The notes: generated by a model from the letters alone, not told the origin. Shown: positions 1-64,000, numbered from the stretch's first letter. The stretch is DNA of 64,000 bases from an uncultured Geobacter sp. (GCA_964576485.1 CAZNWF010000002.1:7006-71005), one strand, 5' to 3'. Numbers and translations are program-made.

Positions 1-352
1 TGATCACCCCTTGTTTCACATCAAATTCATCCGGCCCACCCAGCTGGTAGCAATACTGGTTTCCCTCCATATCTTCATAGGAAACCCAGCATCCAAAACT
101 TACCCGTGTGGGGTTAAGTGGTGGGGCAGGTGCAATTTCCAACACCTTCAGCCGCCCTCCTAGCTGTTTAAGACTACGATCAATCTCCCGCAAACGTTTT
201 TTACCATAAATGTATTCAGCATTTTCAGAACGGTCACCTTCTGCCGCAGCGTCAGAAACCCCTTGAACCACCTTGGGGCGTTCTACCCGCCAGAGATATT
301 CAAACTCATCCTGAAGGCGTTTAAGGCCTTGAGCTGTTATAAGATTTGTCAT
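1..352 (-). CDS. greB: Transcription elongation factor GreB; 3' end runs off the window; not in the ORF track
   Basis: Manual translation from ATG at 352: MTNLITAQGLKRLQDEFEYLWRVERPKVVQGVSDAAAEGDRSENAEYIYGKKRLREIDR, containing the Gre-factor GDRSENAEY motif in a GreB-like context. Confidence 0.9.
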   Translation of the reverse strand, partial: MTNLITAQGLKRLQDEFEYLWRVERPKVVQGVSDAAAEGDRSENAEYIYGKKRLREIDRSLKQLGGRLKVLEIAPAPPLNPTRVSFGCWVSYEDMEGNQYCYQLGGPDEFDVKQGVI

Positions 353-388
353 GGATACTGTGTGTGCTTTCTGATAGAGCCAAAATAG

Positions 389-1780
389 TCAATCAGGAGT
401 CATTTCTGACACTAATCGGTGCATATCCTGGATTCTACGATATGCGACATCTTGCAGTACCTGCTCCGGCTTTTCTTGATCAACCGGATGGACCACCAGC
501 CAGCTTGAACGTAATTTACCGTCATAGCCGGTCATTGATTCATTCAGAAGTAAAAAGAGTTGATCACGAATGCCGTCAAAGACCCCTTCAAGAAAACCAT
601 CCAGGGAAAGTTCACGTTCAAGTAGTGTCATGCCACTTGGATCAAGCTGTTGAAAAAACAGTCGAGGCTGACCAGACTCATCCAGCAGTGGACGGAATAC
701 TGCTATTGAGGCACCGGCACTTTCACGGATAACTTGTAAAGAAAGCTGATACAGGTCGGAACGGGGGTGTAGATCATAGAGGATTGAACAGAGCATGCCG
801 GTAAAACAATCACTATGCAGAAATCCTCTGGATGCACGGTCAGCTGTTTCAAAATAAAAGCCCTTAGAGCCTTCATCTTCATGAAGAGCACCGCAGATAA
901 CACAATGGGGCAAAACCCCTTCAAGCCGGGCAAGAAAAGCTTCTTTCTTACGTCCTTCCTGCTCGGTCTGCCATTGATGATAGAGGTACGACCGTGGTTC
1001 GCTGGTCTGATGGTAGCTGGCAAGGATATCCCTGGAAAGTTCAATAAACTGGCTGTGTACCTCAGTCTCCCGTGCATGGCTGAGGATCGGGTAGATTTTC
1101 CCAGCAGGGTTTGTGTTCAGACTTTCAACTTTGGGACTTTTTGAAATGTAGGTATCCATGCAACGATAGCCACGGTTAATGGCAAAGGCTCGTAGCAGTG
1201 TACGCTGATCTTTGAACAGCCCGTCATATTTGATCCGGTTGTCAATCAGGCAGGGGATCAGAGCCAGGGATTTTTTATCAATGCCCCGTTGATCAAACAG
1301 AGCAAAGATATGCTTACAATTTTCAAGACTGGGCATATCCTTGACAGGGATCAGCACCCGATCAGCGGCATACAAGGCATTTTGAGTCAGAATATTCAGA
1401 TCAGGTCGGGTATCCAGCACAATAATGCCGGAAATGCCAGATTCTGCCACCATACGGCAAAGCGCCATGGGCCCTTTAAAACCTTGATACAGTTCAGTAA
1501 GGTTATTTGATGAGGGGATGTAGTTAACGCCATACTGCCCTTGATGGAGCAAGTCTATCCCCCGGGTGCCGGTTAAAAAATCTTCAACCGTCCCGTGGGG
1601 TTCCTGCCCCTTAAGTTCAAACATCCGGTCAACAGTAAAGTGATTGTCGAAAGAAATGATGGTAACTGGCAGATCTTCTTGCATTGCCTTTAAAAAAATG
1701 GCCAGGTTAGTTGCCAAGGTGGTTTTACCAACACCACCCTTTTCAGACGAAATTGTCAAAATATAGGGGAAATTATTCAT
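389..1780 (-). CDS. ParA/MinD-family ATPase with long C-terminal extension
   Basis: Deviant Walker A EKGGVGKTT and LDTRP; likely start MNNFPYIL at 1780 (ORF track extends to 1831). Confidence 0.85.
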   Translation of the reverse strand: MNNFPYILTISSEKGGVGKTTLATNLAIFLKAMQEDLPVTIISFDNHFTVDRMFELKGQEPHGTVEDFLTGTRGIDLLHQGQYGVNYIPSSNNLTELYQGFKGPMALCRMVAESGISGIIVLDTRPDLNILTQNALYAADRVLIPVKDMPSLENCKHIFALFDQRGIDKKSLALIPCLIDNRIKYDGLFKDQRTLLRAFAINRGYRCMDTYISKSPKVESLNTNPAGKIYPILSHARETEVHSQFIELSRDILASYHQTSEPRSYLYHQWQTEQEGRKKEAFLARLEGVLPHCVICGALHEDEGSKGFYFETADRASRGFLHSDCFTGMLCSILYDLHPRSDLYQLSLQVIRESAGASIAVFRPLLDESGQPRLFFQQLDPSGMTLLERELSLDGFLEGVFDGIRDQLFLLLNESMTGYDGKLRSSWLVVHPVDQEKPEQVLQDVAYRRIQDMHRLVSEMTPD

Positions 1781-1858
1781 GGTGCGCATCATACGGAAAG
1801 AGAGCCCTGTGGTCAACCCCGGTTTGACCATCTGAAGTCACTGTGATACCTTTCTGTC

Positions 1859-3223
1859 ATGAACCTCTTTTCTGAACAGACCATCCTGACGGTTAGCCGA
1901 CTTACCTCGCTCTTAAAGGACCTGATTGAAGATAACTTCAACCAGGTCTGGGTTGAAGGCGAGTTGTCCAATCTGGCCTTGCCTGCCTCAGGTCACGCCT
2001 ATTTTACCCTTAAAGACAGCGGAGCCATGCTGCGCGGTGTCATGTTCCGCAGTTGTGTTAAAGCGCTCAAGTTCAAGCTTGAGGAAGGAATGTCAGTAAT
2101 TGTAAGGGGTAGACTATCAGTCTATGACCAACGAGGTGATTATCAGTTAATAGCTGAATATGCCGAACCTAAAGGGATTGGTGCCCTGCAGGCTGCTTTT
2201 ATGCAGTTAAAGGAACGGTTGGCAGGGGAGGGGCTTTTCAGTGAAGTCCACAAACAGCCCTTACCTGCCATGCCTCAACGGGTCGGTATTGTTACCTCAG
2301 CCAGCGGTGCTGCTATTCACGATATTTTGAATGTGCTGGGGAGACGTAATGCTGGTTTAGATCTTCTGATTTATCCAGTACGGGTGCAGGGAGAGGGGGC
2401 AGCAGCAGAAATTGCGGCTGCCATTGACAACCTGAATCAACTGCATATAGTCGATGTTTTGATTGTGGGACGTGGTGGCGGTTCTTTGGAAGATCTCTGG
2501 GCCTTTAACGAAGAGTTGGTTGCCAGAGCGGTCTATCGCTCAAAAATTCCCGTTATTTCTGCTGTTGGCCATGAAATTGACTGGACTATCTGCGATTTTG
2601 TGGCCGATCTGCGGGCACCAACCCCCTCTGCTGCTGCAGAACTGGTCTGCACTGCCAAAGAAGAATTGATTCATCAACTGGATGCACTTTCTCACCGGCT
2701 GCAGCAAGCCATATCAGGCCAACTGCGCCTTCGCTCACAGCACCTTACCGGGTTGCACCGTGCCCTGCATGATCCTTCCCGGATGCTTGGACATCAGGTG
2801 CAGCGGGTTGATGATCTGTCTGAACGGCTTGATATGGCTCTAAGGAATTTGTTGGGGCGACGCAGTGAACAGCTAGCCCGCATGGAACAGTATCTTGCCG
2901 GATTGCATCCAGCGGTGAGAATCAGCGCGCTGAGACAGGAACTGCTCCTGTTATCTGAGCGGTCTGAGCGACGGGTATGTCATCATCTTGAATCACTTGG
3001 CCGAAGCCAGGGTGAGGCAACTGCCCGACTCGATACTCTCTCGCCACTGCATACGTTATCTCGAGGGTATTCTGTGGTTGAACAGCTTCATGGTGGAGCT
3101 ATTGTGAAAAATGCCGCTGAATTGCGGATAGGTCAGGAAGTACGGTTACGATTACAACAAGGGAGCGCACTCTGCCAGGTTGAAGAAACCTACAGTGACT
3201 CAGGTGTAAAGGCAACAACCTGA
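1859..3223 (+). CDS. xseA: Exodeoxyribonuclease VII large subunit
   Basis: N-terminal OB fold (VWVEGELSN, GHAYFTLKD), RGGGSLEDLWAFNEE, SAVGHEID, APTPSAAAE. Confidence 0.97.
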   Translation: MNLFSEQTILTVSRLTSLLKDLIEDNFNQVWVEGELSNLALPASGHAYFTLKDSGAMLRGVMFRSCVKALKFKLEEGMSVIVRGRLSVYDQRGDYQLIAEYAEPKGIGALQAAFMQLKERLAGEGLFSEVHKQPLPAMPQRVGIVTSASGAAIHDILNVLGRRNAGLDLLIYPVRVQGEGAAAEIAAAIDNLNQLHIVDVLIVGRGGGSLEDLWAFNEELVARAVYRSKIPVISAVGHEIDWTICDFVADLRAPTPSAAAELVCTAKEELIHQLDALSHRLQQAISGQLRLRSQHLTGLHRALHDPSRMLGHQVQRVDDLSERLDMALRNLLGRRSEQLARMEQYLAGLHPAVRISALRQELLLLSERSERRVCHHLESLGRSQGEATARLDTLSPLHTLSRGYSVVEQLHGGAIVKNAAELRIGQEVRLRLQQGSALCQVEETYSDSGVKATT

Positions 3224-4095
3224 TCAATCCGCTCTGCACCTGTGGTCAGCATCACCAGTCGATCAACGCCTAATGCAATGCCAGCAGAAGACGGCATTGC
3301 TGAGAGTTCAGTTAAAAACGGTTCTGGCAATGGCAGTTTTGTTCTGCCCAGTTGTTGTCTCATCAGGTTGGCTTCTTCAAAACGGGTCCGTTGTTCCAGC
3401 GGATCTGTTAATTCACTGAAGCCGTTTGCCAGTTCTAATCCGCCAACATACAACTCAAACCGTTCCGCAAAATCCGGTGTATCACTTTTAAGTCTGGCCA
3501 ATGCTGCCAGCTGTGCAGGATAATCCTGTAAAATAACCGGCACCTCAAATTTTTCAAAAGCTGGTTCAATTTCCGCTGTCAAAAGCTCATCAAAGAGCCC
3601 GTTTTTGACGCTACGCAAGGCTTCAGCATTGGTAAACTGCAAAAACGCCTCCTGCACGCTAAAATGCTGCCAGGTTTGGTGGGGATTGATTTTTAAGCTG
3701 TTTCGAGTAAAGCAGGAGTCTGTAGTACAGGAATCTGCCACATACTGCAGTAAGCCAAGACAATCCTGCATTAAATCATGGTAGTCAGCATCACTGCGAT
3801 ACCATTCCAGCATGGTAAATTCTGAGAGGTGGCGTGAACCGCGTTCATCAGATCGCCAACAACGACAGATCTGAAAAATTTTATCATAGCCGCGACACAA
3901 CAGACGCTTCATGCAGATTTCTGGAGATGTCTGAAGTTGCCAGGACAGGGTAGGGACCGGATCGATATACTCTTCCGGTGCATTGGCTGGAATACGAAAA
4001 GGGGTCTCTACTTCGAGAAACCCCCGCTCTGAAAAATACATTCGTATGGCCTGCAGTACCTGCGCACGCCTATAAAGAGTACTACACTGCAACAA
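3190..4095 (-). CDS. epmA: EF-P beta-lysyl ligase EpmA (GenX/PoxA)
   Basis: LysRS catalytic-domain paralog lacking the anticodon domain (LQTSPE, EFTMLEWYR, ELANGFSEL, GIALGVDRL); directly downstream of efp. Confidence 0.93.
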   Translation of the reverse strand: MLQCSTLYRRAQVLQAIRMYFSERGFLEVETPFRIPANAPEEYIDPVPTLSWQLQTSPEICMKRLLCRGYDKIFQICRCWRSDERGSRHLSEFTMLEWYRSDADYHDLMQDCLGLLQYVADSCTTDSCFTRNSLKINPHQTWQHFSVQEAFLQFTNAEALRSVKNGLFDELLTAEIEPAFEKFEVPVILQDYPAQLAALARLKSDTPDFAERFELYVGGLELANGFSELTDPLEQRTRFEEANLMRQQLGRTKLPLPEPFLTELSAMPSSAGIALGVDRLVMLTTGAERIDQVVAFTPESL

Positions 4096-4098
4096 AGG

Positions 4099-4662
4099 TT
4101 ACCCCTTGACGCGGGTGGAATATTCACCGGTACGGGTATCAATCACAATCAGTTCATTCTCTTCAATAAATGGTGGCACACGCAGTACATAGCCGGTTTC
4201 AACGGTAGCAGGTTTTGAATCACTACCAGATGTATCGCCTTTCAACCAGGGGTCAGTCTGGGTTACGCGAAGGTTGATAAAGTTAGGCAAGGTTACACCG
4301 ATTGGCTTTTCACCGAACAAAAGTACAGAAACCTTTGTGTTTTCAAGCAGAAAGTTCTTGGCATCACCAACAGCATCTTCTTCCATCACAACCTGCTCAT
4401 AACTCTGTTGATCCATAAAGGTATAATGCGTGCCTTCTTTGTACAGATACTCCATATCGCGCTCATCCATGCCTGCAGGTTCAAAGCTTTCACCTGAACG
4501 GTAGGTACGATCAAGTGTAGAGCCACTAATCATGTTTTTCATTTTGCACTTGTAAAGGGCTTGACCCTTGCCAGGCTTAACAAAATCGAATGAGGTAACG
4601 ACATAGGGATCACCATCAAGAATAAGCTTGGTGCCTTTTTTTAGATCAGCAACAGACAACAT
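4099..4662 (-). CDS. efp: Elongation factor P
   Basis: KPGKGQA loop containing the modified Lys; C-terminal DTRTGEY. Confidence 0.98.
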   Translation of the reverse strand: MLSVADLKKGTKLILDGDPYVVTSFDFVKPGKGQALYKCKMKNMISGSTLDRTYRSGESFEPAGMDERDMEYLYKEGTHYTFMDQQSYEQVVMEEDAVGDAKNFLLENTKVSVLLFGEKPIGVTLPNFINLRVTQTDPWLKGDTSGSDSKPATVETGYVLRVPPFIEENELIVIDTRTGEYSTRVKG

Positions 4663-4702
4663 AAATACAATCTCCTTTTATATCAAATGGGTATAACAAC
4701 AT

Positions 4703-4739
4703 AAAACCCATGCACTGCGTAAGGCAGCAAGCATGAGTT
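4703..4739 (-). terminator. Putative hairpin/terminator after infA
   Basis: Imperfect stem AACTCATGC...GCATGGGTT followed by T-run on the minus strand. Confidence 0.45.
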
Positions 4740-4766
4740 CAGTGTTGTTGTGTGCGTAAAAGGTTG

Positions 4767-4985
4767 TTATTTAGCTCGGTAGGTTATCCTGCCACGGGTA
4801 AGGTCATATGGGGAAAGCTCAACCGTTACCTTGTCGCCAGGCAAGATTTTGATGAAATACTTACGCATTTTACCGGAAATATGAGCCAGAACAATATGGT
4901 CGTTTTCCAGCTTGACCCGAAACATCGCATTTGGCAACGGCTCAATAACCGTTCCTTCAACTTCAATTGCTTCTTCTTTGCTCAT
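4767..4985 (-). CDS. infA: Translation initiation factor IF-1
   Basis: [24 protein letters not shown]...[13 protein letters not shown], 72 aa. Confidence 0.99.
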
Positions 4986-5162
4986 GCAGCTGGTTGCTCC
5001 TTTGTTTGCTCTATCTGAAGTGCGGCGTTACACTACCGGTATTCCATGTGATTTGCAAGTCTTATATCAAAACGCCCACACCAAGCATACACCATAAACG
5101 CCCATAAGCTATATTATGTAAAGTACAAAAAGTTTCCTGTATTTCTACCTAACCAGAAGTAA

Positions 5163-6305
5163 TTACTGATATTGAATGTAAATCGGCTTAGGATTTAGTT
5201 TTAATATATCCTGGGGAATCATGAGAGGATCGCCCTTCTTTGTGTCGTTGTGATAGAACAATTTGAATCCGGTGAACTGGACCGGTTCAGCAACAATATA
5301 ATCCTTATACGAATCGCGCTTTAACCAGGGGGCTCCCCAACCATCCATATGCATGACAATCTGAACTTCCCGACGCAGAATAATCTTGTCTGCATTGGTA
5401 ACGCCATTACGGGTAAAACGATGCACGGTAAAAACCTTAGGCGGCAATTTGTATTTCTGTACCAGGTCTTTAAGATAGCTGCTTGCAAAGTTGATATCTG
5501 CAGCATCGTAGGTGCCGATCTTTTTACCAGGTTTCACTTTACTTGAAATCAGGTTGAATTCCGGGTCAATTCCCAGATGGACGTCCGGGTTTTTTAGTAT
5601 CCACTCAAACTGAGGCAAAACAGTGCGAATGTCATCATGACCGGTCTGAATGTCAATAAACAGTACTGCTCCTGCCTCTTTTGCCCAACCATATACCTGA
5701 TTAATCAGGTCATTTGTCATAAACAAGCGATATTTTCCTGCCTTGCCTGGTGCCCCCTGGGCAACAACAGCAATCAAATGCAATGCAGGTTGGACCGGCA
5801 TGCCTGGGTCAGCTTTTTCCCATTTTGCTGTCTCTGCTTTAAGACGCTTGATCATCTCATCCTTGGGGAATTCCCCCAGAGCGCCCATACGCTTTGAAAG
5901 CGGATTGCCATAGTACGCCACTATTCGTTTTTGTGGCAGAATAGATCCTGGCAACGGAGTTGGATATTTTTTAGGCCAGCCTTTACGACGTGCAAATTCA
6001 GGATCTTCGCCGGCGTTATATTTGATCTTTGCAACCCTGGCAGAACTGATCTGAGATTGAGTAGGCAATTCAGAGCCGATACAGCTGCTGCGCTGGTCAA
6101 ATCCCTTGGGCTGAGTCGGTTTAACAGAAGCAGAGCTGCTTGATGCCGCTGCCTGTACAACCTTCTGGACAGGTAGAGCCGCAGATCTGGTATGATCCTG
6201 ACAGGCTGTAAGTGTAACTGGTAATAACAAAGACAGGAAAATAAATGAAAACTTCAGCTTCGGGGACAATGGATAGTGAGTAAACAACACCGCAGATAAC
6301 TCCAA
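5163..6305 (-). CDS. Putative lipoprotein of unknown function (start uncertain)
   Basis: 380-aa ORF with a hydrophobic stretch ending in lipobox LTAC, a Ser/Ala/Pro linker, then a globular domain (RIVAYYG, HLGIDPEF, HMDGWG). Confidence 0.7.
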   Translation of the reverse strand: MELSAVLFTHYPLSPKLKFSFIFLSLLLPVTLTACQDHTRSAALPVQKVVQAAASSSSASVKPTQPKGFDQRSSCIGSELPTQSQISSARVAKIKYNAGEDPEFARRKGWPKKYPTPLPGSILPQKRIVAYYGNPLSKRMGALGEFPKDEMIKRLKAETAKWEKADPGMPVQPALHLIAVVAQGAPGKAGKYRLFMTNDLINQVYGWAKEAGAVLFIDIQTGHDDIRTVLPQFEWILKNPDVHLGIDPEFNLISSKVKPGKKIGTYDAADINFASSYLKDLVQKYKLPPKVFTVHRFTRNGVTNADKIILRREVQIVMHMDGWGAPWLKRDSYKDYIVAEPVQFTGFKLFYHNDTKKGDPLMIPQDILKLNPKPIYIQYQ

Positions 6306-6319
6306 CGCAATAAATTTAC

Positions 6320-6353
6320 AAAGAAAAGCCGCAACACCGGAAGCGTTGCGGCT
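6320..6353 (-). terminator. Rho-independent terminator of the proS/CoA-ligase unit
   Basis: AGCCGCAAC...GTTGCGGCT stem followed by TTTCTTT on the minus strand. Confidence 0.75.
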
Positions 6354-6409
6354 GACCTGAGATAGTTAAAAATAACATAAAACGTTAAAAAAAGACAATA
6401 CAAGAAAAG

Positions 6410-7720
6410 TTACAGACTCCGTTTATCAATAACCCGTTGAGCTTTACCTTCATGGCGCGGAATACTGTTTGGCTCCACCAGTTTTACCGTTGCGCCAACC
6501 CCTAAGGCGGAATGAATCCTGCGCTCAACGGATTCAAGGAAAGCCCGCTGTTTTTTCATTTCATCAAAGAATATATGTTCAGTGACCTCAATATCAATTT
6601 CAAGGACATCAGTGGTACCGATACGTTGCACAATCAACTGATAATGCGGTTCACACCCTTCAATGCCAAACAGAATCTCTTCAATCTGTGACGGAAATAC
6701 ATTCACCCCTTTGATAATCAGCATATCATCACTACGCCCAATGGTCTTTTTCATCCGGGCCAGGGTTCTGCCACAGGCACAGGGTTCATAAACCAGACTG
6801 GTGATGTCGCGGGTTCGGTAACGGATCATGGGAAAGGCTTCTTTGGTCAGGCTGGTCAATACCAGCTCACCAACACTGCCGGGCGGCAGTACAGCACCTG
6901 TTTCCGGATCAATAATTTCAGCAATAAAGGCATCTTCGGCAATATGCATACCGCACTTGTGCTGACACTCGCCAGCAACACCCGGGCCTATTACTTCTGA
7001 CAGGCCGTAGTTATCTGTGGCACTGATCTGCAGACGTTGCTCAATCTCCAGCCGCATCGCCTCTGACCAGGGCTCGCCACCAAACAGGCCAACCTTTAAG
7101 GAAAGGGATTTGGGATCAATCCCCATCTTTTCCAACCGGTCAGCCAGGGTTAAGGCATAGCTGGGAGTGCCAACCAGGGCGGTAGTACGGTAATCCTGCA
7201 TGATCATGATCTGCTTTTCAGTGTTGCCTCCCCCCATGGGAATGACCGCAGCGCCAATGGCCTCGGAACCATAGTGCAGACCAAAGGCACCGGTAAACAG
7301 ACCGTAGCCAAAGGCGATCTGCACCACATCATCCGGGGTGACACCAGCAGCAGTCATAAAGCGAGCCACCAGATTTGACCAGGTCTTAAGATCATGTTTG
7401 GTGTAGCCAACTACCGTTGGTTTGCCGGTAGTACCTGAGGATGAATGAATCCGCACAACTTCGCGTAGCGGCACTGCAAACATGCCATAGGGGTAGTTGA
7501 GGCGCAGGTCTTCCTTGGTGGTAAACGGCAGCCGGGAAAGATCAGCCAGTGAGGTAATGTCTTCAGGTACAATCCCAAGTTCATTGAACTTGTTCTGATA
7601 GCAACGGACATTCTTGTAGACACGGTTGAGCGTGGCTTGTAGGCGTTCAAGCTGAAGTTGCTCAAGCTCTTCACGGGGCATGCATTCATGCTGGATATCC
7701 CAGATTGCAGGATTACTCAT
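6410..7720 (-). CDS. paaK: Phenylacetate-CoA ligase family protein
   Basis: [46 protein letters not shown]. Confidence 0.9.
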
Positions 7721-9447
7721 CGAGTACCTCCGCAGGCCGCCTTAACCTGTGCAATAACGGTTTCAATTGCCTGCTCCGGTACCACTAGCTGCATCTCACC
7801 GCCTGCCCGCTGTTTGAACTCAACCTTGCCTTCTGCCAGGTTCTTGCCCCCCACTACGATCCGTAATGGAATGCCGATCAGATCGTGGTCCTTGAACTTG
7901 ACGCCGGGGCGTTCATCACGATCATCCAGCAGCACCTCAACACCGGCTGCCTCAAGACGATCATGGATATCCTGGGCAGCAGCCATAACCGCCTCATCCT
8001 TCTGGGCATTGATCGCCACAACCGAGCAATGGAACGGTGCCAAAGGTAGTGGCCAGATTACACCGTTATCATCATGGTTCTGTTCAATGGATGCAGCCAC
8101 GGTGCGGCCGATACCGATACCGTAACAGCCCATAAAGATAATCTGTTCCTTGCCATCCTTATCCAGATAGGTTGCATTCATACTGCTTGAATACTTGGTG
8201 CCCAGCTTGAATACGTGCCCGACCTCAATCCCGCGCCAAACCTCCAGCGTACCACCAGAACAGCGCGGACAAGGATCACCGGCTCCGATCAGACGGATAT
8301 CCGCAATCTGGCTGATTGAAAAATCCCGACCCGCATTGGCACCGGTATAGTGCTGATCTGTCTGATTGGCGCCGATGACAAAATCGGACATGGCTTCAAC
8401 AGCATAATCAGCCATTACCAGCAGTTCTTCTTTCAGCCCCAGCGGACCAAGGAAACCGGGGGGAGAACCGGTAAAACGCAGCACTTCGTCGTCAGTAGCC
8501 ATCTGGATCTCGTCCCAGCCAAGACGGTTCTTCAGTTTTAACTCATTCAGTTCATGATCGCCCCGCACCAGGGCCATCACAAACTGCCCTTCTCCGTTGG
8601 ACAGTACCAGTGCCTTAACCGTGCCGGACTGGGGGAGTCCCAGAAACTCGGCAACCTCAGCAATGGTCTTCTTGTCCGGGGTATGGACTTTCGTCAGCGC
8701 CTGCTGCCCTGCCCCCCCCTGCTGTTGTTTGATCCCCTCTGCCTTTTCCACATTAGCTGCGTAACGGCAGGCATCACAGGATACAATGGCATCCTCACCA
8801 GAAGAGGCAAGCACCATGAACTCATGGGATGCTGAACCGCCAATGGAGCCGGTATCAGCCTCAACTGCCCTGAAGTTAAGACCGCAACGCTCAAAAATGC
8901 GGTTGTAGGCCTGATACATCTTGTCATAGGAAAGATCTGCTGCAGAGGAGTCTACGTCAAAGGAGTAGGCATCCTTCATGATGAACTCGCGGCCACGCAT
9001 CAGGCCAAAACGGGGTCTAATCTCGTCACGGAATTTGGTCTGGATCTGATAAAAGTTTACCGGCATCTGGCGGTAGCTTTTGACTTCACGCCGCGCAATG
9101 TCAGTAATAATCTCTTCATGGGTTGGCCCCATGCAGAATTCATTATCCTTGCGGTCCTTAAAGCGCAGTAGCTCCTTGCCATACTGAGCCCATCGCTTGG
9201 ATTCAATCCAGAGTTCTGCCGGCTGCACCCCTGGCATCAACAGTTCAATGGCCCCTGCCCTGTTCATCTCTTCCCGTACAATCTGCTCAAACTTGCGGAT
9301 CGAACGCAACCCCAGCGGCATATAGGTATAGATGCCGGCAGCAATCTTGCGAATCATGCCGGAACGCATCATCAACTGGTGGGAGACCACCTCGGCATCG
9401 GACGGAGTTTCTTTAAGTGTTGGAATAAAAAATTGTGTATAACGCAT
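7717..9447 (-). CDS. proS: Prolyl-tRNA synthetase (with editing insertion)
   Basis: [44 protein letters not shown]. Confidence 0.99.
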
Positions 9448-9462
9448 TACAATTAAACCACC

Positions 9463-9846
9463 TTATATCAATTTATGTCGTTGCAGCATCTGAGTTACCG
9501 CTTCACGTTGGAACGGCTTAACCACATAGTCGTCACAGTCCCCTTCAAAGAAGGCGTCCTGAATATCCTCAGGCGAACTGCAGGCAGAGATCATAAACAC
9601 CTTGGTCCGCTTGCCTTGTAGCTGATCCCGTTCCCGGATACCATGCAGGGTTGTCGTACCATCCATGATCGGCATGACAATATCAAGACAGATAAGGTTG
9701 TAGGGCGATTCTGCGGTAGTTGCAGCATCAATCAGTTCCAAGGCCTGCTGTCCGTTTTCAGCCTGATCGCAGGGGCCAAGTTCCTCCAGAAAACTGGCCA
9801 GCATCAGACGCCCCATCGCATCATCATCCACAATCAAGCTACGCAT
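9463..9846 (-). CDS. Single-domain response regulator
   Basis: IVDDD, LDIVMP, KPF receiver motifs. Confidence 0.92.
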   Translation of the reverse strand: MRSLIVDDDAMGRLMLASFLEELGPCDQAENGQQALELIDAATTAESPYNLICLDIVMPIMDGTTTLHGIRERDQLQGKRTKVFMISACSSPEDIQDAFFEGDCDDYVVKPFQREAVTQMLQRHKLI

Positions 9847-9864
9847 GCAGACCTCCTGAACAAC

Positions 9865-10911
9865 TTATAGACGTTCAATCTCTTCCAGCAAGGCATCTGC
9901 CAGCTCAGCTTCAGGTACCTTGCGGACGACCTCTCCCTTGCGGAAAATCAGGCCCTCTCCTTTACCACCGGCCACGCCGACATCAGCTTCACGTGCTTCG
10001 CCAGGACCATTTACGGCGCAACCCATGACTGCCACGGTAATTCTTTTATCAACCGATTGCAGTCGCTTCTCAACTTCTTCAGCAACTTTAATCAGGTTGA
10101 TCTGACACCGTCCGCAGGTTGGGCAGGAAACAAAATTAACGCCACGCTGCCGCAAACCGAGCGATTTGAGGATCTCAAAACCGACCCGCACTTCATCCAC
10201 CGGATCACCGGTTAAGGAAACCCGCAGGGTGTCGCCAATGCCATCATAGAGCAGGATACCAAGCCCGACTGACGACTTGATGGTACCGGAAAAAATGGTG
10301 CCTGCCTCAGTAATGCCGATATGCAAGGGATAGTTCACCTGTCTGGATAACAGGCGATAGGCTTCAACGGTCTTGGGCACATCAGACGCCTTGAGCGAAA
10401 CCTTGATTTCCTGATAGTTTAAGTCTTCAAGGATCCGGATATGGCCAAGGGCAGATTCAACCATTGCTTCTGCGGTCGGATGCCCATACTTCTCAAGCAG
10501 CTGTTTTTCCAGAGAACCGGCATTAACTCCGATACGGATCGGCACCTTGCGTTCGGCAGCTGATTTTACCACTTCAGCCACCTTCCAATGCTCGCCGATG
10601 TTGCCGGGATTCAGGCGCAGACCATCAATGCCCCCCTCCAGCACCCGCAGAGCCAGTTTGTAATCAAAATGGATGTCTGCAATAACCGGAATCGGACTCT
10701 GAGCCTTGATGGTGGCCAGGGCATCCGCGGCATCAGCATCAGGAACTGCGCAGCGGACGATCTCACAGCCAACTTCAGCCAGTGCGTGGATCTGGGTAAG
10801 GGTAGCCTTGACATCACGGGTATCGGTGGAGCACATGGACTGGACAGCGCAGGGAGCGCCTCCACCCACCGCCACCGGGCCTACATGCAGTTGTCTGGTA
10901 AGTGGTTTCAT
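9865..10911 (-). CDS. ispG: HMBPP synthase IspG (GcpE)
   Basis: ADIHF, RLNPGN, RIGVNAGSL, SCPTCGR, VMGCAVNGPGE. Confidence 0.99.
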   Translation of the reverse strand: MKPLTRQLHVGPVAVGGGAPCAVQSMCSTDTRDVKATLTQIHALAEVGCEIVRCAVPDADAADALATIKAQSPIPVIADIHFDYKLALRVLEGGIDGLRLNPGNIGEHWKVAEVVKSAAERKVPIRIGVNAGSLEKQLLEKYGHPTAEAMVESALGHIRILEDLNYQEIKVSLKASDVPKTVEAYRLLSRQVNYPLHIGITEAGTIFSGTIKSSVGLGILLYDGIGDTLRVSLTGDPVDEVRVGFEILKSLGLRQRGVNFVSCPTCGRCQINLIKVAEEVEKRLQSVDKRITVAVMGCAVNGPGEAREADVGVAGGKGEGLIFRKGEVVRKVPEAELADALLEEIERL

Positions 10912-10973
10912 AGCCGTGGAATACTAACGGAACAGCCAAGGAATTGCAAGGAGAGCCTAGCGCCGGTTCAGTG

Positions 10974-11657
10974 TCAGGTCGTTTTTTGCATCCATATCGG
11001 CTTCGGCAGATGGATGGCGTTAAAATCAATCAACACGGCAGCAGGAATGACAGTATCCAGTTCGTTAAACGGCTTGTTGAACAAGCGCTGGGTAAACTCT
11101 CTGAATAACAGCTGCTCCTGGGTAAAGATATCGTTAAAATGACAGCGCAGCTCCTGCATCAGCAAAGGATTTACAGCTGTGAAGTTAAGGGTACACCACT
11201 CATCAAACAGCACTTCACCACTGGTATCCACCAGTGGGATGCCGTTCAATCGACAGGTCATGGGGCGGTACGCATACACCAGACAGAGTCCGTCCTGCCC
11301 CAATAGAGGACAGGGGGTCTCGTCTTCTTCCGGCATGACCAGGTCCCATTCCTCTTCCGGGTAGCTATTAAACAGATACGGTTGATCAAAGTCAGGCCAC
11401 CTGTTTCTGATACCTGCAATGCTTTGTCGGGCAGCAGCCTGTACGGTCTGTTGCAGATCCTGCGGGAGCTGTTCAAAACCTTCCCGTAGCAGACGGGCAT
11501 CCAGCAGGGTGATATCAAACAGGCCGCGGCAGCATGCAGAACAGCCCCGCTGACAGGCGATCTGTTCGCCTGCCGCGAGGCTGCAGTGCATAAACCAGGC
11601 ATCCACTTCCGACAGCAGCTCCTGATAGCGATTAAGTAGCGTTGTTACTTCAGTCAT
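10974..11657 (-). CDS. YkgJ-family Cys-cluster (Fe-S/Zn) protein
   Basis: CQRGCSACC...CPLL...CLVYAYRPMTCR pattern. Confidence 0.85.
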   Translation of the reverse strand: MTEVTTLLNRYQELLSEVDAWFMHCSLAAGEQIACQRGCSACCRGLFDITLLDARLLREGFEQLPQDLQQTVQAAARQSIAGIRNRWPDFDQPYLFNSYPEEEWDLVMPEEDETPCPLLGQDGLCLVYAYRPMTCRLNGIPLVDTSGEVLFDEWCTLNFTAVNPLLMQELRCHFNDIFTQEQLLFREFTQRLFNKPFNELDTVIPAAVLIDFNAIHLPKPIWMQKTT

Positions 11658-12148
11658 TACATGTAGATCATAACCTTCAGGTTGGCACTGCCGTCCTTGT
11701 TGGTAAAGGGAATGGTAACCCCTTTACACTGTACATTCATACTGGCCCCTTCTTCAGCAGGTTCGGTGACGGTACGCAATTGCCCTGATACCACCAGCGG
11801 CAGCCCCATGGCCACGTTCCCATACTGATCGTGGTACTTGGTCTTAAAGGCTCCGGCAATATTATTGATCAACTCCCCAATGGCATCGCGGATTGAATCT
11901 TCATCCGGTTCATCATCCATCAGCATCTCACGTGCCACCAGTTGCGCAGTTGCCCGGTCGGCAGCAACAATGATGTAACCGACCCGATCACCGGCAACGC
12001 CGATAATACCGGTAACATCAGAGTCAACCGGCGTCACCTTGCGATCCACATGACCGGCAAACAGATCAATGTTCATGTAACACTTAAAGGTGTCCTGGGT
12101 GGCCGTCATGACCGTAAACATTACCTCTTCAAAGCTGATTCCCGCCAC
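11657..12148 (-). CDS. CheX-family chemotaxis phosphatase
   Basis: DVTGIIGVAG and DAIGELINNIAG (ExxN motif); GTG start at 12148 preceded by AGAGGAGG. Confidence 0.85.
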   Translation of the reverse strand: MAGISFEEVMFTVMTATQDTFKCYMNIDLFAGHVDRKVTPVDSDVTGIIGVAGDRVGYIIVAADRATAQLVAREMLMDDEPDEDSIRDAIGELINNIAGAFKTKYHDQYGNVAMGLPLVVSGQLRTVTEPAEEGASMNVQCKGVTIPFTNKDGSANLKVMIYM

Positions 12149-12173
12149 AGTAGTGCCTCCTCTGGTAAAAATA

Positions 12174-12521
12174 CTATAAAGAAAGAAGATAGTCTGCCAA
12201 TACAACCGCTTCTTCCGGTTTCAGGTGACTGCCAAAAGCCGGCATCCCGCCGCTGCGGCCATCCAGTATGCTTTTTTCAATCTCACGCCTGTTCTTGCCA
12301 TACTTGAAACGGGATACCGTTAAATCAGGTCCCACTCCGCCCCTGGCCTGTATACCATGACAGCTGGCGCACAGCTCTGCATATGTTTTTTGAGCGTTCA
12401 AACGCTCTAAAGGTGCTTGTTTGCTGCCAGACGTACTGTTCTCCTGCTGCGAGCAGGCTAAGGCCATCAGCAGCCACGCTATCAGCAGACAGGCAGGGGC
12501 TTTCTTAAATCGCCTTGCCAC
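12174..12521 (-). CDS. Monoheme c-type cytochrome lipoprotein
   Basis: LMALAC lipobox-like, CASCH, GPDL, GMPAF; probable GTG start at 12521 overlapping the upstream stop. Confidence 0.85.
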   Translation of the reverse strand: MARRFKKAPACLLIAWLLMALACSQQENSTSGSKQAPLERLNAQKTYAELCASCHGIQARGGVGPDLTVSRFKYGKNRREIEKSILDGRSGGMPAFGSHLKPEEAVVLADYLLSL

Positions 12522-14448
12522 TGACCTTGAAGACAAAATCATAGTTAAGGATATCTTCCCACTGAAACCCTTTGGCCGTTGAGCGGGTATCATCACCTTC
12601 TCCGTATGGTTTTCCTGGTGTAAAGAACCAGTTCATGATCGCCTCGCCTGAGGCACGGAAGACAATCCAGTACTTACCAGGTGCAAGCTGCTGCGGTTTA
12701 TTACCATCGGGTGGGAATGAAAAGTCAACCCAATAGTAACCAGGCTTCCTCGTGATTTTTTCCAGGTCCAGGAGGTTAGAGCGAATCCCCTGCATAATAT
12801 CAGGCTTACCACCTTTGTCTTTAACCAGATCGATATAAACCGAACCATCACCACCAAACTTACGCATGGCTAAGGAGATCTTCTCCAGACTCATACGATC
12901 CTTGACCTGGATCGCCTGGGCAAAAATATGCTTTGAAGTGACGTACTCAGAGGTTTCACGCTCAAAAACACGGGTACCGGTATCTCCCTTAACGTTATAC
13001 AGGTTAACCAGTGCGGGAAAATCCATATTGCCAAAGGCCAAGACCGTGCCCGTGCGTGGCTTTTTATGGGCAGGTTCAACGATAACCGGTGGCTTAGGCT
13101 CTACCTTGGGCGGCTTCGGTTCAATCTTGGGTGGCTTTGTAATCACAACCTTGGGTGGCTTAGGCTCAGTTTTTGTTGGCTTAGGCTCCACCTTGGGCGG
13201 TTTTGTTGGTTTTACCGGTTTTGTTGGTTTTGGTTGGTCCTCATCAGATGCGTCATCATCACTGACAAAACGGGTCTCTGCCGGGCCTGCACCGCTACCT
13301 TGCGGAGGAGGTGTCGGCTTGGCTGAAGCCAGATCTGTCTTCGGTTCTACACGAGGCGGTGGGACGACCCGCCCTGTATCTGACGTATCTGAAACTGCAG
13401 CACCGCCAGCTGTTACGGCATTGCTCAGAATGTAGGGACGGGGGGCACTGGCATAGCGCTTCATCTTCAGTTTGATATCATCAGAGGTGTAACGCCCTTC
13501 AATCAGCTCATTATAGGCTGGCAGGTACGGGCCACCTTTCCAGGTGTCATTGATGTCCCGTGAATCCAGTCCATGGGTCTGCTTGATATGACGTGATGAG
13601 GTAAACTGGCGTGACTGTTGTGGATCATAGGGCAGCCAGCCCAGATCAGGGAAATAGACCTCCAGCCAGGCATGTCCCCCCTGCCCCATACTCTGCACAA
13701 TGGAGTTTTTTGCATCAATGGGCACCTTCCAGGATTCCTTCAGGGTTATCCCCCCTACAATCCGGGCCGGAATCCCTGCGCTGCGCAGCAGGGCAATGGA
13801 AAGGTGGGCAAAGTTCTGACAGTTGCCGCTTTTGGTTGAGAGGGTATAGGCAGCATCATACTGGGGCGGGTTAAAGGTGTATTTAATGTTGTCTGTGACC
13901 CAGTTGATAATTGCCGATACAGCCTCATATTCACTTTTTGCGCCACTGGTCAACTGACGGGCAAGGGATTTGATTTCAGAGTTTCCCTGGACCATTTCGG
14001 TATGTTGCAGATAGAGGGACTCTTTTGAGGCAAGGCTTCCCAGCGGGAATCCTGTCTTGCTTGCCATATCCGTCAGTTGGGTATGCAGATTGGCGGTGTA
14101 ATTCAGGTTGACCCGGATGTCCTGGTTGACATTGCTCCAGCTGACCCGTTGAAACTTGTTACCAAAGCGGTCGGTTTCAACCGTTGAGCTGGTTGGTTCG
14201 GGAGACAGGGCAATATCAAGACCGTCAACCCCTTGACTGACGGTCTTGGTTGTAAACGTGGCAGGCAGGGCAAATTTAAAGGAAAAACTGGAAACTGTTC
14301 CTTTATTGACCGAAAATTCCATTGACTGGCGCATGGCAACGGCACCGTCAAGGTTACCTTCGAGAACCAGGGTCTTTGCAGAGGCAAACAGTGAGACCAT
14401 AAAGACACTGCAGACCACACTACAGGTTGTCAGTAACAATTTTCGCAT
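12505..14448 (-). CDS. Exported transglutaminase-like (Cys protease fold) protein with Pro/Lys-rich linker and C-terminal domain
   Basis: Signal peptide MRKLLL; triad motifs GNCQNFA, HAWLEV, PYDP. Confidence 0.85.
   Translation of the reverse strand: MRKLLLTTCSVVCSVFMVSLFASAKTLVLEGNLDGAVAMRQSMEFSVNKGTVSSFSFKFALPATFTTKTVSQGVDGLDIALSPEPTSSTVETDRFGNKFQRVSWSNVNQDIRVNLNYTANLHTQLTDMASKTGFPLGSLASKESLYLQHTEMVQGNSEIKSLARQLTSGAKSEYEAVSAIINWVTDNIKYTFNPPQYDAAYTLSTKSGNCQNFAHLSIALLRSAGIPARIVGGITLKESWKVPIDAKNSIVQSMGQGGHAWLEVYFPDLGWLPYDPQQSRQFTSSRHIKQTHGLDSRDINDTWKGGPYLPAYNELIEGRYTSDDIKLKMKRYASAPRPYILSNAVTAGGAAVSDTSDTGRVVPPPRVEPKTDLASAKPTPPPQGSGAGPAETRFVSDDDASDEDQPKPTKPVKPTKPPKVEPKPTKTEPKPPKVVITKPPKIEPKPPKVEPKPPVIVEPAHKKPRTGTVLAFGNMDFPALVNLYNVKGDTGTRVFERETSEYVTSKHIFAQAIQVKDRMSLEKISLAMRKFGGDGSVYIDLVKDKGGKPDIMQGIRSNLLDLEKITRKPGYYWVDFSFPPDGNKPQQLAPGKYWIVFRASGEAIMNWFFTPGKPYGEGDDTRSTAKGFQWEDILNYDFVFKVSGKAI
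13080..13240 (-). repeat. Low-complexity Pro-Lys coding repeats (KPTKP / KPPKVEP)
   Basis: KPTKPVKPTKPPKVEPKPTKTEPKPPKVVITKPPKIEPKPPKVEPKPP. Confidence 0.85.
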
Positions 14449-14474
14449 AGCCCCCCCTGTTTTATTCAGAGTTT

Positions 14475-16028
14475 TTATTCCCACTCAATGGTTGCCGGTG
14501 GTTTCTGGCTGATATCATAGACCACCCGGTTAACCCCTTTTACCTCATTGATGATCCTGGATGAGATGCTGCCCATTACTTCATAGGGAAGTTTAACCCA
14601 ATCAGCAGTCATACCGTCCAGAGAATTAACGGCTCGCAGGGCAATGGTGTAATCATAGGTACGGGCATCCCCCATGACACCAACGGAACGCACCGGCAGC
14701 AACACGGCAAAGGACTGCCAGATCTCACGATAGAGTCCGGCCTTACGGATTTCATCCAGCACAATCGCGTCCGACTCCCGCAGGATCTCAAGCCGGTCTG
14801 CAGTAATCTCTCCAATGCAGCGGATTGCCAGGCCAGGGCCGGGGAATGGCTGACGATGAATTACCTCGTCAGGCAGGCCAAGTTCTTTACCCAGTAGCCG
14901 GACCTCATCTTTGAACAGCTCCCGTACCGGTTCAATCAGTTTCATCTTCATCCGGTCCGGCAGGCCACCCACGTTGTGGTGGCTTTTAATAACTGCTGAC
15001 GGACCTTTGGTTGAAACCGATTCAATGACATCAGGATACAGCGTTCCTTGTGCCAGCCAGTCTACTGTTCCAATCTTTTTAGCTTCATCTTCAAAGAGAT
15101 AGATGAACTCATTGCCAATGATCTTCCGTTTCTGCTCCGGATCAGTTATTCCTTTGAGTTTGCTAAGAAACCTATCAGAGGCTTCAACATAATCAAGGTT
15201 TATCTTGAAATGACGGGTAAAGAGATTAACTACCTTTTCCGCCTCACCCTTGCGCAGCAGACCGTTATTGACAAAGATACACTGTAGCTGATCACCGATC
15301 GCCTTATGCAGCAAGACTGCGACCACTGATGAATCTACTCCACCGGACAGGGCGCAAATAACCTTGCCCTTCCCCACTTTCTCCCGGATGGAAGCAATCT
15401 CGGTTTCAATGAAGTTGGCCATGGTCCAGATCGGCTGACAACCGCAGACAGCAAAGACAAAGTTCCCCAGAATCTCTGCACCCTTCGGGGTGTGGACGAC
15501 TTCAGGATGAAACTGCACGGCATACAGGCGGCGTTTTTCATCCTTCATGGCTGCTGCCGGAGTATTGTCAGTATGGGCAATGGCGCAGAACCCCTTGGGC
15601 ATCTGCTCAATTTTATCACCATGAGACATCCAGACCTCTTCCTTGGTGGCCAGGCCGGAAAAAAGGTCAGTCGTATCATCAATGGCCATAGCAGCCCGGC
15701 CAAATTCACGCTTATCAGAACGTTCTACCTTACCGCCCAGCTGGCTGGTCATCAGCTGCATGCCGTAGCAGATACCCAGCACCGGTACACCCAGCTCATA
15801 GACGCCAGCATCGGAATGGGGTGCATCAGCATCATAGACACTGCTTGGACCACCGGAAAGGATAATCCCCTGTGGCGCAAAGGCCTTTATTTTCTCAAGA
15901 CCGATATTATAGGGATGGATCTCGCAATAAACCGATTGCTCACGAATGCGACGTGCGATCAGCTGCGTGACCTGTGAACCAAAGTCGAGAATCAGAATTT
16001 TCTGGCTGTGAATATCAGTTGAACTCAT
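14475..16028 (-). CDS. guaA: GMP synthase (glutamine-hydrolysing)
   Basis: [36 protein letters not shown]; start refined to MSSTDIH. Confidence 0.99.
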
Positions 16029-16041
16029 ACCGTATCTATCC

Positions 16042-17535
<1,494 letters not shown>

Positions 17536-17638
17536 TTACCGACGTTAGTACAGCAACGCAGTGAAGTCAAGAACGTCTACGGTATAATTATCATCAGGCA
17601 GTAAAATATTATGTAATTCAAGTTTGTTAAGAAACAGT

Positions 17639-19480
17639 TTAAAGATTTGCTTCGTTTGTCTGTTTACGGGATCGCTTGTCTTGATACATTGCCATGTCTG
17701 CAGCCTTGATTGCATCCTGTAATCGTGAAGGGAGGGCCGTTGTAGCACTACCCAGTGAAAAGCGGACCTTCAGGCCGTGTTCTGACAGATGATTATCTTC
17801 ATCAGCTATCTGACGGGCCCGTTCCATAATGGTTTTAAGCAGTTCCTCTCCTACCCCTTTCAGAATAACGGCAAATTCATCACCGCCAATTCTGGCTATA
17901 ACATCACCTGCCCTGAAGACTTCTCGCAAAAGATCTGCTGCAGCTCGAATCAAACCATCACCAGCATCATGGCCAAAGCTGTCATTCACCTCTTTCAGCC
18001 CGTCCAGGTCGGCAATTACCACAGACAGTGGAGCAGATCTGCCCTTTTCAAGCTGTTCAATCTCTGCCTCAAAAAATGCCCGGTTATACAGTTTGGTCAT
18101 TTCATCATGGGTGCTTAGATAGCGCAGACGATCCTCCATCTCTCGCCGTTTGGTAACATCCCTGGCCACATGGACTGCGCCGGCCAGATTGCCATCTGTA
18201 TCAAAGGTTGGATTGACCGTGACATGGAAATAGCTGTTTAATTTAGGAATAAAGACTTCCGCTTCATGGGGTTTGCAATCTTTTAGCAGGAGGCTGTGAG
18301 GACAGCCTTCAGGGGGATGGCTGACACCATGCAGGTGCTGGAAGCAGGGTCCGATAAGACTGCCCGCTCCCGATTCGCAGATATCCATTCGCTCTTTAGC
18401 TGCTTTATTGGCATGCACCATTTGGTGAGAGGTATCCAGTACGGTCACCATATCGGGAATGGTATCAAACGTTTCCTGCCACTGGACATTTGCCAACTCC
18501 AGCGACTTCCGAGCATCACGTCGTTCTTCTTCCAGCTTGAGTCGGCCCATAAAGCTGCCCAATCCCCGTGCGGCAGTCATAACCATTGATGTTTCCGCAT
18601 CAGACCAGGGACGTTCACGCTTCATATCACAGAGACAGGCAAAACCCCACAGGCAGCCTTCTTCAAAAATCGGCGTCAGCAACAAAGAACGCACATGCAT
18701 GGCATCAAGAATATAGCGTTCTTCAGCAGGAAATGCTGAACGTGGGCCTGAGATGGATTTACCCTGGGAAAGCATGCTGTGCCAACGATCAAGATACGGA
18801 AGCTCTGGCATATCTGGCTCAGCACCATCAAGAAAGCGCAAGACCATTTCACCGCCAGCGAAACCACTGATCAGCAGCAGATCCCGCTCACCAAGCATTG
18901 CTTCTTGATAACGGTAGAGAAAGATTTTATCCGCCCGCGCCGCCTTGGCCATTTCCTGCAGGGCAAAATCCACCGCATCCTGGTTGGCATCCGCTGACAA
19001 AAGGTACTGGATTGCCATATTAACGCCCGATAACAACCGGGATTGTTGATTGGCCAGGCGACGGGCCCGCAACAGAAGCGCTTGCTGTTGTAAACTATGA
19101 AACAGCTTCTGAATATTCAAAGGCTTGGTCAGATACCCCTCAAGCTGAAGATTTATGGCCTGCAACAGATGTTCTGAACTGTCATGGGAGGAGATAATAA
19201 TGACCGGTACTGAAGGTCGCTCAAGCTTAATTTGCCGGGCCAGATCCAGGCCGGTCATGGCAGGCATAGAAATATCTGTCAAGACCAGATCAGGCATTTT
19301 CTTTCTGAACAGTTCCAGGGCAACACGACCATTTTCTGCGGTATACAGTTCTCCACAAACCGGAGATAACATTCTGGAAATATGGGTACGCACACTGATA
19401 TCGTCCTCCGCAAAGAGAACAGAGATCTCACGTAGTTCAACAAGTGAAGGGATATCTTCAGATATGTGTGGAACCGCCAT
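17639..19480 (-). CDS. REC-GAF-PAS-GGDEF diguanylate cyclase
   Basis: Receiver (AEDD, TDISMP), GAF (RPWSDAE), PAS, NDSFGHDAGD with the canonical Asp, I-site RAGD, GGDEF. Confidence 0.92.
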   Translation of the reverse strand: MAVPHISEDIPSLVELREISVLFAEDDISVRTHISRMLSPVCGELYTAENGRVALELFRKKMPDLVLTDISMPAMTGLDLARQIKLERPSVPVIIISSHDSSEHLLQAINLQLEGYLTKPLNIQKLFHSLQQQALLLRARRLANQQSRLLSGVNMAIQYLLSADANQDAVDFALQEMAKAARADKIFLYRYQEAMLGERDLLLISGFAGGEMVLRFLDGAEPDMPELPYLDRWHSMLSQGKSISGPRSAFPAEERYILDAMHVRSLLLTPIFEEGCLWGFACLCDMKRERPWSDAETSMVMTAARGLGSFMGRLKLEEERRDARKSLELANVQWQETFDTIPDMVTVLDTSHQMVHANKAAKERMDICESGAGSLIGPCFQHLHGVSHPPEGCPHSLLLKDCKPHEAEVFIPKLNSYFHVTVNPTFDTDGNLAGAVHVARDVTKRREMEDRLRYLSTHDEMTKLYNRAFFEAEIEQLEKGRSAPLSVVIADLDGLKEVNDSFGHDAGDGLIRAAADLLREVFRAGDVIARIGGDEFAVILKGVGEELLKTIMERARQIADEDNHLSEHGLKVRFSLGSATTALPSRLQDAIKAADMAMYQDKRSRKQTNEANL

Positions 19481-19702
19481 TGTCGCTCCTCACGAACAGC
19501 AAAACACTAAACTTTACTACAATACTACAAGTAATTTGTCTGTCAAGCGGCCGTAATAGAATAAATGTTTAAGCAGAGCAAAGCAGACGCTACATGTTTA
19601 CACCCTCCATGTAGTGTCCCTCGGCATAACGATCTATCTGCATCAGTAGATTTTCAGGGGTCATTACTTCTACTCGCCTGGCTTTGGTCATCAATGTTGC
19701 TA

Positions 19703-22123
19703 TCATCCGATCTTCCGAGATGCCAATGCCTTCTTGGTCTTATGCGTAGCCACCGCATTCCAGGGATCATTTGGCCAGGGGTGTTTGGGATACCTGCCTC
19801 GCAACTCTTTACGAACCTCCAGATAGCCCCGCTCCCAAAACCCTTTCAGATCACGAGTGACTGCCACCGGCCTTCCTGCCGGTGAAAGCAGATGCACCAG
19901 TACAGCCCGCCTGCCTTTGCAGACCATGGGCGATGTTGCCAGACCAAACAGCTCCTGCAGCTTGACCGATAATACCGGCCCTTCCTGATCCGTATAATCC
20001 AGGACTATCCGTCTGCCGCTGGGCGCCTGAAAATGCACTGGCGCAACAGTATTGAGTGATTGCAGCAGGTTACAACCAATAACCTCTTGTAACAGATGAA
20101 GCAAAGAAATCTGCTGCAGCCCTTGCATCGAACGGATACCGGACAGGTGCGGCCCCAACCAGGTCTCAACGCTATTTAGCAGCGCTGCATCAGAAATATC
20201 CGGCCAACCATCCTCCGGCAGTAATCGAAACGCCAGCCCTACCCTGGCCTGCAGTTGACGGGACTGATCATACCACCCTAACAACCCGATACCGTTGCGT
20301 TTCACCTGTTCCAGCAGCAAAGGGATCGCTTCACTATCATCTGCCTGTATCAGGCGTGATGCCAGAACCACGGCCCCGATCTGTTCCTGCTCTGTTGCAA
20401 CCACCCGATCGCTAACCGTGTCCCAGCTAATCTGGCGCTGCTTGAGAATCAGGTGACCTGCTGCCTGGCGTAGTTGTTCGCCTGACAGACCAACCGCCTG
20501 ATGGATCAAACCATCTGCTCCTTCTCCGCCATCCACCTGCAGGGCCACCAGAAACGCTGCTCCAGCGCAGCCAGCCTTTGCTGAAAGCACTGCCCCCCTT
20601 CCTGATGCAAGCAGATACCTCCCCTGACGCAGCATGGCGATTCTATCAGGCCAGGCGGCCACTGCCATTTCAGGGGCATTATGGAGCAGATCAAGATCAA
20701 TAGTTGGACATTTTTGAGGGTTTTCTCCCACCAAACGCAGTAACTGCTGCGCGGTCTGCTCAATAGCCCTGGTTGCGGTTGAGCGGTTTGAAAGCTGCGC
20801 TGCCAGATAACAGCCCGTAACAGCCTGGCCCTGGTCCTGTGCAGCAAGCAACAGACGAGCCAGCCTGGGATGCAGCGGTAGTTGTACCATGCGGCGGCCA
20901 AGCTCAGTGATACCGCCAGTAAGGTCCAACGCCCCAAGCAGTTGTAATAACTCCTTCGCAGCTGCCAGATGCTGGGCAGGAGGTTGATCTAACCAGGCAA
21001 GACCGGCAGGATCAGTTACCCCCCAGGCTGCCAACTCCAGCAGCAGCGGTGCCAGATCAGCAGTCAGGATCTCTGGCGGGTTAAACGGCGTCATGGCCTG
21101 ATAACTCTGCTGCGGATAAAGGCGGTAACAGACACCGGCTGCAGTTCGGCCTGCCCTGCCGGTACGCTGGTCTGCCGATGCCTTTGCTGCCCGCACCGTT
21201 ACCAATCGCTCCAGCCCGGTGGCCGGATCAAGCTGCAGGCGGCGGGTCAATCCACTATCCACGACAATCCGTACCCCAGCTATGGTCAGACTGGTTTCAG
21301 CTATGTTGGTGGCCAGCACCACCCTGCGTTGCGGTCCAGACAGAATGGCCTGCTGCTGTTTTTCAAAGGATAGATCGCCATATAAGGGGCAGACCACAGC
21401 AGATGACAGCCCTGCCAGCTCACGCTCAACCGCTCTGATTTCACCACTGCCTGGTAAAAAGGCCAGCAGATCACCAGCCTCTTCAACCAGGGCAGTCTTG
21501 ATAGCAGTTGCCATCCGCCGTGCAAGCGGCTGTTTTTCAGATACTGTTACGGGATAACGCACCGCAACCGGAAAGGCACGGCCTTCTGACAATAATATCG
21601 GCGCATCACCCAGTAAGCGGGAAATCAGCTTGCAGTCAAGGGTGGCAGACATCACCAGCAGTTTCAGGTCAGGCCGCAAAATCGCCTGGCTTTCCAGACA
21701 CAGGGCCAGACCAAGGTCACCGTGGATGGAACGTTCGTGGAACTCGTCAAAGATGACACAGGCCACACCGCTAAGCTCAGGGTCATGCTGAATCCTGCGG
21801 GTCAGTACACCTTCCGTCACCACCTCAACCCGGGTGGCATTACAGACCTTGCTTTCAAAGCGAATGGTATAGCCCACGGTCTGTCCCACCTGTTCCCCCA
21901 GACTCTGGGCCATATAACGGGCAGCCGAAGCAGCTGCAATCCGACGCGGTTCCAGCATGATGATACGGCCAGCTTCAGGAGGGATGATGGTAAGCAGCTC
22001 AAGCGGTACTCGAGTAGTCTTGCCTGCACCGGGCGCAGCGGACAGCACCAGATTGGTATGGGTTTTCAGCGTGGCAAGCAGTTCCGGCAGGACCTGCATA
22101 ATGGGAAGACTATCTGATGCCAT
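19703..22123 (-). CDS. hrpB: ATP-dependent RNA helicase HrpB
   Basis: GAGKTT, DEFHER, MSAT, QRTGRAGR, HrpB C-terminus RYPKHPWP; start at 22123 after AGGAGA. Confidence 0.96.
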   Translation of the reverse strand: MASDSLPIMQVLPELLATLKTHTNLVLSAAPGAGKTTRVPLELLTIIPPEAGRIIMLEPRRIAAASAARYMAQSLGEQVGQTVGYTIRFESKVCNATRVEVVTEGVLTRRIQHDPELSGVACVIFDEFHERSIHGDLGLALCLESQAILRPDLKLLVMSATLDCKLISRLLGDAPILLSEGRAFPVAVRYPVTVSEKQPLARRMATAIKTALVEEAGDLLAFLPGSGEIRAVERELAGLSSAVVCPLYGDLSFEKQQQAILSGPQRRVVLATNIAETSLTIAGVRIVVDSGLTRRLQLDPATGLERLVTVRAAKASADQRTGRAGRTAAGVCYRLYPQQSYQAMTPFNPPEILTADLAPLLLELAAWGVTDPAGLAWLDQPPAQHLAAAKELLQLLGALDLTGGITELGRRMVQLPLHPRLARLLLAAQDQGQAVTGCYLAAQLSNRSTATRAIEQTAQQLLRLVGENPQKCPTIDLDLLHNAPEMAVAAWPDRIAMLRQGRYLLASGRGAVLSAKAGCAGAAFLVALQVDGGEGADGLIHQAVGLSGEQLRQAAGHLILKQRQISWDTVSDRVVATEQEQIGAVVLASRLIQADDSEAIPLLLEQVKRNGIGLLGWYDQSRQLQARVGLAFRLLPEDGWPDISDAALLNSVETWLGPHLSGIRSMQGLQQISLLHLLQEVIGCNLLQSLNTVAPVHFQAPSGRRIVLDYTDQEGPVLSVKLQELFGLATSPMVCKGRRAVLVHLLSPAGRPVAVTRDLKGFWERGYLEVRKELRGRYPKHPWPNDPWNAVATHKTKKALASRKIG

Positions 22124-22328
22124 CACAGTTCTCCTGATGGCGGTGCTACCAGACTTCTTTCTTTCCTTGTAATCATCGAACCATCCCATTTATTGCAGCT
22201 TAACGTTCTTACATTACACGTTACTGCCGGTATCAGATTCAAAATAAAGCGCCTTGCATACTTTTAAAGTAGCGTTATACTAATGCACACAATGCTCAAT
22301 AAACAGTGCAAAATTGTGGAGCCATCGA

Positions 22329-23648
22329 ATGCAAACTATCTTTAGCGATCAGAACGACGAAAGGCTCTCCCGTTCAATTGAGGGTTCTTTAAGCCTGATG
22401 CCGCTTGCCGATCTTATCCAATGGATTGAAACTTCAAAAAAATCAGGCACTCTAATAGCATCACATGAAGACTGTACACGTCGTTTTTTCTTCCAAAATG
22501 GCCGATTGATCTTTGTCTGGTGTGACCGGGAGGGAGAGCGCCTCTATGAAGCGATCCGAGACCAATTCGGGATTGCCATGGAAAAGATACTGGATGCCCT
22601 TAACCAGGCAGAACAACTTGGAATATCATTTGTAGGACTATTATCAAGCGAAGAAGGGATTTCACTTGAACGGCTGGGGGGGCTCATCACCGCTTTGGCA
22701 GAAACATCATTAACCACCTCGCTGGCCTGGCGAGCAGGGCATTTCCGGTTTAATGATTCTCTTCCTGCAGCAGTGCTCTGTGGACCGGTCAATATAAAGC
22801 CGACCCAAGTACTGCTGGACTCTACCGTTCAGATTGATGAAGCCCGCCTTACCGAACAGTCTAACCTCGAACCGGTCTTGAATGAGGTTTATGAGTTGAT
22901 TCGTAAAGGCGCTCTTGATATCCCACCGTTACCTAGTGAGATGCAGACTCTGATGGACAAGATCAACAACCCGAATCTCACAATCGAACAGGTTGTCGAA
23001 TGTCTGACAGACCCGTTACTGGTTTCAAAGATTCTGAGAGTCTGTAATTCTTCTTTCTACGGCAGACGTGGCAAAGTTGATACACTGCGGGATGCTGTGG
23101 TGTATATGGGGCTCAAATCCTTGATGAGTATTGTGACGGTTAATGCGCTTAGCGGTTTTGCACCCCAGCATGCCGAGCAGATTGAGCAGATTTTACACCA
23201 CTCCATGATGGTGGGGATGATTGCAAAACAGCTGACCCGTGACATGGGCGGTAACCATGATCAGGCTTTTGTCTGCGGACTACTGCATGATATTGGCTGG
23301 ATTGCTATGCTTGAAATGCTTTCCAAGTATGATCTGGATAAGAAAAAACGGGATTTGCTCATGCACGAGCATCATGCAACGCTTGGAGCCCTGGTTGCTA
23401 AAAAATGGAATTTTTCAGAAGAGATTCAAGAAGTTATAAAGAACCACCACCATCCTGACAAGTCACAAAACTACAAAAATCTGGTACAGACAATTTACCT
23501 GTCAGACCAACTTGCAAAAAATGAACACCCCCTGCCAGATGATGTTATTTCAGCACTATCATTACACCACGAAAGCTGGTCTGCTCCGTTTACTGATCAT
23601 CTTGATGAGTTGGATCAGGAGATTAACAGTATTCTGTCTCCCCAATAG
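22329..23648 (+). CDS. DUF4388/PATAN-like + HDOD domain protein
   Basis: N-terminal GSLSLMPLADLIQWIETSKKSGTL; HDOD PPLP...DPLLVSKILRVCNSSFYG...GLLHDIG. Confidence 0.85.
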   Translation: MQTIFSDQNDERLSRSIEGSLSLMPLADLIQWIETSKKSGTLIASHEDCTRRFFFQNGRLIFVWCDREGERLYEAIRDQFGIAMEKILDALNQAEQLGISFVGLLSSEEGISLERLGGLITALAETSLTTSLAWRAGHFRFNDSLPAAVLCGPVNIKPTQVLLDSTVQIDEARLTEQSNLEPVLNEVYELIRKGALDIPPLPSEMQTLMDKINNPNLTIEQVVECLTDPLLVSKILRVCNSSFYGRRGKVDTLRDAVVYMGLKSLMSIVTVNALSGFAPQHAEQIEQILHHSMMVGMIAKQLTRDMGGNHDQAFVCGLLHDIGWIAMLEMLSKYDLDKKKRDLLMHEHHATLGALVAKKWNFSEEIQEVIKNHHHPDKSQNYKNLVQTIYLSDQLAKNEHPLPDDVISALSLHHESWSAPFTDHLDELDQEINSILSPQ

Positions 23649-23673
23649 CCCCCGTCAGCCTATGACTTCAGCG

Positions 23674-24567
23674 TCAGCCATAAATGGAATCAACCGTCTG
23701 TTTGACCTGCTGAATCAGCTCCGATAAAGAAGAGCGAAAATCTGCCAGACGCTTTACACCAAGCTTGGTTAGCTGCCGTTCAAGTTCAAGCATATCGACA
23801 CCGTACACCTCACCTTCACGTTGCTCTGCGCTCTCATATTTACAACAAAAACCAACATTCAGGCAAATTTGGTCAGAAATATGAACCAGCTGGGTCAGGA
23901 GAGACATATTTTCTGACTGATTCTCATGATGATGCCGAATGACATCAACATACAGCTCAGGAAAGCGCCACTGTTCTGCCAGCAACCCGCCTACCTCGGC
24001 ATGGCTGGTGCCAAACACCTCCATTTCCGCATGATATAAATCCAACTCCCGTTCACGTGCAAGAACCAGTACACGGGTAAATTCATCCCTGCGCTGCTGA
24101 CTGAGAATGACTTCACCAATATCATGCAAAATACCGGCAATATAGGCCTGATCCTGTGAAATGGTGTCACTGTAGGATGCCAGCTTTTTTGCAACCAGAC
24201 CAACGCCAAAGGCATGTTCCCAGCAATATTGCATGTTAAGTGGGCTACGGCTCTGGGAGTCAGTCAGCTCCAGAAAGCAGGAGGTCAGAATAATTTCAAA
24301 CACCCGTTGTGGCCCCAGGTAAATCAAAGCCTGGCGAACTGAATCAATTTCCTGCAACAACTTATAGAGTGGAGAATTAACAATTCTGATGATACGCGCT
24401 GCCATTACCTGGTCTGACAACAGGATGTCTGCCACCTCTCCCATATCAACTTCAGACTCGTTCAACAACTGTATTGCACGTGAAGCTGCAGCAGGTACGG
24501 TAGGAAGCACTTTGAAAGTCTTCATTATGGCTTGTGCTGTAGCTAGCGGGGTTAAGCCTGTTGACAT
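23674..24567 (-). CDS. HDOD domain protein
   Basis: LPTVP, DQVMAARIIRIVNSPLY, AGILHDIG, HAEVGGLLAEQWRFP. Confidence 0.9.
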   Translation of the reverse strand: MSTGLTPLATAQAIMKTFKVLPTVPAAASRAIQLLNESEVDMGEVADILLSDQVMAARIIRIVNSPLYKLLQEIDSVRQALIYLGPQRVFEIILTSCFLELTDSQSRSPLNMQYCWEHAFGVGLVAKKLASYSDTISQDQAYIAGILHDIGEVILSQQRRDEFTRVLVLARERELDLYHAEMEVFGTSHAEVGGLLAEQWRFPELYVDVIRHHHENQSENMSLLTQLVHISDQICLNVGFCCKYESAEQREGEVYGVDMLELERQLTKLGVKRLADFRSSLSELIQQVKQTVDSIYG

Positions 24568-24763
24568 CGGGAAACTCCTGAAACCAAGTAAATCGGTATG
24601 TAATTTTGTGCACTATAGCAGATGGATACAGGTATTGAAAAGAGTAGTTTCGCTCCTTGACAGTCACTATTTCGTCGCGTAGGGTACCTCTTATGATTAA
24701 AAAAGTGGAATCCAGGCCATTTTTGCTGCATAAATAGGCATCAGTGTTCAAGAAAGGCTACCT

Positions 24764-25336
24764 GTGCGGGTCATTGCCGGAGAGGCCAGGGGGATGCGGT
24801 TGACAGCGCCTCGTGGAACAACAACACGCCCCACTACTGACCGTGTTAAAGAGGCACTTTTTAGTCTACTGGATAGTGCCAACCGTCTGAATGGGGCACG
24901 GGTACTTGACCTGTTTGCCGGCAGCGGCTCTCTCGGTATCGAAGCTCTTTCCAGGGGGGCAGAACATGTTATTTTCATAGAAAAAAACAAACAGGCAATT
25001 GAGGCACTGCAACAGAATCTGCTGCACACCAAGTTCAGTAATCGAGCAGAAGTACACCCTTTTGACTGCCTGCAGGCCCTTGAACGCCTTACACGACGCA
25101 AAGCGCAATTTGATCTGGTGTTACTTGACCCCCCCTATCAGGCGGGACTACATCAAAAGGTAATTGAGTTGGTGGGAGCAACACTGCTTGCTGCAAACGG
25201 CCTACTGGTTGCAGAAACAGCGACACGTACGCCGCTACCGACATGTATCGGCTCTTGTATCCAGGCAGACCGACGAATCTACGGCGACACCGCCCTTGAA
25301 CTCTACATCTTGGAGCAACAAAACCATGCCCCATAG
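24764..25336 (+). CDS. rsmD: 16S rRNA m2G966 methyltransferase
   Basis: RPTTDRVKEALF, DLFAGSGSLGIEALSRG, DPPY. Confidence 0.96.
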   Translation: MRVIAGEARGMRLTAPRGTTTRPTTDRVKEALFSLLDSANRLNGARVLDLFAGSGSLGIEALSRGAEHVIFIEKNKQAIEALQQNLLHTKFSNRAEVHPFDCLQALERLTRRKAQFDLVLLDPPYQAGLHQKVIELVGATLLAANGLLVAETATRTPLPTCIGSCIQADRRIYGDTALELYILEQQNHAP

Positions 25337-25820
25337 CCGTATTGCCATCTACCCCGGTTCTTTTGATCCGATTACCTACGGACATTTAGATATTATCCAG
25401 CGTGGTCTCAAGATATTCAACCATGTAATTGTGGCTGTCGCACGTAATTCCCAAAAAAACGCCCTTTTTAACATTGATGAACGGGTTGAGCTGATTAAGA
25501 CCGTCTTGAAGGACGAACCTCGGGTCTCCGTTGACACCTTTACCGGCCTTCTGATAGATTATGTTGCTTCCAAAGAGGCACATGTAGTCATCAGAGGGCT
25601 ACGGGCTATTTCTGATTTTGAGTATGAATTCCAGATAGCCCAGATGAACAGCACTATCGGCCACGAGGTTGAAACCCTGTTTATGATGACCTCGGTTCAA
25701 TACGGCTACCTCTCTTCCTCAATTGTCAGAGAGGTCTGTGCGTTGGGAGGACCGGTTGACAGTTTTGTACCACCGGAAGTAAAAAATGCCATGCAGCAGA
25801 AATACGGTTTAAACCGATAG
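25326..25820 (+). CDS. coaD: Phosphopantetheine adenylyltransferase
   Basis: YPGSFDPITYGHLDI, RGLRAISDFEYE, SSSIVRE; start at ATG 25326. Confidence 0.98.
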   Translation: MPHSRIAIYPGSFDPITYGHLDIIQRGLKIFNHVIVAVARNSQKNALFNIDERVELIKTVLKDEPRVSVDTFTGLLIDYVASKEAHVVIRGLRAISDFEYEFQIAQMNSTIGHEVETLFMMTSVQYGYLSSSIVREVCALGGPVDSFVPPEVKNAMQQKYGLNR

Positions 25821-25859
25821 GATGTACAACACATCATATAATCAGACCAAGGAGGCAGC

Positions 25860-27059
25860 ATGAAACTCGCAGATCGCGTTAACAAAATCCAACCATCCCC
25901 TACCCTTGCCATCGATGCCAAGGCCAAAGCACTGAAAGCCCAAGGTGTTGATGTTGTCGGCTTCGGCGCCGGTGAACCTGACTTTGACACCCCTGCACAT
26001 ATTCGGGAAGCGGGCAAAAAGGCAATTGATGCCGGTTTTACCCGTTACATGCCGGTTGGCGGCGCTGATGATCTGAAGGATGCCATCATCGCCAAGATGA
26101 AGCGTGACCACAATCTGGAATACACCCGTGACGAGATTTCCGTAGCCTGCGGTGCCAAGCACACCCTCTACAACATCTCCCAGGCCTTGATTCAGGAAGG
26201 GGATGAAGTCATCATCCCTGGTCCTTACTGGGTATCCTACCCTGACCAGATCGTTCTGGCCGGCGGTACACCGGTGTTTATCATGACTGACGAGACTACC
26301 GGCTTCAAGATCACCCCGGAACAACTTGATAAAGCGATCACCCCCAAGACCCGCTATCTGATCTTGAACTCTCCCTGTAATCCCACCGGTTCAACCTACA
26401 GTAAAGAAGAACTGGCAGCCCTGGGTGAAGTGCTGTTGAAGCATGAGCACGTACTGGTGGTAGCAGACGATATCTATGAGCGCCTGATCTATGATGGCCT
26501 GAGCTTCTACAATATTGCCCAGGTGGTACCGGCACTTAAATCACGTACTATCGTTGTTAACGGCGTATCCAAAACCTATGCCATGACCGGCTGGCGGATC
26601 GGTTATGCCTGCGGCCCCAAAGAGCTGATGGGCGCCATGACCAAAATGCAGTCCCAGTCCACCAGTAATGCTACCTCCATTGCCCAGAAGGCATCGGTTG
26701 AAGCACTGAACGGCCCCCAGGAACCGGTTGCAGCCATGTGTGTAGAGTTTGAAAAGCGGCGCACCTACATTGTTGAACGGCTGAATGCCATGCCTGGTGT
26801 TTCCTGCTTCAAGTCAAACGGCGCTTTCTATGTCTTCCCTAACTTCTCAGGCGTCTATGGCAAGTCAACGCCAGCTGGCAAAAAGATCGAGACCTCTTCA
26901 GACTTTGCAGCCTACCTGCTGGAAGACGCAAAGGTCGCTCTGGTTCCCGGCATTGCCTTTGGTGATGATCGTTACGCCCGCCTCTCCTACGCCATCAGCA
27001 TGGAGAACATCACAAAGGGTATGGATCGCATTGAAGAGGCGATTAAAAACCTGAAATGA
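25860..27059 (+). CDS. PLP-dependent aminotransferase class I (aspartate aminotransferase-like)
   Basis: GEPDF, NPTG, DDIYE, SKTYAMTGWRIG. Confidence 0.93.
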   Translation: MKLADRVNKIQPSPTLAIDAKAKALKAQGVDVVGFGAGEPDFDTPAHIREAGKKAIDAGFTRYMPVGGADDLKDAIIAKMKRDHNLEYTRDEISVACGAKHTLYNISQALIQEGDEVIIPGPYWVSYPDQIVLAGGTPVFIMTDETTGFKITPEQLDKAITPKTRYLILNSPCNPTGSTYSKEELAALGEVLLKHEHVLVVADDIYERLIYDGLSFYNIAQVVPALKSRTIVVNGVSKTYAMTGWRIGYACGPKELMGAMTKMQSQSTSNATSIAQKASVEALNGPQEPVAAMCVEFEKRRTYIVERLNAMPGVSCFKSNGAFYVFPNFSGVYGKSTPAGKKIETSSDFAAYLLEDAKVALVPGIAFGDDRYARLSYAISMENITKGMDRIEEAIKNLK

Positions 27060-27070
27060 CCCCACCTGCG

Positions 27071-27096
27071 GGGGACGCTTCGGCGTCCCCTTTTTT
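27071..27096 (+). terminator. Rho-independent terminator
   Basis: GGGGACGC-TTCG-GCGTCCCC followed by TTTTTT. Confidence 0.92.
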
Positions 27097-27122
27097 ACTG
27101 CACGTACTCCATGAGGTCGGCT

Positions 27123-27323
27123 ATGATCACCAAAGATATGATTATCGGCGATATCATCAGACAGCACCCTGCAACAGTACAGGTTTTTGCCCGTCATGGC
27201 CTTGAATGCTACGAATGCCAGATTGCTGATCTGGAGACACTTGAACATGGGGCCGGACACCACAAACTTGATATTGAGATGCTCCTGAACGAACTGAACA
27301 GTAGCCTCAGCTCACCTGCCTGA
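27123..27323 (+). CDS. DUF1858-like small Cys protein
   Basis: MITKDMIIGDII..HP..VF...GLECYECQIADLETLEHGA. Confidence 0.8.
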   Translation: MITKDMIIGDIIRQHPATVQVFARHGLECYECQIADLETLEHGAGHHKLDIEMLLNELNSSLSSPA

Positions 27324-27339
27324 TACCACCGGAGTATCC

Positions 27340-28485
27340 ATGAGTGATTTTGATCAATACCTTGAACATTTCCCTGTCGGGTTGAAGGTCAATGTCGGCA
27401 TTCCGGTACCTGATGGTGATACATTTCACGACTGGGCCATCATCCACACTATTGATGAAGATCTGGTTTCACTGCAGCTTTCCCGCGACACACTCCCGGC
27501 AGGCGTTAAACTCAAAGTTGGTACTATTCTGGATATCCGTGCCGGCAATGAAGTCGAGGGATATTCATGCCGGGCAATTATTGTTGCCGAAGGATATCAT
27601 CGCGAAGTTTTGTTGCGCCTGATTGGCGAGATCGTCTCTTCTGAGCTGCGCGAGTTCTATCGTATTGATGCCTTCCTACCTATTAAATACTTCGTCAGTT
27701 CTAAACAGAGCGAAGTCAAATTAAAGGTGGCCTGGAAAGAAAAACGGGAGGCACGGCTAACTGCAGAAAAAGAACGGAAACAACAGGAAAAAAAACCATG
27801 GGAGCGGCTTCGTCAGCCCCCGGAAACAGAAGAACTGCCTTCTGAAGAGTTTGGTGAGGAAGGACTCTGGGACGACACGGGCGAAGGACTTGATCAGCCA
27901 GACCAGGTAGTTGACGACACCAGAGACCATACCTGGGATGATGTCATACCACTGGCAGCAAATATAAGTGGTGGCGGCATACGGATGCTGCTGCACCATA
28001 AATTTGAAGACGACACGCTGGTGCCGCTTGAAATTTATCTCCCCAGCGAGCCGGAACCACAGATAATTGACGCCGTATGCATTGTTGCCTTTGCCAATGA
28101 AAACTTCGCAGCCACCAGGCAGTTTAACCGGACCAGCTACAACACGGGACTCAAGTTCAAGTTTATTGAAGAACGGGACAGAGATGCCATTGTCAGCTAT
28201 ATCTCAAATGTCCAGCTCAAACGTATCAGGCAGATGCGTGAACAGTATCTCTTCCGTAGCGGTCCAAACATGGATAAACCAGAGGACACCCCGGAACAAC
28301 GTACAAAGCTGCTGATCAGGTCCGTACTCACCATTGGTATTGTTGTTACTGCCCTGATCGGCCTGATTATCTATTTTAAAGGCTATGTTGAAAACCGCCC
28401 GAAAAATGAGATAGAGATCCTGTTTGAAAAGGGATTTAGCGACTATCTAAAAAAGATTGGCAGAGACCCGTCACAGGGGCAGTAG
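27340..28485 (+). CDS. PilZ-domain membrane-anchored protein
   Basis: RxxxR (REFYR) and NISGGG motifs, GLKF, C-terminal TM helix. Confidence 0.8.
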   Translation: MSDFDQYLEHFPVGLKVNVGIPVPDGDTFHDWAIIHTIDEDLVSLQLSRDTLPAGVKLKVGTILDIRAGNEVEGYSCRAIIVAEGYHREVLLRLIGEIVSSELREFYRIDAFLPIKYFVSSKQSEVKLKVAWKEKREARLTAEKERKQQEKKPWERLRQPPETEELPSEEFGEEGLWDDTGEGLDQPDQVVDDTRDHTWDDVIPLAANISGGGIRMLLHHKFEDDTLVPLEIYLPSEPEPQIIDAVCIVAFANENFAATRQFNRTSYNTGLKFKFIEERDRDAIVSYISNVQLKRIRQMREQYLFRSGPNMDKPEDTPEQRTKLLIRSVLTIGIVVTALIGLIIYFKGYVENRPKNEIEILFEKGFSDYLKKIGRDPSQGQ

Positions 28486-28496
28486 TGTTTTCTGCA

Positions 28497-28910
28497 CTAC
28501 TGCCAACCGAGCACCTGGTACCCTTTTTCATATAAGCAAATATCAACAAATCTGCGGTACACCGGTGAATCCTCTGGTCCTTTCATAGCACTGCTCACCA
28601 AGGCCACCGTTCCTCCAGCTGCTGCACCAATCAGACCACCCCGTAAGGCAGAACCACTAATGGCACCGACAACAGCCCCGGTTGCACCACCAACCAGAGC
28701 TGATTTTCCGGTCTTAAGTGCAACCTCGTCTGCAAGCCGTCCTTGTGCATTAGCCTCTTCAGCACGCTTTAAACAGTCATCAATCTCCTGCTGAGCCTTT
28801 TCAGAACCGGTTGAGCGATAGAGTTCATTCGGGTAAAGTACCGGTCTTTTTGCTGCACAACCGCTAATCAGAACGAGTATACAGATGGTGATAATCATCC
28901 TTACGTCCAT
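28497..28910 (-). CDS. Glycine-zipper lipoprotein
   Basis: Lipobox ISGC; GGATGAVVGAISG...GAAAGG; Cys pair. Confidence 0.8.
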   Translation of the reverse strand: MDVRMIITICILVLISGCAAKRPVLYPNELYRSTGSEKAQQEIDDCLKRAEEANAQGRLADEVALKTGKSALVGGATGAVVGAISGSALRGGLIGAAAGGTVALVSSAMKGPEDSPVYRRFVDICLYEKGYQVLGWQ

Positions 28911-28955
28911 TGTCCCCTCCTGTATGGCTACCTCTTACTTTCAAAATTTTACCAC

Positions 28956-28990
28956 AAAAAAGGCCGCCCGACAAATGTCAGACGGCCTTT
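28956..28990 (-). terminator. Rho-independent terminator after the octaheme cytochrome gene
   Basis: AAAGGCCGTCTGAC-ATTT-GTCGGGCGGCCTTTTTT on the minus strand. Confidence 0.85.
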
Positions 28991-29015
28991 CACTACGCTT
29001 ATTTCTATGTAACGA

Positions 29016-30485
29016 TTACTTCTTTTTCTTTTTAGCTGCCTTCTCTACTGAGCGGCCGCCAACCTGCATCGGGTCGCCTTTGTAGCCAAGAGCAGCCCAG
29101 TCCATACGCTTTGCCCCCATGTGGCACTCGCCGCACTGCAGGGCCTGCTCTTTAGGAGCAACTTCGTGAGGCGCAGCCAACCAGGCCACCGTCTTCACAA
29201 ACTGGAACTTACCGCTGTATGGCAGACCAAGATCCTGACCGCCATCCTTCAGCGCCTTCTCCCAGTCATAATGTTCCCAGAGAGATTTATACTGCTGGAA
29301 GGTGTTCAGGTACTTGAATTTAGCATCCATCGGCTGGCTGCCTTCGTAGAACTTATAAGGATAGATTTTGGCAGTTTTATCCTTGATATCGCCCACCGGC
29401 TTGATCATCACCACCGGCTTGGAAGGATCCTTGATCTTGTCACCAACCATATAGCGCTCCATAGTACCATTATACCAGGCGTAGGTCGGCACAAAGTTCA
29501 TGTTCCACTTGAAGGTACCTTTTTTCTTCTGGAAGGTTTCTTTATCAAACTCTTCCTTAGGCTCAATATGCTTGCCGGTATCAGACCACCACCAGCCAAC
29601 TTTGGTCGCCTGACCACGGGAAATAGTGGGGATATGGCAGGTCTGGCAGGCTACGGAAGCGGTATGCTTGTCAAGGATAGCCTTGTTCTTTGACTTCTGG
29701 TGAGGGGCCTTGGCGCCAGTGTGGCAGTCAGCACAGTTTACCCGTGCGTCGTAGTGAGCCATCATGCTGGAAGCGCCAGCGATCTTGTGATCCTTGGTCT
29801 TGTGGCAATCCTGGCAGAGCAGACCAGCGCCGCCTTTTTCCTTCTTGGCCATGTGAACATCTGCGTTTTTATCCGCAGCCAGCAGGGTTGAATCTAGGCC
29901 AGGCGACTTTACTGCATCACCACCGCCGCCATAGAAGTGGCAGTAACCGCAGTTTTGCAGAGTCGGCTTACCAACTGATTTTGCTGCCTTATCAAGATCC
30001 ATGGAGCCTTTTTGAATGGCCTTCATGTCAATATCGCAGCCAACGGCAGCGCGCTCGTAGTTGCCTTTCTGTGCATGGCAGACCAGACAGTCAACCCGGG
30101 TCTTGTCCTTGTGGTCGAACTTTGAGCTGGTCCAGCCATACCCAGCATGGCACTTGCCGCAGGACTCCATCGGCTTGGCATCCTTGCCGTTAAAGACCGT
30201 GGTACAGAAGGAGTTGATCATGTTGAATTTGCCATACTCCTTGGTGCTCTTCTCCATCCCTTTGATATGGTTGGGAGTCCCCTTCCAGTTCCAGTGGGTG
30301 GTCTTCATGAAGTCTGTTGCCTGCTGGTCGTGACACTCAAGACACTGCTTGGTCACATCCTGACCTTTGGTAAAAGGCCCTTTGACGAAATCCGAGTGAT
30401 CAACCCCGGCAAACGCCACGGATGCAACCAGAAGCAGTGCAGTCGCTACTGCAGCCACCACTGTCCGTACACCATTCATACTCAT
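29016..30485 (-). CDS. Octaheme c-type cytochrome, tetrathionate reductase (OTR) family
   Basis: Signal peptide; 8 CxxCH (CLECH, CGKCH, CLVCH, CGYCH, CQDCH, CADCH, CQTCH, CGECH); OTR-like THWNW, GK..MINSFC, CHFYGGGGDAVK. Confidence 0.9.
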   Translation of the reverse strand: MSMNGVRTVVAAVATALLLVASVAFAGVDHSDFVKGPFTKGQDVTKQCLECHDQQATDFMKTTHWNWKGTPNHIKGMEKSTKEYGKFNMINSFCTTVFNGKDAKPMESCGKCHAGYGWTSSKFDHKDKTRVDCLVCHAQKGNYERAAVGCDIDMKAIQKGSMDLDKAAKSVGKPTLQNCGYCHFYGGGGDAVKSPGLDSTLLAADKNADVHMAKKEKGGAGLLCQDCHKTKDHKIAGASSMMAHYDARVNCADCHTGAKAPHQKSKNKAILDKHTASVACQTCHIPTISRGQATKVGWWWSDTGKHIEPKEEFDKETFQKKKGTFKWNMNFVPTYAWYNGTMERYMVGDKIKDPSKPVVMIKPVGDIKDKTAKIYPYKFYEGSQPMDAKFKYLNTFQQYKSLWEHYDWEKALKDGGQDLGLPYSGKFQFVKTVAWLAAPHEVAPKEQALQCGECHMGAKRMDWAALGYKGDPMQVGGRSVEKAAKKKKK

Positions 30486-30597
30486 TCCCCTTTCGCTCTC
30501 CTGCGTATAATGAGCCCGACACTGTGTCGAGCATGACATATAAAACCGGTGTATAAAAACATATCTATATCTTGATGTCAATCATCAGGATGCAGAC

Positions 30598-31686
30598 TTA
30601 AAGACCATTACAGTCCGTTTTGACTGGCTTTTTTAGAGCCGGCAACTTTGCAAGCATCCAGACCACGACACCGATTCCCAGTACCAGGGTCACCAGAAAA
30701 AAGATCAGCGGCGACCACTGCACGTTTGTCGGCACCTTGGTCATATCAAAATAGGGGGCCAGATAACCGGTCCTGACGCTATCACGCATGAATGACATCA
30801 CATAAACCAGCGGCAGGGTCAGACAAAGGGTAGGCACAACTTTACGTTGATACCCGGTAATCAGGCTTATAAGGGCCAGCAGGATTCCTGCTGCCAACAA
30901 ACCCGTAGCAGCCATATCACTTCCCATAAACCGCTTCATCACCTCAGGCGACAGAGTAAGCAGGAACCAGCTTCCCACCAGCAGCTGCAGCCCGGTCAGC
31001 CAGGTAAACAGCTGCATCCCCAGCTTTACCCCCGCATTTGAGACCTCCTTGTCATGTCTGAGTACCACTGACGAGTACAAGGCCACACACAGACCACCTA
31101 CGGCCAGAGAACCGGTCATCATATGCAGGTAGCGCGACACCAGGGTCGGGTCAGCCAGATTCAGCAGCGTGCCTCCTGGCGTGGTAAACCAGCGGGACCA
31201 ACTGACAGGGGAGATCATCAAGGTCATATTATTGGTGAAGATAAAACCAACGGTCATCAACAGCGCCAACGCGGCCAGAAGCAGAAACATGGCCAGATTG
31301 CCCAGCTTTTTAAAACCAAAGTCATAGATATAGATCATGTAGTAGGCAAGGATCATAATCGGGATCACCGCAAGCCAGAACAGCCCCATCAACACCGTAC
31401 TGGAATAGAGCAGATGTCCGTAGATCACGTTGACAAACAGCAATGGGGCAACCCCCAGATTGACCGTAAAGGCAACCAGAAACGGCAGGGCCTTTGCCAG
31501 TTCATGGGAGAGTTCATGGTGAGCACGTCCTGGAAAGAGGTGAGCGATAAAGGCGGTCAGGGCAGTGCCCAACATGGCATTCATGGCAATCAGGTGCAGG
31601 GGAAAGGTCAGCATCAACAAAAACTGAAACCAGCCCCAGCCAGCGGTCAGGGTATCAGCAGTCGGAATCAGGGTAGCCGGATTCAT
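30598..31686 (-). CDS. Polytopic membrane protein, divergent cytochrome bd subunit-I-like partner
   Basis: About 9 hydrophobic segments; FPLHLIAMN, NLGVAPLLF, DPTLVSRYLHMMTG. Confidence 0.7.
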   Translation of the reverse strand: MNPATLIPTADTLTAGWGWFQFLLMLTFPLHLIAMNAMLGTALTAFIAHLFPGRAHHELSHELAKALPFLVAFTVNLGVAPLLFVNVIYGHLLYSSTVLMGLFWLAVIPIMILAYYMIYIYDFGFKKLGNLAMFLLLAALALLMTVGFIFTNNMTLMISPVSWSRWFTTPGGTLLNLADPTLVSRYLHMMTGSLAVGGLCVALYSSVVLRHDKEVSNAGVKLGMQLFTWLTGLQLLVGSWFLLTLSPEVMKRFMGSDMAATGLLAAGILLALISLITGYQRKVVPTLCLTLPLVYVMSFMRDSVRTGYLAPYFDMTKVPTNVQWSPLIFFLVTLVLGIGVVVWMLAKLPALKKPVKTDCNGL

Positions 31687-33440
31687 TTGGCACCTCCTGT
31701 CTGTTTAAGCATGTAGTCAGCCATTGCATCCTTCTCTGCCGCTGTACCGGTATAATCCGGCATGGCCGGATTCAGGGCAGACAGCTTATCCAGCGCAGCT
31801 CTCATCTTGTCACGAGACCAACCGGCCATCTTTGGCTTGATCTGATCGAAGCTGTGGCAGGCGGCACAGTTATCCTCAAAGAGCGTGGCCCCCTGCTCTT
31901 TGGCAGGTGCTGCAACACCGGGATTATTCAGCCCGAACAGATAGCCGGCCATGGCATCCTTGTCCGCCGCCGGAGCCCCATAATCCGGCATGGCCGGGTT
32001 CAGGGCCGGCAGTTTATCCAGTGCAGCGCGCACCCTGGCCAGGTCCCACCCTTTCATCTTTGGTTTGATACTGTCAGCGCTGTGGCAGGCAGCACAGTTT
32101 TCTTCATACAGTACCTTGCCGCGGTCTCCAGCAGCACCGGCATCATCAGTCAGCGGTTTTTTATGCAGTCCTGCAGTCAGGTAGGCAGCCAGCGCTTTCA
32201 ACTCGTTCTCATTTCCCACAAAGGGAGGCATGAAGTAGCGTTTTTCATGAATGCTGGCCAGATACTTGCGCATAGCTCCATAGCTCATGTTTTTGGTGCG
32301 GCTGACAATATCATTATTAAAACCACCGACGCTGTGACAGGCAAAGCACTGATGCAGGAACAGCTCCCGGCCTGCTTCAAGCTGATTGGCTTCGGTCACC
32401 TCTTTATGCTGCACCCATTTGGCGTTTTTCAAAAATCCTTCCTGATTGATCCGCTCCACCTCTTTTTTAAGGATACCGTTTGAGTACATCACCTCATTGA
32501 TGACGTAGGGGCGGCGGGCTGCCTCGCGGGTCCACTCAAAAGCCCCCATGTACCCCATGGCTGAAACCATCACAACGATGATCAGACAGCGGATACGGGC
32601 CTTGGGGTTAAGCAGGATCAGGGCGATCAGCACACCTGACAGCACCGCCATTGAAAAGGCGCCGGTCATGACTGCCCGTTTGATGGTGGGGGATGCACCA
32701 CCCACCAGTTTGGCTGCCGGTGACGGCAGCACCGACAGGTACCACCAGCCAGCCGGAATGGAGAGAATCAGTGAGACCAGCGCCCAAGAGCCGGAATAGC
32801 GGATCATACGGTGCCGTGCAGTTTCGTCTTCTAGGAAGGTGGCGGTCAGAAAACCGTAGCAACCTGCCAGCATGAAACTCATAAAACTGCGGAAGAACAG
32901 GGAAGGCCAAAAGGTGGGATTGAAAAAACCGGCCCAGAAATCATTGTTGATCAGCCAGCTTCCAGGGGTGAGCATAAAGTCGATGATACCGTTGATCAGG
33001 AACAGGCTCATCCAGGCCGCGCCGAAATAAATCCAGCCAATGGTCTGGTGGGTGCGGTCATCCATCTTGCCGAAGGTGTAGAAGTACACAAACAGCGCTA
33101 CGATCTCCACCAGAAAGAAGACCCATTCAGCTGCCCAGCCAAACACAAAGGTATGGATCAAAAGTGAGGTGGCAGCCGGGTGGATCAGGGAGATCACAAA
33201 CCAGATGGCAACACCGGTCAGACCGCCAAAGACCATGGTCAGCAACATGAAAAACTTGGTGTGTTTCTTCACAAAGGCCATAATCTGCTGACTCTGCTCC
33301 TTGATGGCTTTACGTTCAGCCATTACCAGATAGAGCCCGCCCCCCACCGCAAAGTGGGAAACAAAAACGTGAACGATCGCCACCAGCGCGATCAACAGAC
33401 CTCCACCAAACGTCGGAACAAACCAGACCGGATAGTTCAT
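31683..33440 (-). CDS. Cytochrome bd subunit-I-like protein fused to three c-type heme domains
   Basis: HVFVSHFAVGGG, AEWVFFLVE, FMLTPG, EWTREAARRPYVI; then CFACH, CAACH, CAACH. Confidence 0.85.
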   Translation of the reverse strand: MNYPVWFVPTFGGGLLIALVAIVHVFVSHFAVGGGLYLVMAERKAIKEQSQQIMAFVKKHTKFFMLLTMVFGGLTGVAIWFVISLIHPAATSLLIHTFVFGWAAEWVFFLVEIVALFVYFYTFGKMDDRTHQTIGWIYFGAAWMSLFLINGIIDFMLTPGSWLINNDFWAGFFNPTFWPSLFFRSFMSFMLAGCYGFLTATFLEDETARHRMIRYSGSWALVSLILSIPAGWWYLSVLPSPAAKLVGGASPTIKRAVMTGAFSMAVLSGVLIALILLNPKARIRCLIIVVMVSAMGYMGAFEWTREAARRPYVINEVMYSNGILKKEVERINQEGFLKNAKWVQHKEVTEANQLEAGRELFLHQCFACHSVGGFNNDIVSRTKNMSYGAMRKYLASIHEKRYFMPPFVGNENELKALAAYLTAGLHKKPLTDDAGAAGDRGKVLYEENCAACHSADSIKPKMKGWDLARVRAALDKLPALNPAMPDYGAPAADKDAMAGYLFGLNNPGVAAPAKEQGATLFEDNCAACHSFDQIKPKMAGWSRDKMRAALDKLSALNPAMPDYTGTAAEKDAMADYMLKQTGGAK

Positions 33441-34693
33441 CGGTGCTCCCCTCCTATAGCTACAGCTATACCTTCAGCAATCAGTGTAACCGTCTGTTGA
33501 CTGCCATCTTCCATCCGCTTTAATGTCCCGCTGCCTGCTGTCAGTTCAGTATCTCCAAGTACGATGCTATAGCGGGCCTTCAGCTTGTCTGCCCGCCGCA
33601 TCTGGCTTTTCAGGCTTTTACCTTCGCAATCAGTTTCCACCCAGAAACCCTGGTCCTGTAATGCAGCCATCAGCTGAAAACCAGCAGTCCTGGCAGTATC
33701 CCCCATCACAGCAATGAACAGATCCGGCGTTCTGTCAAAATTTCGATCTCCCAGCAGCAGGGCAACCCGTTCTACCCCCAGGGCAAAACCGATCCCTGGT
33801 ACAGCCGGTCCTCCCAGTTGCTCCACCAGACCATCATAACGACCACCGGCAGCAACGGCAGATTGGGAACCCAGCAGGCCGGTCACCAGTTCAAAGGTGG
33901 TACGGGTATAGTAATCCAGACCTCTGACCATACGGGGATTCAGGCTGAACGGCACCTCGGCAGCAGTCAGATAATTTTGCACCGCACTGAAATGCTGATC
34001 ACACTCCGCACACAGATGCTCCAGCATTGCCGGAGCCCCCTGGGTCGCTTCCACACAGCCCGGCACCTTGCAGTCAAGTGCCCGCAGCGGATTGGTGGTC
34101 TGGCGTCGACGACAGTCCTCGCAGAGTGCGTCCTGACGTTCTGCCAGAAAGGTCACCAATGCCTTACGATACGCTGGACGGCAGGCTGGACAGCCTAAAG
34201 AATTAATCTGCAGCCGTGGCTCGGTCAAGCCTAGCTCCTGAAACAGACGGCTGACCATCAACAGCAGCTGGGCATCAATCAGCGGATCTGCAGCACCGGT
34301 TACCTCGGCACCGATCTGGTGAAACTGGCGATAACGCCCTTTCTGGGGACGCTCGTGACGGAACATGGGGCCCATGTAGTAGAGCTTGTTAACACTATCC
34401 AAAGCGTACAATTTGTGCTCGATCAGAGCACGCATCACACTGGCAGTCCCCTCAGGGCGCAGGGTCAGGCTGTTGCCCCCCTTGTCCGTAAAGGTGTACA
34501 TCTCTTTTTCAACAATATCAGTGGTATCACCAATTGAGCGGCAGAACAGTTCCGTCTTTTCCACAATCGGCACTCTGATTTCGTTAAAACCATACCGTGC
34601 AAAGACCTGCCGCGCGGTCTGTTCAATAAACTGCCAGAGCCCGGATTCAGAAGGCAGAAGATCATTAAATCCTTTGATAGCGGTAATACTCAT
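33437..34693 (-). CDS. hisS: Histidyl-tRNA synthetase
   Basis: LRPEGTA, ERPQKGRYRQFHQ, VRGLDYY, GGRYDGL; start MSITAIKG after GGGAG. Confidence 0.99.
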   Translation of the reverse strand: MSITAIKGFNDLLPSESGLWQFIEQTARQVFARYGFNEIRVPIVEKTELFCRSIGDTTDIVEKEMYTFTDKGGNSLTLRPEGTASVMRALIEHKLYALDSVNKLYYMGPMFRHERPQKGRYRQFHQIGAEVTGAADPLIDAQLLLMVSRLFQELGLTEPRLQINSLGCPACRPAYRKALVTFLAERQDALCEDCRRRQTTNPLRALDCKVPGCVEATQGAPAMLEHLCAECDQHFSAVQNYLTAAEVPFSLNPRMVRGLDYYTRTTFELVTGLLGSQSAVAAGGRYDGLVEQLGGPAVPGIGFALGVERVALLLGDRNFDRTPDLFIAVMGDTARTAGFQLMAALQDQGFWVETDCEGKSLKSQMRRADKLKARYSIVLGDTELTAGSGTLKRMEDGSQQTVTLIAEGIAVAIGGEHR

Positions 34694-34703
34694 TATTACT
34701 CCC

Positions 34704-36113
34704 TTATTGGTGTAACGCACCGCCAGCAAGAAGGCCGACAACACGATAAATACAATTTTTACCGGCAGCTTTACCGGCGTACATAGCCTTGTCAGCCATG
34801 GCCAGCAGCTCTCCCACTCCCGTCGTATCTTCTGGATAACAGGCAAATCCCAGGCTGGCAGTCACATGAATCTGGTACCCCTCCCTGGCAAGGAAGCAAT
34901 GTTTTTCAATCATCTTCCTGATACGTTCACCCACCTGTTGTGCAGCATCTGGACCAGTTTCCACCAGGATAATGGTGTACTCGTCACCACCATAACGGAT
35001 CAATACATCCACTTCACGGACCGATTTTTTCAGTAGTGCGCCCAGTTCTTTTAGCAGATTACTCCCCACCAGGTGGCCGTAGGTATCATTAACACCCTTA
35101 AAATTATCCAGATCAAGAAACACAACCGATAGCTGGGTAGCATAGCGATCAGCCCGTTTAATTTCACGTTCAAGCGCAATTTTCAAGTAGCGATAATTAA
35201 ACAGACCGGAAAGTTCATCGATGTAGAGCATATCCCTGGTGGAGGTAAAGCGCAGGGCATTATCCAGGGCACGGGCGCCATGTTCTTCAAGAAAACTGAT
35301 ATTCCGCTCGCTCTTAAGCGATGGCATAACCTGATCCGGGTCATTCAACAAAATCACCATACCATGGCAACTGTTTCTGATAATAAGAGGAAAGAGAACC
35401 GCTTCCCTTAAATCAGCCTGTTCAAACTCATCATGACCCGTCGGGAGAAGTAGCCGCACCGGTTGGCCCTTACGGGATGAACATTTCCGAAAGGAAGGGG
35501 CCAGTAACGTATGCACCAGTGCGCCGGTGGCTGCATCAATCCCTTTCAGTTCCTTGACAATAAACTCTCCATCCAGCTGCACCAGGCCAATACCACGACC
35601 GACACCAATCTCACGCGCCAGGGCATCCACAGCAAGATGACAGACCCCTTCAAGATCCAGACAACTGGAAAGTGCCTGACTTGTCTGTAAAAGCCCCAAC
35701 ATATTACGCAGTTCAACATTTTCGTCCAGCAGGCGGCGCTGTTCCATACAGAGTCGCACGGTATGCAGCAGTTCATCTGAACTGATCGGTTTCAGCAGAA
35801 AATCTCGGGCACCATGTTTAAGGGAAAAGAGAGCTGATTCAAGATCAGCATTGGCGGTCACCAGAATCACATCAATGGAAGGGTCCTGTGACTTGATTTT
35901 TACCAGCAGCTCCAGCCCGGAAATTCCAGGCATGGCCAGGTCGGTAACCACCAGACCGAAGCGTGCATCCAGCAGTAGATCAAGCGCCTCCTCACCAGAA
36001 CAGACTGTTTCCACGCTATAGCCAGCCTGACGCAGCAGGTCGGCATACAACTCACGGAAAAAGCGATCGTCTTCCACGATCAGTATTTCATTCAACTGCC
36101 TGGTTTCGGTCAT
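34704..36113 (-). CDS. gacA: REC-GAF-like-GGDEF Hypr-type dinucleotide cyclase (probable 3',3'-cGAMP synthase GacA)
   Basis: NDTYGHLVGS (Ser at the canonical Asp), I-site REVD, GGDEY; lies between comEC and hisS. Confidence 0.85.
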   Translation of the reverse strand: MTETRQLNEILIVEDDRFFRELYADLLRQAGYSVETVCSGEEALDLLLDARFGLVVTDLAMPGISGLELLVKIKSQDPSIDVILVTANADLESALFSLKHGARDFLLKPISSDELLHTVRLCMEQRRLLDENVELRNMLGLLQTSQALSSCLDLEGVCHLAVDALAREIGVGRGIGLVQLDGEFIVKELKGIDAATGALVHTLLAPSFRKCSSRKGQPVRLLLPTGHDEFEQADLREAVLFPLIIRNSCHGMVILLNDPDQVMPSLKSERNISFLEEHGARALDNALRFTSTRDMLYIDELSGLFNYRYLKIALEREIKRADRYATQLSVVFLDLDNFKGVNDTYGHLVGSNLLKELGALLKKSVREVDVLIRYGGDEYTIILVETGPDAAQQVGERIRKMIEKHCFLAREGYQIHVTASLGFACYPEDTTGVGELLAMADKAMYAGKAAGKNCIYRVVGLLAGGALHQ

Positions 36114-36154
36114 CAGGAGTTAAGCCTTATATAGAGTGATAACGATAGATTGTA

Positions 36155-38599
36155 TTATCGCAGCAAATTGCCGGCTGTCAAAACAAAATGTCGCACTGCA
36201 GCAAGCAGAGCAGGTTCAGTCTTAAGCGGGGATACGGTAAATTCAATGCCATTCGTTTCAACCTGAATGGTTCCCTGTTGATCAGTTCGGTACAGCTCTG
36301 CCCGCTGCTGTTTGATCCGACCGATTGTTTCTGCTGTTGGCAGTCCAAATGTATTTCCAGCCCCAACTGATATCACCGCAACCCGTGGTTTGACCCTGGC
36401 AAGAAATTGCTCACTACTTGCATATCTGCTGCCATGATGCCCCACCTTAAGCAGAGTAACCTCCCTGATTCCATCATGGATCAGCATATCTTCCACAGGA
36501 AAGCCGGCATCACCCATCAAAAGCGCGCTGAAAGAGGATTGTTGAAGGTGCAGTACCAAAGAATCATCATTATCCCCACCCTCTGTTCCTGCCGCCGCCT
36601 TTGGAGCAACAACTGACACCACCAATTCCTTCCCCAGTTGAGCACGATCTCCCTTTTTAACTATCCGAAGGATTGTATTCTGGCTATTAAGCGCCCCAAT
36701 AAGACGCTGATAGTTGTTGTTTGAACCAACAGACGCCCCTTGCCAGAATTCCCTTACCCGAAACTGCTCGGCAACCGCAGGTAACCCTCCAAGGTGGTCA
36801 GGATGGGGATGGGTCAAGACCATCAGGTCAATCTGCTTAACCTTCAGACGGTGCAGTGCCGGTACCAGATACCGTTCACCAAAATCCTTACCTGAATCCC
36901 GCAGATAGCCACCGCCATCTACCAGCAGAGTGCGACCGTCTGCAAGTTTAATCAAGGTTGCATCCCCCTGCCCCACACTCAGGAAAGCAATCCTCGTTTT
37001 TGCATCAGATGCTGCATCCGGCCACAGATGTACCAGTATCAGCCCGATCAGCAACAGGCTTACTGCAATGCCTTTACTACGACCAGACCGGATAAAACTG
37101 AGCAGGCCAAGCAGAATAACGGTAGCCAATAGATCAACAGGGCCGACATTGAAGCTGTGCAGTACAGGCAACCGGGATATCCAGAAGATAAAGCTGTTAC
37201 TGACCTGTACCAGCCAGCCGGACACCTGCAGTAAAAATGTCGCAACAGGCGGTATCCAGAACTGTAAAGGAACAGCTGCCGTAGCCAAAACCGTTGCGCC
37301 ATACCCCAAAAGTGGCACCACCACCAGATTCGCCAGAATTCCGCTGAACGAAACTTGATGGAATGAATCCAGCACCGGCGCCATGGTGGAAAGTACGGCT
37401 GCTAATGAGGCGGCACAAAACAGCAGCAGTGTTCGCTGCCAGCCCCGTACAGCAAAGCGATTAAATGGTGCAATAAGTAACGGTGTCAGCACCAGCAGCC
37501 CCCAAAGCGCCAGGAACGAAAGTTGAAACGAGAGATCAAACAGAACACCCGGGTCCGCCACCAGCAAACAAAAAGCTGCCAGAAACAGCACATCCAGGCT
37601 ATCAATCTCCCGCTCACTCCAAATGGCCAGCACCACAGCTGATAGCATCAACACAGAACGGGCTGTAGCAGGAGCGCCACCGGTAAAAACAAGGTACAGC
37701 AGCATAAGCGGCAGAGCTGAGAGTAACGCCGTGCGCCGGGCATCAATGCGTAGCGCCAGCCACTCCCAACGCAGCAGTAGCCATCGCAAACCCAGGACCC
37801 ACACCGCAACCACAACACCAACATGGAATCCTGAGACAGAAAGAATGTGGGACACACCAGCCCGGCTATAGGCGGTAGTCAAGGCGGGAGGGATCTCTTG
37901 TTGCTCCCCGGTTGCCAGTGCCAGAACAATACCGCGTTGGTCCGGGTCCAGGATGATTTTTCTGATGAATTCCTGACTGCGTAACGCAAGTGCATCAATC
38001 CAGCGGTGCCACGAGGTCACAGCAGCAGCACGCATCAGCACAATACTATCAGCATGATGTACCCAAGCCGTTGCCTGCACACCGCGTAGTGCTAGATAGC
38101 GGCGGTAATCAAACTCTCCAGGCAAACCAAGCAGGCGCGGCAGATGCACTTTGGCCGGACAACGGATTCTATCACCACTCAGCCAGGAGCCCTGTCCTTT
38201 TGCGATAGTTATGAGCAGAACACCATTAGCGGCAAACAGGGTACCATCGGAATAGACCTGCTCAACCTGCAGTTCAAGCCTCTGTCCTTCAGTATTCATA
38301 AGAGGACGGCCCTGCAGTATCCCCTCAACAACAACCTGCTTGCCATCAAATGCAGCAACACCTTGATCAGCCAGATTTCTATCCAGGCGTGGTGCCAAAG
38401 CTGCCATTCCCCAACTCATCCAGAACAATGCCAGTAAACAACCAAACAGTATCTGGCTTTTAAATGGCACCACAAAAGCAAGGCAAACAGCTAAGATTAT
38501 TGGAGTTAAACAGGAGAACGGCACCTCAAGCAGATATTCTGACAGACACCCCAAAACCAGAAAAAAAATCGATATGAGCAGCGGTCGTTTTGCGTACAT
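36155..38599 (-). CDS. comEC: DNA uptake channel ComEC/Rec2
   Basis: PGEFDYRRYL, HILSVSGFHV, SFQLSF, C-terminal MBL domain THPHPDHLGG, KVGHHGS. Confidence 0.95.
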   Translation of the reverse strand: MYAKRPLLISIFFLVLGCLSEYLLEVPFSCLTPIILAVCLAFVVPFKSQILFGCLLALFWMSWGMAALAPRLDRNLADQGVAAFDGKQVVVEGILQGRPLMNTEGQRLELQVEQVYSDGTLFAANGVLLITIAKGQGSWLSGDRIRCPAKVHLPRLLGLPGEFDYRRYLALRGVQATAWVHHADSIVLMRAAAVTSWHRWIDALALRSQEFIRKIILDPDQRGIVLALATGEQQEIPPALTTAYSRAGVSHILSVSGFHVGVVVAVWVLGLRWLLLRWEWLALRIDARRTALLSALPLMLLYLVFTGGAPATARSVLMLSAVVLAIWSEREIDSLDVLFLAAFCLLVADPGVLFDLSFQLSFLALWGLLVLTPLLIAPFNRFAVRGWQRTLLLFCAASLAAVLSTMAPVLDSFHQVSFSGILANLVVVPLLGYGATVLATAAVPLQFWIPPVATFLLQVSGWLVQVSNSFIFWISRLPVLHSFNVGPVDLLATVILLGLLSFIRSGRSKGIAVSLLLIGLILVHLWPDAASDAKTRIAFLSVGQGDATLIKLADGRTLLVDGGGYLRDSGKDFGERYLVPALHRLKVKQIDLMVLTHPHPDHLGGLPAVAEQFRVREFWQGASVGSNNNYQRLIGALNSQNTILRIVKKGDRAQLGKELVVSVVAPKAAAGTEGGDNDDSLVLHLQQSSFSALLMGDAGFPVEDMLIHDGIREVTLLKVGHHGSRYASSEQFLARVKPRVAVISVGAGNTFGLPTAETIGRIKQQRAELYRTDQQGTIQVETNGIEFTVSPLKTEPALLAAVRHFVLTAGNLLR

Positions 38600-38666
38600 G
38601 GACTGTCACAGAAATACGGAAGCGACATCTTGTCAAGAAAAACAAACATTTTTTATGGCACAGAGC

Positions 38667-38694
38667 TTGACAGACGTGTTTCATTAGCTACAAT
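38667..38694 (+). promoter_or_regulatory. Putative sigma70 promoter
   Basis: TTGACA-N16-TACAAT about 100 bp upstream of ATG 38793. Confidence 0.6.
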
Positions 38695-38792
38695 GGCAAA
38701 CATTGTAAACTTGTATGACACAGCCAACGAGGCACCCAAGATTTACTGCAGAGATGTCATCTCTGCCACTCCACATTTGAGGGATCTCCATT

Positions 38793-39758
38793 ATGTTTCT
38801 GCTGCCAAAAGGAAACCCCCTGGCCGAGAATGTCCCTATTTCAAAGTTACAACTACCCGATGCACTGGAAAAACTCAAAAATGGCAAACTGACCGGTTGC
38901 GCTATATTTGACTTTCCTGCGGCTGACTGCGCCCTGGTGTATGATGAAGGAAAGTTGGTAACAGCCATTGTGCATCGTGATGGCAATGCAATCAAAGATC
39001 AGGCAGCACTGCAATCCCTGGTTGAATTAATGCTGCTTGCTTCAAGCGGCACCTTCAACGTCTATGCACTGTCTAAAGACATCACCCTGGCAGTGATGGC
39101 GCTCGTTGGTGGCCCGGCAACCATCGACGGCCAGGAAATCAAGCTGATTGATTTCAAGGCCCTGCTTGATCGGATCAAAACCGAACAAATGACCGCTACG
39201 CTTAAAATTTACACACCGGAAAGAGCCGGGTTGATTTTTTATCGTAACGGCGCGACAGTGGGATTCTTCCACGACGCCTCAACCGGCATAGAAACCTCTG
39301 CAGGAGAAGTTCAGCAGATAGCAGGGCTACCCGGTGCCCGCATTGATCTGCGTGTACTTGCTGAAACGGATGGGTTTGTACTTGATCTGGCTGGTCTGAT
39401 CGACATCCGTTCACTCTGGGAAGCATCATCCGGTAATCCTTTTGCAACTCCGGTTCCGACGGCAGCGACACCGTCTTCAGAACCGACTCCCCCTGCACCT
39501 GCTGTGACAGCCCCCTCGTTTTCTGCTGAAGAGATTGAAACTGCAATTTTTGATCTGGCAAACCGGTTTGTTGGCAAACTCGGTCGTACATTGGCTGAAA
39601 AAGAGCTAATGAATATCGGTAGCGTAGCCTCACTGAAGGACCCTGACAAACTCCAGGAATTCCTTGCTGCCATAGAAAAAGGATCAAAATTATTGGCAAG
39701 TTCCAATAAAATTAAAGAGATGAAAGAAGCTATCTCTGCCCAGGCCGCACAACTTTAA
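38793..39758 (+). CDS. Hypothetical cytoplasmic protein with two DUF4388/PATAN-like repeats
   Basis: Two similar units (L..L...KLTG...LVYDEGKLV / LL..IK...MTA...LIFYRNGATV), Pro/Ala linker, helical C-terminal domain. Confidence 0.65.
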   Translation: MFLLPKGNPLAENVPISKLQLPDALEKLKNGKLTGCAIFDFPAADCALVYDEGKLVTAIVHRDGNAIKDQAALQSLVELMLLASSGTFNVYALSKDITLAVMALVGGPATIDGQEIKLIDFKALLDRIKTEQMTATLKIYTPERAGLIFYRNGATVGFFHDASTGIETSAGEVQQIAGLPGARIDLRVLAETDGFVLDLAGLIDIRSLWEASSGNPFATPVPTAATPSSEPTPPAPAVTAPSFSAEEIETAIFDLANRFVGKLGRTLAEKELMNIGSVASLKDPDKLQEFLAAIEKGSKLLASSNKIKEMKEAISAQAAQL

Positions 39759-39794
39759 TTTAATTCCGCCCAGCGCAGATTTAGAGGAGGCGTT

Positions 39795-40589
39795 ATGGAT
39801 TTAACAGGTTTTTTTCAGGCTTTAACATCAATATTCCCCTTTTTACCCAAGGTCTACAATGCTGTAGTAATTGACTACACCAGTCTGTTACTGGTTTTCT
39901 TCTGGTTTGTGGCAGCAGCGTTCAGCTTCTATTTCAGCCTTAACAACTCACGGATCTGGACCAGTATCTCAATCGGGTTTTTCCTGCTTTTCTGGAGCCA
40001 GTCCTACCAACTGAACCCCTGGCACGAAACCTTTACAGTCATGATTGCGGTACACTACATGATCGGAACGGTTGCCATTCTGGTTATCAGTCACGGTATC
40101 CAGGAATATTTCGTGTTCACCAGAACACTAGAGATTACGGGGTCTAAAAAGACCATTTATATTGGTACGGTCTTGATTTTGGCACTTACCATTCTGGTGG
40201 TCAGCGTAAACCCAAAACCTTCTCTGTATGTACTACGTAACTACCGGATGATGAACAACACCGTCTGGTTCTATCTCTGCATCATCAATATTTACACTAT
40301 CTTCAAGATTTACAAAGAGATGAAAGACTCACCAATAGCCAACGGCATTCTCTCTTTTGGTCTTGTCTTTATCTTTGCCCTGATCTGGAAAGGTGCTGGT
40401 CTTTACCTGATGATGTACCAATGGGACAAACCATGGCTTGACATCATTGAGTTTGACGGCATCTCCACTGACATAGCCCTGCACCAGGGTAAGGTAGATA
40501 TTGCCAAGTCACTCTTTAAAACCTTTAACTTCCTGACCAGCTTCTCGGTTGCCGGAACCTTTGCCTACCTGTTCAAGCTCTTGAGATAA
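39795..40589 (+). CDS. Hypothetical integral membrane protein (about 7 TM)
   Basis: 264-aa hydrophobic ORF with strong RBS AGAGGAGG. Confidence 0.8.
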   Translation: MDLTGFFQALTSIFPFLPKVYNAVVIDYTSLLLVFFWFVAAAFSFYFSLNNSRIWTSISIGFFLLFWSQSYQLNPWHETFTVMIAVHYMIGTVAILVISHGIQEYFVFTRTLEITGSKKTIYIGTVLILALTILVVSVNPKPSLYVLRNYRMMNNTVWFYLCIINIYTIFKIYKEMKDSPIANGILSFGLVFIFALIWKGAGLYLMMYQWDKPWLDIIEFDGISTDIALHQGKVDIAKSLFKTFNFLTSFSVAGTFAYLFKLLR

Positions 40590-40612
40590 GGAGCAGAGCA
40601 CCCGACTATAGT

Positions 40613-40656
40613 AATCAAAAGAGGGGAGAACCGATCTGGTCTCCCCTCTTTTGATT
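40613..40656. terminator. Bidirectional terminator between convergent genes
   Basis: AATCAAAAGAGGGGAGA...TCTCCCCTCTTTTGATT perfect 17-bp inverted repeat. Confidence 0.88.
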
Positions 40657-40687
40657 CGTTTCATCAACTATCTACCGGTCCAATAGG

Positions 40688-43033
40688 CTACCCAAGCAGC
40701 TCTTTACGCCGTTTAGCCAGATACCGTTTAATATCGCAGGCCGTATCAAAAGCCAGCACCTTGCGGGCCATGGCCTGACATAACCGCAAGGAGTGTGTGC
40801 GGATGGCCTGTTTAACCAGCGGTATACTGGGGGCTGACAAACTGAACTCACGCACCCCCATCCCCACCAATAGCAGAGCATTAAGCGGGTCAGCGGCCAT
40901 CTCACCGCACACAGAAACCTTTTTACCCATCTTTAGCCCGACATCAGCTACCCGCTTGATGGCATGCAGTACAGCTGGATGGTATGGCTCATAGTACTGC
41001 TTCACTTTAGTATTGTTTCGATCCGCTGCCAGCATGTACTGGATCAGGTCGTTGGTACCGATACTAAAGTAGTTCACCTCTGCAGCCAATCGGTCAATAA
41101 TCTGCACCGCAGCCGGCACCTCCACCATAATACCCAACGGTAATCCTCCACAGATATCGTGTCCCTGCTGGCACAGCTCCTCCACCACTGAATCAAGAAT
41201 AGCCCTGATCCGTCGCACCTCATCAAGGCAACTGATCAACGGAAACATAATGGTGGCCTGGCCAGCCGGAGCAGCTAAAAGAATGCCTGCCAGCTGCTCA
41301 CGAAAAATAGCCTCTTCATCCAGAGAAACCCGGATTGATCGCCAGCCAAGAAATGGATTATCCTCATGGGGATAACTGAAATAGGGCAGCCCTTTATCAC
41401 CGCCAATATCCAGGGTACGGATATTAACCGGTTGCCCCGGAAACCCCTCCAGTATCTTGCGATACAGCAGAGCCTGTTCCTGACGGTTGGGAAAGGAGGT
41501 GCGGGCCATATAAGGGAATTCTGTCCGATAGAGACCAACTCCTTCAGCACCATTGGCAGTAGCGGTTCTCACATCAGATAAAAGACCGATATTGGCCCGC
41601 AACAGAATTCGTGTGCCATCGCTGGTCACTGCTGGCAGATCACGCAGCGGCTCCAGCTCTTTTAAACGAGTGGTGTACTCTTTTTCAAGCCTCAGATACT
41701 CGTCCCGAACCTGCTTCTTTGGATTCAGGTAGATATGCCCGGAAGTGCCATCCACAATCACCTGATCTTTAACATTAGCAGCATGCAGCAGACCTTTAAC
41801 CCCAACCACCGCAGGTATGCCCAGGGATTTTGCCATAATGGCCGCATGTGAGTAGATATTCCCCTTTTCTGTTGCAATCCCCAGAATTTTATCATGATCA
41901 AGCATGGCCATATCAGAGGGGAATATGTCCTCCGCTACAATCACCCGCTTTTCCTTCAGCTTGACTCCGTTGTTCTCGTTTCCTTCCAGCACATCAATAA
42001 TCCGGCGACCAATATCCTCCATATCTGCGGAACGTTCCCGAAGGTACGGGTCTTCCATTGCAGAAAAGACTTCAATATAGCCCTGTACCACCTCATGTAC
42101 CGCCCGTGTGGCACCACTGCCCTGTTCAATCAGGTCATTAATCTTGTTAAGGAAACCACGGTCTTCGAGTATCATCAGGTGGGTATGAAAGATTGAGGCA
42201 TCATCTTCTGACAACAGTTCACTGACCCGTTTTTCCATATAAATGGTCTGAATCGTGACTTTTTCCAAGGCGATCCTGAACTTATGCAGTTCATCGGCAA
42301 CAGATCCAACCTTGGCAACTTTGATCACCTTGTCACTGAAGCGATCCAGGATATAGACCTTGCCATGACTGAAGCCAGGAGAAACCGCAGTACCTCCAAG
42401 TGAGCAGGACTTATCCTTTGACTCCAGTTGATCGCGGCTGCCATCACCAGGGCGATGGGTCTTAAGACGAGCCAGTTCCTGTTCATAATAGGCTCGCTCC
42501 TGCTCTTTGGTCTGGATAGAGTCAAGCAGCTTGGCATTCAGGACAATGCTGCTGATCTGAAAGGTAATGGTTCTCAGAACACTGATCTCATCCTGGGTAA
42601 AACTACGGGCTGCAACGGTCTGAACAACAATCACCCCAATCGGGGTCTTGCGTTCAAAAAGGGGCAAGCCAAGAAACGACAGATAACGTTCTTCTTTTGA
42701 ATGTTTAAAGTATTTGTAGCGAGGATGAGCCGGGGCATTATCAGTGGTAACCATGTCTCTGGTCTGTACCACCAGACCGGAAAGACCTTCTGATGTCTTC
42801 ATCGAAACAGTACCAACTGCAGTTTTTGAAAGACCCTTGGTGGCCTTTAGCACTAAAGTTTCACCATCATCTTCAAGCAGATAGATTGAGCAGACCTCAC
42901 TCACCATCCGTTTGGCTACGATGGTCACGATATTATCAAGCGTCTCCTGCAAATCATGTGAATGCAGAATGATGCTGCTGATGTCCTCCAAAGTACGGAG
43001 TCCAAGTGATTGTTGTCCCGGTTCACGCTGCAT
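40688..43033 (-). CDS. ptsP: GAF-containing PTS enzyme I (EI-Ntr type)
   Basis: N-terminal GAF; SHAAIMAKSLGIP phospho-His; GLYRTEF, RTLDIGGDK, SIGTNDLIQY, CGEMA. Confidence 0.93.
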   Translation of the reverse strand: MQREPGQQSLGLRTLEDISSIILHSHDLQETLDNIVTIVAKRMVSEVCSIYLLEDDGETLVLKATKGLSKTAVGTVSMKTSEGLSGLVVQTRDMVTTDNAPAHPRYKYFKHSKEERYLSFLGLPLFERKTPIGVIVVQTVAARSFTQDEISVLRTITFQISSIVLNAKLLDSIQTKEQERAYYEQELARLKTHRPGDGSRDQLESKDKSCSLGGTAVSPGFSHGKVYILDRFSDKVIKVAKVGSVADELHKFRIALEKVTIQTIYMEKRVSELLSEDDASIFHTHLMILEDRGFLNKINDLIEQGSGATRAVHEVVQGYIEVFSAMEDPYLRERSADMEDIGRRIIDVLEGNENNGVKLKEKRVIVAEDIFPSDMAMLDHDKILGIATEKGNIYSHAAIMAKSLGIPAVVGVKGLLHAANVKDQVIVDGTSGHIYLNPKKQVRDEYLRLEKEYTTRLKELEPLRDLPAVTSDGTRILLRANIGLLSDVRTATANGAEGVGLYRTEFPYMARTSFPNRQEQALLYRKILEGFPGQPVNIRTLDIGGDKGLPYFSYPHEDNPFLGWRSIRVSLDEEAIFREQLAGILLAAPAGQATIMFPLISCLDEVRRIRAILDSVVEELCQQGHDICGGLPLGIMVEVPAAVQIIDRLAAEVNYFSIGTNDLIQYMLAADRNNTKVKQYYEPYHPAVLHAIKRVADVGLKMGKKVSVCGEMAADPLNALLLVGMGVREFSLSAPSIPLVKQAIRTHSLRLCQAMARKVLAFDTACDIKRYLAKRRKELLG

Positions 43034-43165
43034 GCACTATCCTTCAGATAAAATATCGTTTACAGTATAAGGTAAAGTTGTCTCTTTGCAAGAGCTCTGC
43101 TTAAATTTTGCTAAAATCCTGTCTTGATGTAGTATATGGTGAACCAGATCCACACAGGAGGAACC

Positions 43166-43963
43166 ATGACCACGGAAAAGCTGCATGAAGAACTGGCCAA
43201 GGCAATTGACTTTTTAGATGCAGGAGACCCTGCCACAGCACTTCAGCTCTTGGATAGCTACTTGAAGCATACAAATGATGATGCAGATGCCTACTTTTAC
43301 CGAGGAGATGCACTGGCTGAACAAGGAAGAGTTGATGAAGCTATCAGTGCCTACCGTACCGGCCTCGGCTACACACCAGGTAATCCTGACGCCCTGACAA
43401 CCCTGGGAGACCTGTTGTTTGAAGCGGGTCAACATCAGGAAGCACTTAGGCAGTACCGGGAAGTCCTGCTTGCAGACCCTGACGATGCCGATGCTCTGGT
43501 CAGCATTGGCCTTGTCCATAATGCCCTTGATCAGACCGACGAAGCCATGTCTGCCTTTAAGTCAGCTATTGAAAAAGAGCCTGAAAATATCTTTGCCTGG
43601 AATGCTCTGGGGGATCTGTACTACGGCAGTGGTGACCATACTGCCGCCATTGACGCCTATCAAAAAGGGATTGAACTTGATCCGATGGATCCGGCTGCCT
43701 ACCATAACCTGGGAGAACTCTACTACGATCTTGAAGAGTACGAGCCTGCAGAGCAAAACTGTAAAACGGCAGTTAAACTGGCGCCTGATTTCAGTATGGC
43801 CTACCTGACCCTGGGGGGTATCTGCATGGATCAGGAGCGAATGGCGGATGCCCTCAAGTATTACCGGCTTTACCTGAAGTATGAAAAATCTCCCCAGGCT
43901 GCAGATATGCTGGCTGAGGTTAAAGCGGTGGTGGAAGGACTGCAGGAAGAATTGAAAGAATAA
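43166..43963 (+). CDS. Tetratricopeptide repeat protein
   Basis: Multiple 34-aa TPR units (AYFYRG, AWNALG, AYHNLG); start after AGGAGG. Confidence 0.9.
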   Translation: MTTEKLHEELAKAIDFLDAGDPATALQLLDSYLKHTNDDADAYFYRGDALAEQGRVDEAISAYRTGLGYTPGNPDALTTLGDLLFEAGQHQEALRQYREVLLADPDDADALVSIGLVHNALDQTDEAMSAFKSAIEKEPENIFAWNALGDLYYGSGDHTAAIDAYQKGIELDPMDPAAYHNLGELYYDLEEYEPAEQNCKTAVKLAPDFSMAYLTLGGICMDQERMADALKYYRLYLKYEKSPQAADMLAEVKAVVEGLQEELKE

Positions 43964-43973
43964 GCAGGCAATG

Positions 43974-44011
43974 AGTGAAGGGAGAGATCAAGCACCATCT
44001 CCCCCTTCACT
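43974..44011. terminator. Hairpin between convergent TPR and ackA genes
   Basis: AGTGAAGGGAGAGAT...ATCTCCCCCTTCACT near-perfect inverted repeat. Confidence 0.65.
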
Positions 44012-44020
44012 AGCCTCTGG

Positions 44021-45286
44021 CTATTTCCTTACAAAGTCCGGCTTTGCAAAGGAATACTCAAACTGCATATGGTCGGTGTAGGTGCCATCCAGAATCGCCA
44101 CCACATCCTCGGTAAAGACCAGCTCTTCATCGGTGGGGATGACATAGACCTTTACCGGAGAGTCGTCAGTGGTAATCAAGGTTTCACGCTTACGGGTCAT
44201 GGCGCCGGCATTACGCTCCCGATCAAGACAGATGCCGATATGCTCAAGCCCTTCAATCGCCTTTTCCCGAATTGCAGCCCCCATCTCCCCCACACCTGCG
44301 GTAAAGATCACAGCATCCAGCTTGCCGATGGCAGCCATATAGGCACCAATATATTTCTTCAGTCTATACGCCTCAATATCAAGGGCCAGCTGGCAACGAT
44401 GATCACCCTTGGCAGCATGCTCAATCACATCACGACGGTCAGTATAACGACCGGTAATGCCCAGAATACCACTCTTCTTGTTCAGGACACTGTCGATCTC
44501 TTTGGCAGACAAGTTTTCCTTCTGCATCATAAAGGCCGGAATAGCTGGGTCGATGTCACCACTACGGGTTCCCATCACTGCTCCCTCAAGCGGGGTAAGT
44601 CCCATACTGGTATCAACCGAAATACCATTTTTAATAGCACAGTGGGAGACACCATTACCGATATGCATGGTAATGATATTGCAGTGATCAGCTGGCTTAC
44701 CAAGCAGCACAGCAGCACGCTTTGAGACATACAAGTGTGAAGTGCCGTGAAAACCGTAACGGCGAACACCGTGGTTTTCATACCAATCATAGGGTACCGG
44801 ATAGAGGAAGGCCTGCTCCGGCATGGTCTGATGGAAAGCAGTATCAAATATCGCCACATGGGGGATAGTCGGCATCAGCAAACGGGCTGCTTCAATACCT
44901 TCAATGTTAGGTGGATTATGGAGCGGCGCCAGATGTTGCACATCCTTCACCGCATTCAGCACATCATCATCAATTTGCACCGAGCAGGTAAATTTTTCAC
45001 CACCATGCACCACCCGGTGACCAACAGCGGAAATTTCGGCTACGCTTTGCAATACGCCATATTCACGATCAGTTACCACTCTGATCACCAAGTCAATGGC
45101 TGCCTTGTGATCAGGGCAGTCCTGCTCAAGCTTAAAATTGTCCTTACCAGGAACCTCATGCACAATATACGAGTCACCAATAATGACCCGCTCAACCATC
45201 CCCTTGGCAACAACCACCTTTTTATCCCAATCAAACAACTGGTATTTGACAGATGAGCTACCGCAGTTTAACGCCATAATAATCAT
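44021..45286 (-). CDS. ackA: Acetate kinase
   Basis: NCGSSSVK, GHRVVHGG, APLHNP, YGFHGTSH, GTRSGD, PTDEE; start after AGGAGG. Confidence 0.98.
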   Translation of the reverse strand: MIIMALNCGSSSVKYQLFDWDKKVVVAKGMVERVIIGDSYIVHEVPGKDNFKLEQDCPDHKAAIDLVIRVVTDREYGVLQSVAEISAVGHRVVHGGEKFTCSVQIDDDVLNAVKDVQHLAPLHNPPNIEGIEAARLLMPTIPHVAIFDTAFHQTMPEQAFLYPVPYDWYENHGVRRYGFHGTSHLYVSKRAAVLLGKPADHCNIITMHIGNGVSHCAIKNGISVDTSMGLTPLEGAVMGTRSGDIDPAIPAFMMQKENLSAKEIDSVLNKKSGILGITGRYTDRRDVIEHAAKGDHRCQLALDIEAYRLKKYIGAYMAAIGKLDAVIFTAGVGEMGAAIREKAIEGLEHIGICLDRERNAGAMTRKRETLITTDDSPVKVYVIPTDEELVFTEDVVAILDGTYTDHMQFEYSFAKPDFVRK

Positions 45287-45542
45287 ACATTTTCCTCCTG
45301 AATAAACAGAGATCAAGACATTATTTTAAGTAAAAAAACATTAGTCAGATTAAACCATTTACGCAATAATAAAACTGCATTTGATATATCATGGCGTTTG
45401 AATAAAATTCAACCAATTTATGAAGACCCCCAATGAAATCCCGTATACAGTTTTTCTGGACATTTTACCGGTGCTGTGGTAACACGTTCACGCCTTTGTA
45501 GAAAGGCCAACCAATTTTTAACTATTCTTAGGAGGTAGAACC

Positions 45543-45710
45543 GTGGCACACACTATTACTGATGATTGCACCAACTGCGCAGCATGTGAAGATTCCTGTC
45601 CTGTAAACGCAATTAGTGAGCAAAGCGGCAAGCGCGTTATCGACGCTGACACCTGCATCGACTGCGGTGCCTGCGTAGACACCTGCCCTGTCAGCGCAAT
45701 TCACGCCTAG
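45543..45710 (+). CDS. 2[4Fe-4S] ferredoxin, 55 aa; not in the ORF track
   Basis: AGGAGG RBS + GTG; MAHTITDDCTNCAACEDSCPVNAISEQSGKRVIDADTCIDCGACVDTCPVSAIHA with two CxxCxxCxxxCP motifs. Confidence 0.97.
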   Translation: MAHTITDDCTNCAACEDSCPVNAISEQSGKRVIDADTCIDCGACVDTCPVSAIHA

Positions 45711-45735
45711 TTGAACTGAGGCACCCCATGAACGC

Positions 45736-45767
45736 AGAAAAGGCCCGGAGTTATCCGGGCCTTTTCT
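45736..45767. terminator. Bidirectional Rho-independent terminator
   Basis: AGAAAAGGCCCGGA-GTTA-TCCGGGCCTTTTCT. Confidence 0.9.
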
Positions 45768-45793
45768 AATTCTATTCCCTATCTAAACTTACT

Positions 45794-46321
45794 TTAGCGA
45801 CAGTAGCGTTCTTTTTCACTATAGATACAACCACAATACTGCTGGCGGTACAGCCCTGATTCTTTTGAACGCCGGATCCCCTCCTGCCAACCGGGCCTGA
45901 AATCCCGATACAAAAACGGTATTCCTTGCTTTTCTGCTGCCTCTTCCGCCTTCTCACGCATCAGGTCATGATTTTGATAACGACTGTAAAAAAGCGACGA
46001 GCTAAAGGCATCAAAACCACCTTCCTTTGCAGCTACTGCCACAGCATCCAGACGAGAGGCATAACAGTAACCACAACGTTTATCCGGCTCTGAAGCCACG
46101 TTGGCAAGAAACTCCTCCAGCCGGTACTGGTCCCGAACTATCAGCTGCATCCCCTCCTGATCAGCCATCTGTTGTGCCGCATCACGCCGCCTGACAAATT
46201 CCTGATAGGGATGAATATTGTGGTTATAGAAGAAACCGGTAACCTCCATCCCCTCACTGCGCAGGGTAGCCAGGGGATAGAGTGCACAGGGACCACAGCA
46301 GGTATGTAACAGTACGCGCAT
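45794..46321 (-). CDS. queH: Epoxyqueuosine reductase QueH
   Basis: LLHTCCGPC, FYNHNIHP, RCGYCYASRL, LYRQQYCGCIYS. Confidence 0.92.
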   Translation of the reverse strand: MRVLLHTCCGPCALYPLATLRSEGMEVTGFFYNHNIHPYQEFVRRRDAAQQMADQEGMQLIVRDQYRLEEFLANVASEPDKRCGYCYASRLDAVAVAAKEGGFDAFSSSLFYSRYQNHDLMREKAEEAAEKQGIPFLYRDFRPGWQEGIRRSKESGLYRQQYCGCIYSEKERYCR

Positions 46322-47526
46322 CAGACCTTTTCCAGCAGATGGCCCAGCTTGTCACGCTTGGTCCTCAGATAGCCTTTGTTTGAACAGGTGGGACTGGCCT
46401 CTATCTGCACCCGATCCACAATTTCAATGCCATACCCCTGCAGACCAACCAGCTTACGAGGATTGTTAGTCAAAAGACGTATTTTACGGAGCCCCAAGGC
46501 CACCAGAATCTGGGCGCCAACCCCGTAGTCACGCATATCAGCCTTAAAACCAAGCTGATGGTTGGCCTCAACCGTATCCATACCCTGATCTTGCAGTTCG
46601 TAAGCCTTCAATTTATTGATCAGGCCGATCCCGCGACCTTCCTGGCGCATGTAGAGGATAACGCCCCGCCCTTCTCTATCAATCGCCTCCATTGCCTTGT
46701 GCAGTTGATCGCCACAATCACAACGTTGAGAGCCCATCACATCCCCGGTCAGGCACTCAGAATGTACCCGCACCAGCACCGATTCATCGCCGGAGAGATC
46801 TCCTTTGATCAGGGCAATATGGTCCAGCTTGTCCACATCATTTTCAAAGGCAACCACCCGCCAGTCACCACCGTAACGGGACGGCAGTTTGGCATCGGCA
46901 ACAGGCCGCACCAGATGCTCATGTTTCAGGCGATAGGCAACCAGATCAGCAACGGTACAGATCTTCAAACTATGTTCTTTGGCAAATGTCCGTAATTCCG
47001 GCATACGGGACATGCTGCCATCATCATTCATGATCTCACAAATAACACCAGCCGGTGTCAAACCGGCAAGACGGGCAAGATCAACCGACCCTTCGGTCTG
47101 CCCCGTACGCACCAGCACCCCCCCCGGCTTGGCACGCAGCGGAAAGATATGACCAGGGCTGACCAGATCAGCTGCCGACGCATTGGGGGCCACTGCGGTT
47201 AAAACCGTATGGGAACGGTCAGCAGCAGAAATACCGGTGGTAACGCCACGTTTTGCCTCAATTGAAACCGTAAAGGCGGTTTCAAAGGGGGAAGTATTAT
47301 CCCGCACCATCGGCTTCAGCCCCAAGGCATCACATTTATCCGGAGTAAGGGTCAGGCAGATCAGCCCCCGACCATACTTGGCCATGAAGTTAATTGCCTC
47401 CGGGGTAGCCATCTCGGCTGCCATGGTCAGGTCACCTTCGTTCTCCCTGTCTTCATCATCCACCAGAATCACCATCTTACCCTGACGGATATCCTCTATT
47501 GCCTCTTCAATTGTACATACACCCAT
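46321..47526 (-). CDS. ribBA: Bifunctional DHBP synthase / GTP cyclohydrolase II
   Basis: [36 protein letters not shown]. Confidence 0.98.
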
Positions 47527-47543
47527 TGCTACGCTTTCCTCTC

Positions 47544-48185
47544 TCAGACAAAACCGTTCTGCATCAATTTTCCCATAGTAAGACCGCCACTACTGGCATG
47601 GGGGCCAACCAGTCGAGCCACATATTTTCCAACAACATCAGTCTCAATATTCACTTCTCTACCAGGCTTGACATCTGCAAACGTGGTTTTCCCAAGGGTA
47701 TGGGGGATGATTGAGACCGTAAAACCGCTGTCAGTAACGCTATTCACGGTCAGGCTGATACCGTCAATTGCCACTGATCCCTTTTCCACCAGCATCCGGG
47801 CCTGTTCACGGGGCAGACTGAACCCAAGAACGACCGCATTGCCCTGGTTCACACGGGTTTCCAGCCGCCCGACACAGTCAATATGCCCGGTTACCAGATG
47901 TCCATCCAGACGACCTCCAAGGCGCAAAGCCCGTTCAAGATTAACCGGACTCCCCGCTTGAGAGGCCGCAAAGGTAGTCCGCGTCACGGTTTCTGGTGAG
48001 ACATCAAAACTGAAGCGATCTCCCTGCATCCCGATCACTGTCAGACAGGCGCCGTTCACGGCAATTGAATCACCGATATGGATCTCACCCGCTGGCAAAG
48101 ACGCTGCAACTTCAAGCACGGCACGCTCACCTCCGCGACGTAAGCTCACCACACGTCCGGTACACTCGATCAGGCCGGTGAACAT
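47544..48185 (-). CDS. ribE: Riboflavin synthase (alpha subunit)
   Basis: MFTGLIE, SIAVNGACLT, GHLVTGHID, VNIETD. Confidence 0.97.
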   Translation of the reverse strand: MFTGLIECTGRVVSLRRGGERAVLEVAASLPAGEIHIGDSIAVNGACLTVIGMQGDRFSFDVSPETVTRTTFAASQAGSPVNLERALRLGGRLDGHLVTGHIDCVGRLETRVNQGNAVVLGFSLPREQARMLVEKGSVAIDGISLTVNSVTDSGFTVSIIPHTLGKTTFADVKPGREVNIETDVVGKYVARLVGPHASSGGLTMGKLMQNGFV

Positions 48186-49273
48186 ACACCCACCGGTCTG
48201 GCATAGACCACCACATCAGGGCCGGACATACCTACCCGTTGTACTTCCAGCTGAATAGCCTGATCCATCGAACTGATCCCTTGTATGGCAAAGGGAGCGA
48301 AACCATTCCCCACAACCTTTGGAGCATAGAAAAAAATACATTCATCAATTAACTTACGTTGTAACAGATCACCTGCCAGACGGCTTCCGCCTTCCACCAG
48401 GATGCTCTGCACCCCCTTGACAGCCAGTTTGTGCAACAGATCCGTCATTTCAACCCTGCCATCATATTCACGACAGACCAGTATTTCAGCCCCTTGCAAC
48501 AGATACCGCTGATGGAATGCAGGATTAGCCTCACAGGTGGCGATGATGGTTTTACTGGCATTGGTGGCATTCAATACATGCACACTTTCAGGGGTGCGCA
48601 ATCGGGTATCCACAATCACCCGCAACGGGTCTCGCCCCTTGACATGGCGGACCGTCAATTGCGGATTATCGACAATCACCGTATCCACCCCCACCATAAC
48701 CGCATCACAATGGGACCGCAGGCGATGTACAAAACGGCGGGACTCTTCACCGGTAACCCAACGGGAATGTCCGGTGACGGTTGCAATATTACCATCCAGC
48801 GTCATGGCTGACTTGTAAATCAGGTACGGCATACCGGTGGTAACCGCTTTAATAAAACCTTTGTTCAAGGCCTGACACTGTTTTTCCAGCAGTCCCACCT
48901 CAACCCTGACACCAGCCTGACGAAGCTTCTGCAATCCGTTGCCAGCCACCTGCAAAAAGGGATCAACCATACCAGCCACCACCCGCCGTACGCCAGCAGC
49001 AATCAGTGCGTCACAACAGGGAGGAGTCTTGCCGTGGTGACAGCAGGGTTCAAGTGTCACATAGACATCAGCATCTTTGGCTGCTGTACCGGCCATGGCC
49101 AGTGCATGCACCTCGGCATGGGGGGTACCGGCCGCACGGTGCCACCCCTCCCCCACAATTACCCCGTCACGCACAATCACGCAGCCTACTGCGGGATTAG
49201 GGGCAGTCCTGCCTATCCCTTTACGGGCAAGGGAAAGTGCCCTTCTCATGTATGTAATGTCTGTTTTTGGCAT
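48170..49273 (-). CDS. ribD: Riboflavin biosynthesis deaminase/reductase
   Basis: PNPAVG, HAE, TLEPCCH...PPC, EGG. Confidence 0.98.
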   Translation of the reverse strand: MPKTDITYMRRALSLARKGIGRTAPNPAVGCVIVRDGVIVGEGWHRAAGTPHAEVHALAMAGTAAKDADVYVTLEPCCHHGKTPPCCDALIAAGVRRVVAGMVDPFLQVAGNGLQKLRQAGVRVEVGLLEKQCQALNKGFIKAVTTGMPYLIYKSAMTLDGNIATVTGHSRWVTGEESRRFVHRLRSHCDAVMVGVDTVIVDNPQLTVRHVKGRDPLRVIVDTRLRTPESVHVLNATNASKTIIATCEANPAFHQRYLLQGAEILVCREYDGRVEMTDLLHKLAVKGVQSILVEGGSRLAGDLLQRKLIDECIFFYAPKVVGNGFAPFAIQGISSMDQAIQLEVQRVGMSGPDVVVYARPVGVCSPA

Positions 49274-49281
49274 CCCGCCCT

Positions 49282-49734
49282 CTACTTTTTCAGCAGGTCC
49301 TGCAGTTCAACCATAAATTCGTTGATGTCTTTAAAAGAACGATAGACTGATGCAAAGCGGACATAGGCCACCTGATCTACGGCATGCAGCTCGTTCATAA
49401 TCCATTCACCGATTAATGATGCCTGTATCTCCCGCTCACCGCATTCCTGAAGACGGGTTTCCAACCGGTCCGTCATCCGCTCGATATCCTCAACAGAAAC
49501 CGGGCGTTTTTCACAGGCCTTCTTGATACCGGAGATTACCTTCATCCGGTCAAAGTGTTCCCGCCGCCCATCCTTTTTACAAACCAGCGGCAACATTTCC
49601 TCCACCCGTTCATAGGTGGTAAACCGCTTGGCGCACTCCTCACACTCTCTACGGCGACGGATAACCGCCCCACCTTTGTCAGGCCGGGAATCAACGACTT
49701 TACTATCTGGATGGCCGCAAAACGGACACTTCAT
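49282..49734 (-). CDS. nrdR: Transcriptional repressor NrdR
   Basis: MKCPFC...RRRREC..C..RFTTYE, ATP-cone, AYVRFASVY. Confidence 0.99.
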
Positions 49735-50201
49735 GGGGTTTCTCCTCCGATTGTGCCACGCTCAAAATGAACCACCTCAATCCCGCTTTCTTCCACCATT
49801 TCACGGGCAAGCTCATCAGCGTACCCTTCGGCATACACGATCCTCTTGATACCGGCATTAATCAGCATCTTGGTGCAGATAATACAGGGCATGGTGGTGC
49901 AGTACAGGGTGGAACCATCAATATTGACGCCATGCCGGGCTGCCTGAATAATGGCGTTCTGCTCGGCATGTAACCCACGGCACAGCTCATGACGTTCGCC
50001 AGAGGGTACTTTCAGCCGCTCCCGCAGACAGCCGGCTTCCTCGCAGTGACGTATACCGGAAGGGGTCCCGTTATATCCGGTGGCCAGAATATTACGATCC
50101 TTGACCAGCAGCGCGCCAACCTGCCGTCGCAGACAAGTTGAGCGGGTTGCCACCAGAAGGGTGATATCAATAAAATACTGGTCCCAGGTCGGACGGGCCA
50201 T
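49731..50201 (-). CDS. dCMP deaminase family protein
   Basis: [30 protein letters not shown]. Confidence 0.93.
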
Positions 50202-50280
50202 AGCAGCTCCTGCTTGCAAAATCTTTTTACCACGTTATCCTATAAACCATACTTGTATGCAGGTCAATAACGGGGGAACC

Positions 50281-51969
50281 ATGCAGGCCAGGATACTGCT
50301 TGTAGATGACGAAATTCAGATCAGCCGCCTGATCAGCACGGTCCTTGGCAGTGATGGACACCAGACTGACGTAGCCCATACCTGCCATGACGCACTTACC
50401 TTAATCGGGCAACAGTCCTACGATGTCATCTTTATTGATATCATGCTGGATAAAAATCAAGGCGGTTTGGCACTGCTGAAGACAGCCACAACGCTCTCCC
50501 CCACCAGTCGGGTAGTTATGATGACCGGCTACCCGGATGTTGCCACCGCAACTGAATCGATCCGTTACGGTGCCTTTGATTATCTCTGCAAACCGTTTGA
50601 TAGTCTGCAGATCAGCAGCGTTACCCGCCATGCCATTGAAAACCGTAAACTTCATCTTGAGCGGGAGCAGTTCCGAGCCAATCTTGAAGCGATTAACCGC
50701 AGCATCAGTGACGCCATCATCATGGTGGATCAGCACCTTCAGCTACAGCACCTGAACGATGCAGCCCTGCAATGCGGCTACAGCGTTGATCAGCTCGGTC
50801 AAGCAATTGACCAACTAAACACGGGCTGCAACGGTAGTTGCCGCATGGCACTGGCCGAAACCGTCAGAACCGGTCAACGACAGGAACTGAAACGGATCGA
50901 ATGCCGTGGAAATGGTAGCCGCACCAGGATTGTCAGTGTTATCGCCACCCCAACCACCAGTGAAGATGGACACCGCACCGGAGCTGTAGCGGTCATACGC
51001 GATGAAACCGAACTGGATGCCATGGAGCGGCAGTTACAGCAGCGCAGTCACTTTCACACCATTATCGGTCGCGCACCAATCATGCAGCAACTCTTCACCC
51101 GAATCGAGGCATTGGCAGATGTAACCAGTACCGTCCTGATCTGCGGTGAAAGCGGCACCGGCAAAGAGTTGGTGGCCCAGGCACTACACGAATGCGGCAC
51201 CAGGAAGCAAAAGCCGTTTATCAAGCTTAACTGTTCAGCGTTGCCGGAAGGATTACTGGAAAGCGAGCTGTTCGGCCATGTGCGAGGCGCCTTTACCGGC
51301 GCCATTAAAGACAAGATGGGCCGTTTCCAAAAGGCCCATGGTGGCACCATCTTTCTGGATGAGATCGGCGATATCTCGCCAGCCCTGCAGATCCGGCTGT
51401 TACGGGTACTGCAGGAACGGGAGATAGAGCGGGTTGGTGACACAACACCGATCAAGATTGATGTACGGGTACTTGCTGCCACCCACCGCAACCTGCAGGA
51501 CAAGGTACGGCGAGGAGAATTTCGACAGGATCTCTACTACCGCCTGAATGTAGTGCGCCTTGATGTGCCTCCCCTGCGAAACCGACTGGAAGACCTTCCC
51601 CTGTTGGTTGAGCATTTCCTACTCAAGTTTTCACACAAATTCAACCGCACCTGCAGCCGTCTTTCCGAAGATGTGCTGGCTGCCTTCCGCAACCATTCCT
51701 GGCCCGGCAATATCCGTGAGCTGGAACACCTGATGGAACACGCCTGCATCCTCAGCCACAGCTCAATCATCACCTCGGATGACCTTCCAACTGAATTTTT
51801 CAGCACTATTGGTCACCGGGCTGAAACCAGTCACCCTCAACAAGCCCATCCAACGATTGATCTGCAGGAGGCTTTGCGGCGCACGCAGGGCAACCGCACT
51901 GAAGCTGCAAAACTGCTGGGCATCAGTCGCCGAACGTTTTACCGCTGGCTTGAACAGCAAACAGCCTAG
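50281..51969 (+). CDS. Sigma54-dependent activator, REC-PAS-AAA+-Fis HTH
   Basis: GESGTGKE, ESELFGH..GAFTGA, FLDEIGD, WPGNIREL, AAKLLGISRRT; start ATG 50281 after GGGGG. Confidence 0.95.
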   Translation: MQARILLVDDEIQISRLISTVLGSDGHQTDVAHTCHDALTLIGQQSYDVIFIDIMLDKNQGGLALLKTATTLSPTSRVVMMTGYPDVATATESIRYGAFDYLCKPFDSLQISSVTRHAIENRKLHLEREQFRANLEAINRSISDAIIMVDQHLQLQHLNDAALQCGYSVDQLGQAIDQLNTGCNGSCRMALAETVRTGQRQELKRIECRGNGSRTRIVSVIATPTTSEDGHRTGAVAVIRDETELDAMERQLQQRSHFHTIIGRAPIMQQLFTRIEALADVTSTVLICGESGTGKELVAQALHECGTRKQKPFIKLNCSALPEGLLESELFGHVRGAFTGAIKDKMGRFQKAHGGTIFLDEIGDISPALQIRLLRVLQEREIERVGDTTPIKIDVRVLAATHRNLQDKVRRGEFRQDLYYRLNVVRLDVPPLRNRLEDLPLLVEHFLLKFSHKFNRTCSRLSEDVLAAFRNHSWPGNIRELEHLMEHACILSHSSIITSDDLPTEFFSTIGHRAETSHPQQAHPTIDLQEALRRTQGNRTEAAKLLGISRRTFYRWLEQQTA

Positions 51970-52020
51970 TGACACAATCAAAACGTGTCGTAACTGTGTC
52001 ATGACACACTCAAGTGACAC
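51969..52020. promoter_or_regulatory. Array of GACAC/GTGTC half-sites (putative upstream activator sequence)
   Basis: GTGACAC 51969, GTGTC 51985, palindrome TGTGTCATGACACA 51995-52008, GTGACAC 52014. Confidence 0.6.
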
Positions 52021-52105
52021 ACATTTGAAATAAAAAATCCTTTCCAGAAAAGATGTATTAAATATTTACAGCCTGTTATAAATCAAACAAAACTCCCCCC
52101 ACTGC

Positions 52106-52121
52106 TGGCACATATAATGCT
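52106..52121 (+). promoter_or_regulatory. Sigma54 (-24/-12) promoter
   Basis: TGGCACATATAATGCT: GG-N10-GC spacing with TGGCAC. Confidence 0.75.
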
Positions 52122-52156
52122 TTTGTATATCAATAATCAACTCAACGTCCCCTTCT

Positions 52157-53428
52157 GTGCCAGAAAGATACTCCATGGAAGCATCACTCACCGGCAACAG
52201 CCTCCTGCCATCCCCCAAAGCCAGCATTCTGTTGGTTGATGACGAGCCAATGGTGCTGAAGATGCTGCAAACGTTTCTGGACTCACAGGGATATCAGACA
52301 ATCTGCGCCCCTGGTGGCCATGAAGCCCTGGCAATCGCTGAACAGCAAGGCCACGATATTGATCTGCTGATTACTGACATCCGCATGCCGTATATGAACG
52401 GAATCCGCCTGCTGGAAGCGGCTCGGCAGCTGCTGCCAGCGCTACCGGTGCTGCTCATGACCGGCTACACAGATTTTGATCTGGTGGTTGAAGGATTAAA
52501 GCAACATGCCTTTGACCTGCTCTTTAAACCTATTGATTTTGAACAGCTCACCTGGTGTATATCCAGGGCACTGGCCTTCCAGATGACCCAGCGTATGGAA
52601 CAGCAATACCGCACTCGTCTTGAAGAACAGGTGGCTAAACAGACAAAACAGCTCTGCGAACAACTGGAGGCACTACAAGAGGCGCACCACAAAGCCAGCG
52701 AAGTTGCCGAATTGAAACGTGAATTTTTAAGCCTGATCAGCCATGAATTCCGCACCCCTTTAAATGGCATTACGGGATCCGTTCAACTTCTTGAAGATCA
52801 GGGCGTGCAAGCTTCACAGACAGAGTACCTGACACTGCTTAAAGCATCAGCCCACCGCATGACAACGCTGGTCAACAATCTTCTGACCCTTGCAGAGGCC
52901 CGCTCGGCAAAACATTCTACAGGCAACATCATGAACAGCCCCTGCATCGCATTAAAATCACTTGAAAGCAGCTATCAGCCCGTAGCCTGCAATGCGGGGA
53001 TTCAGTTTTTAACCAGCTGTGGCCAACAGGAATCCCTGACCCTGCAGGGGCCCTGGGATGCACTGCATATCATTGCCGGGTGTCTGTTGGATAATGCTTT
53101 TAAATTCACCGGCAGAGGTGGCACGGTCAGCTGTCGTCTCTGGACCGCCCCAGCCGGAACTGACCATCAGGAATCCTCGGTCTGCGTACAGGTAAGCGAC
53201 AATGGCAAAGGCATACCACTTGCCTGCCAGGAAATTATCTTCCAACCGTTTACCCAGCTGGAGCACTACCTGACCCGCCGCAGCGAAGGCAGCGGCATTG
53301 GTCTGGCCATAGTCCGCTCCATCTGCGACAAACTGGAGGGCAGATTAACCCTGGAAAGCAGCCCGGAACAGGGCAGCAGTTTCACCTGCTGCCTGCCCTT
53401 CAAACACTCAACGGTACCTGCCCCATGA
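52157..53428 (+). CDS. Hybrid REC-histidine kinase
   Basis: VDDE, TDIRMP; H-box ISHEFRTPL; DNAFKF, DNGKGI, GSGIGL. Confidence 0.92.
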   Translation: MPERYSMEASLTGNSLLPSPKASILLVDDEPMVLKMLQTFLDSQGYQTICAPGGHEALAIAEQQGHDIDLLITDIRMPYMNGIRLLEAARQLLPALPVLLMTGYTDFDLVVEGLKQHAFDLLFKPIDFEQLTWCISRALAFQMTQRMEQQYRTRLEEQVAKQTKQLCEQLEALQEAHHKASEVAELKREFLSLISHEFRTPLNGITGSVQLLEDQGVQASQTEYLTLLKASAHRMTTLVNNLLTLAEARSAKHSTGNIMNSPCIALKSLESSYQPVACNAGIQFLTSCGQQESLTLQGPWDALHIIAGCLLDNAFKFTGRGGTVSCRLWTAPAGTDHQESSVCVQVSDNGKGIPLACQEIIFQPFTQLEHYLTRRSEGSGIGLAIVRSICDKLEGRLTLESSPEQGSSFTCCLPFKHSTVPAP

Positions 53429-54555
53429 AAATTCTCGCCATTGATGATTCAAACGTCAACCTGCTGGTCATGAAAGGCACCCTGGAGAAATACCTGACCG
53501 ATGCCCAACTGAAAACGGCCTGTTCAGGCAAGGAGGGGTTAGACCTGGCGCGCAGCTGGCACCCGGACACCATCCTGCTTGATCTGCAGATGCCTGACAT
53601 GGATGGTTATGAAACCATCCGGCACCTCAAACAAAATCCGGCAACTGCTTATATTCCGGTTATTGTTATCACCGCTGCTGATGTTGATTCAAAAGACCGG
53701 GTCAGGACCCTTGATCTGGGAGCAGATGCCTTTCTGCAAAAACCTATTTCCAGCCATGAACTGGTGGCCCATATCAAGGTCATGTTGCGGATAAAAAAGG
53801 CTGAGGAACGCTTACGCCATTCACAGAAACTGGAGGCGATCGGCATACTGGCTGGCGGAGTAGCCCATGATTTCAACAATATCCTGACGGTCATCAGGGG
53901 TTATAGCACCATGCTGCTGATGCAAACAGCACCGGACAACCCCAACCATGAAAGCCTGCAGATGATTGTGGATGCAGCAAAACGGGCAACCAGCCTGACC
54001 CAAAGCCTGCTGACCTTCAGTCGCAAACAGGAATCAACCCCTTCAAAGGCAGAACTCTGCACCCTGGTTTCCAGCTTTGAGAAGTTTCTGAGAAGAATTA
54101 TCGGAGACAACATTACACTCAATTTTGTCTGTGATCAGCATACGGTCCATGCCAGCGTAGACCGTAGCATGATTGAACAGATGCTGATGAACCTGGCTAT
54201 TAATGCCCGTGACGCCATGCCTGATGGCGGCCAACTGACCATAGCCACAGCACACGTCATACTTGACAGCAAATCAGCGTCAGCACTTGAACTCTCACCA
54301 GGCACCTATATGCATCTGACCGTGTCAGACACCGGATGTGGCATCCCAGAAGAACTTCTCCCTAAGATCTTTGATCCGTTTTTCACCACCAAAGAAATCG
54401 GCAAAGGGAGCGGACTGGGACTATCCATGGTGTATGGCATTGTCAAACAGCACTGTGGCACCATCAGTGTAGAAAGTGCGCCTGGCAACGGCACCACTTT
54501 TTCCATCTATCTGCCAGCCAACGAGGTGCCTGAAACCTCACAGGAACAGCAGTAA
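53425..54555 (+). CDS. Hybrid REC-histidine kinase (CckA-like H-box)
   Basis: LDLQMP; AHDFNN; NARDAM, DTGCGI, PFFTTK, GSGLGL. Confidence 0.93.
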   Translation: MKILAIDDSNVNLLVMKGTLEKYLTDAQLKTACSGKEGLDLARSWHPDTILLDLQMPDMDGYETIRHLKQNPATAYIPVIVITAADVDSKDRVRTLDLGADAFLQKPISSHELVAHIKVMLRIKKAEERLRHSQKLEAIGILAGGVAHDFNNILTVIRGYSTMLLMQTAPDNPNHESLQMIVDAAKRATSLTQSLLTFSRKQESTPSKAELCTLVSSFEKFLRRIIGDNITLNFVCDQHTVHASVDRSMIEQMLMNLAINARDAMPDGGQLTIATAHVILDSKSASALELSPGTYMHLTVSDTGCGIPEELLPKIFDPFFTTKEIGKGSGLGLSMVYGIVKQHCGTISVESAPGNGTTFSIYLPANEVPETSQEQQ

Positions 54556-54597
54556 ACCGGCATTGAGGAACAAAGTCTAAAAAATATGCAACCAGAC

Positions 54598-54625
54598 GTG
54601 ACATTCAAAAGACAGATGCTATACT
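54598..54625 (+). promoter_or_regulatory. Possible internal sigma70 promoter
   Basis: GTGACA-N16-TATACT upstream of the cytochrome gene. Confidence 0.4.
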
Positions 54626-54680
54626 TTCCCCATCAACTCAGACGACTGAGCTAAACGCTTTCAAAGGAGAAGAGAAACAG

Positions 54681-55145
54681 ATGAAACGTCTTACACTGAT
54701 CAACGCCGGACTTCTGGTACTGTTCTGCGTCTGCTGCGCTGCTGCAGCAACCAGCACACCGCCACTACCCAAATATCAGAGTTGGAAGAAGAGTGTTCGA
54801 AAAGTGGTAGCGGATAAAAAATCACTTTTTTACGGCATCCACTATATCTATGCCGACCCCAAGGCGATCAAAGGCTACCAGGCCGGCAACAAGTTTCCAG
54901 AAGGAAGCCGGATTGTGGTTGAGCATTTCAACATCAAAGGGGACAGCACTGTTGACGGTCCAAAAAACATGGTGGTGCTGATGAAAAAAGACAAGTCCCA
55001 AAAGACTACGGGGGGATGGCTGTATGCCGGTTATACGGCAGAAGGGAAACCCAGCCGCCTTGATCCGGTTAAGAACTGTTTTGAGTGCCACCAGAAGGAA
55101 GTTGCCGGACGGGATTACGTCTTTTCCGGCATTGTAGACTTTTAA
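54681..55145 (+). CDS. Cytochrome P460 / c'-beta fold periplasmic cytochrome c
   Basis: Signal peptide; HYIYA, FPEGSRIV, MKK...GGWLY, C-terminal CFECH...DYVF. Confidence 0.85.
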   Translation: MKRLTLINAGLLVLFCVCCAAAATSTPPLPKYQSWKKSVRKVVADKKSLFYGIHYIYADPKAIKGYQAGNKFPEGSRIVVEHFNIKGDSTVDGPKNMVVLMKKDKSQKTTGGWLYAGYTAEGKPSRLDPVKNCFECHQKEVAGRDYVFSGIVDF

Positions 55146-55162
55146 GCTAAAGGAGTACCACC

Positions 55163-55561
55163 GTGAAATGTCTGATTGTTGAAGATGACTTCATCTCTCG
55201 CCGGATCCTCAGGGAACTGCTGGGGGCTTACTTTGATTGTGAAATTGCCGTTGATGGCGAAGAAGCGGTAACCGCCTTCAAGATGGCCCATGACGCCAAA
55301 ACCCCCTATGAGCTGATCTGCATGGACATCATGATGCCCAAGATGGATGGGCGTGAGGCACTACGCCTGATACGACAGCTCGAAAAAGAGCTTGAAGTGC
55401 CGCCCAATCTGGAGGTCAAGGTTGTTATGACCACGGCATTTGATGACCCCAAGACAGTCTTTGACTCATTTTATCAGGATGGCGCCACCGCCTATCTGGT
55501 CAAGCCGATCAGCAAACAGAAACTGGTCAGGGAACTCCGCGCCCTGGGACTGATTCAGTAG
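55163..55561 (+). CDS. Single-domain response regulator
   Basis: VEDD, MDIMMP, TTA, KP. Confidence 0.92.
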   Translation: MKCLIVEDDFISRRILRELLGAYFDCEIAVDGEEAVTAFKMAHDAKTPYELICMDIMMPKMDGREALRLIRQLEKELEVPPNLEVKVVMTTAFDDPKTVFDSFYQDGATAYLVKPISKQKLVRELRALGLIQ

Positions 55562-55589
55562 CACTTCGTCGGCGAAAGGAATCTGGCCT

Positions 55590-57380
55590 ATGCCCCCGCA
55601 TCTCTGCAATCAGCTCGTACAATGGAGCAGTAGTCTGACTCCTACCATACAGATTCTGCAACGACTTGCTGGCAGCACAGAGGATCAGTTTCTGGAGTTG
55701 GGCGGAAAACTGCAGGACTTTGCCATCCGCTCTTCAAAAATATCGTCAGTTTCCAGCGAGCTGGTGGAACTGGTTGCCGGCTCTGAAAGCTGCCAGCTGA
55801 CAGAACGGCTTCGTCATCTGTTTAGTGACATGAATGACTATCTGGAGCGGGTCAACACCCAGGGTACGCAAAGTTGCAGCACCCTGGAACAGATCATGGT
55901 CCAGCTTGACAAGGTCATACAACCCCTGGAAGGGTTTCAGAAGATGGACAAGGCGCTGCGGATGCTCTCCATCTCCACCAAGATTGAATCTGCCAGACTG
56001 GGAGAACTGGGAGCCGGTTTTACCACCCTGGCCATGGATGTTGAAAAACTTTCCCAGACCGTCAGTGAGAAATCTGCCGGCATCATGATCCAGCGCCAGT
56101 CTTTGGCTCAGTTAATCAGCAACAACCTGCAGATGGTGCGCACCACAGAAGAACATCACTACACCGATGCCCACAAGATCCTGACCGCTGTCGGCAACAA
56201 CCTTGAAACCCTGTCGAACCTGAACACCACCTGTTCTGCCACCGGCAATCAGGTCGCCCTGATATCAGAACAGATCTCTTCCGATATTGGTGCCGTAGTA
56301 GCCTCCATGCAGTTTCATGACATCACCCGTCAACAGATCGAGCATGTCATTGAGGCGCTTGAAAAACTACTGCAACACACCTGCAGTAACACAGCTCCCA
56401 ACGACGACACCTGTTTGGCCGCGGTTACCGAAATAGGCGACATCTGCGAACTGCAAACCGCCCAGACCAGACACGCAGCTGATCAGCTGGCCAAGGCGAC
56501 CAACACCATTCTGGACAGCCTGCGGGATATAGGATCGAAACAGACCCAGATCAGCCTGGAATTACAACAGGCGTTGATGGGCAATTCAGGTTCAGCCGAG
56601 ACATCCCTCCTGGAAACCATGGAAAAGGAAATGCATCAAGTCACCCTGATCCTGCAAAACTGTGAAAAGGCCGATCAGGAACTTTCAACGGCCATGCAGA
56701 AGGTAACCGGCACCATGGCAGAGATCGGCGGATTTGTCAGCGATATCGAAGCGGTTGGCTCTGAAATCGACCTGATCGCCTTAAACGCCCAGATCAAGGC
56801 CGCCCACACCGGCCCCCAGGGAGCTGCTCTGGGGGTGCTGGCTGAAGCGATCAAGCGACTTTCCCTGGAGGCAGTTGTCCAGACTGAGGCGGTTTCAAGC
56901 ACACTGCAAGCCATTAACGGCATCACCGCCAACATGGCGGATCAGGATGTTCTGGAGGCCGGTGACAGTGCACAACAGGTAAGCGAGATGGAGCAGGAAG
57001 CCCAACAGATCATCTCCTCTCTGTCCGTCATCAACCGTTCGCTGCTGCAGCAGCTTTCAACACTGGCAAGCACGGCTGAGTCGCTTTCAGACGAAATCAA
57101 CCTGACCACATCCAGTATTCATGTGCATGAAGAGATCCAGCAGCAGACGGAACAGGCGGTGCAGACCCTTGAACAGATCTATACGGAGGCACGGGCGCAA
57201 GTGCCTGCTTCAAGCGAATTCAGAGACAACCTGCGGCACATGGAACAACGCTACACCATGGAAAGTGAACGAATGATCCACGAAATGATGGCTGCCCGCC
57301 ACGGAGTCAGTCTTTCCCTGCAGAAACAGCAGGAGAACAGCAGCAACTCTGAATACGGCGACAATGTTGATTTATTCTAG
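55590..57380 (+). CDS. Soluble MCP-like chemotaxis protein with two signalling-tip motifs
   Basis: MLSISTKIESARLGELGAGF and LIALNAQIKAAHTGPQGAAL; no TM segments; ends in NVDLF. Confidence 0.8.
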   Translation: MPPHLCNQLVQWSSSLTPTIQILQRLAGSTEDQFLELGGKLQDFAIRSSKISSVSSELVELVAGSESCQLTERLRHLFSDMNDYLERVNTQGTQSCSTLEQIMVQLDKVIQPLEGFQKMDKALRMLSISTKIESARLGELGAGFTTLAMDVEKLSQTVSEKSAGIMIQRQSLAQLISNNLQMVRTTEEHHYTDAHKILTAVGNNLETLSNLNTTCSATGNQVALISEQISSDIGAVVASMQFHDITRQQIEHVIEALEKLLQHTCSNTAPNDDTCLAAVTEIGDICELQTAQTRHAADQLAKATNTILDSLRDIGSKQTQISLELQQALMGNSGSAETSLLETMEKEMHQVTLILQNCEKADQELSTAMQKVTGTMAEIGGFVSDIEAVGSEIDLIALNAQIKAAHTGPQGAALGVLAEAIKRLSLEAVVQTEAVSSTLQAINGITANMADQDVLEAGDSAQQVSEMEQEAQQIISSLSVINRSLLQQLSTLASTAESLSDEINLTTSSIHVHEEIQQQTEQAVQTLEQIYTEARAQVPASSEFRDNLRHMEQRYTMESERMIHEMMAARHGVSLSLQKQQENSSNSEYGDNVDLF

Positions 57381-57395
57381 GGCCGGGGAGACACC

Positions 57396-57755
57396 ATGTC
57401 TGATCTAACGCTTACCCACAGTACCAGTAGCGACGGCAGCACCCTCAGCATCAGTGTGGCAGGCAAGCTGGCCATTGACACCGCCCCTGCCCTGCACAGT
57501 CTGCTGCTTGAACAGAGTGGCCCGGTTGCCAACATCCAGATGGATGTCTCTGCGGTTGATGAAATTGACCTTGCCGGTGTGCAGCTGATCTGTTCCGCCT
57601 GCCGGACCGCGCTTGATGCGCAGAAACGTTTCAATTTTGCAGGCTGCATGGCCCCTGACGTAAAAAAAGCTATCGATACCGTTGGGCTGCAGCGCCAGAC
57701 CACCTGCAAGCACAACGCCGATTTACCCTGTATCTGGTGTGGAGGAATAAACTGA
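57396..57755 (+). CDS. STAS domain protein
   Basis: GKLAI, DVSAVDEIDLAGVQLI. Confidence 0.85.
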   Translation: MSDLTLTHSTSSDGSTLSISVAGKLAIDTAPALHSLLLEQSGPVANIQMDVSAVDEIDLAGVQLICSACRTALDAQKRFNFAGCMAPDVKKAIDTVGLQRQTTCKHNADLPCIWCGGIN

Positions 57756-57756
57756 C

Positions 57757-58122
57757 ATGGCAAAACTGATTATGACCGCTGATGATTCAGCAAGTGTACG
57801 GCAGATGGTGAGCTTTACCCTCAAGCAGGCCGGCTATGACGTGGTTGAGGCAGTGGATGGCAAGGATGCCTTAACCAAACTGGGCACCCAGAAGGTGGAT
57901 ATGCTGATCACCGACCTGAACATGCCCAACCTGGATGGTATCGGCCTGATCAAAGGGGTTCGTGGCGGTGCCCTGAATAAATTTATTCCGATCGTGATGC
58001 TGACCACAGAATCACAGGAATCCCGCAAGTCAGAAGGCAAAGCTGCTGGCGCCACCGGCTGGATTGTCAAGCCGTTTAAGCCGGAACAGTTAATCGCTGT
58101 TGTGAAAAAAGTACTTGGTTAG
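57757..58122 (+). CDS. cheY: Chemotaxis response regulator CheY
   Basis: ADDS, TDLNMP, LTTES, GATGWIVKPF; directly upstream of cheA. Confidence 0.92.
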   Translation: MAKLIMTADDSASVRQMVSFTLKQAGYDVVEAVDGKDALTKLGTQKVDMLITDLNMPNLDGIGLIKGVRGGALNKFIPIVMLTTESQESRKSEGKAAGATGWIVKPFKPEQLIAVVKKVLG

Positions 58123-58205
58123 GGCCAAGGTTCAAGGGTCAAGGGTCAAGAAAAGTCAACAGCTTTTCTCCCTTACCCCTTGACCCCTGCCCCTTGCCCC
58201 TGGAG
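58122..58205. repeat. Inverted heptanucleotide repeat array (GGGTCAA)n...(CCTTGMC)n
   Basis: GGGCCAA GGTTCAA GGGTCAA GGGTCAA, inner GAAAAG..CTTTTC, then CCTTACC CCTTGAC CCCTGCC CCTTGCC. Confidence 0.8.
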
Positions 58206-58211
58206 TTACTT

Positions 58212-60350
58212 ATGTCATCACCACAGGAACAACATATAGCCACCTACCGCGAAGAAGCTGGTGAGCTACTGGCCGAACTGGAGACCTCCCTGCTTGACCT
58301 GGAGGATAATCCACAGGACAATGACCTGATCAACCGGGTCTTCCGGGCCATGCATACCATTAAAGGCTCCGGTGCCATGTTCGGCTTTGATGACATTGCT
58401 CGCTTCACCCATGAGGTTGAAACGGTCTTTGATCAAGTCAGAAACGGCAAGATGCAGGTCACCCGTTGCCTGCTTGATCTTACCCTGCAGGCGCGGGACC
58501 AGATCACCACCATGCTGGAGGCCTCGGCAGGTGGCCCTCCGGCAGATGAAGCAAACGGCCAGCGGATTATTGATGGCCTGCAGCAGTTATTACCGCACGT
58601 AACCAACAAACTGCAGCAGGAACCTGTTGCAGCCGCTCCTGTTGCAGCAACAGCGGAAGCAGATACCAGCCGCACCTACCGGATCCGCTTCAAACCACTA
58701 CCTGAAATCATGCTAAGCGGCACCAACCCGGTCAGCCTGCTGAACGAACTGCGCGACCTTGGTTCCTGTGAAGTCATGGCCCACCTGGACGCCATCCCCT
58801 CCCTTGAGCAACTCATCCCGGAACACTGCTATTTTTACTGGGACATCATTCTCACTACAACCCGTGGCATTGAAGCGATCAAGGACGTCTTTATCTTCGT
58901 GGAAGATGACTGCGACCTAAAAATTGATCTGGTTGATGATGGAAGCGCCGAAGAGGGCGACAGCAGCTACAAGAAACTGGGGGATATCCTTGTTGAGCGG
59001 GGTGACCTCTCGCCGGTTGAGATGCAGAAAATTCTCTCCATGCAGAAACGGTTTGGCGAAATCCTGGTCGAACAGGGGTTGGTGCCTGCCTCCAAGGTAC
59101 AATCTGCCCTTCTGGAACAGCAACAGGTTAAACAGGCCCGTCAAGAGAGGACTGCCGTAACTCCGGCAGCGGCGGCTGAATCCGCCCTCTCCATCAGAGT
59201 CCCGGCAGAACGGCTTGATCATCTGGTCAACCTGGTGGGCGAACTGGTTACGGTACAGGCCCACCTGACCCAGATTGCCAGTAACCGACACGACAATGAA
59301 ATCAGTGCCGTGGCAGAAGAGGTAGAACGGCTGATTTCAGAACTGCGGGATACCACCCTGAACATGCGGATGCTGCCGATCGGTTCCACCTTCAGCAAGT
59401 TCAAGCGCTTGGTACGGGATCTCTCGGCAGAGCTGGGCAAAGAGATTGATCTGGAGACCACCGGAGCAGATACCGAGCTGGACAAGACCGTGATTGAAAA
59501 ACTGAACGATCCGCTGGTGCACCTGATCCGTAACAGCATCGACCACGGCGTAGAGATGCCCGAGGTACGCAAGGCAGCCGGTAAACCAGCCAAGGGGGTT
59601 GTGCATCTGGCCGCCGAACACTCCGGCGACAGCGTGCTGGTCACCATCCGTGATGATGGCGCTGGCCTTGACAAAGAGCGGATCAGGGCCAAAGCGATTG
59701 AACGGGGACTGATCACCGCCACGGCTGAGCTGACTGATAAAGAAATATACAACCTGATCTTTGCCCCTGGCTTCTCCACTGCCCAGAAAGTCACCAGTGT
59801 TTCAGGGCGAGGTGTCGGCATGGATGTGGTCAAGAAGGCAATTGAGGCGTTGCGGGGTACCATCGACATTGCCAGTGAACAGGGCACGGGATCGATTATT
59901 ACCCTGCGGATTCCCCTGACCCTGGCCATTATTGAAACCCTGCTGGTCAGAATCGACCAGAGCTACTTTGTACTGCCCCTGACCATGGTAGAAGAATGTA
60001 TTGAACTGACCCGCGCCGATGTGCAGGCCGCTCATGGCCGCCACCTGGCCCATGTCCGGGGCGAACTGACCCCCTATATCAACCTGAGGGCCGAGTTTGA
60101 GATCGCCGCCAATCAACCGGATATCGAACAGATCGTGATTCTCTCGGTGGGAGGCAAACGGATCGGGTTTGTGGTTGATGATGTGGTGGGAGAGCACCAG
60201 ACCGTGATCAAGACGCTGGGCAAGCTCTACCGTGATGTACGGGGTATCTCCGGTGCCACCATCCTGGGTGACGGTACCGTAGCCCTGATCCTTGACCCCG
60301 GCCTGCTGATGCAGTCAGTTGCCCTGACCGAACAGGAGCAGTTCGGCTAA
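58212..60350 (+). CDS. cheA: Chemotaxis histidine kinase CheA
   Basis: Hpt FRAMHTIKG, HLIRNSIDHG, DDGAG, SGRGVGMDVV, C-terminal CheW domain; ATG 58212 after GGAG. Confidence 0.97.
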   Translation: MSSPQEQHIATYREEAGELLAELETSLLDLEDNPQDNDLINRVFRAMHTIKGSGAMFGFDDIARFTHEVETVFDQVRNGKMQVTRCLLDLTLQARDQITTMLEASAGGPPADEANGQRIIDGLQQLLPHVTNKLQQEPVAAAPVAATAEADTSRTYRIRFKPLPEIMLSGTNPVSLLNELRDLGSCEVMAHLDAIPSLEQLIPEHCYFYWDIILTTTRGIEAIKDVFIFVEDDCDLKIDLVDDGSAEEGDSSYKKLGDILVERGDLSPVEMQKILSMQKRFGEILVEQGLVPASKVQSALLEQQQVKQARQERTAVTPAAAAESALSIRVPAERLDHLVNLVGELVTVQAHLTQIASNRHDNEISAVAEEVERLISELRDTTLNMRMLPIGSTFSKFKRLVRDLSAELGKEIDLETTGADTELDKTVIEKLNDPLVHLIRNSIDHGVEMPEVRKAAGKPAKGVVHLAAEHSGDSVLVTIRDDGAGLDKERIRAKAIERGLITATAELTDKEIYNLIFAPGFSTAQKVTSVSGRGVGMDVVKKAIEALRGTIDIASEQGTGSIITLRIPLTLAIIETLLVRIDQSYFVLPLTMVEECIELTRADVQAAHGRHLAHVRGELTPYINLRAEFEIAANQPDIEQIVILSVGGKRIGFVVDDVVGEHQTVIKTLGKLYRDVRGISGATILGDGTVALILDPGLLMQSVALTEQEQFG

Positions 60351-60958
60351 TGGCCTTTACCTTCTTCTTTCGCGACCTTCCGGTCCTTGAATATGCGGTT
60401 GAGCACACCCTGAAACTGGCCCTGGGCCGCTTACGGATCAAGGTTTGGGATGCAGGCTGTGCCCTGGGGCAGGAACCATATACCCTGGCAATCCTGTTTG
60501 CAGAACGGATGGGTGAAATGGGCTTTAACACTCTCTACCTGGACGCCACTGATTATGACAGTGAAAACAACTTTGGGGATATCGTCACCGCTGCCGAGTA
60601 TAAATCTGAAGAGTTACAGCGGATTCCATCCGATATTTTTGCAAAGTACTTTGAACTGATGCCGGGCAAACCAGGCTATCACAAGGTCATTGATCGCATT
60701 CGGAACCGGGTTTTTTTTAAATACAACGATCTGCTGAAACTGCAGCCGGTCGGATCAGACTACTCCTTAATCGTCTGCAAGAATGTGCTGCTGCATTTTT
60801 CCTATGAACAACGGATTGAGGTTTTAACGATGTACCATCGTTCTTTGGCACCCGGCGGTTATTTTGCCACTGAAAACACCCAGAAGATTCCCCACGAGAT
60901 CAGCCATCTGTTTGAACAGGTGGCCCCTGATGCACAACTGTTCAGGAAGGTGGGGTAA
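60350..60958 (+). CDS. cheR: CheR-type methyltransferase, catalytic domain only
   Basis: TFFFRD, WDAGCALGQEPYTLA, DATD, IVCKNVLLHF, LAPGGY. Confidence 0.85.
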   Translation: MAFTFFFRDLPVLEYAVEHTLKLALGRLRIKVWDAGCALGQEPYTLAILFAERMGEMGFNTLYLDATDYDSENNFGDIVTAAEYKSEELQRIPSDIFAKYFELMPGKPGYHKVIDRIRNRVFFKYNDLLKLQPVGSDYSLIVCKNVLLHFSYEQRIEVLTMYHRSLAPGGYFATENTQKIPHEISHLFEQVAPDAQLFRKVG

Positions 60959-60987
60959 TCTGTTGAAACAAAGAACAATTCAAACGA

Positions 60988-61061
60988 AACCCCTCCAAAC
61001 CTCCCCTTGTCAGGGGAGGCTTAAAAACGTCCCCCCTGACAAGGGGGGATTGAGGGGGGTT
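60988..61061. repeat. REP-like double-hairpin intergenic palindromic element
   Basis: AACCCCTCC...CCTCCCCTTGTCAGGGGAGG...CCCCCCTGACAAGGGGGG..GAGGGGGGTT. Confidence 0.8.
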
Positions 61062-61075
61062 GGGGTTAGCATTGC

Positions 61076-61672
61076 ATGCGGGTAATTCAGCTGGCCAGAA
61101 ACCCCACAACCTACACCTGCCGTTCCTACCTGCTGCTGGGGGACTGGAACCAGATTGATGCCGTCAACACCCTGATTGATCCGGGCACCGATGGCTACAT
61201 CATGGATGAGATAGACCAGATTTACACCGGCTGCGGCAAGGTGCCGGTGGAACAGGTGCTGTTGACCCACAACCATTTTGATCATGCAGCTTCGGCGGAT
61301 CTTTTTAAACAGAAATATGGCGCCACGGTCTACGGCTGGGTGCCCGGTCCCGGCGTCGATGTACTTTTAAAGGACAATCAGGTCCTACGGGCCGGTGATG
61401 ACTACCTGGATGTACTGCACACACCTGGGCATTCCTCTGATTCTGTAGCGTTTTACTGTCAGTCACAGAAGCTGCTCTTTTCAGGCGACACCCAGTTACG
61501 CATCCGCACCGTAGGCGGCAAGTACACCAGGGACTATGTAGAGACCCTGGTCAAGCTGGCCCATCGGGAAATAGAGATGGTCTACCCTGGACACGATGAT
61601 CCCTTTGACAGTGATGTACGCTCATTACTTTTGAACACCCTGCAGAACGTCAGAAACAGCGAAATTGCGTAA
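61076..61672 (+). CDS. Metallo-beta-lactamase fold hydrolase
   Basis: LIDPG, THNHFDH, HTPGH, SGDT, PGH. Confidence 0.92.
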   Translation: MRVIQLARNPTTYTCRSYLLLGDWNQIDAVNTLIDPGTDGYIMDEIDQIYTGCGKVPVEQVLLTHNHFDHAASADLFKQKYGATVYGWVPGPGVDVLLKDNQVLRAGDDYLDVLHTPGHSSDSVAFYCQSQKLLFSGDTQLRIRTVGGKYTRDYVETLVKLAHREIEMVYPGHDDPFDSDVRSLLLNTLQNVRNSEIA

Positions 61673-61703
61673 CAGGTTCTAAATTTCAGAGGAGGTACAG
61701 AGT

Positions 61704-64000
61704 ATGCTGAAAAACATGAAGATTGGAAAACGGTTGGCTGTAGGATTTGCATCAGTACTAATATTATTAACCGTTATTTCAGTAGTAGCCTTCGTCAATG
61801 TCAACAAGCTGAACAGCTCCCTTGACAATCTGGTGAACGACAAAGTGGTCAAGACCACACTCCTTGCTACAACCAGAAACGAGGCCAACACCTCTGCCCG
61901 GGCCATTCGTAACATGCTGCTGGTCAGTGATCCAGCTGAACGCCAGAAAGAGCTGGCACGGGTGAATGAATCCGGTGAAAAGATCACAAAAGCACTGGAA
62001 GACCTTGAAAAAATTGTTCGTTCAGATACTGGCAAAAAGTTCTTTGCAGCTGTCAAGGACACACGCAGTAAGATGCGCATTGACCAGAAACAGGTCATTG
62101 ATCTGTCTCAGGCAGGTAAACGGGATGAGGCAATTAACCTCTTGGTGACTAAAGTACGTCAGTCTCAGGCTGATTACTTTAAGGCCATTAATGAAATGAT
62201 GGCTTACCAACAAAAAGAGATAGAGCACGTTGGAAAAGCTGGACAAAAACTTGCTGATACAACCACCACCATGATTATTGTGATGGGTATTGTAGCCCTG
62301 GTAATTGGTATCTTCATGGGCTGGTTCATCACCAACTCCATCGTCAAACCGGTTAATGCCTGTGTCGATGCAGCCAACAAGATTGCTGCCGGCAACACCG
62401 ATGTCCACCTTGACAGCACTGCCAAGGATGAAACCGGCATTCTGCAGACTGCCATGAACAAGATGGCCGAGGCGATCCAGGCCCTAATCAAAGATGCTGG
62501 TATGCTTTCCGACGCCGCCATAGCCGGTAAGTTAGCTACCCGCGCAGATGCAAGTAAGCATCAAGGTGACTTCCAGAAGATTGTAGTAGGGGTAAACGAA
62601 ACCCTTGATGCCGTAATAGGCCCCTTAAATGTGGCTGCCGAGTATGTTGACCGGATCAGTAAAGGCGATATTCCGCCCCGCATCACTGACAGCTACAGTG
62701 GTGACTTCAACGAAATCAAGAACAACCTGAACGGCTGTATTGATGCCGTCAATGCCTTAGTGTCAGATGCAAATATACTGGTAAATGCTGCAGTGGAAGG
62801 CAAACTTGCCACCCGCGCCGATGCCAGTAAACATATGGGGGACTTCCGTAAAATCGTCGCTGGCGTCAACGATACTCTTGATGCGGTGATCGGCCCCCTA
62901 AATGTGGCTGCCGAATATGTGGACCGGATCAGCAAGGGTGATATTCCGCCCCGTATCACTGACAGCTACAACGGCGACTTTAACGAAATCAAGAACAACC
63001 TGAACGGCTGCATTGATGCGGTGAATGCACTGGTTGCAGACGCCAACCTGCTAGCCAAGGCAGCAGTTGAAGGCAAACTGGCCACCCGCGCCGACGCTTC
63101 AAAACATCAAGGTGACTTCAGCGCCATTGTATCAGGCGTCAACAACACCCTTAATGCTGTTATCGGCCCGCTGAATGTTGCAGCCGAGTACGTTGACCGG
63201 ATCAGTAAAGGTGATATGCCCAAGATCATCACCGACAACTACAATGGCGATTTTAACGATATTAAGAACAATCTGAACGTGCTGATAGAAGCCACCAACG
63301 GCATCACCGCCAATGCCAAACAGGTAGCTCAGGGTAACCTGATGATTGAACTGAAGAAGAGATCTGAAAATGACGACCTGATGGAATCTCTGGCCAATAT
63401 GGTAAACAAACTGAAGGAAATCGTCACCGAAGTACAATCAGCCGCCGATGCCGTTGCCACCGGCGGCCAGGAACTCTCTGCCACAGCCCAGACCCTGTCA
63501 CAAGGTGCAACTGAGCAGGCAGCCTCTGCAGAAGAGATCTCCTCCAGCATGGAAGAGATGTCCTCCAGCATCAAGCAGAATGCAGACAACGCCAGCCAGA
63601 CCGAGAAGATCTCCAACAAGTCCGCCACCGATGCCCGTGAAGGTGGTAAAGCGGTTAACCAGACCGTGGCAGCCATGAAAGAGATTGCCACCAAGATCAG
63701 CATTATTGAAGAGATCGCACGGCAGACCAACCTGTTGGCCCTTAACGCAGCCATTGAGGCTGCCCGGGCCGGTGAGCATGGTAAAGGCTTTGCTGTGGTG
63801 GCTAGCGAAGTCCGTAAACTGGCTGAACGCAGCCAGACTGCAGCCGGTGAAATCAGTGAATTGTCAGGCCGCAGTGTGCAGGTGGCTGAAGCAGCCGGTC
63901 AGATGCTGACCGCCATTCTGCCGGATATCCAGCGCACTGCCGAACTGGTGCAGGAGATCTCTGCATCCAGCAAAGAGCAGGATGCCGGAGCAGACCAGAT
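61704..64000 (+). CDS. Membrane MCP with periplasmic four-helix sensor and poly-HAMP repeats; 3' end runs off the window; not in the ORF track
   Basis: GAGGAGG + [20 protein letters not shown]1, TM2 near 62270-62335, tip [40 protein letters not shown]. Confidence 0.95.
62480..63290 (+). repeat. Three tandem 273-bp (91-aa) HAMP-type repeats within the MCP
   Basis: ACCCGCGC at 62538, 62811 and 63084; repeated [15 protein letters not shown]...[17 protein letters not shown]. Confidence 0.92.

What the first reader, a model, noticed from the sequence alone, without database searches (positions are those of the whole stretch)
50281..64000. Sigma54-linked chemosensory cluster with redox/gas-binding and cyclic-dinucleotide accessory parts
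Seen, all on one strand: bEBP, sigma54 promoter, two REC-HK kinases lacking sensor domains, a P460-fold cytochrome, a receiver, a double-tip soluble MCP, STAS, CheY, CheA, a minimal CheR, an MBL hydrolase and a poly-HAMP MCP. Inference: an alternative chemosensory pathway that may integrate periplasmic NO/redox status and cyclic-dinucleotide level and relay to transcription through the sensor-less kinases and the bEBP. cheW/cheB are presumably beyond the window edge.
Basis: inference. Interest (0 to 1): 0.7.

Follow-up and report, generated by a model that had tools for sequence, protein, structure and literature searches.

The report
Stripped CheR cassette for poly-HAMP receptors
This is a known type of chemosensory gene cluster from Geobacter-like bacteria, but it carries a small cassette (a shortened CheR methyltransferase and a metallo-hydrolase) that travels with receptors built from long HAMP repeats and likely adds a second, untested modification loop that would tune those receptors.

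Summary
All twelve genes and the sigma54 site are real. The cluster continues on contig C21 (cheW, cheY, full cheR, cheB, EAL/HDOD). Its receptor is class 34H and ends in EFEKF, so the core is the catalogued Geobacter type-2 (F8-like) cluster.

The cytochrome (c'-beta-like) belongs to the core. The short CheR and the MBL form a separate, mobile cassette. Nothing supports the MBL as a cyclic-dinucleotide enzyme; the c-di-GMP hint is an atypical MshEN-like motif in CheA.

The cassette tracks receptors with 91-residue di-HAMP repeats. In 121 genomes of the order, all 53 with the short CheR also have the repeat and none of the 38 without it do; 40 of 41 MBL genomes have the short CheR. The reverse fails: 30 repeat genomes lack it.

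The short CheR is its own clade, keeps the SAM-site residues and lacks the N-terminal domain. Best guess (0.4): it modifies the repeat receptor outside the normal CheR/CheB loop, with the MBL as eraser. No binding or activity was shown. This scan noted the CheR–MBL pair before on other DNA. I found no paper on it.

The parts
50281..51969 (+). sigma54 enhancer-binding protein, REC-PAS-AAA-HTH, GAFTGA intact
51971..52008 (.). GACAC/GTGTC inverted repeat and perfect 14-bp palindrome (51995-52008); likely enhancer site for the bEBP (inferred)
52106..52120 (+). sigma54 -24/-12 promoter consensus
52175..53428 (+). REC-HisKA-HATPase kinase 1, no TM (ATG start shared with relatives; ORF caller starts at GTG 52157)
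53425..54555 (+). REC-HisKA-HATPase kinase 2, no TM
54681..55145 (+). P460-fold monoheme cytochrome, c'-beta-like; part of the cluster core across the order
55163..55561 (+). single receiver domain
55590..57380 (+). soluble protein with two degenerate MCP tips, an invariant CheZ-like D244-x3-Q248 and a conserved acidic-hydrophobic tail
57396..57755 (+). STAS domain protein
57757..58122 (+). CheY
58212..60350 (+). CheA with an MshEN-like double motif (about 58974-59120; 24+1+24 spacing)
60350..60958 (+). short CheR (cassette): catalytic domain only, own subfamily
61076..61672 (+). MBL-fold metallo-hydrolase (cassette), complete two-metal site
61704..64000 (+). 34H membrane chemoreceptor with three 91-aa di-HAMP repeats (62526-63335); continues on contig C21 and ends in EFEKF

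Best explanation
The region is a sigma54-promoter-led 34H (F8-like) chemosensory cluster carrying a mobile cassette whose shortened CheR is likely dedicated to the poly-HAMP receptor and is predicted to methylate it outside the normal CheR/CheB loop, with the MBL hydrolase as the likely eraser. Shown: gene content; continuation on C21; 34H class; a normal CheR and CheB in the same cluster; a separate short-CheR clade; nested co-occurrence (MBL within short CheR within repeat receptor); gene adjacency across phyla and across CheA types. Inferred: that the short CheR is active (SAM-site residues kept); that its target is the repeat array (it lacks the N-terminal domain that I recall binds the usual methylation helix, and it follows the repeat rather than the CheA type); that the MBL hydrolyses the resulting methyl ester; and that such marks would bias the array and so CheA output. 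The cytochrome is likely a periplasmic gas-binding input or co-regulated gene of the core. The bEBP likely drives the operon from the palindrome. The final output is not established.
For: Adjacency: short CheR within three genes upstream of the MBL in 76 of 80 GTDB loci (the best 80 of 375), directly upstream in 73. Where a receptor of 450 aa or more lies within four genes, it carries the repeat in 57 of 58 MBL loci and 21 of 22 distant short-CheR loci. Only one ORF in the window's genome has the repeat, the one beside the MBL. Co-occurrence in 121 genomes of the order: repeat 83, short CheR 53 (53 of 53 inside the 83, 0 of 38 outside), MBL 41 (40 inside the 53; my hand count). In 201 genomes of the phylum: MBL 7, short CheR 8, all 7 shared. 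In 5 of 5 fetched loci with short CheR but no MBL, a repeat receptor is the next gene. The cassette sits with CheAs from 34% to 95% identical to the window's, or with no CheA in view. The short CheR forms one side of a 99 SH-aLRT branch against full CheRs (quick tree) and keeps the equivalents of E. coli R98, G127, E129, D154, C229, N231. MBL metal ligands H65, H67, D69, H70, H119, D138, H173 are invariant in 55 of 55 rows; its nearest folds are glyoxalase II/YcbL-type hydrolases. Extended cassettes add a GNAT (separate gene in 13 of 80 loci, or fused to the short CheR) and a histone-deacetylase-family gene, a writer/eraser pair (that query began with a GNAT fusion, so the count is enriched).
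Against: No binding or activity was tested. Thirty of 83 repeat genomes lack the short CheR, five of them with strong multi-repeat scores, so the repeats do not need it. In the phylum draw only 6 of 18 genomes with a HAMP_2 hit at E 1e-12 have the pair. Repeats from genomes without the short CheR show no clear loss of a candidate target residue (K65 0.99 vs 0.98; E39 0.71 vs 0.39; D42 0.88 vs 0.57, confounded by terminal units and distance). Thirteen of 53 short-CheR genomes lack the MBL, so an eraser would be dispensable or replaced, and one MBL (G262) has neither partner. R230 and Y235 are replaced by K and H, and some distant members have decayed motifs. I know no MBL-fold protein methylesterase (recalled). 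Related genomes are not independent, and the top-80 lists are ranked by similarity.
Confidence: 0.4

Rival explanations
1. The short CheR is a non-catalytic or weakly catalytic adaptor that binds the repeats and reports SAM/SAH or docks the MBL, which acts by protein contact, as PqsE does on RhlR or ODP on soluble receptors (both recalled).
For: N-terminal domain lost; R230K and Y235H; decayed motifs in some distant members; invariant family-specific patches outside the SAM site (ENTQK in the short CheR, G22-x-W24 and G52-x-G54 in the MBL); PqsE and ODP appear among the MBL's fold matches.
Against: SAM-site residues and all seven metal ligands are invariant or nearly so in 55 rows; ODP is only rank 32 at 15% identity and below the Pfam cut-off.
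Confidence: 0.2
2. The cassette makes and breaks a small molecule (a methylated or thioester metabolite) that the poly-HAMP array senses; the receptor is not covalently modified.
For: The MBL's nearest solved relatives are small-molecule hydrolases; no repeat residue tracks the short CheR; extra enzymes (GNAT, deacetylase) could form a small pathway.
Against: The short CheR keeps the CheR beta-subdomain and all its solved relatives are CheRs; the short CheR often occurs without any of the other enzymes.
Confidence: 0.17
3. The short CheR is a second enzyme for the ordinary methylation helices of these very long receptors, tethered by the EFEKF tail; the MBL is a loosely linked passenger.
For: The receptor has canonical sites and the pentapeptide; beta-subdomain kept; the MBL is optional.
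Against: Ordinary 34H receptors with the same cluster core do not bring the short CheR; it also accompanies repeat receptors with other tails; the MBL is almost never without it (40 of 41).
Confidence: 0.13
4. One reading: one pathway that integrates periplasmic NO/redox through the cytochrome and cyclic-dinucleotide level through the MBL and CheA, and relays to transcription through the sensor-less kinases and bEBP.
For: Cytochrome beside che genes in 13 of 19 genomes; MshEN-like motif conserved in this CheA family and an EAL/HDOD gene at the cluster's end; conserved sigma54 site.
Against: Cytochrome and MBL assort independently; no nucleotide-hydrolase signature in the MBL; MshEN spacer is 1, not 5, and below the cut-off; bEBP patchy; cluster not among listed nitrate-responsive genes (mapping inferred).
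Confidence: 0.1

Closest known systems
Geobacter 'E. coli-like type 2' che clusters with 34H receptors (Tran et al. 2008, PMC2577667; parts 3-4 of the main text and passages read); F8 class (34H link from passages of PMC7184735)
   Same: 34H receptor with EFEKF tail, STAS-cheY-cheA-mcp-cheW-cheR-cheB order, extra genes of unknown function; sigma54 sites upstream of some Geobacter che clusters already reported.
   Different: No cheD between cheR and cheB in this genus; carries a second, short CheR and an MBL. The paper has no hit for 'lactamase' or 'cytochrome'; its supplements were not read.
Chemoreceptor poly-HAMP arrays (Coles et al. 2026, PMC13446029; abstract, passages, section 2.1 and first part of 2.5 read)
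   Same: Near-identical di-HAMP repeats upstream of the methyl-accepting domain; the repeat profile hits the related kinase arrays 9TRK/9TRJ.
   Different: The receptor here is transmembrane with a 4HB sensor. The paper's main text has 0 hits for 'CheR' and 'methylation' and says arrays typically lack an input domain; supplements not read.
CheR protein-glutamate methyltransferases (E. coli, B. subtilis, P. aeruginosa structures)
   Same: Catalytic domain, SAM-site residues, beta-subdomain.
   Different: No N-terminal domain; starts at the TxFFR motif; CKNVLLH and ENTQK in place of CRNVxIY and GHSE; separate clade.
ODP, the MBL-fold di-iron sensor encoded beside soluble chemoreceptors (recalled; the paper was not held)
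   Same: MBL fold genetically tied to a chemoreceptor.
   Different: His-rich HxHxDH site, Pfam ODP score 21.4 below the 27.2 cut-off, fold rank 32; partner is a membrane poly-HAMP receptor plus a methyltransferase.
MshEN c-di-GMP receptor fused to CheA (Wang et al. 2016, PMC5013675; passages read)
   Same: Two 24-residue motifs in CheA; CheA fusions are already reported.
   Different: One-residue spacer instead of five, Lys for the first Arg, score 35.2 below the 38 cut-off.

Membership tests
Geobacter type-2 / 34H (F8-like) che cluster | 34H receptor | tested here: met
   Orthologue in G006 is 7 residues shorter in each arm than E. coli Tar (36H)
Geobacter type-2 / 34H (F8-like) che cluster | C-terminal EFEKF-type pentapeptide | tested here: met
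   Receptor end on C21 reads EFEKF
Geobacter type-2 / 34H (F8-like) che cluster | cheW, full cheR and cheB in the cluster | tested here: met
   On C21 and in relatives
Geobacter type-2 / 34H (F8-like) che cluster | cheD in the cluster | tested here: not met
   cheR runs straight into cheB in G006, G014, G003, G002 and on C21; a CheD-like ORF is present in other relatives. Genome not searched for cheD elsewhere
F8 class (Wuichet-Zhulin/MiST) | CheA scores best with the F8 class HMM | not testable with these tools
   Class HMMs not held; assignment rests on 34H and gene order
Canonical CheR | SAM-binding and catalytic-domain residues | tested here: met
   R98, G127, E129, D154, C229, N231 equivalents kept; R230 is K, Y235 is H; roles of the residues recalled
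Canonical CheR | N-terminal helical domain (CheR_N, R53) | tested here: not met
   Absent here and across the subfamily
Canonical CheR | Methylates receptor glutamates | not testable with these tools
   Needs an assay
Glyoxalase II/YcbL-type MBL hydrolase | HxHxDH...H...D...H two-metal site and fold | tested here: met
   Invariant in 55 of 55 rows; model pLDDT 96, top fold matches GlxII, BLEG-1, YcbL
Glyoxalase II (GloB) | NCBIfam equivalog cut-off | tested here: not met
   63.7 bits against 200.8
ODP | Pfam ODP cut-off and closest fold | tested here: not met
   21.4 bits against 27.2; fold rank 32, 15% identity
Cyclic-(di)nucleotide MBL hydrolases (Apyc1 and the like) | Family match | tested here: not met
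   No Apyc1 hit for the window protein at E 0.01; minority annotation in relatives. Activity itself untested
Cytochrome c'-beta (P460 fold) | P460-family fold, single C-terminal CxxCH, closer to c'-beta than P460 | tested here: met
   E 1e-17 to 7ZQZ/6HIH/7EAD against 1e-5 to P460 entries; that those entries are c'-beta is recalled
Cytochrome c'-beta (P460 fold) | NO/CO binding, no Lys cross-link | not tested
   Cross-link position not mapped; binding needs spectroscopy
MshEN | Two 24-residue motifs with a 5-residue spacer | tested here: not met
   Motifs present, spacer 1 residue, score below cut-off
Chemoreceptor poly-HAMP arrays | Tandem di-HAMP repeats before the methyl-accepting domain | tested here: met
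   Three 91-aa units
CheZ phosphatase (double-tip protein) | DxxxQ catalytic motif and conserved C-terminal tail | tested here: inconclusive
   D244 and Q248 at 100% in 49 aligned rows, tail LF at 100%; Pfam CheZ only E 0.081, below cut-off

The most novel reading that the evidence does not exclude
Poly-HAMP chemoreceptors have their own covalent control system: a domain-stripped CheR writes methyl marks on the HAMP repeats, an MBL-fold metallo-esterase unrelated to CheB erases them, and in some lineages a GNAT/deacetylase pair adds acetylation. The repeat array would be a multi-site memory and input segment, separate from classical adaptation, spread across several bacterial phyla.
Probability: 0.25. 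Interest if true: 0.85.

Novelty: new variant of a known kind. Interest (0 to 1): 0.52.

Why it matters
How long poly-HAMP arrays receive or shape signals is open: a 2026 structural study of them does not mention CheR or methylation in its main text. A dedicated enzyme cassette gives a direct test in a cultured relative, T. thiogenes or T. lovleyi. If the MBL is the eraser it would be a non-CheB chemoreceptor esterase. The cluster core itself is ordinary.

Tried and rejected
Complex prediction (repeat dimer + MBL + short CheR + SAM) was not available; nothing was folded.

Fusion search: no MBL relative of 350-2000 aa among 7825 candidates (weak). Apparent long short-CheR hits were GNAT fusions or look like frameshifts or misassemblies.

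Specificity-residue test on repeats (365 unique units from 99 loci with the short CheR against 51 units from 27 loci without): inconclusive. My idea that invariant K65 is a modification site lost its support.

My early reading that the cytochrome link is genus-limited (8 of 80 MBL loci) was wrong; it reflected anchoring on the MBL.

RNA runs: contigs from RNA libraries cover the region (X1 in several pieces, one spanning 54643-61060), but contigs cannot show transcription, strand or level.

No plasmid match for the short CheR at E 1e-30. Atlas look-alikes gave only generic CheR and MBL clusters.

Literature: ten searches showed no title or abstract start on a short CheR–MBL–poly-HAMP cassette; most hits were seen as listings only. 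The Wuichet-Zhulin 2010 and ODP papers were not held under the ids I recalled. A search with recalled locus tags gave one unrelated listing. PMC10782961 has no hit for MshEN. Paywalled papers and unread supplements may describe the cassette.
Full report
Observation. A sigma54 consensus lies at 52106-52120. It and a palindrome about 100 bp upstream are conserved in 4 of 4 aligned genomes while the spacer diverges. The contig ends inside the last receptor, but overlaps contig C21 by 55 identical bases; C21 holds the receptor's EFEKF end, cheW, cheY, a full-length cheR, cheB and an EAL/HDOD gene. The closest named records are Trichlorobacter/Geobacter, with MBL identity of 82-89%.

The core is a known cluster type. 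The receptor is one heptad shorter per arm than E. coli Tar, so 34H. Tran et al. 2008 define type-2 clusters by 34H receptors with EFEKF tails and many extra genes (PMC2577667), and PMC7184735 links 34H to F8. I could not run the class HMMs, so F8 is inferred. The genome has five other CheA loci and flagellar genes; the output of this cluster is not established.

The cytochrome belongs to the core. It is found in 110 of 121 genomes of the order, nearly always once. In 13 of 19 genomes that I picked for long contigs it lies just upstream of che genes, in 12 of them the double-tip–STAS–cheY–cheA block. It is closest to structures I recall as NO-binding cytochrome c'-beta. A sensing role is possible but untested. 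In T. lovleyi nitrate-versus-fumarate RNA-seq, no listed gene has a tag between Glov_1424 and Glov_1791 (PMC11972089, table S3 read whole). Accession arithmetic places the orthologous cluster near Glov_1720-1745 (inferred).

The cyclic-dinucleotide hint is in CheA, not the MBL. CheA carries two MshEN-like 24-residue motifs, conserved in this CheA family but with a one-residue spacer and a score below the cut-off. MshEN–CheA fusions are in print (PMC5013675). The MBL has a complete glyoxalase-II-type two-metal site and its fold is nearest GlxII/YcbL; ODP ranks 32nd.

The unusual part is a mobile cassette. In the best 80 of 375 GTDB loci of the MBL, the short CheR lies within three genes upstream in 76. 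Titles include Desulfobacterota, Ignavibacteria/Bacteroidota, Nitrospirota, Negativicutes, Planctomycetota and Acidobacteria. The cassette appears after cheA, before the cytochrome, with distant CheAs, or with no CheA in view. The short CheR is a compact family of about 200 aa starting at the first catalytic-domain motif. In a quick tree, 42 short forms separate from 38 others at SH-aLRT 99, so it is not a recent truncation of the cluster's own CheR. It keeps the SAM-site residues and lacks the domain carrying R53.

The cassette follows the 91-aa di-HAMP repeat. Where a long receptor is within four genes, it has the repeat in 57 of 58 MBL loci and 21 of 22 distant short-CheR loci (best 80 of 535 metagenome stretches). 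In those distant loci the MBL follows within two genes in 36 of the 65 with a downstream gene in view, and a receptor follows directly in 17. In 121 genomes of the order the sets nest: repeat 83, short CheR 53 (all inside), MBL 41 (40 inside the 53). The short CheR is present in 45 of 50 genomes with the strongest two-repeat scores, 7 of 15 intermediate and 1 of 18 weak; I chose those bins after seeing the data. Five of five fetched loci with short CheR and no MBL have a repeat receptor next door.

Against this: 30 repeat genomes lack the short CheR; in the phylum draw 12 of 18 genomes with a looser HAMP_2 hit lack the pair, and two short-CheR genomes (G069, G179, receptor cut by a contig end) had no HAMP_2 hit. 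No repeat residue clearly tracks the enzyme. Kin are not independent.

Mechanism. A CheR without its receptor-helix domain, kept beside a normal CheR/CheB pair and tied to the repeat rather than to the CheA type, most simply acts on the repeat receptor at non-standard sites. The MBL, nearly never found without it, is the natural candidate eraser. Extended cassettes with GNAT and deacetylase genes fit a writer/eraser logic. Adaptor, small-molecule and redundant-CheR models remain open.

Relation to what is known. Chemoreceptor poly-HAMP arrays are described (PMC13446029), with no mention of CheR or methylation in the main text. Ten literature searches showed no description of the cassette (listed under Tried and rejected). 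Earlier notes of this scan reported the CheR–MBL pair, its GNAT/deacetylase extension and the F8-type core on other genomes. The short text shown of those notes does not mention the tie to the repeat.

Verdict. Real; core ordinary; cassette a new variant with a testable, unproven mechanism. Interest 0.52.

Noticed in passing
window 55590-57380: The double-tip protein has Q241-x-H243-D244-x-x-R247-Q248 and a Y-T-M-x-x-E-R-x-x-H block near the C-terminus almost invariant in 49 aligned rows, plus an N-V-[DE]-L-F tail; it resembles the CheZ catalytic site and CheY-binding tail and may be this system's CheY-P phosphatase (lead from e1-3155444).
   Followed up: partly
window 60961-61075 and 58123-58211: Palindromic or heptamer-repeat intergenic elements with other copies in the genome (25 and 9 BLAST rows, self and reverse hits included); the short cheR–MBL gap is only a few bases in relatives.
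   Followed up: partly
G000 contig C21 32377-32751 (-) and 29152-30423 (-): A second CheY between cheW and cheR, and an EAL/HDOD gene closing the cluster, conserved in relatives.
   Followed up: partly
L078, L083, L084, L085, L089 (Geomonas/Citrifermentans): Reduced arrangement: short cheR–MBL–repeat receptor–STAS–cheA with no cheY, cheW or cheB in view, in four of these after a multiheme cytochrome c552 gene.
   Followed up: no
L041, L043, L044, L047, L064; also L023: A FapA-family gene recurs inside the cluster, in L041 between the short cheR and the MBL.
   Followed up: no
L176-L187, L201, L205-L208, L158: A ParA-family ATPase often sits between the MBL and the repeat receptor in distant lineages.
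   Followed up: no
G019, G026, G029, G023 (family f2): Very large expansion of repeat-bearing receptors (21-45 matches per genome) with at most one short CheR.
   Followed up: no
L289 (G272): A 121-aa fragment of the short CheR beside a two-repeat receptor, apparently a decaying cassette.
   Followed up: no
window 50080-50280: The bEBP reading frame stays open upstream, antisense to the neighbouring deaminase gene; the in-frame ATG at 50281 is the likely start.
   Followed up: no
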